A DNA stretch of 64,000 bases, taken from contig OX597815.1 in assembly GCA_951406725.2 (NCBI GenBank), positions 200,942,001-201,006,000 on the forward strand. The letters run 5' to 3'. The stretch is from Octopus vulgaris. Taxonomy: Eukaryota. Below, in pieces: positions 1-64,000 of this stretch. Below the pieces are notes generated by a model. The model was given only the letters and a program-made list of their open reading frames with translations, was not told the DNA's origin and searched no databases. Made by a program: the position numbers and the translations under genes. The stretch's first letter is position 1. Each line of letters opens with the position of its first letter.

Positions 1-696
1 TTTCCCTGTTCCCCATAACCCCCCTTTCTCTCTTTTTCTCTCTCTCAATCTATCTAGCTAATTCTCTTTCAGACCCTATCTCTCACACACACTCTCTATC
101 TACCAATCTACCTAACGGCGCGCCTGTGTGCTTACAGATAGATATATTGTGAGATAGACAGATTCATTCGTACAATATTTAATACTTCTTCAAGATCCAT
201 GGTCTCTCTGGAGATTTTAAGTTGTTTTTCCTTAACTATTTTCACTTTTCCATGTTTATCACCCGCGACGAAACGCTACAGTCTTCGAGAAGTGCACAAA
301 TATATATCAAATTCCTCTTACCCTTCTAAAAGCTTCATCTAAGTAAATTTTGTCTACCAATTCTTCCCCATACTTTGCATACTCCTTCCAATAGCCCCAT
401 AGGTTTTTAACGTATACGACATTTCACCAGTTTTATGTACGTAGATTTTTCCACCGCTTTTAATCAGTGTTTTCTCGTGTAATTACCTTTCCAGGATTTT
501 CTCTCTATTTTTCGCCTGACTCGTTCTGCTCTCCCTGAACTCACACCTTTTCTCCCTTTTCTTTGGCTCATAACGTCTATCCATATAATAGTTTCTTAGC
601 CCCCATTAATTTGCATACTATTTTTAATTCACACTCACAACAGCTTCCACCTACACCTTACACGCATTCCACACCTACGTATAATTATTACACAAA

Positions 697-924
697 GGCG
701 AGCTGGCAGAAACGTTAGCACGCCGGGCGAAATGCGTAGCCGTATTTCGTCTGCCGTTACGTTCTGGGTTCAAATTTCGCCGAGGTCGACTTTGCCTTTC
801 ATCGTTTCGGGGTCGATAAATTAAGTACCAGTTACGCACTGGGGTCGATGTAATCGACTTAATCCATTTGTCTGTCCTTGTTTGTCCCCTCTATGTTTAG
901 CCCCTTGTGGGTAGTAAAGAAATA
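697..924 (+). mobile_element. tRNA-derived SINE with Nin/Deu-like central domain (family A), full length, with 17-bp TSD
   Basis: Head GGCGAGCTGGCAGAAACGTTAGC...GTTCAAAT, central GCCTTTCATC(C/G)TTTCGGGGTCGATAAATTAAGTACC resembling the Nin/Deu domain; TATAATTATTACACAAA repeated at 680-696 and 925-941; more than 12 similar copies in the window. Confidence 0.85.
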
Positions 925-2267
925 TATAATTATTACACAAACACACTGCAGCCTATGCGACCATACTTCTGCTGCTGCACATTTCTGCACGCATATATGC
1001 TCTTCAAAAAACAACGCAAATCTATACCACCCAACTCTTTTGATTATCTCTAAACTTTGATAAACTGCTATACTTGCACATAACACACCACAGCTTCTCC
1101 CGTCAGAACTCCTCCATGTAACCCATTTCCACTTGGTTCATAACCCTTCACTCGTTCTAATCCCTAGATCACTTTGCTTGGTTTTTACTCACCTTCTGCA
1201 TTTCTATTAACTCCCTTCTGTTTAGCCGTTAAGCTAATACGAGAGTTTGCAACAAACTTTCTTCTCATGTATATTTTGTATATTCTTTTCTACTTTTCTT
1301 TTCTTCATTGTCCATTGCATTTAAAGTAATTATACCTATATACGTACAAATACACACACAAACATACGTTCACACACACACACAGACACCTATTTATTTA
1401 CATGTAGTATTACATTTACTGATTAGAAAAAATTATATAATAAATAACTTTTTCTTTCTCTCCATGGCTACAGATTGTTTCCAGGTGATTCTTTTTGAAG
1501 ATGGGCTCCAATTTGTTCAAGACATTTTACATAATTTTCCATTAAGAACTATTTAGTCTTTCCTTAATTATATTGAATCATATCTTTCAAACATAATATA
1601 TGCAATATATGCTATATATATATTTTAAATATCACATGTATGTATGTATGTATGTATGTATGTATGTATGTATGTATGTATGTATGTATGTATGTATGTA
1701 TGTATATGTATGTGTGTATATGTGTGTTTTTCTGTTGTGTGTAGGGTACGTGTGTATGTATATTGTTTGTTTGTAGTTGCATTGTTTTAGTTTAGACTTC
1801 AAGTTATGTGCATCGTCAAGAGCAGTATATTCTCATTAAAATCTTAGAAGTGTATTCATATAGAAGATAACAAGAAAATCAATAAACTCTTTTAATATAC
1901 AAAGTAATGAATTGTATCACGAAATATGAAACAGTATTCATAATTCATGAGAACGTTTGAAGTACGAGTTAATAAGTGTGTTTGCAGGTATGAAAATGTG
2001 TGTGCGCGCAGGAACAATGTAAAGATCTCATACCATTCAGGTTTTTATCTTTGGCTGAAAACATTTCAACGCAGCGAAACAAGACAAATTACATTTTCAA
2101 ACGCCTTCAATATTGGGTTATGCTACTTATGTAGTTTTTCAGCGTGTTTTGCATTTTTTAAACCGTGTTCTTCATCCAACTGTATAAACCATTAAATGAA
2201 TTAAGACAGTTTCAACGTGATTACAGTTCTTTTGTAAAGGAAAATGTCGATTTTATACATTAATAAT

Positions 2268-2707
2268 ATTCTTTTCTACTCTAGGCACAAAGCCCGAAAT
2301 TTTGGGGGAGGAGACCAGTCGATTAGATCGACCCCAGTCCGCAACTGGTACTTGCTTTATTTGACCTCGAAAGGATGAAATGCAAAGTCGACCTCAACGT
2401 AATTTGAACTCAGAACGTAGCGGCAGAGGAAATACTGTTAAGCATTTCGCCCGGCGTGCTACCGATTCTCCCAGGTCTCCGCCTTTGTATATTCGTTTCT
2501 ACTCTTGACACGAGGCCTGAATTGTTAGGGGAGGGGTACAGTCGATTATATCGACTCCAGTACGCAACTGGTACTTAATTTACCAACCCCGAAATGATGA
2601 AAGGCAAAGTCAACCACGACGGAATTTGAACTCAGAACGTAAAGACAGACGAAATACGGCTGCGCATTTCGCCCGGCGTGCTAACGTTTCTGCCAGCACG
2701 CTGCCTT
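2268..2707 (-). mobile_element. Two adjacent family-A SINE copies with the alternative 3' tail (tail B)
   Basis: Both have the reverse complement of the family-A head and core, but end in ...CCCCTCCCCCAAAATTTCGGGC(C/T)TTGTG...GAGTAGAAA-like sequence rather than the tail of the 697 copy. Confidence 0.8.
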
Positions 2708-3614
2708 ATATATTAATAAAATTGTAATATCAATTTTTATTTGGCTCAAAACAAACTTCTACCTGTGATGCATGAATTCTACCTGTGTACCTGCGAGGCA
2801 TGATTTGGAGTTTGTTTCAAATATGCTCAAATTTCGAATTTCAATACCTACTATTTTGTATGATAGTAATTATAACTTTCATCAAAACTGTGTTTAATTA
2901 TTATATCTGAGATGTTGCTTAATGCTTGTGTAGGCTATCATATTTCACTGCCTAATACATGAGTTATCCACAACACACTGTATTTTATATATGTATATGT
3001 GCGTGTGTGCATGCGTGTGTGTGCGCGTGAGTAAGTGTGTGATGCAGTAGTCAAACCCAATGTGATCGTACTACAGAGTGTCTCATCACATAGAATAAAG
3101 GCTTGCATAGATAACACAAAATACACAATAACCGATCTATAAAGTTTATTAAGCAATGCAACGAATACCATTTTCCGGTATCGAATAAGAGGAAAATTCC
3201 GCAAAATTTGCTTTTTCTTTTTGCGATTATATTATAACAATTGTCTCATAAACGGCGTGTAGAAAAACAACTGAAAGAAATTAACAACGAGGAGCTATGT
3301 AGCAGCTATGATTTACGTAGAAGGTGGTAGGTGTTTCTGGGAAATGTGAGCAGTACACAAATAGCTATTCTATTCCCTTCGCTCACAGACACTAAATCTG
3401 TATATTCTATAATTTCTGTTAACCTGCATATGCTTCGGTTTATATAATAAGAGAACCCTACATGAATTAATTTGCAACACTACATGATACATATATGTGT
3501 GGACGTGTGTGTGACAGTGTTTGTGGACGAATGCGTGTGTGTATGTATGCGCGCGTGTGTGTGTATACAGCCTCAATACAACGAAGTTCGCGCCAGGACA
3601 GAGATTCGCATAAC

Positions 3615-3825
3615 TTATTTCTTTACTACCAACAAGGGGCTAAACACAGAGAGGGCAAACAAACGGATTAAGTCGATTATATCGACCCCAGTGCGTAACT
3701 GGTACTTATTTACTCGACCCCGAAAGGTTGAAAGGCAAAGTCTACCTCGGCGGAATTTGAACTCAGAACGTAACGGCAGACGCATTTCGCCCGGCGTGCT
3801 AACGTTTCTAACAGCTCGCCGCCTT
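3615..3825 (-). mobile_element. Family-A SINE
   Basis: Reverse complement of the 697-924 element with small deletions. Confidence 0.8.
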
Positions 3826-3932
3826 ATTCGCACAAGTGCACGACATACACTCACATATGCACGCGCGAATATCCGCATGCATTTGAATATATATTCAATT
3901 CGTGTTTTACATGTGCATGTGTGTGCATATGC

Positions 3933-4020
<88 letters not shown>

Positions 4021-4883
4021 ATGTAGCCATATGTAACTCTACAAGTCCTGATTGCTGTTCATACACCAGCATTCTGACAGTGATTGGCGAGGAGAGAGTT
4101 TGCTAGATCTGATCCACTACAGAAAGAAACCGAAATTTCTGCACATGTGTTTTTGAGTCCAGTTTAAGATTTCTGTCGACATACATTAGGTTAGTATGGT
4201 TGTTCCTTGAAATCCACAAATTGCTGTACGTGGACTTTCATGTGAGTAGCAAAATGTTTATGTACGTACACACACATGCAAATAAGCACTCGTACACAAT
4301 CACACAAACACACACACACATATAAGGGAGAGTATGTCTGTGTATCTGTATGTATTATTATGTTATGCGCGTACTCTCTGCGTTTTTGTTCTTGTATATA
4401 TATATAACAGTACTGGAAGAATAAGAACGGAACGAAGCGAACGAATCGAATCGAACCGACGCGAGGGGGCTGTCAAACAATAGTGTAATAAATAAAATAT
4501 ATGCATACATACAAACATATATGTACATACCTACATCTACATGTATATATACATGCATATATAAATATATATACGTGAGTACAGGACAACACAACTAGAC
4601 GTAGAACTCAACGAGAAACGAAAACGGAAAAAAACATTTTTTACAACAGAAAAACAGAGTACAGGACATACTACACAAGGAAAAATCCCCTTCATCAGCT
4701 GTCACTAGTTCGACTCTAGCGTGTTTCGAAGGCAATATATATGTATGTATGTATGAATATAAATAGCTGGACAAACAGGCAGAAAGAGAGATAGACAAAT
4801 ACCTACAACGAAGTACACAGGCAGATAGATAAATAGGCAGATAAATTCTTCATAGACAGAAAGACACACATACAAATAGATAG

Positions 4884-4914
<31 letters not shown>

Positions 4915-6169
4915 AAATAGATAGATAGATAGAGAGACAGAGAGAGAGAGGTGTTTTTATTTAACATATATCTACCTCTGAGTTATCGCATTGTACGTAC
5001 ATACATAAATACATACATATATACATACATACATACATGTTTGTGAGCATACGTGTGTGCGAGTGTGTGTGTTTGTGTGTGTATGTATGCCTGTGTGTGT
5101 GTGAATGGGTATGTATTTACGTGTATGTGTAAGTGTTTATGTCAGTTTGTATGTATTATTTATAAACACATCAATGTAAAAAAGTATAGAACTCGACACA
5201 CTGCTGGAGCAGAATTTCTTGAGAAAAACGACATTTTAATAGGCTGTAAATATCAGAATAATTTCCAGAAAGAATGAAACATTAATAGTATAAATAGACA
5301 AAATCATATAATTTAATCTCACGATGGCTCCTTCGTAGACAGCTGTAATGGTAGCAACCTAATTCTTAGAACAGCTACTGTTACTAAACAAATATATTTA
5401 TAACAGTTGGAGCGAGTCGATTCAAGATGAAGAAAGAAATAAACAAAAAACATAATTTAATATAATTTCTCTTTAGCAAATATCAATATTTCGTTTTATT
5501 ATATCTCTATTTCAACATTTCTTTCTCTTGAAATTGATTCCATTCAATATTTTCGAATAAAATTACAGATAGAATAGCAACATTAAAAGAAATATATTAC
5601 AATTATTATTTCCTTCGTATAGTATTTAAGTCTTTAATGTTCCTTGCTTTTGCATTTCTGACACTTGAGTAATATACTACTAATATCACGTGAAAAGAAA
5701 AAAACATATCAAATATAAGTAGATGCATACGATCAATGTGCAAGGCGAAGTGCTGAGGTTTCGTGTATAATAGAAAGACAGACTGAAATACGCTTTCAGA
5801 ACCCTTTTATTTAGAAGAAATATAGGAATGAAACAAATTGCTGAAGGTATGGTAATGATAGATGAGAATGAATATTAGAAAAAAGGTAAGCGAAACGATT
5901 AACGAATATACAAAATAATGTCTGAGTGAGATTTCATATAAAGGATGGCTGTTGGGACATTATATGTATGTTATGTGGTAATTCACTAACAACGTGCTCT
6001 CATATAAATGTGTCTAATGTAAACGCGAATATTACGACGAGAATACATTTCAACTTGTCTGATGCAAGATTATATGATGCAAGAGAAAGAGCCGGTTTCT
6101 CACCTAGATCCAGGGCTACTTCAATGCAATTTCAACATCAACAACAGGATATTATTGTTCGTATCTATG

Positions 6170-6203
<34 letters not shown>

Positions 6204-6206
6204 TGT

Positions 6207-6249
<43 letters not shown>

Positions 6250-6400
6250 CAGATTTGTATGTTTTGCTTCATATAAGTATTCTCCAGCACATAGTTGCAT
6301 ATCTAGACATGCTCATATATGATTAAATGATAAAATTCCGGTAAGATTTACCGATTTTAACAGTTCCAGTGATGGATTGGACCATTATGGATTGGACACA

Positions 6401-6402
<2 letters not shown>

Positions 6403-6497
<95 letters not shown>
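6403..6497. repeat. (CA)n microsatellite
   Basis: Uninterrupted CA run of about 95 bp; representative of dozens of CA/TG, TA, GA and TATG tracts in the window. Confidence 0.95.
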
Positions 6498-6499
<2 letters not shown>

Positions 6500-6839
6500 A
6501 CACACACAAATGCACACACAAACATATATGTGAATTAATATTCAGAATCATAAAGCCTCACCTAATGTTTCAGTTTTTGGAATTTTAGCTCTGTATTTAA
6601 CGGGACTAAGGAGCATAAATGGGTAGTTCGTGAATACTTTGAAATGTAACTTCTGTATCTTTACACCATCTGATTTTCCAATTTTCCCTAGCATAACAAC
6701 ACTTCAAAACTGTAAGTGTATTAATACACTCTCATTTCTTTCCAGATTGTTTCGGAAAATACTTGACTCAGTCTTATTCACCGTTATCCATATTAAATTT
6801 CCACTATTCTTAAAGCTACAAAGTTTTCCAAAATTAAGC

Positions 6840-7430
6840 AAGGAAACATCATTGCGCTGAGATTGAAAGGAGTGAGTAACGGAAGATTGCCGAGAAAATT
6901 CGGCAAGGCAGAACGCATGTCGTAAATATTCTGAAAGATCTTGATTACTATAATAGTGTCCAGGCTGGTGGGACATCCCAATGCTATATCAGAAAGGGAT
7001 TAAAGGAAAATTGTTAGAGCTGTGAAGAAATCACCCTGCTCTTCTGTTTCACAAATCAAGGCATCAACAGGAGTAGGAGCCTCGACATCCACCGTAACAA
7101 TAGTGATAATTTCCACCTGAAGAAGCTCCTATGATATCTGTTATTGTCTTATTTCCGCGATGATGTATGGACCAAAGTTTTGTTCTCTGATTAAGAAAAA
7201 ATGGTATTTGGATTGACCCGACGTTTATAAGTTTTGCTGTGCCGACAAAATTCTGCTTATTTTAAGTGGCAGAACAGGGAAGAGTTCTTGTGGTATGGGG
7301 AGAAATATCTGTCAACGGGAAGCTGTTACTTGTCATCAGAGAAGCAGGAACATGGTTCCATGGCAAGAAATTTATATTTCGACAAAACAATGCTCCTATT
7401 CCTGAAGGAAAGAAAATTTGACGCAGTCTA
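6840..7430 (+). pseudogene. Decayed Tc1/Tc3-like (IS630-Tc1-mariner) transposase
   Basis: Translation across frameshifts gives IALRLKGVSN..KIAEKI (HTH-like), GHPNAISERD*RKIVRAVKKSP..SVSQIKA..ASTSTV and WTKVLFSD*KKWYLD*PD, matching the Tc3-type VFSDEKKFNLDGPDG motif; multiple stops. Confidence 0.75.
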
Positions 7431-7482
7431 ATGACTGAAACAAGTAAATAGTAAAAGATACAGATATGAATGCGTATACGTG

Positions 7483-7514
<32 letters not shown>

Positions 7515-7542
7515 AATGCATGTATGTATGCATCTATCAACA

Positions 7543-7800
<258 letters not shown>

Positions 7801-8113
7801 TCTAGCTATCTCAATATATATATATATATATAAGAAATTATATATGCAAGAAATTAACTGCGAAAAAGTTAATACGAAGAGTACTCCATCCAATGAGAGT
7901 TCAGTATTTTCAAAACATTTCAACTACATGCAATTATCGCACCACTAATCATTTCCTGTACATGCGTATGTTCGTCAGATGCCAAAAGCACTATATTCCC
8001 AGAATTTAGTTTAACTCTATTTAAACTAAAATTTTGGGAGGATAGTGCGATTTGAGCCTGACGAACGTACGCATGTACGGGAAACAATTAATAGCGCCAA
8101 TTAGTAATATATG

Positions 8114-8144
<31 letters not shown>

Positions 8145-8175
8145 GCACACACACACACACACATACGCACACACA

Positions 8176-8224
<49 letters not shown>

Positions 8225-8568
8225 TTATATATATATATACATATATATATATATAGATAGATAGATAGATAGATAGATTGATAGATAGGGAGAGAGAGAT
8301 ACATAGATGCATAGGTAGATACACAGATAGATACTTAGATTGATATATCGATCGATCGATGGATAGATGGATAGATAGATAGATAAATAAATAAACAGAT
8401 AGATAGACAGATATAATTTTATGTATGAGAAAAAATCCCAGATCCATTAATATTAATAATAAGTTAATATCACTGATACGCTGGATATAGCCGGAGAACT
8501 AGGATTACTGCCACCTCTTTAAAAGGATTTATATCGTTTATTTAGTTATATACGTGTGTGTATGTGTG

Positions 8569-8599
<31 letters not shown>

Positions 8600-8635
8600 A
8601 TGTATGTTTATATATATAAACATACATATATATAC

Positions 8636-8696
<61 letters not shown>

Positions 8697-9697
8697 CATA
8701 CATACATACATACATACATACATACATACATACATACATACATACATACATACATACATACACATACGTATATATTCTTCTAACACCTACATTTTTATTA
8801 TTGCTTTCATACGTCTATTGCTGTTTTCCTATATGTTCAATTTAACGTAAGATATGTGGAGATGCCGTAAAACTATTCAGAATTAAAATGCTTTATATCT
8901 CTCAAATATCATTTAATTTTGGTGTGAAGAATGTTATTAACACTAAACTTATTTCGTTTGTCAAATTCGACATAACTGTAGACCATTTAAACTGAAACGT
9001 CTAAAGTATAGGTGTAAAAATTTAAAAATTGGTTGTTTCTTTTCCACAAGCAACTACATGAATATCGAAATTGTAAGAATAGCTATTTCATTCGTCTGTA
9101 AGAATGATTTTATTGTCTCTTCGTGATTTTAGTGTTGAATAATTTGTTCACTCTTTTTATTAAATATAAAATTTGGTACCTAGGAAAATTTCAGCTTCAT
9201 GTAAAGCTGAATAAATATAATTTAATAGAAATAACCTACAACAAAACTGAAAGATTTTTCACGACGATTGATCATTATTAGATTAATCTTGGCTGTGCTA
9301 CGAATACAAATTTCTCTCTGCGATATTATTATGTGAACACATCAAATTCTACTAGTATATACAATTATATAATGTAACCCGTTTATCGTTGCACAAATTT
9401 CTAGCATTGTTATTAAGTTTTTTTTTGTTTTGTTTTGCTTTGTTTTCATTTTACTTTCAGAAGGAAATAACTGAATCAAGAACGAACAGTCACATGTAAC
9501 AAACTTTACTTTAATGTAAATTTTACTTTAAATTTTGTTGTTTTTGAATGAGCTGCAGATTTTGCTGATGTTGCATTCTCAGGGAATCTTCTCTTGCTGT
9601 CGTAAACGTGTCAAATACGATAATCGACGACTAAATTCAAACTAACTAACACACGCAAAAAAAACAAAACATATATATGTGTATGTGTATATATATG

Positions 9698-9734
<37 letters not shown>

Positions 9735-9735
9735 C

Positions 9736-9776
<41 letters not shown>

Positions 9777-9787
9777 ATATATATATG

Positions 9788-9842
<55 letters not shown>

Positions 9843-9847
<5 letters not shown>

Positions 9848-10056
9848 ATCCAAACAAGAAAACACAAAAAAAAACAAAGAACACAACAACACAAGGACGT
9901 GGAACGAATAAAGTATTATTGGACGCTCAGGAAAGAAGGGAAGAAGGAGGGTTTAACGTTTCGAGCGGAGCTCTTCGTCGGAAACATAGGAGAAGGAAAG
10001 ATGCCGAGAAGGGAAGACAGAGGAAAAAAAATCGCCAACGGTACTCACGAGGTTAA

Positions 10057-10058
<2 letters not shown>
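9843..10058 (-). mobile_element. Penelope-like terminal repeat fragment with minimal hammerhead-like motif (9951-9985)
   Basis: Minus strand GUUU-CCGACGA-A-GAGC-UCC-GCUC-GAAA-CGUU-AAAC; homologous to 32878-33090; flanked on both sides by (TA)n. Confidence 0.6.
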
Positions 10059-10098
<40 letters not shown>

Positions 10099-10119
10099 GA
10101 GAGAGAGAGAGAGAGAGAT

Positions 10120-10154
<35 letters not shown>

Positions 10155-10425
10155 CATACATGCACACATGTATACACGTTTTTCATCTTTTAGCTTTTCC
10201 TAATTTAAGCCATTAGACTGAAACCATGCAGGGGCACCTTGTAGTCGAACATAACGACCCTAGTGGTTATTTTTCAGTTTTCTTATACCTGATAGTTAGT
10301 CTATTGGTTTCTTTTATCGAACCGCTATATTACGAGTACGTGAACACATCCACAGTGGTTGAAAAACACAGGCACAAACACACACATGTACATATACATA
10401 CATATATACATCTATATATATATAT

Positions 10426-12028
<1,603 letters not shown>

Positions 12029-12061
12029 CGATGTATGTATATATATATGTGTGTATGTGTA

Positions 12062-12270
12062 AGCGTTAGCACGCCGGGCGAAATGCTTTGCGGTATTTCG
12101 TCTGCCGTTATGTTCTGAGTTCAAATTCCACCGAGGTCGACTTTGCCTTTCATCCTTTCGGGGTCGATAAATAAAGTACCAGTTTCGCACTGGGGTCCAT
12201 GTAATCGACTTAATCTCTTTGTCTGTTCATGTTTGTCCCCTCTATGTTTAGTCGCTTGTGGGCAATAAAG
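12062..12270 (+). mobile_element. Family-A SINE, slightly 5'-truncated
   Basis: Matches 697-924 from GCGTTAGCACGCC onward. Confidence 0.8.
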
Positions 12271-13410
12271 ATATATATATATATATATGTGTATACACAC
12301 ATACATACACATACACACACACATACATATACACACACACATATGGTGTTACAAGAAACAACATGATGCTTCGGTTGGCTTCGTTAATTAATATTCATTT
12401 CAAAAGTTGCTCATGTCACTAATAACTAATTTACACACTGTCGCCAGCTTCGCGCGAAATCACTGGCTGCTTGAAATACACTACAGATGTTCGGGTGAGT
12501 CTCAGACACTCCGTGCTTGCCTTCCGACTCCTTATGATCCGCAATAAGGTGAAATCCCGTGATATAGTAGTATCATCTGATGACGCTGACTTTCGTGTTA
12601 TAAAGAACACGTTCGTTTTGAATTGGATGTACTATTGCATGTATGTGGTTGTACGTGTGTGTGTGTATGTGTGTCTCTGAGGTGTCAGCGCGCGTGTGTG
12701 TTCGTTTGTGAGCAAACACGATCCAGTAATCCAGGTGGAGGGTGTTTGTATGTTTTAAGCAATATGCGGTTAGTATAGAGAATAAACTTTGGACAATATG
12801 CGATAAAATACCAATTTTTTAACCTTTTTAAATTACACACTTTTTCACATATCGCTGTTACAAATAATTTCGATGTGATGGTTGTTTCCATGCAACTCAC
12901 TATAAGCAAATAATGTTGATATACATTCCGATAAAACGAAAATAAAAAAGTATTAGAGGATTGGTACAGGCAGAAGGTAAACTACATATCTTTGTTAACT
13001 TGCTGAAGCTTATCATGTATCTATTTCGTAACGTACTCTCCTCAGCGCAGCTAATTATTACACTGAAAACACCCCGAAGAAGTTTACATTATAACGTGTA
13101 ACTATTAGTGACAGATGCAGTATTAAAACAAAACGTCAATCATAATATCAAAATTAACTTGGATATATTGTTAAAGCATCGAATACGGGTTTTTTAACTT
13201 GAGAGGACATCTTATATAGATGTATGGTATATGAAAGCTTCTGCGCTAATAATTATTCTTTAATAAGTTTGTCGGCTATTTGCAACATCCAGGCCTGAAT
13301 GTTCACTGAAATTCTATATATCCACGGCAATAATATTTGGAAGACAAGGGGCGTATCGAAATCAAATGTTCTGGCAAGATAAGTGTTTTATCTCTCTTTC
13401 TCTCTCTCAC

Positions 13411-13456
<46 letters not shown>

Positions 13457-13468
13457 CATCTATATATA

Positions 13469-13553
<85 letters not shown>

Positions 13554-13682
13554 GTCTGTCTGTACATATGCATGCATGTATGTATGATGTATCTACCAAT
13601 GTGCATATAACACACACACATACATACATATACACACATATACCATAATTGACAGGCCAAGTATATATATGCATGTATGATA

Positions 13683-13775
13683 GATCGCTAGCCACAACAC
13701 ATTCTTGAATTTCTCTCCTTGTTTCTTTTTGTGTTCATTTTTGTGGAAGAGCGTAGGCTCGAAACGTTAAAGACG
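13683..13775 (+). mobile_element. Penelope-like terminal fragment with variant hammerhead-like motif (13738-13771)
   Basis: UUU-UUGUGGA-A-GAGC-GUAG-GCUC-GAAA-CGUU-AAA; homologous to the minus strand of 33190-33290. Confidence 0.5.
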
Positions 13776-14196
13776 TGTATATATAGGTGTAGGCGTGACT
13801 GTGATAAAAAGTTTGTTTCTCTTCCACACATTTCCGAGTGCGTCGCATCTTATGTCAGTGTGTCGTAGAATAGCCTTGATTAACCAAAATATTGTCAGTA
13901 GATTTGCTACACAGAAACTGAAAGATATGTGTGTGTGTGTGTGTGTGTGTGTCTGCTCGCACGAGCATATGTCTTTGTTTCCGTGTTTGTCCAGCCACCA
14001 TTGTTTGACAATCGGTGTTGGCGTGTTCACGTCCCCGTAAGCTAGCATTTCGGCAAGATGATCCGATAGAATAAGTAAACGAATAAATACTGGGATCAAT
14101 TAATCCGACTAAAATCCTTCAAGGTGGAGCCCCGCCATGGCTATAATCTAACAAATGCAACAAGTTACAGGTACAAATAAATTATCTATCTATATA

Positions 14197-14406
14197 TACT
14201 CTTTTACTTGCTTCAGTCATTTGACTGCGGCCATGATGGAGCACCGCCTTTACTCGAGCAAATTGACCCCGGGACTTATTCTTTGTAAGCCCAGTACTTA
14301 TTCTATCTGTCTCTTTTGCCGAACCGCTAAGTGACGCGGACGTAAACACACCAGCATCGGTTGTCAAACAATGCTAGGGGGACAAACACAGACACACAAT
14401 CCCCGC

Positions 14407-14467
<61 letters not shown>

Positions 14468-14625
14468 TACGACTGGCTTCTTCTGCTGCAAAATCCACTC
14501 ACCAGGCATTGGTTGGCTCGGGGCTATAGCAAAAGACACTTGCCCAAGATGCCATGCAGTGGGACTGAACCCGGAACCATGTGGTTGTTTAGCAAGCTAC
14601 TTACCACAAAGCCACTCCTGCGCCT
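14197..14625 (-). mobile_element. tRNA-derived CORE-type SINE (family B) with internal microsatellite
   Basis: Reverse complement of 57043-57457: A/B boxes, CORE-like CTTGGGCAAGTGTCTT, internal (TA)n, short AAAAGAGT tail repeats. Confidence 0.8.
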
Positions 14626-15159
14626 GTGAAATTATTATACACAAAATTTTATAAAGTGCTGCTCACAGTTTCATGCCATATGCTAATGCTTCCTCAGGTA
14701 GAATGCGATTCATCTTTGTTGGATTTCTTTGAGTACTTCACAGCTATTTTCTACTTCTATATTATATCCTTCTATTTGTATAATTGTTGTAAAGTGTAAC
14801 TTATACAATGATATAAGAATTTAAAATCGGCAACAAAAAGCTGGCGTACGGTGCAGAATCAAATATAATTAGCAATTGAAGCCTGCTATTTCCAACTTCG
14901 TGTCGTGTAACTCTTATATTAATGCTGTACAATGTCGAAGTTCCAAATGTTTATCCAGCTTTGGAAAATATCCTGCTGAAGATACATTTATTGCAAGTTA
15001 ATTATATGCCAGATCATACAGTGACCAATGCTTTCGCATCCACAAAGTGCGTAGCTTTATAGACGGCTCGTCAGACTCCATTGGTCAGTGTGAATATATG
15101 CAATATATAGCTTTGTATGATTGTCATTGTTAAAGTGTCCAAAGAGTTTAGCATGTATA

Positions 15160-15547
15160 TCTTTATATATAAAAGTGAAGTTGTGTGTCTGTCTCCTACG
15201 ATTTAGATTCCTAACTACTCCCACATTTTGCGGTGCAGTTTAACCAAAACCGGGTATCTTATAGTCGTGTTTCATATCAAGCCCTTTTGGATACTAGCGC
15301 GCGTCTACCATGAGTCTACGATTTTAAAAAATAATTTACCATCATTTTTTTCCATTTTAATGCATTTTTTTGCTATTATATAAGGGAAGTAACTCTCTAA
15401 AAATGGCTACGATGAGTCAACGATTTAAACATTTTTACCATCATTTTTTTTTCCAGTTTTGATGCATTTTTTGCTATATTTTGGCTATAACTCTCTAAAA
15501 ATGCTTATATATTTATTTCCCTTACAAACGCCGGGCGATAATGCTAG
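15160..15547 (+). mobile_element. Short non-autonomous Helitron
   Basis: A|TCTTTATATATAAAA start, GC-rich subterminal ACGCCGGGCG, CTAG|T end; inserted between A and T without TSD; internal ~100-bp direct repeats (TACGATGAGTC..TTTACCATCATTTTTT..AACTCTCTAAAAATG). Confidence 0.7.
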
Positions 15548-16546
15548 TATGTATATATATCGGTGAGGAATACGCACAGGCTAACCTAAATCTCTACAGG
15601 TGAACCAGGTAATTTCTTCATATGTTTCGTAACTTTAACATTATTCGACTTCACCTTAAATCCGAAATAATGATTTCTAAGTTGCTGTCGGGTCAACTTG
15701 ATACAGGTATTATATTTAACATATTTATCACAATTAGTGAAAAACAGTCAATTCTAAGTTGCCAAATTCTAACTTTTCAGTCGATAAATATATACCACGA
15801 AATCCATAAAATTGTATTCCATTGTTTAATCAATTTATAAATCCAATGTTCATAGAGTGAGTAAATCCAGAATATGCTGAATAGTTAATTATACATACTT
15901 AATTACATTACCTGGGTTTCTATGTATTGGTATTACATAATTCCACGATTTATTAATCATGTATAATAATGGATCACTATTTTAGTCACTAGCATTCTAC
16001 AGAAAAATTAACACCAAGATGTGCTTGTCAAAGCTTCAACACACTACTTAGAATAGAAACGAGAGTTGACTATACGAGAGAGAGATGAAGATAAACTTTG
16101 AAATTTTTGGCCAAAACAAGGAGCAGGTATGTATATTAGCATGTTTAGTATTGTAAGTTTTATGCATTATTAAAATAAGGTATATAGAAACTTCTTCCGC
16201 TGTGAAGCTATTATTTAAACTAAAAACAATCTGGAGAGAACAAATGTAAATAAATGTTCATAACGTATATAATTTAAGTTTCAATAGAATTCTATTTTAT
16301 CAGTATTAACTTTAAATATAGGTTTGGATTGAATAAATATTTGTAAGAATGTCAAAGTAAATTCTGTTTCTTAAGGAATAATCATTTAAATATTAAAATT
16401 TAAGAAAATTATAAAATAGTTAAGAACTTGATATAACAAAACTTAAATTAGATATAAACTTATAATAAAATAACAATAGTACAAATAATTAAAAATGATT
16501 AAATTAAAATAGGACAAAGTATAAAATTGCAGACGCTTAGGTTTTA

Positions 16547-16655
<109 letters not shown>

Positions 16656-16689
16656 TTAGGCATAATAATAATAATAATAATGATAATAA

Positions 16690-16888
16690 TAATAACAAAA
16701 ACACCAGGACTTACAAACACATATAACATACAGAAAATTGCACTACTAGGCACTGCACACATCCTACGCAGAACACTTTCCATACAATAACCATCAGAGC
16801 ATCACAACAAATCACAGCACATACGCAAGGCACACAGAGCTGCGCTCGGTAGTGAAGTGAGAGCACGCTATAAAAATAAAATTACTGA
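16690..16888 (+). mobile_element. Extreme 3' fragment of R4/Dong-like LINE family 1 inside (AAT)n
   Basis: Encodes ITKTPGLTNTYNIQKIALLGTAHILRRTLSIQ* plus 3' UTR; nearly identical to the ends of 21413-21899 and 22002-22349; (AAT)n on both sides. Confidence 0.85.
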
Positions 16889-16897
16889 ATAATAATG

Positions 16898-16970
<73 letters not shown>

Positions 16971-16972
<2 letters not shown>

Positions 16973-18981
16973 TATGCATTCATGGAGAAGAACGATATTT
17001 TCCCCATTGAACAAAAAGGGTGCCGCCGAGGCTCTTACGGATGCAAAGATCAACTGCTAATTAATCGTATAATCCTTGAGAACTGTCACAACAAGCGCAG
17101 AAATCTCAGCTCCGCATGGATTGACTATAAAAATGCCTTCGACAGTATACCGCATCCATGGATCTTGAGATCGCTGGACATCTTCAAAATGTCCCCGGTG
17201 ATTTCAAACTTCCTGAAGCACAATATGTCGTTGTGGAATACGAATCTCCAATTATACCACTCTAATGGTGTACTTGCCTCAGAAAATATAAACATCAATT
17301 ATGGAATTTTTCAAGGTGACTCACTTTCACCTTTAATATTCTGCATAGCCCTAATACCCCTTACAAGTGAATTAAACAGAACAGGGTATGGGTATAAAAT
17401 TGCCAATAAAAAAATAAGCTATCTATTTTTATGGATGACTTAAAACTTTATGGTAAAGACAATAATGAACTTGAAGGCCTATTGCGCACTGTGAAAGCAT
17501 TCAGCGATGACATCGTGATGGAGTTTGGACTTGAGAAGTGTGCCAAGGCCACTTTCCAGAAAGGGAAAGTGAAGACCACAAATTCAGTCGTGTTAGATGT
17601 TGACACAGTCATAAGAGAGCTTGAGCAAGAGCAAACATACAAATATTTAGGGATAAATGAAGGCTCTGGTATTCAGCATGCAAGCATGAAAGAGAAGATC
17701 AGGGAGGAATGTTATAGAAGAGTTCGTGCAGTCCTGAAATCTGAACTAAATGCACGTAACAAGGTGCTAGCTATAAATACCTTAGCAGTTCCAGTTGTTA
17801 CTTATAGCTACAATGTGTTGAACTGGAATATGAGTGAAGTAAAGAATATAGATAGGAAAATACGCAAGCTGCTGAGTTGTAATAGGATGCACCACCCAAA
17901 GGCAGACGTAGATCGCCTTTACCTTCCCAGAGCCCAAGGAGGTCGAGGCCTGATCCAATTTGAACTAGCTTACAAAACAACCACAATTGGACTGGCCAAA
18001 TATCTCGAAATATCGAATGACTGGATGCTAAAGCTCGTGGAAAATCACGAGAGACGAAAGAAGCTTCATTCTATCATAGAGGAAAGCAAAAAATTTGCTA
18101 TTGATCTCGTACAGGATACCCAAACTGAACAACCCGAGGGAAGTACAGCAACTATTGTTGCAAAGAAGGTGAAAATAATGGCAACGAAAAAAGCGCACGA
18201 GCAATTGGCTGATAGGTGGGAGGAGAATCCTCTGCACGGCAAATATGTGGCCCGCAGCAAACAAGCTGATGTTGACCAGAAGCAAATCCATCAGTGGCTA
18301 CGGAGCTCAGGGCTAAAAGCAGAGAGCGAAGATTTCATCCTGGCTGCTCAAGATCAAAGCCTCTTAACCCGGAACTACCAGGCCAATGTGATGAAATATG
18401 GAGCAGACCCAAAATGCCGACTCTGCAACGACATGATTGAAACAGTGGACCACCTAATCTCTGGATGTAAAGTCTTATCACCAGTGGAGTATAAATTAAG
18501 ACATGACAGAGCTGGCCAATATCTACACTGGCTAATAAGTCGGCATTACAATATCAAAACTGCCGACAAGTGGTATAATCACCACCCTGAGGCTGTAACT
18601 GAAGGAGAAAATGTAACCATTCTGTGGGACTTTCCAGTACATACAGACGGAACCATCAAGGCCGATAAACCAGATATTGTTGTGAAAGACCAAAACAATA
18701 AAGTTTGCTTATTGATCGACATGAGCATCCCCTGTGATCATAATCTCTCAGCGAAAGAGTTTGACAAGCTCAGAAAATATAAAGACCTACTCATTGAAAT
18801 TGAGAAAATGTGGCATCTCAAGGCGGTTACAATACCAGTGATCGTAGGAGCACTAGGAATGATCAAGAAGGGAACCGAAAATTATATGAGAATGATCCCT
18901 GGCTTACCATCCCTGCAAGAAGTGCAAAAGATTGTCTTAACTGGTACATCACACGTATTGAGAAGAGCATTGTCGATGTGA
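16971..18981 (+). pseudogene. Reverse transcriptase, CCHC zinc knuckle and PD-(D/E)xK restriction-like endonuclease ORF with one frameshift
   Basis: EQKG, WIDYKNAFDS, GIFQGDSLSP, (F/Y)MDDLKL, YKYLG, CRLC..ETVDHLISGC, RHD, KPDIVVKD, KLRKY; a single 1-nt frameshift at ~17429 separates ORFs 16895-17443 and 17431-18981; N-terminus missing. Confidence 0.92.
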
Positions 18982-19157
18982 GAACTGTTGCTGCTCATGT
19001 ATTTTAATTTAACTTTTAAAAAAATATATATAAAAAAATGAACGAAGTATTGAGTTTGGTTTGAAGGCCTACCGGTGTGTACTATGAGTTTCTTTGCCCT
19101 AGGAGTCGGGAAGACACTCGGCAAGAAATGGAAGCAAATTTGAAAGAAGAAAAAAAA

Positions 19158-19158
<1 letters not shown>
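16971..19158 (+). mobile_element. 5'-truncated non-LTR retrotransposon of the R4/Dong (RT plus restriction-like endonuclease) type, family 2, inserted in (AAT)n
   Basis: RT and RLE coding region plus ~175-bp 3' UTR, with (AAT)n immediately 5' and 3'; Dong-group elements are known to target TAA repeats. Confidence 0.9.
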
Positions 19159-19198
<40 letters not shown>

Positions 19199-19829
19199 TT
19201 GCTGGACCTGTTCACGGAAAACATTAAAAATGTAAACATCTGTAAAGAGTGTACTGACGCTATGAGAAATGTTTGTATATTATGACCGACTGTCTTTACG
19301 TTCTGAGTTCAAATTCTGTCGAAGTCGACATTGCCTTTCGTCCTTTGGGCTCGAGAAATTGAGTACAAGTTATGTACTGGCTCGATCTAATCCCTGGCGC
19401 CATCCCCGTAAAAGTTTCAAACCTAGAAATGTATATTCTGACAGTTACAGAATATCAAAATTAATGTAAAACCAATGACTATATAATCCAACCAAAATAT
19501 CTGTTATACAAGCGTAAACGAAATTACTATTTAATCTTACAATACATCTTATATTTTCAAAGAACCTTCTTGGTTTAGTGGTAAGGAACGTTTTTCTGGT
19601 ATTCTTTAATTCTTTTACTTGTTTCGGTCATTTGATGGTGGCTTTGCTAGAGAATCACTCTTTAGTCGAAGAAATTGACCCCTGGACTTATTCCCTGTAA
19701 GCCTGGTGCTTATTCTATCAGTCTCTTCTGCTGAACAGCTAAACTACATGGACGCAAATGCACCAACATCGGTGTCAAGCAATAGTGGTGGTGGGACAAA
19801 CACACACACACAGATTTATATATATTTAC

Positions 19830-20234
19830 TCTCTCTTTTACTCTTTTACTTGTTTCAGTCATTTGACTGTGGCCATGCTGGAGCACCGCCTTTAATCGAA
19901 CAATTCGACCCCGGGACTTATTCTTTTGTAAGCCCAGTACTTATTCTATCGGTCTCTTTTGCCGAACCGCTAAGTAACGGGGACTTAAACACACTAGTAT
20001 CGGTTGTCAAGCAATGCTAGTAGGACAAAAACAGGCACACAAACACACACACGCATATATATATACATATATACGACGGGCTTCTTTCAGTTTCCGTCTA
20101 CAAAATCCACTGCTAAGGCTTTGGTCGGCCCGAGGCTATAGTAGAAGACACTTGCCCAAGATGCCACGCAGTGGGACTGAACCCGGAACCATGTGGTTGG
20201 TAAACAAGCTACTTACCACACAGCCACTCCAACG

Positions 20235-20238
<4 letters not shown>
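19830..20238 (-). mobile_element. Family-B CORE-type SINE (a diverged partial copy precedes it at ~19610-19810)
   Basis: Reverse-complement match to 57043-57457. Confidence 0.8.
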
Positions 20239-20287
<49 letters not shown>

Positions 20288-20854
20288 GATAGGCTTGTAT
20301 GTAGTAGTGATGGTGTCTGGTGCGATTTTGTGGTTTGCTGGTATGCCGAGAAAGCTCCAACACACAATCATACACATACATGCACAAACAAACACTAACA
20401 CATACGAGAGGGAGACAGACAGACAGCAAGTGTCAGATAGTTCACCTCCCACCCTCCCTCCCGCCTCTCTCTCTCTCTTCCTTTTTCCATTGACTAGAAT
20501 TGTTTTAGTTGTCTTCAAAAGTGAAATTGACATCCAGTATTTACTGTAATTATCTACTGATTGACGTATCTACTGTTTCTCTGTCTCTCTCCCTATCTCT
20601 CTCTCTCTCTCTCTCTCACATACACACACACACACTCTCTCTCTCTCTGACGCTCTTCTTCTCTGAAATATTTAAAAAGACAAAACGAACGCCGTCACCA
20701 CTCACTGTCTCTTTTACTCTCTCTTTCTCTCTCACTCCCTCTCTCATCTCTTACTTCCTCTCTGACCTCCTCTCTCTAGCTTTGCCACTTTATTGAAGTG
20801 TGACACACACCAAGGTACAATAAACAAAAAGTTAGCGTATTAATATTATTGGTG

Positions 20855-20914
<60 letters not shown>

Positions 20915-20917
<3 letters not shown>

Positions 20918-21372
20918 TCTGCTCAAATATTCTGCTCAATACCACAGATTTGCTTGTCAGTTGTTTGACCTTAACCAGTTGAGCATGTCCCTTAGTGGCT
21001 GACGATATGTGCATCTCTGATCACGAGCAGAAGTAGTGGGGGAGCATCATAGCCATGTGTTGAGAGGGATTCTTTGGGGTTTGAATAGTTCACCTCTGGA
21101 AACATGGGTGGTTCTTTCAAGATCCTTAAACAACCCTTATTCAGGGACCGTTTGAGCGGGATGGGCTACTCAACCTGAAGAAAATTCTAACTGGGCCCCA
21201 CTTGCAAGGTCATGTGCTGTTTATCTTGATATGAGATTACCATGTCGTGCACATATGGTTGTGATGCATGTGCCTGGTGTACCTTTATCAGACGGGTAGT
21301 CATGATGGGTATATTGGGCTTCGTATATTTTACCCCAGTGTCACTTTGATGGCATGAACTGCTCTCTCACTC
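20915..21372 (+). mobile_element. Non-coding repeat embedded in (AAT)n (probable Dong-type 3' UTR or Dong-mobilised non-autonomous element)
   Basis: (AAT)n directly on both sides; a second diverged copy at ~22800-23690; no ORF with recognisable motifs. Confidence 0.6.
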
Positions 21373-21412
21373 AATAATAATAATAATAATGATAATAATA
21401 ATAATAATAATT

Positions 21413-22445
<1,033 letters not shown>

Positions 22446-22464
22446 TAACTCTTATATAATAATA

Positions 22465-22725
22465 ATAATGCTCTTTGAAGTCAATACTTGTTGCAAAATG
22501 TCCAATGTACAAGCCTGGCTATATCGTTGTGGCGTCTCTTATATTCCTTCTGGGCTAGTGGCGTACATTGGCTGGTAATATGCCTTACGGGGACACCGTT
22601 TTGTCCACAGTTTCTGCACTTTTCACTTTCTGATATGTTGTCGATTCTGTATGTTATGTAGGTTGTTCTTAGTGCTTGCTCTTGGGCAGCACAGATTAGA
22701 TCCTCCGTTTCCGGTTTTAAATCAC

Positions 22726-22727
<2 letters not shown>
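22465..22727 (-). mobile_element. R4/Dong-like LINE family 3, internal fragment (zinc knuckle region)
   Basis: LKPETEDLICAAQEQALRT, KCRNCGQN...HITSQC, YKRRHNDIARLVHW; preceded on its own strand by (AAT)n. Confidence 0.85.
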
Positions 22728-22795
<68 letters not shown>

Positions 22796-22799
22796 CATA

Positions 22800-23692
22800 A
22801 ATGCCCTGATGAAGTACCAGGCAGTGGCTCTCATGGCTTCTGATCTTAAGTGATTGGAAGTGTTATCATGTACATTGTTTTGTCTTGGTATAAAAGATGG
22901 GCTACAGCAAATATTCTGCTCAATACCACGGATTTTCTTGTTAATTGTTTGACCTTAACCAGTTTAGCATGTCCCTTAGTGGCTGATCATATATGCACCT
23001 CTGATCACGAGCAGAAGTAGTAGGGAGCATCATAGCCATATGTTGAGAGGAATTACTTCGGATTTGGATAATTCACATCTGGAATTATGCAAACCCGATA
23101 TCCTTTACCATCCTTACACAACCCTTATTCAAGGATGCATTGTGCAGGATGGAATATTCCACCTAACGAAGGTTTATACTTGGCCCCCACCTTTAAGGTC
23201 ATGTGCTGTTTATTGTGATATAAGATCACCTTGTGACCCCCTTCGGTCAGACACTGACCATGGGTTTGCACCTAGAGAGTTACCCTCTGAAGCACAAGTC
23301 TGGGCAAGGTTGTTTTATGGAAGACCAGCAGTCGCCCATGCATACCGGCCTCCCCTCTCCACGTCACCGATGTTGTCCAAGGGAAAATCAAAGGGGCCGA
23401 TACAGCTTGGCACCTGTGACGTCGCAACTCATTTCTATAGCTGAGTGAACTGGAGCAACGTGAAATAAAGTGTCCTGCTCAAGAACACAACACGCAGCCC
23501 GGTCCGGGATTCGAGCTCACAACCTCACGATCGTAAGCTCGACGCTCTAACCACTGAGCCACGCGCCTTCATATAAGATCACCAAGTCACACACATATGG
23601 TTGTGATGCATGTGTCTGGTGTATCCTTATCAGACGGGTAGTCATGGTGATTATATTGGGCTTCGTATAAGTGTACTCCAGTGTCACTTTGT
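22800..23692 (+). mobile_element. Longer, diverged copy of the 20915-21372 repeat, interrupted by a SINE
   Basis: Colinear with 20925-21348 from AAATATTCTGCTCAATACCAC to CCAGTGTCACTTTG, split at 23230/23571. Confidence 0.7.
23231..23570 (-). mobile_element. tRNA-derived SINE (family C, tail 1) with 13-bp TSD
   Basis: Minus strand A box TGGCTCAGTGG, B box-like GCTCGAATCC, CORE-like TGTGTTCTTGAGCAGGACACTT; ATATAAGATCACC at 23218-23230 and 23571-23583. Confidence 0.85.
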
Positions 23693-24878
23693 TAATTATT
23701 CAGTTTCGCATTAGTTACATTTCGTCGTCAAAATACAGTTTTACAACAAATTTAATACAAGCTTTGACTGATTATCTAGGACAAAACTAAAAATATGTAA
23801 CGCTTGTTTTTTAACATGCATGTACATTTTGTAAGTAGAATAACTATACTGAAAATTGCAATTTATGTCAATATCTTATCCTGTATCTGTAGAAGGAAAA
23901 TAAAACTTGTAGATATTTCGTTCTGGGGAGAACTTCGTGGAAATTGGCTCAGATAGCTTAATTTTACTATTTAAGCATAAATTTAACAAATTATAGTAAT
24001 TACTATAGCGAAAGTGGTTGCTTACATTTACTACATTTCAATTCAATTCAATAAATGTAAAAATATGTAATAAAACGTTTAAACTGTGCTTCTGGGGTTA
24101 ATTTAGTTGATCATTCATACATTATAACATATGTCTAAAAGGATTGAAATTATTAATTTGTCATGTTAATATAATTAAGTAGAGTATCAATGTCCGCTGG
24201 GGAAATCGTCTCGTTTTGTTTCAAACACTATGTTAAATAAGGTTATTTAAACAATCTCATTTATGTCTGACAATAGCAATCAGTGACCTATTCTAAATTG
24301 TTTTCAACGAGAACTCTATTGATGATTCCTTCTATTATTTATCAAAATCAACCAAAGAATAGAAATTTTCGCCAAATCAAGATTTGGCAACCAGTAACTT
24401 TCTTTTCAATAAATTTGTTTCAATGCTTTTGACTTCTTTCATTATGACACCCTGCGAACTTTCATATAATTTCTATTTCTATGCGAAGTATAATGACAAT
24501 TCGAGTCTACAGCGTGTTACAGATAAAAATGACGCGTTTTCATGAGAAGAATTTTGCTTTGGTCAGCTCTTTGAAGGATAGCGGCCTAACTCTTCGTCTT
24601 GCAAATTTTATTTACACAGAAATTAATAAAAACAAAACTTATAGAATAGCTGAAATGGAAATTTGAGAATGAAAGATCAATATGCATCATGTGAAGATTC
24701 TACAGTCGTATTTAGCTGCCGTGGATTCCAAAAATATGCTACTTGTTCAGCAAGGAACATAATATATTCAAGCCTGGAGACATACATTTAAAAGCAATCA
24801 AACGAAGTTTACACCCATAATATTGACATAAATTCTTTCACGTGTTGAACTTCCAGCAACAGTAGTACCCAAGGGAGA

Positions 24879-24926
<48 letters not shown>

Positions 24927-25317
24927 AAGAGAGAGAGAAAGAGAAAGACAGAAGAAAGAGAAGAGGGAATCAATTGTTCTTTGACTCATTTTGTAAACAA
25001 GATGGATGAAAAAATTGCTATCGGCAATGAAGGAATGGTATAAAGAATATATATTTTGCCGGCCTGTACACACAACTACTAAAACATATGCTACGGTTAA
25101 AGGAATATTGTTCTAGCAAAACGATTAAAAAAACATGTCTTTGGTCACGAAAAACAGATGCCTTATTGAAATAATGTACCAATAAAATGTCCTAGTAGTT
25201 GCGGAAATTAGGTAGATAACAATCGGTCAAATATAAACCATAGATTGCATAGCGATCTAAATAAATTAGTTTTCAAATTACGACTGCATTTAGAATAATA
25301 GTTTACTTGATATCATA

Positions 25318-25579
25318 ATAAAAATAAAAAATGCGCCCTTTTACATCCTAGCAAGGTTCATGGGCCCAGTTTCCCAGTTTCTATGGCGTATGTGTTCCCC
25401 CAGATGCGCGGACGTCAGTCCATCGCAGCGTTACTCATTTTTGCCAGCTGAGTGGACTGGAGCAACGTGAAATGAAGCGTTTTGCTCGAGAACACAACGC
25501 GTCGCTCGGTCCAGGAATCGAAACCACAATCTTACGATCATGATGCTGACACCCTAAACGTTAAGCCACGCGCCTTCAC
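25318..25579 (-). mobile_element. tRNA-derived SINE (family C, tail 2) with 13-bp TSD
   Basis: Same head and core as 23231-23570 but a different 3' half; ACTTGATATCATA at 25305-25317 and 25580-25592; a diverged relative lies at ~63180-63420. Confidence 0.8.
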
Positions 25580-26159
25580 ACTTGATATCATAGAATACAT
25601 ATAATACTGATCAACATTAGATAAGCCTCGTAGTTGCGAAATAGCAGAAGCCACAATCTTTGAGACATCACGTGTGGTTTTGCGCCTAGACTTCAGATAC
25701 ACGTAACCTTTTGATTTTAGCAGTATGCATAGAAATTCCGCTGCCCATTTTGATGTAGGACATCGGCCATAATCTTCTTCAATCTCATTAAGAATATTCT
25801 GACATTTCCTTCATTATTTCTGCATTAACGTCGAGGAAAATCTTCTTCCAATATGTTCTCTTGTAGCTTGTTTCCTCATACTGGTTTTTGCAAAAATATT
25901 CTTGCCTATCATCATAGTTCATATTTCGTCTTCTCGAAAAATATCTCTCACGTGTTTCCGATAAGATTCATCTACCTATTACAATCTGAAGCCTCACGTC
26001 TTGCATTCATTCCTTTCCTCCAGGGGTAATGCTTCCCGTCGTTCTTGAGTTTCCTGTCGTTAATACTAATTCTTATTTCCTCTTTTTGCCCATTCCTCAA
26101 AATCGCTTGCATTTTCTGTTACTCGATTCAATCCTCTCTGTCATTTTTTTACGATGATT

Positions 26160-27121
26160 GCTCGCCATAAGACACCAAATCCGGAAATGAGGCCATCACC
26201 GAAGAGGAGACAAATGAACATCCATTGATGCTCTGATTATGCGGGCTGTCACCCCATCCTGCTGAAACCACACACATCGAATACGTTTTCGTCGTAATTC
26301 AGGCACTCACAGACAAGTTGTTTATCATCTCGATGTAACGCACGGAGTTCACAGTAACAGCATTTCCATTCTTGTCTTCCAAAAAGTAAGGATGATGACG
26401 GCAGCTTTACCAACAGCATACCAGACCGTCACATTTGAGCTGTTTAGTGATCTTTCGTGCAGTTCTCTCGGATATTCAAGAGCTCAATAACGACAGTTCT
26501 GTTGATACATCATGCCACTGAGGTGAAAAATGAGCTCCATCACTCGATTACAAAATGAGGTTTTCAATTGCCTCAAAAATTGATTCCATTTGATGTGCAA
26601 ACTTAAACCGATGTGGATAATCCCATGGCTTCAACTATTGCCCAGTGACCAATTTGTACTGGTGGAAATGCAAATCTTCATGCAAAATCGACTTACCCAT
26701 CGATTACCGATGCCAAGATGGAATGCCACCGAGCAGAGCGATTCAGACTCCGCATCGAAGATTGTCTGACGCATTCCACATTTTCCGGGATTCCGTGCCT
26801 ACCCCACCACCCATCTCCTATTCATTAGTGTACCTCGTGCATTCACCCAACGTAAACTTGTGTTACGGGTTGGGACAGCCTAATTTCAGTAAATTCTGAA
26901 GTGGAGCCGAAACTCGCGCTGAGCGGCTGTGACAGACTCGTTCTTCTTTACGTAACCGTCGTGGGCAAACGCGATGCTCTATCGTCCATAATTCCATGGC
27001 TTTATTTGAACAAAAAAATAAAAGACATCCTAAAACGCAATGGTACCTGTCGGACATATGTCCCTACAATTGGGGCTAATACCCATTTCACAAACGTCCG
27101 TCCTCTCTGTCCAACCCATTC
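26160..27121 (-). pseudogene. Decayed Tc1/mariner-superfamily transposon with DUF4817-like N-terminus
   Basis: Minus strand MELWTIEHRV start (ATG at 26997), VTVWYAVGKAAVI..YFLED and VWFQQDGVTA motifs; many frameshifts and stops. Confidence 0.7.
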
Positions 27122-27147
27122 TATATATATATATATATATATATTTT

Positions 27148-27350
27148 TTCTACTTGTTTCAGTCATTTTGACTGCGGCCATGCTGGTGCACCGCCTTTAA
27201 TCGAGCAACTCGACCCCGAGACTTATTCTTTGTAAGCCAAGTATTTATTCTATCGGTCTCTTTTGCCGAACCGCTAAGTGATGGGGACATAAACACACCA
27301 CCATCAGTTGTCAAGCAATGCTCGGGGGACAATCACAGACACAAGCATAC
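27148..27350 (-). mobile_element. Family-B SINE, 3' half only
   Basis: Matches the 3' half of 57043-57457 and stops at the internal microsatellite. Confidence 0.8.
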
Positions 27351-27360
27351 ATGTACATAC

Positions 27361-27465
<105 letters not shown>

Positions 27466-27517
27466 GTGAAGGAAAGAAATTGAGCTGAACGGAGCTTCTA
27501 CAGAATTCCTTTTATTA

Positions 27518-27601
27518 TTTTCTACACATGTTTCAAAGGCCGCAAATTTCCAAATTCTGATTGAATAAGGAGACCATTTTGCAGCATTCTCTTCAGGAAA
27601 A
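27518..27601 (-). ncRNA. Type-I hammerhead ribozyme motif in a Penelope-like terminal fragment (27462-27766)
   Basis: Minus strand UUUUC-CUGAAGA-GAAUGCUGCAAA...UUUGCGGCCUUU-GAAA-CAUGUG-UA-GAAAA: canonical core, 5-bp stem I, ~11-bp stem II, GUA cleavage triplet; fragment flanked by (TA)n. Confidence 0.65.
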
Positions 27602-27765
27602 ACCTGCGGTCAAACCTGGTAGTGGATGAAATACTGAAAACCAAAGGGTGTGAATATATTCTGTATAACTAATGTTAATGTTCGGACTGTTTTGAGAAGT
27701 AAGGCTATCTTATATAGGTGTGGGGCCCTATAATCCTTAACAAGATAATTCATTTATCCATTTCA

Positions 27766-27811
<46 letters not shown>

Positions 27812-27857
27812 GCAGAGAGAGAGATACACAGAGAGAGACAGACAGGTAAATAGACAT

Positions 27858-27908
<51 letters not shown>

Positions 27909-27909
27909 T

Positions 27910-27949
<40 letters not shown>

Positions 27950-28701
27950 TTATATAAAGAAGCCTTTTTCCTTTCCACATATTTTAATACACCATATTCA
28001 GTTACAAACACTTCACATCGTATGTCTTCTGCATATTGGTTTGGAAAGATACTGACATATAATTTTCCAATGGAGAATTCTGACTTGATTTCTCTAACAT
28101 TTTTTTTCTTCTGGAAATAGAGCAAGGAGGTCGCGCAATGTCATCGCAATGCGGATAGATATTCAGCTGCAACTCATGGTAGAACTGGGATATAAAGATC
28201 ATGCACTTTATGTCATGTAAATCTCAAAATGATAAACAAGTAATCAACATTGTACTGTATACTATCTCTCCAGATATTCATAATGCCGTATCTGGTAACA
28301 TTTACTAAAATGTGAGAATGCAAGTATATCATAGGATGGTTTCAGATTCCATGTTCAACGTACAGATATTTAGCAGTTTGATTGCACGAAAAGTTACAGG
28401 AAATTGTATCTTAACTTCAAGGCACACTATCTTACTACATAACAACCGACGCGTATTTTCGGATGGAAATGAAACCTGTGAAGCTGTCTATGTAATATCT
28501 TCAAATGGAATACATGAAATTAAATAAAACAAAAGGAAAATGAAATGGTAGTAACGCATGTCAGCCTCTTGATTTCTTTGAATACATATATGTGTACTTG
28601 TACATGTAACACACACAACACACACACACATACTCACTCACACACATACACACACACACAGAGAAAGACACTATATCTATATCGCGTATCTGTATCATAT
28701 A

Positions 28702-29446
28702 TCTATTATATAAAATTCGTCCTGTCTGTCAGTTTGTGTGTCTTATAGGATCTCGGGCATTCTCCATCCGATTGCGCTCAAATTTGATATATAGATACCG
28801 ACGGTATGAGGTGGTGTATAAGTCTTGAAAAAAATTACAAAATCGATTCCAGGTGAGAATGCGATCGATAAAGCCGTTTTTGTCCTGCTTTTCTTCCGTC
28901 AACCTGTACATAACTGCACCTTCCATTTTTTGTTGTTTTTGTACTGCTTAAAGGCACGTTTCTTTCCTGCCAAGCTTACTATTTAAGCCATGTTTGTGTT
29001 CTCCCAGTCAACAGCCTTATCATTACTGGTACTTTAAACTCTTTGGTTGCATATTCGTGTGAATAAAATTGTTTTTCTTTGGAATAGAGAAAAAGTCTAT
29101 CTTTATGTCTTCTTTTGCTGGTGTCTCAAATTTAGGTTAAATCAGTGTTTTTGAAAGAGGAGACCTATGGGACGGTGGGACAAGTTAATGTTTGACAACA
29201 CAGCACTGTCCATTGGACGGGGGGCGTTTTGCTCGTGTATATCTATAGGGTAACCTACGTAACAGAGTTGGAAACTTGTTAAAGTTACGTATTTAGCAGC
29301 CCTTAAGATTTTTTACCCTCAGTGTAGTTTCACCAGACATATCTATTTCACTTGAAGAATTGCAGAGAAAGATGTAGGCAATTTATAAACACATTAAATC
29401 TAGAATCTCCACAGACCCGGAACACGATAACTGCCGTACTATAGTT
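28702..29446 (+). mobile_element. Probable non-autonomous Helitron-like element (3' end uncertain)
   Basis: A|TCTATTATATAAAATTCGTCCTGTCTGTC..TGTGTGTC start and GCTCAAATTT motif shared with the 5' end of the 10481-12028 element; possible decayed end near CTATAG-T at ~29445. Confidence 0.4.
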
Positions 29447-29932
29447 TTTAACATTTTATTTCTTATCTGTGCTGTGTATGCAGAACGTATTATAACGAGA
29501 GATTATTCTACGGGGAAATTACCTGTGCGAGCGTCCAATCACCGAATGCCAATCAAATCTCGCTTCTACGATATATAAAACATTAGTATCTTTTTCCGAC
29601 ACAGATGTCGCAAACAGCCGGCAAGCTTATTTATAACTCATATTTAAGGACGAAAGTAGTGTTAATATCTGAACCTAATCTTTATATCAAACTTAACATG
29701 CATGATTTATTAGGACAACGAATAATGCATTATTAGCCTTGAGAAATACTCTGATGTAGGCCTGTGGTTCATAAAAGCACACTCACAGAGCGTGGCAGAA
29801 GAGAACCATGTGACGGTCACCGGAAATGCGATATCACGTGATTGCATTGTAGTGGAAGTTATCCATGAGAAGCTTAAGGCACGAAATTTTAGGGGAGGGA
29901 GTCAGTCGATTAGATCGACTCCAGTACGCAAC

Positions 29933-30058
29933 GGGCATATGGTGTAGTGGTTAAGAGCGTGGGCTACTAACCCCGAGGTTCCGAGTTCGATTCAAGGCAG
30001 TGACCTTAATAATAACAAGAACAATAACGACAACAACAACAATAATAATAATAATAAC

Positions 30059-30099
<41 letters not shown>

Positions 30100-30330
30100 T
30101 AATAATAATAATAATAATAATGATAATAATAATAATAATAATAATGATAATAATAATAATAATAGTAATAATAACAACAACATCGAAAAATACCTTAGGA
30201 ATGAGAACACAGGGTCGAAATTTCCCCAAGACATCTGATGAAATTTGGACGGTATATCAGCCGAAACGTTGTGTTAACAACAAACAAGATGAGGACAAAT
30301 ATCCGTCAAATGTTAATAATGTAAATAATG
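29933..30330 (+). mobile_element. tRNA-headed element with internal (AAT)n and a hammerhead-like 3' module, inserted inside a family-A SINE
   Basis: A box TGGTGTAGTGG (29940-29950), B box-like GAGTTCGATTC (29983-29993), AAT-rich tract, GACAU-CUGAUGA...GAAA-CGUU-GUGUU (30230-30275), AATGT(T/A)AAT tail repeats; the host SINE sequence resumes on both sides. Confidence 0.7.
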
Positions 30331-31063
30331 GAACTTAATTTATTGACCCCAAAAGAATGAACTGCAAAATCGAATTCGGCGGAATTTGAACTCAGAACGT
30401 AAAGACAGACAAAATCCCGCTAAGCATTTGGCCGCCTAGTCTAGGCACAAGGCGCGAAATGGAGGAGGAGCCAGTCGATTAGATCACTTCCAGTACGCAA
30501 CCGGTACTTAATTTATCGATCCTGAAAGGATGAAAAGCAAAGTCGACCTCGGCAGAATTTGAACTCAGAACGTTAAGACATGCAAAATACTAGTAAGCAT
30601 TTCACCAGGCGAGCTAACGTATTTATTTCTTTACTACCCACAAGGGGCTAAACACAGAGGTGACAAACAAGGACAAACAAATGGATTAAGCCGATTACAT
30701 CGACTCTAGTGCGCAACTGGTACTTATTTAATCGACCCCGAAAGGATGAAAGGCAAAGTCGACCTCGGCGGAATTTGAACTCAGAACGTTAAGACATGCA
30801 AAATACTAGTAAGCATTTCACCAGGCGAGCTAACGTATTTATTTCTTTACTACCCACAAGGGGCTAAACACAGAGGTGACAAACAAGGACAGACAAATGG
30901 ATTAAGCCGATTACATCGACTCTAGTGCGCAACTGGTACTTATTTAATCGACCCCGAAAGGATGAAAGGCTAAGTCGACCTCGGCGGAATTTGAACTCAG
31001 AACGTAGCGGCAGACGAAATACCGCTCAGCATTTCGCTAACGTTTCATCCAGCTCGCCGCCTT
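30331..31063 (-). mobile_element. Stack of family-A SINEs including a ~216-bp tandem duplication
   Basis: Four Nin-type cores in a row; the private variant CGTTAAGACATGCAAAATACTAGTAAGC occurs at 30571 and 30787. Confidence 0.8.
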
Positions 31064-31477
31064 CGTGAGGAGAAATATTAATTCAGGAATTTCTCCATCA
31101 AATCATATGTCTGGCGGGACCCATTACGCATTACCATAATGAAGAATATTGCAACTAATCAACATAAATTCTCCATCAACAGATCTTTCGATAGATAAAT
31201 GCTTTGATACATACGAACAAAGTGCATCAAGCAGGTGTGAATGTGTGTGTCTGTTGGCGGGGGTCTGCGCATTATCTGCATGGATATACATGTGCATATA
31301 CGTATGTATTCATATTCGTGTTTATATTCATAAATTTGTGCGTGGCAAGAACTAATGAAAGGGAGATTCCAGTTAGCAGTTTTCTCCTTTGAACTGTAAT
31401 AGATTTATTTTTTAATTTACAATCCCACACATCGCATAGATTCGTTATATATTCATCCAAGACAGAGACAATTACCT

Positions 31478-31708
31478 ATTTCTTTATTACCCACAAGGGG
31501 CTAAACACAGAGGAGACAAACAAGGACAGACATAGGTATTAAGTCGATTACATCGACTCCAGTGCGCAACCGGTACTTAATTTATCGACCCCGAAAGGAT
31601 GAAAGGCAAAGTCGACCTCGGCGGAATTTGAACTCACAACGTAACGCAGACGAACTACCGCTAAGCATTTCGCCCGGCGTGCTAACGTTTCTGTCAGCTC
31701 GCCGCCTT
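31478..31708 (-). mobile_element. Family-A SINE, full length, with TSD
   Basis: Reverse complement of 697-924; flanked by AGAC(A/G)GAGACAATTACC. Confidence 0.85.
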
Positions 31709-31792
31709 TAGACGGAGACAATTACCGACCTTCTATGCAGCAGAGAATTTTCAGCATGAGACAAATGGTACCCTTGTGAACCGACAAATAAA

Positions 31793-31828
<36 letters not shown>

Positions 31829-32661
31829 TTGCGCGTGTGTGTATGACTGAATATATGTATGAATGAAAGTATGTAAGTTCCCATATTTGGAAATGTTAGG
31901 AACCAGAAGATGTACCAATACCTTTGCGATCGAGTGTCAATAACCTAACGGCCAATGCTCATAGTACAATTTAGGTGCAGTACGGCCTACGAAAACGGAT
32001 ATATGATTGCAAAATCTGATGAGAATAGATTCAAAATTTCATTATTCAGAAACAAAATCTGTTATTGCCAATATATATTCTCTCGTGAGTGTGTAAGCTA
32101 TTATCCGTAAAGGAAAAAAAGAAAACAAACTTGTGTGAGCTTACCAGTATGCAGTGTGGCAAATCATATCAATTTATGTCTAGGTATACGTTAATGGTTA
32201 AGTGAGAATCCTATTAAAACTGTATTTTTGTATATAGGCCTTTCAAAGGCATTAGACATTTTAGAAAAAAATAAATTAAAAAATTGAATCATATAGAGAT
32301 GGCAAATACAGATGAAAGCCGAAAATGAAAAGCAAAACAGAAGAAAAAAAAACGATGGTGAATAAGATCGACTTACCAACTGGATATGGTTGAATGCTTT
32401 TAAAATTGGAGTAATGTGTTTGACACGTTTATAGATTAATTTTCGTTTTGTCGTAAACATTCCATTGATTCGTGATTCATATTATATCGTTGAAAACAAT
32501 TTTTCCCTCTCATTTTTTTTTCCTTTTTTAATACTTTCTGACAAACAATTTAAAATTGAGATAAACGCCTACGCGGTGTATGTGTCGAAGTAATGGCTAA
32601 ATCGTATATTGTACACGTGCGTGTGTGCTTGTGTATATATATGTATGTATTTATATTTGTT

Positions 32662-32695
<34 letters not shown>

Positions 32696-32698
<3 letters not shown>

Positions 32699-32878
32699 GT
32701 ACATGAAGCCCAGTTACAACTACAGCCGGCTATTACCAGTAAAGGTCTTAGTTGCCAATTTTGTACAAGACATTGTAGATCTTTAGCTGGGCTAAAAAGT
32801 CACATTCGATCACAGCATCAGTAACAGTTAAGCTTCGTGCAATGGCCATGCTCGATAACGAGTAGCATAATGATAATA
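32696..32878 (+). mobile_element. 3' end of an RTE-like LINE (C-terminal C2H2 finger plus short tail)
   Basis: LSCQFCTRHCRSLAGLKSHIRSQH* resembles the C-terminal finger of RTE-clade ORFs; followed by a short UTR and ATAATGATAATA tail. Confidence 0.55.
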
Positions 32879-33950
32879 ACCTGAATCCAAACAAAGAAGA
32901 ATAAACAAGAACAAATAATAACGCGTGGACATGGTACAAGTACTGTATTATCAGACACTCAGGAAAGAAAGGTTAGAGGATTTAACTTTTCGAGCCTTGC
33001 TCTTCTTCAGAAATAGAGAGAAGTCCAAAGGAAGGGAAGATGGAGGAAGAAAATCACCAAGGATACACACGCGATTGCATTTAGAAATAGATATATATAT
33101 ATATAGTTGGAAAAGAAACAATAAACAAAACAAAAGACGAAGACAGGTGTGTAAACAACAAACAGACATAGTTTATCACTTGGAAAGTGAAGAAGTCTTT
33201 TACGTTTCGAACCTACGCTCTTCAACAAATATAAACACAAATAAGCATAGAGAGAAAATAAAGAAATGGTTTACTGGCTAGGGATCACTCATGGCGAATC
33301 CCGGCCAGAGGTAGTCAGACATGAGAGCTAGGTGGTAGGAGAGATACAGGTAGTGGTGATTCCCAAACTAAGGTGCGTGTGCATGTGTATGTGAGTGCGT
33401 GTATGTGCGTGTGGAGAGGGTGGTGACCATGACATGTGCGTGTATACATGTGTAGGCGTATCGATGATGGTGTGGTTATTGGTGAAGCGGTCAGTGCTGC
33501 TGTGTGTGGGGTGGTATTGTAGTGTGTGGTTTGGTGGTGTGTGTGGTGTGTGTGGTGGTGTGTGCTGTAGTGTGGCGGTGTGTGGTGTGTTGGTATTGGG
33601 GTGTGCAGGAGGCAAAAGTGGACTGGGGTGAGGGTGGGTGTAGGGGTGTGGTATGTGAGAGTGGGGGGTCAGATGTTGGGGTAGGGTGTGGGTGTGGGGT
33701 ATATAGGGGTATGTTGGAGTCGAATGAGTGGGATGGGGTTGGCTTGCGATGTGATGTTTAGAGATGGTGGGGTCGGACTGTGTAAGGGTAGGGTAAAGAT
33801 GGAGGGGTGACAATGAAGGGAGAGGGTACTAAATAAAAGGTTGCTAAATAATATCTGACTTAAAGGTTGTGAATAGAATAGAATGTTTGAATGTATTTTC
33901 TGACCTTCCAGAATGACCCATAGTGGTGGTTGTCGTGGTGGTGGTGGCAA
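32878..33950 (-). mobile_element. Two adjacent Penelope-like terminal fragments, each with a hammerhead-like motif (32980-33014 and 33195-33232), plus a C/A-rich upstream region
   Basis: Minus strand AUUU-CUGAAGA-A-GAGC-AAG-GCUC-GAAA-AGUU-AAAU and UUGUUGA-A-GAGC-GUAG-GUUC-GAAA-CGUA-AAAG; homologues at 9843-10058 and 13683-13775; strand-skewed tract resembles the region downstream of the GIY-YIG remnant at 63.5 kb. Confidence 0.55.
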
Positions 33951-34033
33951 TATCAGACAGATGAATTGGATGAGAGGGAACTGAAGGAGAACGAGGAATA
34001 GGAGGACTTAAAAAACGGCAATGAGAACATAGA

Positions 34034-34250
34034 AGCGTTAGCACGCCGGGCGAAATGCTTATCGGTATTTCGTCTGCCGCTACGTTCTGAGTTCAAATTC
34101 CGCCGTGGTCGACTTTGCCTTTCATCCTTTTGGGGTCGATAAATTAAATACCAGTTACGCACTGGGGTCGATGTAATCGACTTAATACCTATGTCTGTCC
34201 TTGTTTGTCCCTTCTATGTTTAGCCCCTTGTGGGTAATAAAGAAATAGGT
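34034..34250 (+). mobile_element. Family-A SINE
   Basis: Matches 697-924. Confidence 0.8.
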
Positions 34251-34501
34251 ATTAAATGGCAGTGATAGGAAGAGAAAAAGAAACAAAGAGGGAGCAAAGT
34301 AAACATTTAAGTTAAAGGGCATAAAAAAAGATGAATAATACGATGCTTTGCGTATTACATAATTAATCGTAATAAAAATCGGAAAGGAATACGTAAGCCA
34401 TGATTAATGCAAATAGAAAAAAAAAGAAAACATGGCAATTTCCTCGTCAACTATGCCGATCTAGAAGAAGCATACTTACGATATATTTAAAGTAAAATGA
34501 G

Positions 34502-34558
<57 letters not shown>

Positions 34559-34687
34559 ATAGAAAAAAATAAAATAAAATGTAGTACGAAACGATTGTAC
34601 CAAATGACCCGAGTCATTCTTGTTGCTTATTTTGATTATATATATATATATATATTTAAAAAAGGAGATGTGGAACACGAGTTGTGA

Positions 34688-35220
34688 TATATAAAAAAAG
34701 GAAATGAAGAAAATGCTGACAAAATAATTTAAGTAAGGGAGAGTGTATTTAATTAGGTGAAAGTTCTTTTTACCGGTTGCGCATTTATTATGCTTATCAA
34801 AAGATATTTTTTTAAGAGAGATAGAGTTCCTTTGGACACTAGCCAAATTTTAAGGTCTCTGGAGCCTATTTTCTTACCCCAACACCAACTTCCATTCAAG
34901 CATTCACGAAACCCCTTTATAATGACCAATCAAAATTGTATTGACCATTGTCCACAAGAAATTTTAGGCGCGAAACCAAGCAAATCTTAAACAACTCTGG
35001 AGCCTCTTTTTTCACATATAAGAGACAGCAAACCCAACATAAAGTCAGATAAGAGAAAAAATCTATCAGAAAGGAACTCTATCTCTCTCAAAAATGTAAT
35101 ATCTTTTGATTCGCCTATAATAAATGCGCAACCGGTAAAAACTGAACTTTCACCTAATTAAATACACTCTCCCTTACTTAAATTATTTTGTCAGCATTTT
35201 CTTCATTTCCTTTTTATATA
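34688..35220 (+). mobile_element. Penelope-like 3' end with an inverted copy of its terminal repeat (arms 34688-34833 and 35070-35220)
   Basis: ~145-bp inverted arms; spacer translates to EILGAKPSKS..LEPLF.HIRDSKPNI, like the C-terminus of PLE GIY-YIG domains (LE.L.I...KP.LN); flanked by (TA)n. Confidence 0.6.
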
Positions 35221-35345
35221 TATATATACATATTTATACACACACACATACACACATGCACACACACATATATATATATATATGTGCTCATACATATACA
35301 TACACACACATACACACACAGACACACACAGACATACACACACAG

Positions 35346-35377
<32 letters not shown>

Positions 35378-36141
35378 GTACCTCTAAGTTACTGCATATA
35401 TGTACTTCTATGTATGTATGAACGTATGTATCTAGCTACCTATCTATGTACGTATCTATATCTATTCCACACGCATAAAACCTCTTACTAACCTTCGTTT
35501 AGTACCAGTACACTATTTTCTATTTGGTGTCATTTATATACGTAACTTAAGCATAAATTTCATCGCTATTACTGGATGGCGTAAAGTACAAAGAAATATC
35601 GAAATATAGTATTATGCTAGTACCGCAGTCACCTTATATATTTTATCAATATTTTATACGAAATTAGCGAATTTAATTATTGAAGCGACGTGTAAGTCAT
35701 AAATAGGACAACAAACATAATATTCAGCTTCCTCTATCTTTCTTAGACTCAGTTTGCTTCTGTCTGCTTAGTTACTGTACTTTGACTTTCTCCTCCTTTC
35801 TGTTGTTATTCTAATTGTACAAAGTGATATATAATTCATAAATTTCATTCCTACTTAATTGGCCAAATTATCTGTATTTAAACATCTCCGTGTATATACC
35901 GCTTATAAGCGTATGCGCAACAATGCAGGCACTTTCAAGAATAGAGAAATTAAGAATGATATAATTAAATATTTACATATATTCATATATCCATACATCT
36001 TTAGGTATGCACATCTGTACTGATATATGTATATTACGCAGGCAGGGAAAGATGCATACATACATACATACATACACATCTGTATAGATATATGTATGTT
36101 GCGTAGTCAGAAATACATGCATACAGATGTATGTACAGACA

Positions 36142-36219
<78 letters not shown>

Positions 36220-36220
36220 C

Positions 36221-36536
36221 TCAAAATAAGCAACAAGAATGACTCCGGTAATTTGGTACACTTGTTTCGAACTATATCATTTTATTAAATGTTGTAAGTA
36301 TTACAACAGATTTAAGATGCTGAGTACTCATCAGCCAATTATAGAGGTTTTCCATTAATACAAAAGTTTTCAAAACAAGTGATTTGAAAACTTTTTTATT
36401 AATGGAAAACCTCTATAATTGGCTGATGAGTACTCAGCATCTTAAATCTGTTGTAATACTTACAACTTTTAATAAAATGATGTAGTGCGAAACAATTGTA
36501 CCAAATTACCGGAGTCATTCTTGTTGCTTATTTTGA
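36221..36536. repeat. Long near-perfect inverted repeat (arms 36221-36374 and 36383-36536, 8-nt spacer)
   Basis: TCAAAATAAGCAACAAGAATGACTCCGG... is mirrored by ...CCGGAGTCATTCTTGTTGCTTATTTTGA with only a few mismatches; a partial third copy lies at 34580-34637. Confidence 0.92.
36416..36508 (+). ncRNA. Type-I hammerhead ribozyme with long stem II (mirror copy on minus strand at 36249-36341)
   Basis: UAAUUGG-CUGAUGA-GUACU...AGUGC-GAAA-CAAUUG-UA-CCAAAUUA: canonical core, palindromic stem III, GUA triplet; stem II extends through GCAUC/GAUGU and GUUGUAA/UUACAAC. Confidence 0.75.
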
Positions 36537-36640
36537 TTATAACCACCCCACAAATTTTTATGGATAACACCATACAAAATTCTGGTGCATCTAAATTAAG
36601 TACCATATTCATTCGAATCTAAATTTTTGTTGAACTTATA

Positions 36641-36683
<43 letters not shown>

Positions 36684-36831
36684 GATATATATATATGACG
36701 TGGCCGACCAGGCTATCAGTTGCTTACACAGATGTTTTAGCCTTCAAACGACGCCACGTCAATGAGCAACGTGAAAATATGCTGGTTTGCTCAGGAACAC
36801 GAGGCACGACCCATATATAGCAATCGTTTAC

Positions 36832-36936
<105 letters not shown>

Positions 36937-36999
36937 GTGACCGATCAGGCTATCAGATGTTGCTACACATCGCTGGTCACAATGCGCTTCTTTGATGCA

Positions 37000-38941
37000 A
37001 ATATACTGTTAGATCACTTACACCTTGCTTTTTAACATCTTGCATACAATACATCACATTTAGCTCACTCTGTATTCATATTACGTAAAAAAAAATGGTT
37101 ACTAACAATTGGTCTATAAAGAATTTAAAGCATCCACTGGTAAGTTTTAGCGATATTCTTCACTTTTCCTGAAAATGAAATCTTCTATGAATTTACGCTC
37201 TTCTTCGGATGAATTTCGCGTTTTTAATTGGTCAAGCATTGAGTTAATAATTTTGTTATAGAGCATTCTATAATGTTGTTGGGGATCAATAGATTTATTC
37301 CCAGATCTCTTAATTTCGATTGCGGCATCGATCCCATATTTTTTCCCAATCGTATCATAAAATATTGAATATTCCTCGAGTTTATTTTTGAGCACAGTTT
37401 CAATTTTTATCTATTTGCTCTTTGCAATAAACTATGTCATGACTTTTCGTTCGAAAGATATTAAAACAGACATTAGTGAAAGAAAATATGTCACTAAATA
37501 CTTCTAGAAAAAATAAGAAATCGGGAGCTTTTGAATTATGTAAGAATACATCCAATAGTAGAATTTATTGTGGTCTCACCCCATGCTTAAGGATTTTCAA
37601 TGATGTCTTCAAAACTTGCACATGCATGTGCTACTAGCCGAAATCCAGCAAGCAATCAGGAGAGAATGCGCGCCGTTTCAGGGATACCTCTCGACGGCAA
37701 CATTGCCCACCGGCGCCCCACTCCCTGACATAAGGCCCCACTTGCTAGATCAACTGGTTATCAGATATAGCTCAGTATTCCACTCATCGCTCATTGTCTC
37801 TTTTTAACCAATGCATATGACATTTTCTGAGACGTTCTCAAAATGTTCCTCCTATTTTGTAATCTGTCCTTGTTGAGCGCATTATATTGTAGAAAAAAAT
37901 ATTTGCATTCATTTATAGAAGAGCGTGTTTACGAAAGAACTAAACTTACGGCAGGAGCAACGCAATGAAGAAAGATTGCACATTCAGATTTCTTCCTTGC
38001 CTTTGACTGCAACATTTTAAATGTCCTTCCATTTTAACTGCACAATCATAGATTTGTGCATTTGTTTCCACACTTCCACGTTTCAAAACATGTTCAGATA
38101 AAGCATTTGTTGAGCGATCTGCACTAACGTCATTAAAGCCGATACATCGTTCTTTAATAACACAATCTCTGATAACACAACGTAAAACAGTTGACAGACG
38201 CGAAAAATTCGATACACAAGACGTTTCCCCTACAAAAATAGCTACAAATTTAGTCTTCTTCAGTTAATTTTCTATTTCATCCAATATAACTTTTTGAACT
38301 GCATCGATTATGTCATTTTGAATTCTGTTTGCAAAACTTGAGAAAATAAGCTGTATGAAATTGGCTAGCGAATTTTTTGTCATATTTACTGATTAAATAT
38401 AAGAGTTCTTTATAATTTCCGCGATTATTAGATTCTTTAGATACAAAATGACCCTGGAATGACAATTCCTGGCGACCAAAAAAAGTAATCAATCGTTGCA
38501 GAATGGATCTATTTCGTCTGAATTCTTCATTATGTTGCTGTATGCTCTGTATTTTATACGCATCCAGTTGCAAGTCTATAAGAAAATTCCCAAATAAATG
38601 TTTTAAGATCTATTAATGATTTTATATGTCTTCGAGAACGTTCATGTTTTAGCACGGCCATATGTAGATAATTTAAACCATAGTAACCTTTATCACTCCA
38701 GACAGAGTTTTCTAAACTAGGTCCTCAGAATAACTTATTTAGAATAGCACATTCAGTTAACCATTTTTTTTCTTCCATTCATGCAAATTAGTCTGAAATT
38801 GTCGAATACATTTCTTACTAGAATTTCGCAAATTAGGTAATTTCGGCGTAGGTTTGCCATCGCTTATGTTTGTTTCCATTCAAAGTCTATTTTGAAAATG
38901 TATTTTCCGACAGGTCTATAACACACATTTCTGTCATTTCG
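37000..38941 (-). pseudogene. Decayed hAT-superfamily transposase (TTF-type zinc finger/DUF4371, ZMYM1-like)
   Basis: GKPTPKLPNL, KWLTECAILNKLF, VWSDKGY..L..L..AVLKHERS..H, then HNEEFRRNRSILQRLI..GRQELSFQGH..S.ESNNRGNYKELL and YRMLYNKIINSMLDQLKTR; many stops. Confidence 0.8.
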
Positions 38942-38998
38942 ACTAATATTTCGTAAGTTCAAAAGATTTTATAAAAGAAATATGCATACGCACGGGTA

Positions 38999-39110
<112 letters not shown>

Positions 39111-39809
39111 CGTGCGTGTGTGTGTTTGTGTGTGTATGTGTGTGTGCATGAACTGAGAGTCAATCTGAATAAAGCAGAAGATAATCTTAACAAATCAACG
39201 AAGCAACGAAATATTCTCGCCAAAAGAGAGAAGTTCCAATTTATATGAGACAGATAAAACGTACGCAAATGTAATAATAAACAGAGATAATTAATAATTT
39301 TGCTTTTTTGGCAAAAGTTGGGTCCTAGTACTGTGAATGAAAGAACCGATGTACATAATAAAGAACTTTAAAAGGGGTTTTATTAGTACCTATTCACTGA
39401 GGTCAAATGGTCAAATCCATTCAACCACGTGGTCAGTCTTTAGTGATACCAATTATAAGAACTGATAGACAGTAATATTGACAGACAGAGAGAGGAGACC
39501 AAAAAAAAATCCTTCATGCATTTTTAATATTGCATAACTTCGAAGCTATTTTTAACGGGATGGGAAATGAGGTCAAGTAGAGATGTCTTCAATACTCCGA
39601 GTAATGCTGTATTTGTGTTGCGTCTCACCGTCTTCTTTGAAGCAAATTATCGAGTTAGTTTTGTTTTCAATGCTTTTACCAATTTTTTCGATGTAGTTAC
39701 AAATAACTTACGTTTTAGATATATTTTTGATTTATAAGAAATAAATGTCTATGCAATGCATAGTGTGCAATAGCTAGAGCGTACATCACAGGTATATGTT
39801 TACACAGCG

Positions 39810-39912
<103 letters not shown>

Positions 39913-40378
39913 GAGATTCATTCAAGCCTAATTATTATGTGGTGTTTCATCACTTTACATTATTGTATAACCACCACCTTTCTTCAGGCGATATATGTCA
40001 GTTTGTTAGCCAAATCAAGATAAGCTTTGATAGTAAAAATGCTTACTCTTATGGCGTGCTTTTATGCTGATGACTGAAGGCCATTTATGGCCTTATAAAA
40101 TGGCGCGTTTCCCCAATAATATGAAGTCATGTAATACCACATATCAATTTATACAACTGAACAAGCTACTGAAGTGCGTGTAATTTGAAGTGTCCATTAC
40201 ATTTTCTTTAGTTATGTGTTATTTATATATATTACTTATGTTGGATTTACATCATTGATATAAGTATAGATTTACGGGATACCTGGGTTTGGTTTTATCA
40301 TAGAAACTCTTAAATTCCTTTGATTTCAATACGTTAATCGTTAGCATCTTTTTGGAACATCTATACTATATTATACTT

Positions 40379-40462
<84 letters not shown>

Positions 40463-40467
40463 GCTAC

Positions 40468-40553
<86 letters not shown>

Positions 40554-40585
40554 ATCTATCTATCTATATATATATATATATAGCA

Positions 40586-40632
40586 AAAACTGTCCGATGA
40601 ACGGCAACGGGAAACTCAGAGTAACAGGTTTT
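40586..40632 (+). ncRNA. Degenerate type-I hammerhead motif in a short fragment between (TA)n runs
   Basis: AAAACUGU-CCGAUGA-ACG-GCAA-CGG-GAAA-CUCAGAG-UA-ACAGGUUUU; U4C and one stem II mismatch; AATAAA about 20 nt downstream. Confidence 0.55.
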
Positions 40633-41065
40633 GTTGAATTTTCTAATGCTTTAAATAAAGTATTATATATCTATATATATATATGCATATATAGGTGTGC
40701 GTGTGCTTAAGTGTGTGTATGTGTTAGTTGTTATTTATACAGTTTCCACTTATATTTTCTTAATGATGCAGTGAAGTTGGGGGATCTTTGAAAAAAAAGA
40801 AAATTCGTAGCCCTCATAGGAAAAATACAAATTATGACTATCGCTTTATAACTTCATTAATACCCTTTCGATTTATTTTGTTACTATATGCGTTTCCTAC
40901 TTATCATTAAAGGACCATAAATATCTGCTTAATGCGGTACAATCTCCTGTATTGTTTTTACAAACGTAGCCACACGCACACAAATGCACACACATGAGCA
41001 CACGAGCGCGCGCACATGTATATATATGTGAGTGTGTGTGTGTGTGTGTGTGTCTGTGTGCGTGC

Positions 41066-41101
<36 letters not shown>

Positions 41102-41640
41102 ATGTGAGTCCGTGTGCGTACGAGTGAGATATACTTTGTCAGTTGATTATGGCGTTGTCCTATCAACTGCCAAAACTATTTGAAAGTGCGAAACAAGTGG
41201 TGCTGAAGATTATCGTGCTCTTCATTTGCTGATCTATGAAAAGAAGTACTTGAACCAGAAAGCACTTGTTTAGCGTGTGCGTAACTTCTCTTTCTTACGC
41301 TATATTTTCAACGTGTCTCAAGGACCTGAAATCATGTTATTTCGTTGTCACATTTGCATGTTATTCCCAATGACACAAAACAAAAGTCCGACTTACGTTG
41401 AACCAAGTTCTTCAGGATTTAGTAATTTGTGAAGACTATAAATGCGTGAGCGACGCTTCAAATACATTTGTTTTACATTATCGGCTGATTTTTTGTTAAT
41501 GCGTGTGTGTTTGTCTGTGTGCGTGTGCGTGCGTGTATCTGTGGGTACGTACATGTGTGTATATGTGTGTGTTTCATGCTTTGTATATTATTCATTATAT
41601 TGGTTACATTTTTTTCTGACATTATCGGTTGATTTTTGTT

Positions 41641-42281
41641 AATATTTCTCATCCGTGCTGATTGAAGATCAGGATACGTGAGACTGCTCCGGTTCCTTCT
41701 GTTGACCCCACTCACATCTATAGTGCAAAAATAGCGGTCAACGCCATGGTTTGTCGGCTCTCTCCAAACCATGGGAATTCCATACTTCAGAAATCTTTTC
41801 TTCCCCTTGGTGCATTAGCGCAAATTGTCGGTGCATGCTTCGCATACCATATGTGGCGCCGAAGCTTTATCCTGTATACCAAATTTAATACCAAAATAAG
41901 CATGATAAACACGTTTTATGAAACGTGAATGGATTCGTGTTAAGAGCAATGGTGTATTCAGCGCAGATGTAGCAGAATACGCAGGGCTTACATTTAGTGG
42001 TGGAAGCCATTTCATTCACCTGTTAGATTAAAATACCAATTAGTTATAAATAGGCGAATGCAAGCTCTTCTGAGTTCGTTTATTTCAAGACATAAAAAAA
42101 AAAGAAATTTCATCATATAAAGCAAACATACACGTACATGTATAGAAAAACGTAAAAAATGACATGTGGACGTAGTTCAAAAAAGCTGACCTGATTGAGC
42201 AAAACTAATGTGATTTTGACATCAGAAATGTCTTAAATCAGCTAAAAAAAAATAGACAATGCTTTTGTTGTTGAGCAGTAC
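41641..42281 (-). pseudogene. 5' fragment of a Chapaev3-like (CMC superfamily) DNA transposon
   Basis: FIKRVYHAYFGIKFGIQDKASAPHMVCEAC and MVWREPTNHGVDRYFC..SGVNRRNR..LTYPDLQSA are recognisable transposase N-terminal motifs; terminus reads (T)ACTGCTCAACAAC. Superfamily assignment is from recall and needs a Repbase/Dfam check. Confidence 0.6.
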
Positions 42282-42643
42282 GCCGTTATATATATATATA
42301 GCTATAAATCGTCATATTGCTCAATATGTTCGCGACTGTCTGATGATCGGCTTCATGAAATGCTGAGTAACAATGCGTAGACAATTCTCTGCTTCAATAC
42401 AATGATATTTTACGCCAGGTCTATTTTCCGCACATTGTTTGTATGTATGTACGTATGTACGTATGCATGCTTGAATGAATGTGCGTGTATACTACGTATG
42501 TTACTAGGTTGATTGATACATACACACATATGTGTGTGTGTGTGTGTATGTGTTATACATATGCCAATACGTATGCATATGTTCGTGAGTATGTTTATGC
42601 TTGTGTGTTACTAGAATTGCAAGTTATATACTTTTCAAGTCAT

Positions 42644-42877
42644 TAGGCGGCGAGCTGGCAGAAACGTTAGCGCCGGGCGAAATGCTTAGCGGTATTTCGT
42701 CTGCCGTTACATTCTGAGTTCCAAATTCCGCCGAGGTCGACTTTGCCTTTCATCCTTTCGGGGTCGATAAATTAAGTACCAGTTTACGCACTGGGTCGAT
42801 CTAATTGACTTAATCCATTTGTTTGTCCTTGTGTGCCCCCTCTATATTTGAACCCTTGTGGGTAGTAAAGAAATATA
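42644..42877 (+). mobile_element. Family-A SINE with 19-bp TSD
   Basis: TATATACTTTTCAAGTCAT at 42625-42643 and 42878-42896. Confidence 0.88.
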
Positions 42878-43829
42878 TATATACTTTTCAAGTCATGTTT
42901 AGATGATAATATATTCAGTTGGTCTACGTTCGTATTTACAATGATTATTGCGTAATAATTGTATTAAGAACATTGTTCTTATTCAAATACGTCAACGACA
43001 TTATAGGCTTGTTATGACAACACTTTGGTGTGAAAATATAGCAGTCGTTTAAGACAGGCGTCATAGGAATATGCGCTATATTTTGTTCTCGGCGAAGTGA
43101 ATTCCATGTTCCTAATCCATTGGCTGAATTCAAATATTGCAAAAGGATTGCAATAGCAATGGAAATAATATAAACTGATGAAATTTTCGTGTTTCCATTT
43201 AAGTATGTTTCAGAAAAAAATTGGCATTGTCTATTATTTCGTATCAATATGTTGATAATGCGTGACATGAAAAAAAATTGCGTCCGTAAGGACTAACATT
43301 CATCCATACATACATGCCTGAATACGGATACCTATATATAAATGTGGACCTATATATAAACGTGTAGGTGTATGATTATTAGTGTGGATATATTAATATA
43401 TGTGCATGCATCCATTTGTACTTATATAAGAGCACTCCCTTACATACATCCAGGCGCGGTAATAGATATACGCACATAGGGATATATTTACGGGCATACA
43501 TATATATAGGTGAACGATATCAATGGATGCCTTTCTATGTTGGTTTCTTTCATGTAGTTTTTGAGGATTATCGAGCTTTCATTATGCTATAAACACATTG
43601 TTTGTTGCATTTTATCGCTATTAATAGTCGTGTCGCACGCACGCACACACCAATATATACATTAGTGCGCGTACACAGACACACACACATATTATGAAAC
43701 ACAAACAGACGCACATACACAAACATATATATATATATATATATACATGTATATCTACACACACATGCATATATACATATAACTGCAAGTACATATATGT
43801 GTATGGGCATATATGTGTATATGTATATG

Positions 43830-43862
<33 letters not shown>

Positions 43863-44783
43863 ATGTATGTATATATATATATATATATATATTCACATAC
43901 ACAAACACACAACGTACATACGCAAGCATGAACATGACTGATCGCGATAAAATTCAACAAAAATGTTATAAATTGACACACACGCACATAACGTGTGCTA
44001 TGTGCGTAGCATTTTGGAATATGTGCTTATGCGTGAGCACATGTGTGTATGCAGTAAAGTGTGAGACTGCGCGTGCTTGTGTATATGTGTGTACATGTGT
44101 CTTGCGGAATACCTGTCTCCATTTTATGCGTTCATATTAAAATGGGGCCATTAAAGCCGATCATTGCCTTTCTCCACTGCATATTGCTCTCCTCCTATTT
44201 CTTCATTTATGAAATCATCGATTATTGCTCTCGTCATAACGTAAGGCATTCCCTTTGATCAAGCATCCATTCGCGGCCGGCTGCTTTATCGCAACTACTC
44301 GTTGCACTTGGAAACACTGTTAGGGAAACATAAAAGAAATATCACTTAATGAATGATTGTGGATCGCTAGAAATCGGTGTTTGGTAATGCTTTTGTAGTG
44401 AGAGAGCAAGAAAGAAAGTGAAGTGATTCTTAATGTGTTAGAGCTAAGGGAATAACAGTAACGGAATGTTGAATGGTATAAGAGCCATTGAGGAAGAGGA
44501 AATAAATTAAAGGAAACTTTCAAAGTGTGAGAGAAAGCAGAACGTAGAATGGTGTCTCTAGAAAAAGAGATATGACAGAAGCATGTAAGTGAATGTGTTG
44601 GGGAGCTGGTTGGTTGATTAGCGTGAGGGAACCATGGAGGACACAGTGGAATAGATACAGAGAGAGAGCTAAAGTGTCAAAGTGTAAATGTATATGCATG
44701 TGTGTGTGTGCGTCTGTGTGTGATAACGTGTATGTACATATATACATATATATATATATATTTGTATATGCATATTTATCTGT

Positions 44784-44836
<53 letters not shown>

Positions 44837-44932
44837 ATACATACATATGCAGTGAGAGATATGTGTCTTTGTTTCTGTGAATATTGAAGTGTGCATGCGC
44901 GTGTCTCTCTTTATTTATTTATATATCAATCA

Positions 44933-45082
<150 letters not shown>

Positions 45083-45314
45083 TGTAACAAATAAACTGAG
45101 AGAAGTAGTGTAAGAAAAGGCAACGTAGTAACAATGAGACCGAGGAAGATGACGATTTTGAAATAAATATCATAGTAACAAATCACAATCAGAGAGATGG
45201 AACGAGAAAGATTAAATGAAATGTATACGATAGAGACAAATACATTAGAAATGTTGTAAATAGATTACATCCAGAAAATATCTACCTACGTACACACGCA
45301 AACACGCACTCGGG

Positions 45315-45355
<41 letters not shown>

Positions 45356-45356
45356 T

Positions 45357-45584
45357 ACTCTTTTACTCTTTTACTTGTTTCAGTCATTTGACTGCGGCCA
45401 TGCTGGAGCACCGCCTTTTAGTCGAGCAAATCGACGCCGGGACTTATTCTTTGTAAGCCCAGTACTTATTCTATCGGTCTCTTTTTGCCGAACCGCTAAG
45501 TGACGGGGACGTAAACACACCAACATCGGTTGTCAAGCAATGATAGGGGGACAGACCCAGACACACAAACCCACACACAGACAC

Positions 45585-45585
<1 letters not shown>
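45357..45585 (-). mobile_element. Family-B SINE, 3' half only
   Basis: Matches the 3' half of 57043-57457, ending at the internal microsatellite. Confidence 0.8.
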
Positions 45586-45680
<95 letters not shown>

Positions 45681-45681
45681 T

Positions 45682-45760
<79 letters not shown>

Positions 45761-46281
45761 TAGATGAAGATGAAAAGTGAGATGAGTGACTGTTGTTCAT
45801 TGTAGCTTGCGATGGAGAAAAAATGAAAGATACCAGAATGAGGTCTTCGCAACACGAAGCGGCACGACGCTGCACATGGAAGGGAAATAGCACAAACGTA
45901 AAGAAATAAGGGAAGAGCATAAGTAGACCAGTATATCAGCGGGAAAAGGGACTGCTTAAATTTTCATATGTCTGTATGTAAATAGAACATGTTTAAACAC
46001 ATACACTCATACATACACATATACATATCTCTGTGTGCATATGTGTACATAACTGCATACACGCATGAGTGAATACAACCATACTGATACGCGCACACAC
46101 TTCTATATATATATGTGGTTATATATATATATATAAATATACCTATCTATTTATCTATCTACCTATATATATGAGTGTGTGTTTGTGAGAGCGTATGTGT
46201 ACATTAATATAAATGTACAGTTTTGTATTAAATATATTTAATATTCTTTGTATAACGACTTGCTTAACTTACTTATTTGTT

Positions 46282-46337
<56 letters not shown>

Positions 46338-47215
46338 CTCACACACACACATAGACACCTAAATATATACTGAAATATATATATATGTATACATATACAT
46401 ACATATAGATATATACATTCATAATACATACATATATCAGCGCGTGTGTATAGAGTGGGGGTGCAAACAATATGATGTTGTTTAATATAGACGAATCTAA
46501 GAAACCGATACAGAATAGAGATAAACGTGAAGAACAGAAAGATTTAGAATAATATCGTTAAATTAATGTTTCTTTCGGTAAAAAAAAGAAAGAGAAGAAA
46601 CGAACGACAGGTATATGATCTTATAAGGACATACACACGCACAGCACTTAGGATTGTGCGAAATGGCTATAGATAGATTAACATGATGAGAGGGAGATTA
46701 AATGAGTGAGAGATGGTTATGAGCTGATATATATATTGATATAACGATAAGAATGGTGAGAAACACGAAAAGAATGAGTTATATAAAAAAAAAAGAGTAA
46801 AGAATGAGAAAGCATTATGAATTGTTGGAATGGCGGGGAGAAAAGAATGGGAGAATCGAATCATGGCACAGGAATATATATGTTCATGAAAAAGAAAAAC
46901 GAAAGGAAAGCACGATTAGTGTGGGCAGCGTACATAGGAATAAACAGAAAGACACGGAGAAATATAGATGGTATTTGTGAGAATGAGAGGTATTACAGAG
47001 AAAGTGACAGAGCGGTTTAGAATAACCATAGGCAGAAAAGGGGGAAAATAAGAGAACAGAATGGGAGAATATAATATAAGCAGACAGAAAAATTAAGTGT
47101 AAAAAGAAATGCAGAAACTCATTCGCTCATCTAAATGTATATGCGAGTGTGGGTATTTTGAAGAACAATATACAGAATCCGGCTTATATGTATATGTATG
47201 TACGTATGTGTATAC

Positions 47216-47291
<76 letters not shown>

Positions 47292-47296
47292 ATATG

Positions 47297-47330
<34 letters not shown>

Positions 47331-47427
47331 TGTATGTATGTATGTGTTGACCAATTTTGGCTGCTATTTCTAATATTTTCGGTATGTGGTTTTGAGCAAC
47401 TTGTTGCATTTAACCCTTTATTATAAT

Positions 47428-47461
<34 letters not shown>

Positions 47462-47561
47462 TATACATAGATACACACACATATATATATATATATATAT
47501 ATGTGTGTGTACATAAGTATGAGTGTGTGTTATTAATATATAAATATGCATAGCTATATAA

Positions 47562-47609
<48 letters not shown>

Positions 47610-47710
47610 TAATAAATATATCCACAGAGAAAGAAAGGCGGAGATATTTAGATAGATAGAGATATACGTACATATATATGTATATATACATGCTCTTTCT
47701 CTCTCTCTCT

Positions 47711-47777
<67 letters not shown>

Positions 47778-48315
47778 TATCTCTCTCCCTCTCTCTCGCT
47801 CTCTCTCTCTCTATCCCACTCACACATATATAGACCTCTATTACGGAACATGAAGATATTTACTCGCATCTAAGTGTCGGAGTACTCAGTTACTTACGAT
47901 ATCTATGTACAGAATTATGTCACAGTACACAAGTACATGTATGTATATATATGCGTATGTGCATGTACGAGTTCCTGCGTGCGTGTCTGTGCATGTATGC
48001 GTGCATGTATTTTATTTACTCAAGTGTTTACATGCCCATACGCACATATACATATATTTTTGTATTCATTATATGTATTTATGAGTATGTGCATATGTGT
48101 GTGTTTATATATATATATATATATATATATACATAACTGTGTTTATATATATATATATATATTTATATCTATATACATGCCTACATACATACATGCATGC
48201 ATATATACATACTTGTATATATACATATACATGCATACATACATACATATATACATATATAAGTGCATACATATATACATGCATACATACATACATACAT
48301 ACCTACATACATACA

Positions 48316-48349
<34 letters not shown>

Positions 48350-49378
48350 CATACATACATACATACATACATACATACATACATGCATACATCCTCAGAG
48401 AAAGTAATCGATAGATAATGAAATACGAAATGATGTCAAAGTAACATGAACATATATGTAAGGTGTGACTTTGCGAATGCGATAGTGGACAGGATGAAAA
48501 TAAAACGGAAGGAGAAAAGAAAATGCTGAGACAGAAGGGAATTATGAAGGAAAGAAAGGATAGAAGAAAGGACGAAAGACTGAAACAAAGAATGAAAGAA
48601 ATATAGTAAGATAGAAAGAAAATGCGTAGTAGTGGCTAGGAGCTTCAGAAAACTTTCATGTGAAATATATCAAAATATCCACTTATTTGCTATGATATGA
48701 AATGGGAAAGATAAAAAGGCGTGAGTATTAGATTGGAATATTACATGTTATTGTACAAGAGCAAGTGAAATGAATAATAAAGAAAAAGAAGTATTGAAGA
48801 AAAACATATTGAAAAGGAAAGAAAATAAAGAAAGTTTCCGGATGTAATAGAGTGGAAAAAAGTGGGAAACAATGTAATGAAGGACAAACAGTAAGTGTGA
48901 CAAAGAAACATTTTGAAAGGAAGATACAATGAAACCTTCATTGATGATATTGTTTGGTCGAAATGAATGTAAAATTGGAAAATGTCTAATCGAGACTATG
49001 CAGAAGAAGAAGAACCATCGGCGAGATAAAAGATATATTATAAAACGAATAATATTTAGCAGAGGAAAACAAGTATAAATATTTGCGTAGATACAAAGAA
49101 AGACAAAGAATGAAAAAAAAAAAAACGGGGATACGGAGATTAAAGCGAAGCAGGAATTTTTTTTTTTTTCCATAATAAATGGGAGATATGTTGCTTTATA
49201 TAAAGGGAAGTAATTTTGAACGGTAGAGGAAAATATGGAAGGGAAAAATAAAATAAGGCGAATATTGAAGTACAAAAAGCCACATATTCATACACGAATA
49301 CATATATGCATATACATGCAGAGAACATATCACACACATACACACACATGCTTACATATATATATATATATACATATA

Positions 49379-49462
<84 letters not shown>

Positions 49463-49583
49463 CATATATATATACATATATACGTATAAATATATATGTG
49501 TGTATATATATATATACATATATACATTTATATATATATATACATATATATATACATATATATCTATTCATATATATATATAT

Positions 49584-49642
<59 letters not shown>

Positions 49643-49650
49643 TTATATAC

Positions 49651-49692
<42 letters not shown>

Positions 49693-50404
49693 GAACATAC
49701 AAATATTTGCGTTCCGTGTGTGTGTGTGTGTGTGTATGCATATATTTATCTTAAAAATATGTTTATGTCTGACTGAAGTTTGGCTATTATCGCGTAGAAA
49801 AAATGCAAAGTAAAGGACAGGAATGGATGATCAAAACAATAAGCACAATGCCTCACAGAAAAAGACAGTAATAAAATATAAAGGAAATTTTATTTTGAAA
49901 AAAATTAAGTGAAGGAAACAGTAATTTGGAAGAAGTGTTAAAATATATTGGCATTAAATAAGAAGAGCACATTAAAATATTCGCCTTTGAAAGAAAATTG
50001 AATATAGTTATTCATAATGGTAAATACGCATGTAAGCATAAACTATTATATTTGCATACACACTGCTTCCACTCATACAACCAACCATAGGTTTCTGGTA
50101 CGTGAAATAGTATTTGTGAACGTACCATAGAATCGAAGTTTCCGACCCAGTTTCGTTTCACGGTCATATGCATACTTATATGACGGCAGGTTCTCTGCGA
50201 GAAAGCGACAAGCTCTCAAGTAGCTATGAGAGATATTGTCCCTGCTCCATCGTCAGTGGAAGTTTCGCTAGAATGCTCAGTTACGGCGGATTGGTTCGTA
50301 GATTTGAGTATATTATCAAAGACAGGAAAGTAATGTAAACCAAGATGTTGTTTTAAAAGCGTATTAATATTACCCTTGAGGCTTATTTCTATTTTTCTAT
50401 TTTC

Positions 50405-50790
50405 TATTTTACTTGTTTCAGTCATTTGACTGCGGTCATGCTGGAGCACCGCCTTTAATCGAACAACTCGACCCAGGGACTTATTCTTTTGTAAGCCCAG
50501 TACTTATTCTATCGGTCTCTTTTGTCGAACCGCTAAGTAACGGGGACATAAACACACCAGCATCGGTTGTCAAACAATGCTAGGGGGACAAACACAGACA
50601 CACAAACACATATACATACATACATATATATATATATACGACAGGCTTCTTTCAGTTTCCGTCTACCAAATCCACTCACAAGGCTTTGGTCGGCCCGAGG
50701 CTATAGTAGAAGACACTTGTCCAAGATGCCACACAATGGGACTGAACCCGGAACCATGTGGTCGGTGAACAAGCTACTTACCACACAGCC
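50405..50790 (-). mobile_element. Family-B SINE
   Basis: Reverse complement of 57043-57457. Confidence 0.8.
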
Positions 50791-51259
50791 ATCCATTTTC
50801 CCTCCGAATTTTGTACATCCTGTGAATCTGAAGATCGTTTTTACGTAATTACAGCCTCAGCTGGATTATGCAAGCTTTCTTTTCCTCTCATGAGCGTCTT
50901 CCTCCTTGTTTGCGCAATATATTTGCTCCATCGTCATTTCTGTCATTTCACGCTGCAACCTACATCCACTATAAAATTTACCTGTTTTACTTAAAGGGCG
51001 TCTTAGAATATCTCCAACAGACTGTTTAAACTCTTAGCTTAATATCTTTTCTAAATGATGCCCAGGATGATGATCGGCTCTTTATGCAAATGAGACCAGC
51101 TGTGTTCAGACTCTGCTGGAAAACTCACTCTTTGTTTCTTCTAGAAATGATCACACATCCTTCATTTTATTTATCCTTGCTTTTCTATCAATAGCCAAGC
51201 TGTTCGAAATAAGTTAGAATGCGTAGTATCATAGATCTGCGTAGTATGCGTACTATATG

Positions 51260-51480
51260 CTTGTGTGTCTGTGTTTGTCCCTCTAGCATTGCTTGACAAC
51301 CGATGCTGGTGTGTTTATGTCCCCGTCACTTAGCGGTTCGGCAAAAAGAGACCGATAGAATAAGTACTGGGCTTACAAAAGAATAAGTCCCGGGGTTGAT
51401 TTGCTTGACTAAAGGTGGTGCTCCAGCATGGCCACAGTCAAATGACTGAAACAAGTAAAAGAGTAAAAGAGTAAACGAGT
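51260..51480 (+). mobile_element. Family-B SINE, 3' half only
   Basis: Starts at the TG-rich end of the internal microsatellite; AAAAGAGT tail repeats. Confidence 0.8.
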
Positions 51481-52196
51481 ATCATATACTTTCCGTTGAC
51501 TTGTTGCTCTTGAACTTCGACTTGCCAAAGAAATTAGAAACTTACTGGGAGTAAGATAAAACCTTGTTTGTCCATAAAAATAGACATCGTTTATAAGAAA
51601 GATTTAGCAATATCAACAGAGATAGTTTTGTGAAGTACAGGACTCACAGAATTTGCTTGTTCCCATGCGCTGACGTTGCTGAAAGAGAACTAGATTTTTC
51701 ATGGCATCAGTTGCTGAATTTACTAGCATAACTGATGCTCATGTTAGTAAATCATGGCTGGATTTGGTCATTCCTTTCTTTTTACGTAGATCGGTAGTGA
51801 CTCATGTTTTTGCCCGATGTAACTGCCAAGCATGTATTGTGACAACCGTATGAGATCATCATAGACACAAATGAAAATACCTCAGATAGGCTATGCACAT
51901 GAATATTATATAACATTTACATAAACTCGCAAAATTTATGTCTGGCAAATGATGTGTAACTTTTACTTTTCCGTATTTACGTAACTGAATTGTACGTAAC
52001 AATATTCATACGAAAAGCTGAGTAAGTCATTTGTATACGTTTAACCGCTGTTACTGTTTCTACACATCTTAATTATTCCTCTGATGTCTTGATGATTAGT
52101 GCTATTCTTTGAAGTGCCATTAATTACAATAAGACACACAGACATACACAAATATATCCTACATATACAAACACATATATTGATTCAAACATCCGC

Positions 52197-52261
<65 letters not shown>

Positions 52262-52369
52262 TAGATAGATAGATATATAGATAGATAGATAGATAGATAG
52301 ATAGACAGATAAATAGATATATAGAGAGAGAGACAGATAGATAGATATATACATATATATATATGCATA

Positions 52370-52426
<57 letters not shown>

Positions 52427-53234
52427 ATATATATATGTATATATATATATATGTGTGTGTGTATGTGTGTGTGTATATATAGATAGATAGATATACACAC
52501 ACATATATATATATAAACAAACATACACATAAGTGTGTGTGTGTATATATATATATATGTAAAAGTCAGCGAGCGCATACAAACGGAAGTGTGTTAATGA
52601 ACATCAACGCACATATGAAAGATATGACTTAAATATAATGGTGTTTAACTGAATGTTTATAAAATTGAAGCAAGTATTTGCTTACATCGAATGACAGTTA
52701 TAGTAAAGTTTCTGAAAACATCACGACATGCTTTTGTGGACAGCACATACTTGATAGAAGCTTTTGACCTGACGCAGAATGCCACGAGCAACATACATTG
52801 ATGTAATACATCATCCTACGCATGTTATTTACGCCTGGAAATGCGTGGAACAAAGATGGCAACGACTGAAAACGCTGTAAATGGAAGCAGGAATTGCTGC
52901 TAGCTTTTTACACTCTAATTCACGTAAACAGTACATGAAGATTATATAATAATTCAAGAACTAAAATCAATAAAAGCATAATATTAAAATGGCTGATATA
53001 AAGGATGTGAGCATGTTTTATAGTATCTCCGACAAAAATGATACATGATAAAGCAGGAGTGGGGGTGAGTGACAGTCACAGACGCTAGATGTAGGTGAAA
53101 TGTAGTAAGGAATTTTGCACTGTAGCAGCTGACATTTCAATCAGAATGAAACTTCAAATTATATTCATAAATTACACCCACGCACAGAAACACACACATG
53201 CGCACACAAACACGCACACACACGCAAGTACACG

Positions 53235-53293
<59 letters not shown>

Positions 53294-53752
53294 GTATGTA
53301 TATCTCTTTATAAATAGATATGCATAAGTATGTATATATACACACATATAATTGGACAATAAACGGTCTTCTTTTGGAAAATGTAGTTTATGTAGAATTT
53401 TGACAGTAAATATATACACATATATCACTTTTACGTTATAGAACAATTTACATATTAAGCACATTTTTGGAAATTGTTACGTATATATTAATTGCTCGTA
53501 GGGAGACTGTATTTTCTTTATGCAACCATACTATCCTGTGCTCAGTATATTAAATGTTTTAAATGGTTTTAATATGTAAATTGCTCCATCCAATAATGTT
53601 ACACAGCTAAACGTATCTGCCACTGGAAGCAATGTGTGCCTGGATGATTAGTGGGTTGGGTGAGCTACTGAGAAGGAGCATTAGCTCGCCAAATATGCAT
53701 ATACACCATTAAAAATGTTATCTTCAATTGCATTGTTTGCTTAGAAGTATTC

Positions 53753-54407
53753 GTTGTGTGGTAAGTAGGCGGCGAGCTGGCAGAAACGTTAGCACGCCGG
53801 GCGAAATGCTTAGCGGTATTTCGTCCGCGTTACGTTGTGAGTTCAAATTCCGCCGAGGTCGACTTTGCCTTTCATCCTTTGGGGTCGATAAATTAAGTAC
53901 TAGTTACGCACTGGGGTCGATGTAATCGACTTAATACCTATGTCTGTCCTTGTTTGTCCGCTCTGCGTTTAGCCCCTTGTGGGTATTAAAGAAATAGGTA
54001 AGTAGCTTGCTAACCAACCACATGGTTCCGCGTTCAGTCCCACTGCGTGGCATCTTGGGCAAGTGTCTTCTACTATAGCCCCGGGCCGACCAATGCCTTG
54101 TGAGTGGATTTGGTAGACGGAAACTGAAAGAAGCCTTTCGTATATATGTATATATATATATATATATATGTATATGTGTGTGTGTGTGGGGGGGGGTTAT
54201 GTGTCTGGGTTTGTCCCCCTAGCATTGATTGACAACTGATGCTGGTGTGTTTACGTTCCCGTCACTTAGCGGTTCGGCAAAAGAGACCGATAGAATAAGT
54301 ACTGGGCTTACAAAGTCCCGGGGTCGATTTGATCGAGTAAAGGCGGTGCTCCAGCATGGCCGCAGTCAAATGACTGAAACAAGTAAAAGAGTAAAGAGAG
54401 TAAAGAG
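53753..54407 (+). mobile_element. Family-B SINE carrying a nested family-A SINE (53769-53996)
   Basis: GGTAAGTAG duplicated at 53760-53768 and 53997-54005 around a complete family-A copy inside the family-B tRNA head. Confidence 0.85.
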
Positions 54408-54752
54408 TAGACAAAACGTCGTTCCTGACAGCCGTGGTTGTAAAATTCTATAGAATATCAAAAGAAATAACTGTGATTGCATCGCTTGCTCTGCTGACGC
54501 AAAAAGTAGGAGATAAATATGTGTATCTGTGTGTGTGTGTGTATGTGTGTGGTTGCATTTTTGTGTATCTATCTCTAATCTTACAAGGTAATAGTATTAC
54601 CCCCCGCGAGTGTCATAATATAATTTTTAATTTCATTTGGATTGAAATAATGTAACATTTTCTTGAAGATAATCTTTCTGTAGTCAACTGAAGTAACAGA
54701 CGTTTTATAACACGACGTCTACGACGTTACATTTTGTATGCGCGTATCTCTG

Positions 54753-54809
<57 letters not shown>

Positions 54810-54956
54810 TGTGTGTGTGGTTGTGTGACGTGGGGTTACAGTTCATTTGTACAGTCACACTCGGAAGGCATTAAGCACTGTAGTCAACTGGTGCTTAATT
54901 TGTTGACTCAGAAAGAATGAAATTACACTTGTGTATATTACACTTATATATATATA

Positions 54957-55298
54957 TAAGTCCCGACCCCGGGACTTATTCTTTGTAAGCCCAGTACTTA
55001 TTCTCTCGGTCTCTTTTTGCCGAACCGCTAAATGACGGGGACATAAACACATCAGCATCGGCTGTCAAGCAATGCTAGGGGGGACAAACACAGACACACA
55101 AACACACACACATACATAAATATATACATAAATACAACGGGCTTCTTTCAGTTTCCGTTTACTAAATCTACTCACAAGGCTTTGGTCGACCCGAGGCTAT
55201 AGTAGAAGACACTTGCCCAAGATGCCACGCAGTGCAACTCAATCCGGAACCATGTGGTTGGTAAGCAAGCTACTTACCACACAGCCACTCCTGCGCCT
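54957..55298 (-). mobile_element. Family-B SINE, 3'-truncated
   Basis: Reverse-complement match to 57043-57380. Confidence 0.8.
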
Positions 55299-55453
55299 AT
55301 ATATATATATATATAAGTGTAAATATTCTTTAAATATATACAAGCACTCATGCACACACAAACACAAACACACATACGCCCGACATCCTATAAATACAAA
55401 TATATATTTTTGATTGTCTTGCTTCATTCTAAATATTTAAATTTATATTTCAG

Positions 55454-55587
55454 ATGACGAAAATTCTCTATTGGTAATGAACCCACATCACAAACAATCC
55501 AAGGTGAACATCAACATTTGCACCAGTTTAAAAGATGACTCGGAAGATGCTAAAACATCACTTCTACGAACTCACGTGGCTTTGTAA
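55454..55587 (+). CDS. Possible terminal coding exon of an unidentified gene
   Basis: T-rich acceptor ATTTATATTTCAG, then an open frame (D)DENSLLVMNPHHKQSKVNINICTSLKDDSEDAKTSLLRTHVAL* in non-repetitive DNA; no homology recognised. Confidence 0.25.
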
Positions 55588-55886
55588 ACTTTTATTTCAA
55601 TCTCATGTTCTTTCTTTTAACGAGTTTCAGGGCCACATATTCAATATTCGTTAACAAAGCTTATTTCGCTGAGCTAATTCACTACTGGACAGTATACGTC
55701 TGTATCATAAATGCTAATAAATATTTCCTATTTATAAATAATTTTTTTACTAATACTCATAGAAAAGTAATATTTTCCCGTCGGTAATTTGTCATACTGA
55801 ATTAGTTTGAGATATCTCCTTTACAACGGCTATATTTATGGATTACTACACAATACATTATTACATACACACACATACACACATAC

Positions 55887-55935
<49 letters not shown>

Positions 55936-56415
55936 AAGCAATAGACGAAGTGTGTTCAAGTATTAATAGTATAAATGACATATACATATGTATGTAGGTG
56001 TGTGTGTATGCGTGTAGGGATAAATATATATTTTACATATATGGATATGCTTGTGGAAACGCGCACAAACGCGCACGCGTATTACACACACATATACCTG
56101 TCAAGGTATTTTACTTTTTAATCAATCAAACGCTCCTTTTGTTTTAGTTATGTCAATCACACACTTTTTCGGTATCTGTCTATACGAATGTTGACACATA
56201 CAACCTCCGACACACATATCCATTATGTATATATATACATATATACATATGCATATATATATATATCATTTATGTATATATATATGCATATGTATATATA
56301 TATGCATATATATCATTTATGTATATATATATACGTGTGTATGTATATTTATGTTTGTTTATATATATATATTTATATATATATATTTATATATATTTAT
56401 ATATGTATGTATGTT

Positions 56416-56494
<79 letters not shown>

Positions 56495-57042
56495 CTATAT
56501 ATATGCACGCCCTCAGATATATTTGTATGTATGTATTATTGTCAGCTTATAAAACATTTTATTCTCTAAAGATAATCCTCCATTCCGAACTGATATCAAC
56601 TTCGGGCTCTATAAATTTGCTTTCCACCAACAATCACATTACTATTGCTAATAGAGTACTCTAACCCATAGTCCATCTCCTATTAAATACATCGGTAATA
56701 CAGTTTCGTCGAATTAAGTTGGAATCTCCTCTAATCTTAGTGTTGTTTGTTCATTTTGCTGTAACTTACGTTAGCGAAATCGTTTACAATGAATATAATA
56801 GCAATACTATTATCAGTGATCTAAGTGAGAGATGAGAGAATATCTAAACAGCATTGAAAGCTTTGTCAAATATGTATTTTGCTGTGTAATAACAATGTAC
56901 CACATATACTGGCATTAATAATCCAAATAATAATAACTAGTAGTTCTCGTATAAATTCCACAGTTGTTTTGAAAATTGTATGATGAAATTGTATACTTTT
57001 CTGAAGCATTTGATTGTTTTGTAGATGTAAATCTCCACACAT

Positions 57043-57457
57043 AGGCGCAGGAGTGGCTGTGTGGTAAGTAGCTTGCTAAACAACCACATGGTTCCGGGTT
57101 CAGTCCCACTGCGTGGCACCTTGGGCAAGTGTCTTCTGCTATAGCCCCGAGCCGACCAAAGCCTTGTGAGTGGATTTGGTAGACGGAAACTGAAAGAAGC
57201 CCGTCGTATATATGTATGTATATATATATATATGTGTGTGTATATGTGTTTGTGTGTCTGGGTTTGTCCTCCTAGCATTGTTTGACAACCGATGCTGGTG
57301 TGTTTACGTCCCCGTTACTTAGCGGTTCGGCAAAAGCGACCGATAGAATAAGTACTGGGCTTACAAAGAATAAGTGCCGGGGTCGATTTGCTCGACTATA
57401 GGCGGTGCTCCAGCATGGCCGCAGTCAAATGACTGAAAAAAGTAAAAGAGTAAAGAG
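57043..57457 (+). mobile_element. Family-B tRNA-derived CORE-type SINE, full length
   Basis: GGCGCAGGAGTGGCTGTGTGGTAAG (A box), GGTTCAGTCCC (B box), CCTTGGGCAAGTGTCTT (CORE-like), internal (TA)n(TG)n, tail AAAAGAGTAAAGAG. Confidence 0.85.
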
Positions 57458-58172
57458 TATAGGTACTGAATAGGCAAACAATGAATGAATGAATCAATAA
57501 ATAAGTCAATTAATCATTCAATTTCTCTATCACTCCTTCTTTCTCTCCCTCTTTCACTCTTCTCTCAAGTTTCAGTTATGTCCCGAATTCTGCGCCTAAC
57601 ACATTTCTATCTCTTTCTCTCTATTTTTAATATATTTCATCAACTCCCTAACCAAACAGCTTAATAGTTAACACGCTTACCTCTCAGTGCTGACATAATT
57701 CTTTCTCTCTCTGTCTCTCTCACTCTCTCTCTCTCTCTCTCTCCCTTTCTATCTGTCTCTGTCTTCGCATCTCCCATGAACTAACCACGCGCAAGCATCT
57801 CATATTCGGTTTAGCGTAATAACTATTATATTAACATGTGTCGCTCCCTCCGTTTTCTCTTGCTCTTCGTCTCACCTTTCAACTAACCACAAGACGGCTT
57901 AATGCACTTGGACTTAACGCATAGGTATATAAATGATCTCTATTATAGATCCAAGACCTGAGACATTGGGAGAATGGGATGGTCGATTTCACTGATCCAT
58001 GTGTGCAAAGGTTACTTATTTTTAAACCCCGAAAGGTTGAAAGACACAATCAACATCAGCGGAATTCGAACTCAGACCGTAATGCCTGAAGAAATATCGC
58101 TATACTTTTTATCCGGAATCCTAACAATTCTGCCAGCTCACTACACTAATGCTAATAATGATTCTGGTGACG

Positions 58173-58244
<72 letters not shown>

Positions 58245-58270
58245 ATAATAATAATAATAATAATAGTAAT
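58173..58270. repeat. (AGT)n(AAT)n compound microsatellite abutting the tandem array
   Basis: Direct reading of sequence. Confidence 0.95.
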
Positions 58271-58271
58271 A

Positions 58272-59531
58272 AGTCCTATATAATCTTAACAAGACAAAAT
58301 GAAGTAGATTGACATGTAATTTTTAAATCTGTGGAAGTCACGCTAGATGTTGAAATATCGTTCAACAAAATTCTCATGATAACTATGGTTCTGTTCTGTT
58401 TATTTCTCTATAACTTGTGGAGGAGTTACCTCAGTCCTATATGATCTTAACCAAACAAAAATAAAATTAAATAGACTGACATGTAATATTTGAACCTGTG
58501 GAAGGCACGCTAGAAGCCGAAATATCGTTCAACCTATTTCACACGATAGCTATGGCACTCCGGTATCTGTTTATTTCTTTATAACTTCTGGAGGAGTTAC
58601 CTCAGTCCTGTATAATCTTTAAAATAATGAAATAGACTGACGTGAAATTTTTAAATCTGTGGAAGGCACGCTACATGCCGAAATATCGTTCAATCAATTT
58701 CAAAAGATGACTATGGCAAATTCTGTTTATTCCTCTATAAATTATGGAGGAGTTACATCAGTCCTATATAATGTTAGCAAAAACAAATAATGAAGTAGAC
58801 TGACATGTGATTTTTGAACCTGTGGAAGAGAGGCTAGATGCCGAAATATCGTTCAACCAATTTCACATGATAACTATGGCATTCTTCTATTTATTTCTCT
58901 ATAACCTCAGTCCTATGTAATCTTTAAAAAAAAAAATGAAATTGACTGACGTGTAACTTTTGAACCTGTGGTAGGCACGCCACATGCCTAAATATCGTTC
59001 AACCAATTTCAAATGATGAATATGGCATTCTTCTCTTTATTTCTGTATAACTTCTGGTGGGGGTTACCTCAGTCCAATATTATCTTAAAAAAAAAAAACA
59101 GTGAAATAGACTGACATCTAATTTTTGAACCTGTGGAAGGCAGGCTAGATGCCGAAATATTGTTCAACCAATTTCACATCATAATTTGGTACTCTTCTTT
59201 TTATTTCTGTATAACTTCTGGAGATGTTACCTCAGTCCAACATAATTTTAGGAAAAAAAAAATAGATTGACATGTAATTTTTGAACCTGTGTAAGGTACA
59301 AGAGATGCCGAAATATCGTTCAAACAATTTCATATAACTATGGCATTCTTCTGTTTAATTCTCTATAACTTTTGTAGAAGTTACCTCAATCCTATATCAT
59401 CAGAACGAAAAAGGAAAAAATGGAATAGACTGATATGTAATTTTAGAACCTGTGGAAGGCACGCTAGATACCGAAATATCGTTCAACCAATTTCATATGA
59501 TAAATATGGCATTCTTCTATCTATTTATTTC
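58272..59531 (+). repeat. Tandem array of eight ~146-167 bp units, each with a minimal hammerhead fold (non-LTR retrozyme-like)
   Basis: Units start near 58272, 58433, 58604, 58760, 58909, 59071, 59234 and 59388; shared ATAGACTGACATGTAATTTTTGAACCTGTGGAAGGCACGCTAGATGCCGAAATATCGTTCAACCAATTTCACATGA consensus; an A-tract of variable length in each unit. Confidence 0.9.
59125..59167 (+). ncRNA. Best-preserved variant hammerhead of the array (unit 6)
   Basis: UUGAAC-CUGUGGA-A-GGCA-GGCUAGA-UGCC-GAAA-UA-UU-GUUCAA: perfect 6-bp stem I and 4-bp stem II, palindromic AUAU stem III, U instead of A at core position 6. Confidence 0.6.
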
Positions 59532-59698
59532 TTAATATTAATAATAATAATAACAAAAATAAAAGTATTCACTATTGATAGTTGTGGGATGAATCCAAAT
59601 ACCGAAAGATCAACTTTCAGCAGCAAAATATGGCATTCTTCTATCTAATTTGCCAATATTAACATTATATATATATATATGTGTATATGCGTGTGTTT

Positions 59699-59758
<60 letters not shown>

Positions 59759-59804
59759 GTGTGTGTGTGCGTGTATTTCTTTCCTGATATTCTTATATTT
59801 AATT

Positions 59805-59980
59805 TTTTACTACCCACAAGGGGCTAAACACAGAGGAGACAAACAAGGAGAGACAAAGGGATTAAGTCGATTACATCGATTCCAGTGCGTAACTGTTACT
59901 TAATTTATCGACCCTGAAAGGATGAAAGGCAAAGTCGATCTCGGTGGAATTTGAACTCAGAACGTAACGGCAGACGAAAT
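59805..59980 (-). mobile_element. Family-A SINE, 5'-truncated
   Basis: Reverse-complement match to 745-920. Confidence 0.8.
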
Positions 59981-61859
59981 ATGATATTTTTATATTTACG
60001 CCGAATCATATGATCATATTTTTATATTCAGAAAATCTGGTTTAATCTCTCCTTTTTCCTGTATTTCATTAATCTCTCGAATTAAAAATTCATATGCCAG
60101 GACATTCTACGTATATTCAACATGTTTGGATTCCTCATTTTCTATCTATGAAGACTCTATGTATAGTTCTGTAAATACAATAATATCTTCCTTCATTCTC
60201 TTCAATTTAATTTACATTTTCTCTGTCACATTGTTTTATTTTATAATTTATTCCTCTAATCTGTTATCACCAGAATAGTCGCAAAATTGATTCTGTTTAT
60301 TCGATTAACAACGATAAAGAGTGAGACGATTTTTCTATTTTGTGGAAGAGATGGAATTCCAGGATATATAATGCAATAATTATCTAATGTTTAATCTAAT
60401 ATGCTATGCAAACATTTTGTTATAATTTCGTTATTTTTATTTGTAATTTTCGCTTATTGCTCTGTTTCTTCGTTTAGTTTTGTGGATGAACACTGTCGTA
60501 AGAATGGGTAACGCATTTTTGCACCCGTTCGAAACACAGTCATGAAAAAGAAGAGACAACTTTGGAAAGATTATTATATCGCTTGGCGCCCTGAGTTCGA
60601 ATTCAGTTAAAGTCAAATTTTTATATATTTTGTCGATATAGTAAAAGTGTCGGGTGACAGAATTTGTTCGTCGGGTGAGAATACTTTGGGTATTGTATCG
60701 TTTTTTTTAAAAACTTTTTAACTGCGTAACTAACAAAAACATTGGTGCTAATCTTTCGTTTTACTTTCGACAACGGCCGCTCCGTGGAAAAATGGATTTG
60801 GACAACTGTTGATCCTAACAATGGCTATTGCTAGAGGCTGCATTTGGAGGGTATCCTTTCATGTACAAAATAACAGTGTTTCCTGACGGACGGAATCTAC
60901 GAATTGCAATGGTTTCATTACAGTTGTTTAATGCACTAAAACACAAAACAATTGCAATGAAAACGACAGCTATGTTGGTATTAACACGTGTTAAAGTAAG
61001 CATTAAGGTAATAGTACCCTCAATAACTAATAGTATATTCAAAGAGTTCTATATATATATGCTGGTCTGTATATATCAGACTTTCAACAGAGGTAATATC
61101 AGTGCCTTGTGACACGTTTGCACGCTCTTCCAAGCTGGTTTTAGGGAGGGAGGCATCTCAAAATGGAGAATGTTTGCAACAGAGATCCCTATGCTAAAGT
61201 CACTGGATGTGCAAGGTGCTGGCGTCAAATCGGGAGATATGGACGTCTTCCAACATAGTTGACAATAGCAGGATTCGAAATCAGAACGCAAAATACAGGG
61301 GCAAATAACAGAAAGTATCCGGTCCTACGGTCATAGATTTTCTTCGACCCATCACTTCACACTTGTAATGCTTATCTGCCTCGTATCGATGTAATACATC
61401 TTTCGCCTCTGGAACTCAACACGCTGTAAGCAGAACTATATACTACCAGATATTCTATTTGACACTCAACCCACCTTTCAGAAATATCATCAAATGTGCT
61501 GGGAAGAGAAGTTTTGTATTTTAGTACAGTGTCATAACAGACTTATCGGCACCGTAATTGTAACAGAATAGTTCACATCGATTTGCTATATAGTTTCATG
61601 GCTTGAGAATGTTGGAGATTGTTGCGCCATGAAAATGTGTTCATCTAATATCCAGGTGGCACTTACGAGTTTGTACGCATATGTCCGTGTGTCTGTGCAT
61701 GTGTGTGTATGTGTGAGTCAATGTATTTCATGTTGTGTCAGTGTTTTGCGTGTCGGTATTTTACGAATATTCTGTGGTAGATAGAAGTTCTCTATTCTGC
61801 ATCGCCTACAAGCTGAGTGGTGCATAGAAAAATGAACGATATCTTTTAATTTACATCAT

Positions 61860-62363
<504 letters not shown>

Positions 62364-63512
62364 AACTACTGTGCCCAGAATAAACGATACGAGCAAGATG
62401 ATCATGCTCCTGATAATTTTTGTAGATTTTGCTAAAACTGAAATGAACTCTGCTGCAGCAGTGACATCCTTAATCAACTAATTCCTTCTGGGACCAGTAC
62501 GAGTATGCTTGTGATTTTGTAAGGTTATTATACATTTGCAGTTAATTAGCCTAGCTTTACAGATAAGATTACATCTTATATACACTCAAGTTCCTCACAA
62601 TGATTTGATAGCCAGTACCAGAAATCAACACATTTATCACATTATGGATGAATTAATTGCTAAGCGTTTTGACGTAAGGTAACATTATACACCATAAGAA
62701 GCAATTTGGGATATAAATTTACTCTAACAAGATACGTCGTTATCTACTACATTAAATGTGGTTCTAATACAGATAAAATATCAAGATTTAAAAGTTGACA
62801 GATTAAATAGACTGCGGTAGCTAGCATGCGATACTAGGGCTGTTTATTTAATTGGTGACGCACTTGTATCTTATGGCATACATGCGAGGTTCCATAACTG
62901 TCAAGTTTTCCTAGTCTCTAGTTTCAACTTTATATTATAACTACAATCATTATTACAATAGTGTAAGAGATTTGTGGCGAAATCTGTGTGATTAAAACTA
63001 ATATCAATGTATGTCGTATCTGTGCAGTATCTTCTATTAATAATTAGTTTCTCCCAAACATTATACAAAATAATATATATATATTTAACTTACTGCTAAG
63101 CATTTAGGAATTATTTATGAAATATGCTCTTCGAAATATATCTTATAAACACACGCTTAGATAGGATAAAAAGATAAGGACCCTTTTTGTGTTATAAATA
63201 CTCACAGGGCCGCTTTCCCGGTTTCCGGGGAGCATGTATTCCCCAACCTGAACTTGATGGACTCCGTCGCCGATTATTTATTTTTGCTTGCTGACTGGAC
63301 TAGAGTAACGTAAAATGAAGGGTCTAGTTCTAGAGTGGAATGCGTCACACAGTCTTGGAATCGAAAACAAAACCTGACGATGAGGTGTTCAAAAACACTG
63401 ACCACAAAGCCACACGCCTCCAGACAAATGCTAGAGGTCTTTAATATATGTTTGACATTCGATGTACATATATATATATATAGATATATATATAAAAATA
63501 TATATATATATA

Positions 63513-64000
63513 TTGGGTCGTCATTTAAAAAAGGGTGTGGAATGTGTGGATAGGGGTATCAAGGAAGAGAGGAGGAAGATAGAAGTCAAGAGATGAAGTG
63601 GGTGTCACATGAAGGGAGTTGAATCCGTGCGAACAGAGAAAATTAATTCAGGTTCACGGCGAAGGCGGGAGTCCGGATGGCCCCTGTGCAAAGACAGTCC
63701 GAACATATAGATGTTGTAGTGAATGACCGGTAGAGCGGAAATGGCCCAAGACCTGGGTGTCTTTGCCGAGTCTGATATCTCGGGGGTGTTCAGGGAATGG
63801 TAGAAAGAGCAGGAGATGCAGCAAATGACGTTACTAGGTGATGAGATAGGGACGATGAAGGGTGCCAGTGAGGATGGTGGACAGTTCAAGATGTAGGAAT
63901 AAGTGGTCGGGGGCAGGGGAACGACCCAGGCTGGGAGGTGGGGCTAGGGAAGAAACAGTGAACCAGTAGCTCACGCAAGTTATGGACTCATTTGAAGGAG
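63513..64000 (-). pseudogene. Decayed GIY-YIG endonuclease C-terminal region of a Penelope-like retroelement (continues beyond the window)
   Basis: SSPSNVICCISCSFYHSL...FGLSLHRGHPDSRLRREPELIFSVRT resembles the PLE pattern SSNVIYCISC..C..LY and R..RE..LIF.L.T; followed by a C-rich tail ending at (TA)n. Confidence 0.7.

Follow-up and report, generated by a model that had tools for sequence, protein, structure and literature searches.

A tandem array of hammerhead-shaped motifs in Octopus vulgaris, very probably derived from a Penelope-like element and carrying an altered core

A direct array of eight hammerhead-shaped motifs in the genome of Octopus vulgaris raises the question of whether such units spread as self-cleaving RNAs that form circles, or as derivatives of another mobile element for which cutting is dispensable. 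The role of the hammerhead in endonuclease-bearing Penelope-like elements (PLEs) and in retrozymes has been stated to be unclear (PMC8557442), and animal retrozymes have been proposed to originate as non-autonomous parasites of PLEs (10.64898/2026.07.22.740005; PMC7229834; PMC4209133). The array lies in contig OX597815.1, within the stretch of 64,000 nucleotides that was analysed as a whole (the window, with positions counted from its first letter), and the original prediction had taken it for a reverse-transcribed multimer of a small self-cleaving circular RNA.

The tandem layout and all eight motifs were found as predicted: TRF called 58272-59526 (period 163, 7.8 copies, 76% matches), and the layout of the motifs is TTGAAC / CTGTGGA plus A / GGCA-7 nt-TGCC / GAAA / TATC / GTTCAA. 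The predicted cuts and the monomers between them (167, 161, 163, 146, 165, 156 and 163 nt) were reproduced exactly, as was the constant 30 nt from the core C to the cleavage nucleotide in all eight units. The features of the locus, in window positions, are:

58173..58271 (no strand): left part of the target, a (GTA)n and then (TAA)n microsatellite
58272..59531 (+): direct array of 7.8 units (146-167 nt) of a putative PLE-derived non-autonomous mini-element, subfamily A
58323..58365 (+): hammerhead-shaped motif of unit 1, damage in both stem I and stem II; predicted cut after 58359
58490..58532 (+): hammerhead-shaped motif of unit 2, outer stem II pair broken; predicted cut after 58526
58651..58693 (+): hammerhead-shaped motif of unit 3, mismatch and wobble in stem I; predicted cut after 58687
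58790..58814 (+): putative deletion junction, the example before motif 4, a relic of the ORF-start region of the parent PLE
58814..58856 (+): hammerhead-shaped motif of unit 4, stem II broken; predicted cut after 58850
58960..59002 (+): hammerhead-shaped motif of unit 5, A9U and G12U; predicted cut after 58996
59125..59167 (+): hammerhead-shaped motif of unit 6, the sole unit with intact stems, AUU triplet, U6 core; predicted cut after 59161
59281..59323 (+): hammerhead-shaped motif of unit 7, G8U; predicted cut after 59317
59444..59486 (+): hammerhead-shaped motif of unit 8, one mismatch in stem I and one in stem II; predicted cut after 59480
59534..59555 (no strand): right part of the target, a short (AAT)n run within which a target-site duplication is indistinguishable

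The array begins about 75-90 nt past a predicted cut and stops about 50 nt past the last one, at the 'short' 3' end of the family described below, inside an AAT run; no further copy of the motif was found in the 64-kb window outside the array. GAAA is kept in seven of the eight units, and AUAU and the AUC/AUU triplet in all of them. Across the eight units, substitutions are rarer in the core than in the linker (4/96 vs 80/789, one-sided p = 0.036), and the entire 43-nt motif carries 25/344 (p = 0.076). Indels had been said to fall in the linker and not in the motif, and the counts agree, with 6 events falling in about 100 columns of linker and none in the 43 columns of motif (poly-A tract and incomplete last unit left out), although the difference is not significant and would arise by chance about once in eight. 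Damage had been assigned to units 1, 4, 5 and 7; these are indeed damaged, but units 2, 3 and 8 also have a stem mismatch. The description of a partly decayed local copy held, a strict hammerhead descriptor being passed by unit 6 only (one of eight units, its stems intact when set against the family majority). The units are 76-89% identical to one another, and thus as far apart as they are from dispersed copies. In local folding, stem I reached a probability of at least 0.35 in four of the eight units and stem II in three, and the hammerhead fold is predicted not to be dominant in these decayed units. The seven circularised window monomers, decayed copies themselves, were not unusually self-paired (z from -1.7 to +1.4, 45-66% paired).

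Among the checks that had been proposed, a scan with the Rfam hammerhead models failed to return the motif, as none was among the 20 matches in 57800-60000 even at E <= 10. Pfam gave no match for the one array-overlapping frame scanned (59295-59645), and nothing but one unrelated reverse transcriptase (RT) fragment for 51 of the 76 filtered ORFs of the window. A 523-aa open frame at 17410-18978 (+), with weak RVT_1 and zf-RVT matches, belongs to an unrelated, fragmentary non-LTR retrotransposon. A SINE-like repeat of very high abundance, tandem and dispersed, occupies 30476-31005, 2266-2696 and the flanks at 57900-58170 and 59780-60000; the two flanks have 9 and 15 matches in the window and are unrelated to the array. 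A 22-nt piece of the 3' end of the array (59502-59523) recurs 124 nt downstream at 59626-59647, beyond about 100 nt of unique sequence, perhaps through a secondary insertion with a long duplication or through a template switch.

Units of this kind are dispersed through the 2.8-Gb assembly (227 contigs). One unit used as a DNA query returned 473 candidates, and the 40 scored were spread over many contigs; the genome-wide count by a relaxed pattern, also proposed beforehand, gave 197 exact matches to 18 fixed bases (positions 6, 7 and stem II free) and none in the reversed control. Since this pattern fits only 23 of 56 subfamily-A copies from the DNA search, and 118 matches with a U4A core come in addition, the family is estimated at several hundred to a thousand copies. 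Subfamily A, that of the window (about 159 nt), has GGCA/UGCC as stem II, and subfamily B (145-151 nt) has GACA/UGUC. Typical copies span 0.5-2.5 units, and the next-longest subfamily A array has about 3 units among 40 scored of 807 candidates. The original prediction, right about the array and its motifs, had missed this dispersed family, the rarity of long arrays and the parent PLE. Near-identical copies with common flanks (L201-L203 at G000:C20:30.95-31.30 Mb, and L024/L025 on G000:C18) are segmental duplications and not independent insertions. Assembled contigs from three runs presumed to be RNA contained 49, 7 and 6 family-like pieces, mostly short or embedded in longer contigs, the ends of which do not pile up; such contigs cannot show circles or levels.

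The mode of insertion is reflected in the ends of the copies. The 88 loci fall into 63 insertion clusters, 28 of which are divergent pairs of an inverted and a direct copy (the inverted arm is absent from the window's own array), and a trinucleotide microsatellite adjoins 50 of the 63, the copies sitting in (AAT)n. Measured from the predicted cut, the 3' ends form two classes about 40 nt apart, at about +40-55 and +80-100; one short (<= +62) and one long (>= +79) end are combined in 23 of the 28 divergent pairs (judged by eye; two are alignment breaks). The same two classes are found in PLE copies, and in the U4A subfamily the 3' ends are sharp, at +37-42 and +81-83. Inverted 5'-truncated arms, microsatellite targets and a 30-45 bp tail are published marks of PLE insertion (PMC8557442), and the inverted-plus-direct pairs, two 3' ends and (AAT)n sites of the family are the signature of PLE insertion. 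In non-LTR retrozymes a target-site duplication, when present, is larger than 4 bp; in this family any such duplication is indistinguishable, since the insertion ends lie in microsatellites. No pile-up of 5' ends at the cleavage site was seen in the family clusters or the U4A copies; the 5' ends are scattered around the unit, and no copy has a unique 5' end. Since the 3' ends do not lie at the cleavage site either and most copies continue through an intact motif, the template would have been uncut or rejoined. Non-LTR fragments that we take to be R4/Dong-like adjoin several family copies; they were ruled out as a partner, as they have the (AAT)n target in common but not the sequence.

A pattern requiring A6 gave 11 matches, several with the same stems I and III and the same downstream sequence, a CUGAAGA core and a 5-bp stem II. 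At locus L094, a hammerhead motif lies about 160 nt past the end of a GIY-YIG ORF, and its stem I, GAAA-UAUC and downstream sequence are those of the unit. Parent-related loci show RT-region similarity to an intact 781-aa PLE, and the parent ORF pieces at L118, L119, L131, L135 and others contain a C-x5-C-x2-C linker; one of three such pieces passed the Pfam GIY-YIG cut-off. A second parent core, UUGACAA, has a U3-A8 swap. The parent is best explained as a PLE of the Neptune/Nematis type, which has a CX2-5CxxC linker before a C-terminal GIY-YIG (definition from PMC8557442), an assignment made by domain features. It is old and broken: the longest open frame is 471 aa and no intact copy was seen among 150 scored of 4364 candidates, so we infer the mobilising enzyme from geometry and homology. 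A search with one parent ORF piece found no homologue among longer proteins.

The whole unit is colinear with the pseudo-LTR (pLTR) of this parent in an alignment of seven window units, 14 other mini-element units and nine natural pLTR copies. The shared stretch begins with the T-tract that precedes stem I and extends until about 12 nt beyond the first ATG, where T-rich microhomology closes the unit. In every unit the junction relic meets the T-tract before stem I at this microhomology (58810-58814 in the example before motif 4), and parent copies that extend beyond the long 3' end enter the ORF start. With the hammerhead excluded, 9 of 15 unit-vs-pLTR scores exceeded all 300 shuffles (4/5 for unit 2, 5/5 for unit 6 and 0/5 for unit 4, the deleted unit). 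PLE and mini-element rows split in the tree at 100/100, and subfamily A from the rest at 99/97, with a bootstrap that is not fully settled and a midpoint root used for drawing only; the window units radiate as a star in which neither a pair nor a sub-clade has support. AATAAA occurs within 20 nt of stem I in 54/69 PLE copies, vs 0/71 in A and 1/112 in B. The unit very probably derives from a PLE. Its stems and core are homologous to a PLE hammerhead, which bears out the hammerhead ancestry of the motif, and this homology together with the insertion geometry sustains the earlier assignment to reverse-transcribed mobile elements of the non-LTR-retrozyme kind.

The parent ORF starts (L201 and L202, at G000:C20:30952924 and 31289324 onward; L204, L213) with a hydrophobic stretch followed by a motif ending in VEPNPGP, which we take to be 2A/StopGo-like. 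A published abstract gives the 2A consensus as D(V/I)ExNPGP, and the literature search found no paper pairing 'Penelope-like' with 2A terms. A subgroup of the parent (15 of 69 copies, e.g. L096, L120, L126, L199) has the core UCGACAA, in which U4C is added to U3-A8; a CUGA change was thus tolerated in the autonomous lineage too. A second PLE family (L081-L086, e.g. G000:C16:33681000-33689000) has intact 781-aa frames with RT and GIY-YIG in many copies and, because of these intact frames, is probably recently active. Of 20 GIY-YIG loci scanned, 5 contained another minimal hammerhead, which has a U3-A8 core. The intact family was ruled out as parent, as the relaxed scan of those 20 loci turned up this other hammerhead and, apart from one relic in L061, nothing homologous to the unit; it could act in trans on the mini-element.

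As the original prediction had noted, searches for CUGANGA miss the core, position 6 being U in all eight window units. This is not local decay, since U6 is fixed family-wide: it was found in 62/63 A and 43/47 B copies, and position 6 is A in 63/66 PLE copies. Copies chosen by the junction alone had U6 in eight of eight, three of them with U4A as well, and a pattern with positions 3-9 and 12-13 free gave 95 U6, 50 A4 and 47 U4 (by eye) among 100 matches listed of 149. The 118 matches to the U4A+A6U core are exact (control 0), about 14 of them coming from a single array. The U4A copies represent independent insertions, show sharp PLE geometry and have the lowest mean divergence, 3.4% vs 4.4%, 6.0% and 6.5% in the other mini-element groups and 7-10% in the PLE groups, a ranking biased by exact-pattern sampling, which favours young copies. 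G12A was found in 9 of 50 U4A copies vs C11.1T in 2 of 100, among the matches listed; the nine G12A copies compared have no other diagnostic site in common, and a G12A sub-lineage is a hint only. At L271:932-4018 (G000:C1:33626231-33629317), a U4A+A6U array comprises 20.4 x 151-nt units that are 97% identical, with variants common to runs of units and no microsatellite directly flanking; it is a candidate young satellite or source locus.

Stem I has 6 bp and stem II 4 bp in the majority of the family, and 89% of cells are paired in 92 distinct rows. Two-sided pair changes number 59, vs 24 +/- 3.5 when shuffled (92 distinct motifs). Almost all of these trace back to just two events, one being the C3-G8/U3-A8 swap of the parent and the other a compensatory switch from A-U to G-C at 10.2-11.2 that divides subfamilies A and B (27 cells). 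The covariation that had been proposed as a check was found at the latter position in stem II, probably as one event, but none of substance in stem I. G5, G8, GAAA, the palindrome and C17 stay fixed, and together with the compensatory change these are signs of a constraint on the fold after U6 arose.

Single and double mutants of the CUGA turn had low activity in a published scan, the C3-G8 swap excepted (PMC9901934), and a natural A6C variant cleaves slowly, at less than 0.1 per minute (PMC3088659). No cleavage rate for A6U or U4A was found in the literature searched, and nothing on position 6 in the available text of PMC10085705 and PMC11014351. The core changes argue against self-cleavage and circular RNA: self-cleavage is doubtful because U6 is fixed, CUGA mutants have low activity, a sister subfamily with two changes has spread, and the ends lie off the cleavage site. 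The slow cleavage of A6C and the protein-assisted hammerhead of the anole, in turn, suggest that weak cores may work in vivo.

Like animal non-LTR retrozymes (Cervera and de la Pena 2020, PMC7229834; Li, Clavereau and Pollet 2026, 10.64898/2026.07.22.740005), the octopus element consists of short, non-coding, AT-rich tandem units with a type I hammerhead fold, from monomers to multimers, co-occurs with PLEs and is homologous to pLTRs. It thus has the size and fold of a retrozyme (a dispersed, non-coding tandem unit of 150-450 bp) but not the core, which is not CUGANGA, so that the descriptors of retrozyme surveys would miss it. Its motif is of the minimal PLE type, unlike the canonical retrozyme motif with loop contacts, and the pairing of the window monomers, which are decayed copies, is ordinary, unlike that of the highly self-paired retrozyme circles (PMC7229834). 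Parent and junction are mapped here in a mollusc, whereas the 2026 preprint (10.64898/2026.07.22.740005), in its available text, sampled no mollusc and by its own statement tested pLTR kinship in vertebrates only. With the minimal hammerheads of PLE pseudo-LTRs (Cervera and de la Pena 2014, PMC4209133) the motif has in common the extra base after A9, G10.1-C11.1, a small palindromic helix III, and U-rich 5' and AU-rich 3' flanks, as well as, in the parent, the U3-A8 covariation; GAAA and an NUH triplet are also present. It differs from them in the fixed A6U, U4A in one subfamily, a stem II reduced from 5 to 4 pairs and a carrier without ORF that moves on its own; CUGANGA or the U3-A8 swap is present in the parent PLE and absent from the mini-element.

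The Poseidon PLE PAc of the green anole (Frangieh et al. 2024, PMC11167929) also targets ATT, has two internal RT starts 3' of the hammerhead, and uses uncleaved RNA as template, as proposed for the mini-element. Unlike the octopus element, PAc is autonomous and belongs to another clade; its hammerhead overlaps with the beginning of the ORF, and RT starts 111-118 nt into the ORF, whereas both 3' ends of the mini-element lie before the ORF start. Likeness to the Neptune/Nematis EN+ PLEs (Craig et al. 2021, PMC8557442), with their C-terminal GIY-YIG, CX2-5CxxC linker, microsatellite target, inverted 5'-truncated arms and 30-45 bp tail, belongs to the parent, all seen copies of which are broken, and not to the array. 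Every tested feature of a non-autonomous PLE derivative was found in the family (pLTR homology, inverted arm, two 3' ends and microsatellite target). Because the CUGANGA core is absent, the element is not filed as a proven hammerhead ribozyme or a full circRNA-making retrozyme; judged by its sequence, it appears to be a retrozyme-type non-autonomous PLE derivative, a known kind with an altered core. The literature search found no octopus or cephalopod hammerhead or retrozyme and no mention of 'A6U' in the papers it listed, although such variants may already be recorded elsewhere; 'Octopus' is absent from the searched files of the PMC4209133 supplement.

We consider it reasonably likely that this is a pLTR-derived mini-element, mobilised by a PLE enzyme, whose hammerhead is a weakened or silent relic, and likely that cleavage is unnecessary for its spread. 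A deletion appears to have taken the ORF and the 3' UTR, joining ORF-start sequence to the T-tract just 5' of stem I, as the homology shows, and the mini-element has also lost the AATAAA after the hammerhead. Tandem copies may be transcribed as read-through multimers from the pLTR promoter in each unit, by analogy with a published case (PMC6765202). The RT-endonuclease of the parent would then nick (ATT/AAT)n DNA, in keeping with the geometry, and reverse transcription would start at one of the two internal sites, about 40-55 or 80-100 nt 3' of the hammerhead, and read across the motif, uncut or rejoined, in most cases over 0.5-2.5 units and often with an inverted 5'-truncated arm. A6U is fixed in the mini-element lineage and U4A was added in the least-diverged subfamily; that spread continued after these catalytic letters had changed suggests that cutting is not what moves such elements. 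The helices may persist because they help in presenting the RNA to the protein of the PLE, or simply through inertia. In the anole PLE, which cuts at ATT and reverse transcribes from two internal sites bounding a 'tail', catalytic mutants of the hammerhead insert equally well in vitro, and the hammerhead cleaves only with protein present (PMC11167929). The window 8-mer is best explained as an old, decayed and unusually long copy. Against this explanation stands the window core, less mutated than its linker, and the copies that exceed one unit, with their scattered 5' ends, would be explained just as well by a circular template. A stronger form of the argument, which we hold to be tentative and on the unlikely side, reads the series CUGAAGA -> CUGUGGA/CUGUUGA -> CAGUUGA (possibly with G12A) as a loss of catalysis during which the three-way fold would have been selected as a signal, for recognition or for folding, that serves the PLE RT or, alternatively, as cores that still cleave with the help of PLE protein.

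That the array might be an ordinary minisatellite that resembles a hammerhead by chance could be argued from the missing Rfam match, the non-canonical position 6 and the single unit passing the strict descriptor; the gap-free homology to a canonical-core PLE hammerhead, with its C3-G8/U3-A8 covariation, and the hundreds of dispersed copies with PLE insertion geometry make this extremely improbable, and the pLTR homology already refutes it. A working retrozyme is a more serious competitor, although we regard it as rather unlikely. The U6 core, or even A4/U6, would cleave as a dimer or aided by PLE protein, monomers would circularise, and rolling-circle reverse transcription would give rise to the long copies and the 8-mer. 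The deletion junction lies merely 4-5 nt 5' of the hammerhead and retains it whole, one stem II change is compensatory, G8, G12, GAAA, the palindrome and C17 are conserved, the 5' ends spread around the unit, the star of window units is what one multimeric insertion would leave, and the unit size is at the low end of the 150-450 bp of metazoan retrozymes (PMC7229834). Yet the spreading subfamily carries two CUGA-turn changes, every single CUGA mutant scored low in the published scan (PMC9901934), the excess of G12A over C11.1T among the matches listed hints at a template without the general base (in copies with no other diagnostic sites in common), monomer circles are not highly self-paired, and cleavage failed in 8 of the 9 Xenopus dimers assayed (10.64898/2026.07.22.740005).

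For the length of the array there is a further reading, compatible with the mobilised relic that we prefer, and we give it a little less than an even chance: that it was inserted as one or two units and lengthened later in DNA by unequal exchange or slippage, as at the birth of a satellite. Long arrays are rare (only about 3 units in the next longest among those scored), the homogeneous L271 array with its run-shared variants looks like a DNA-level expansion, and some window units have variants in common. The window units, however, form no supported sub-clade, stand as far apart as dispersed copies do, and stop at the family's usual short 3' end in the AAT run. As an early expansion followed by decay would look alike, the star is not decisive against lengthening in DNA.

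The usual model of such elements requires cleavage and circles, although cleavage proved unnecessary for insertion in one in vitro study (PMC11167929). In the octopus genome a canonical-core parent stands beside three subfamilies with stepwise core loss and dated dispersed insertions, and because these are found in one genome, a few short natural RNAs can test the need of catalysis for spread. The birth of a retrozyme-type unit from a pLTR can also be followed here down to its junction, in an animal that is not a vertebrate, and such elements are shown to be undercounted wherever a survey insists on CUGANGA. Should the cores have only slight cleavage activity or be passive cargo, the family would still be a well-documented addition to a known kind; if they cleave with the help of PLE protein, they would be new natural hammerhead cores; and if the fold acts as a signal, a class of catalytically dead 'retrozymes' would exist that all CUGANGA-based surveys have missed.
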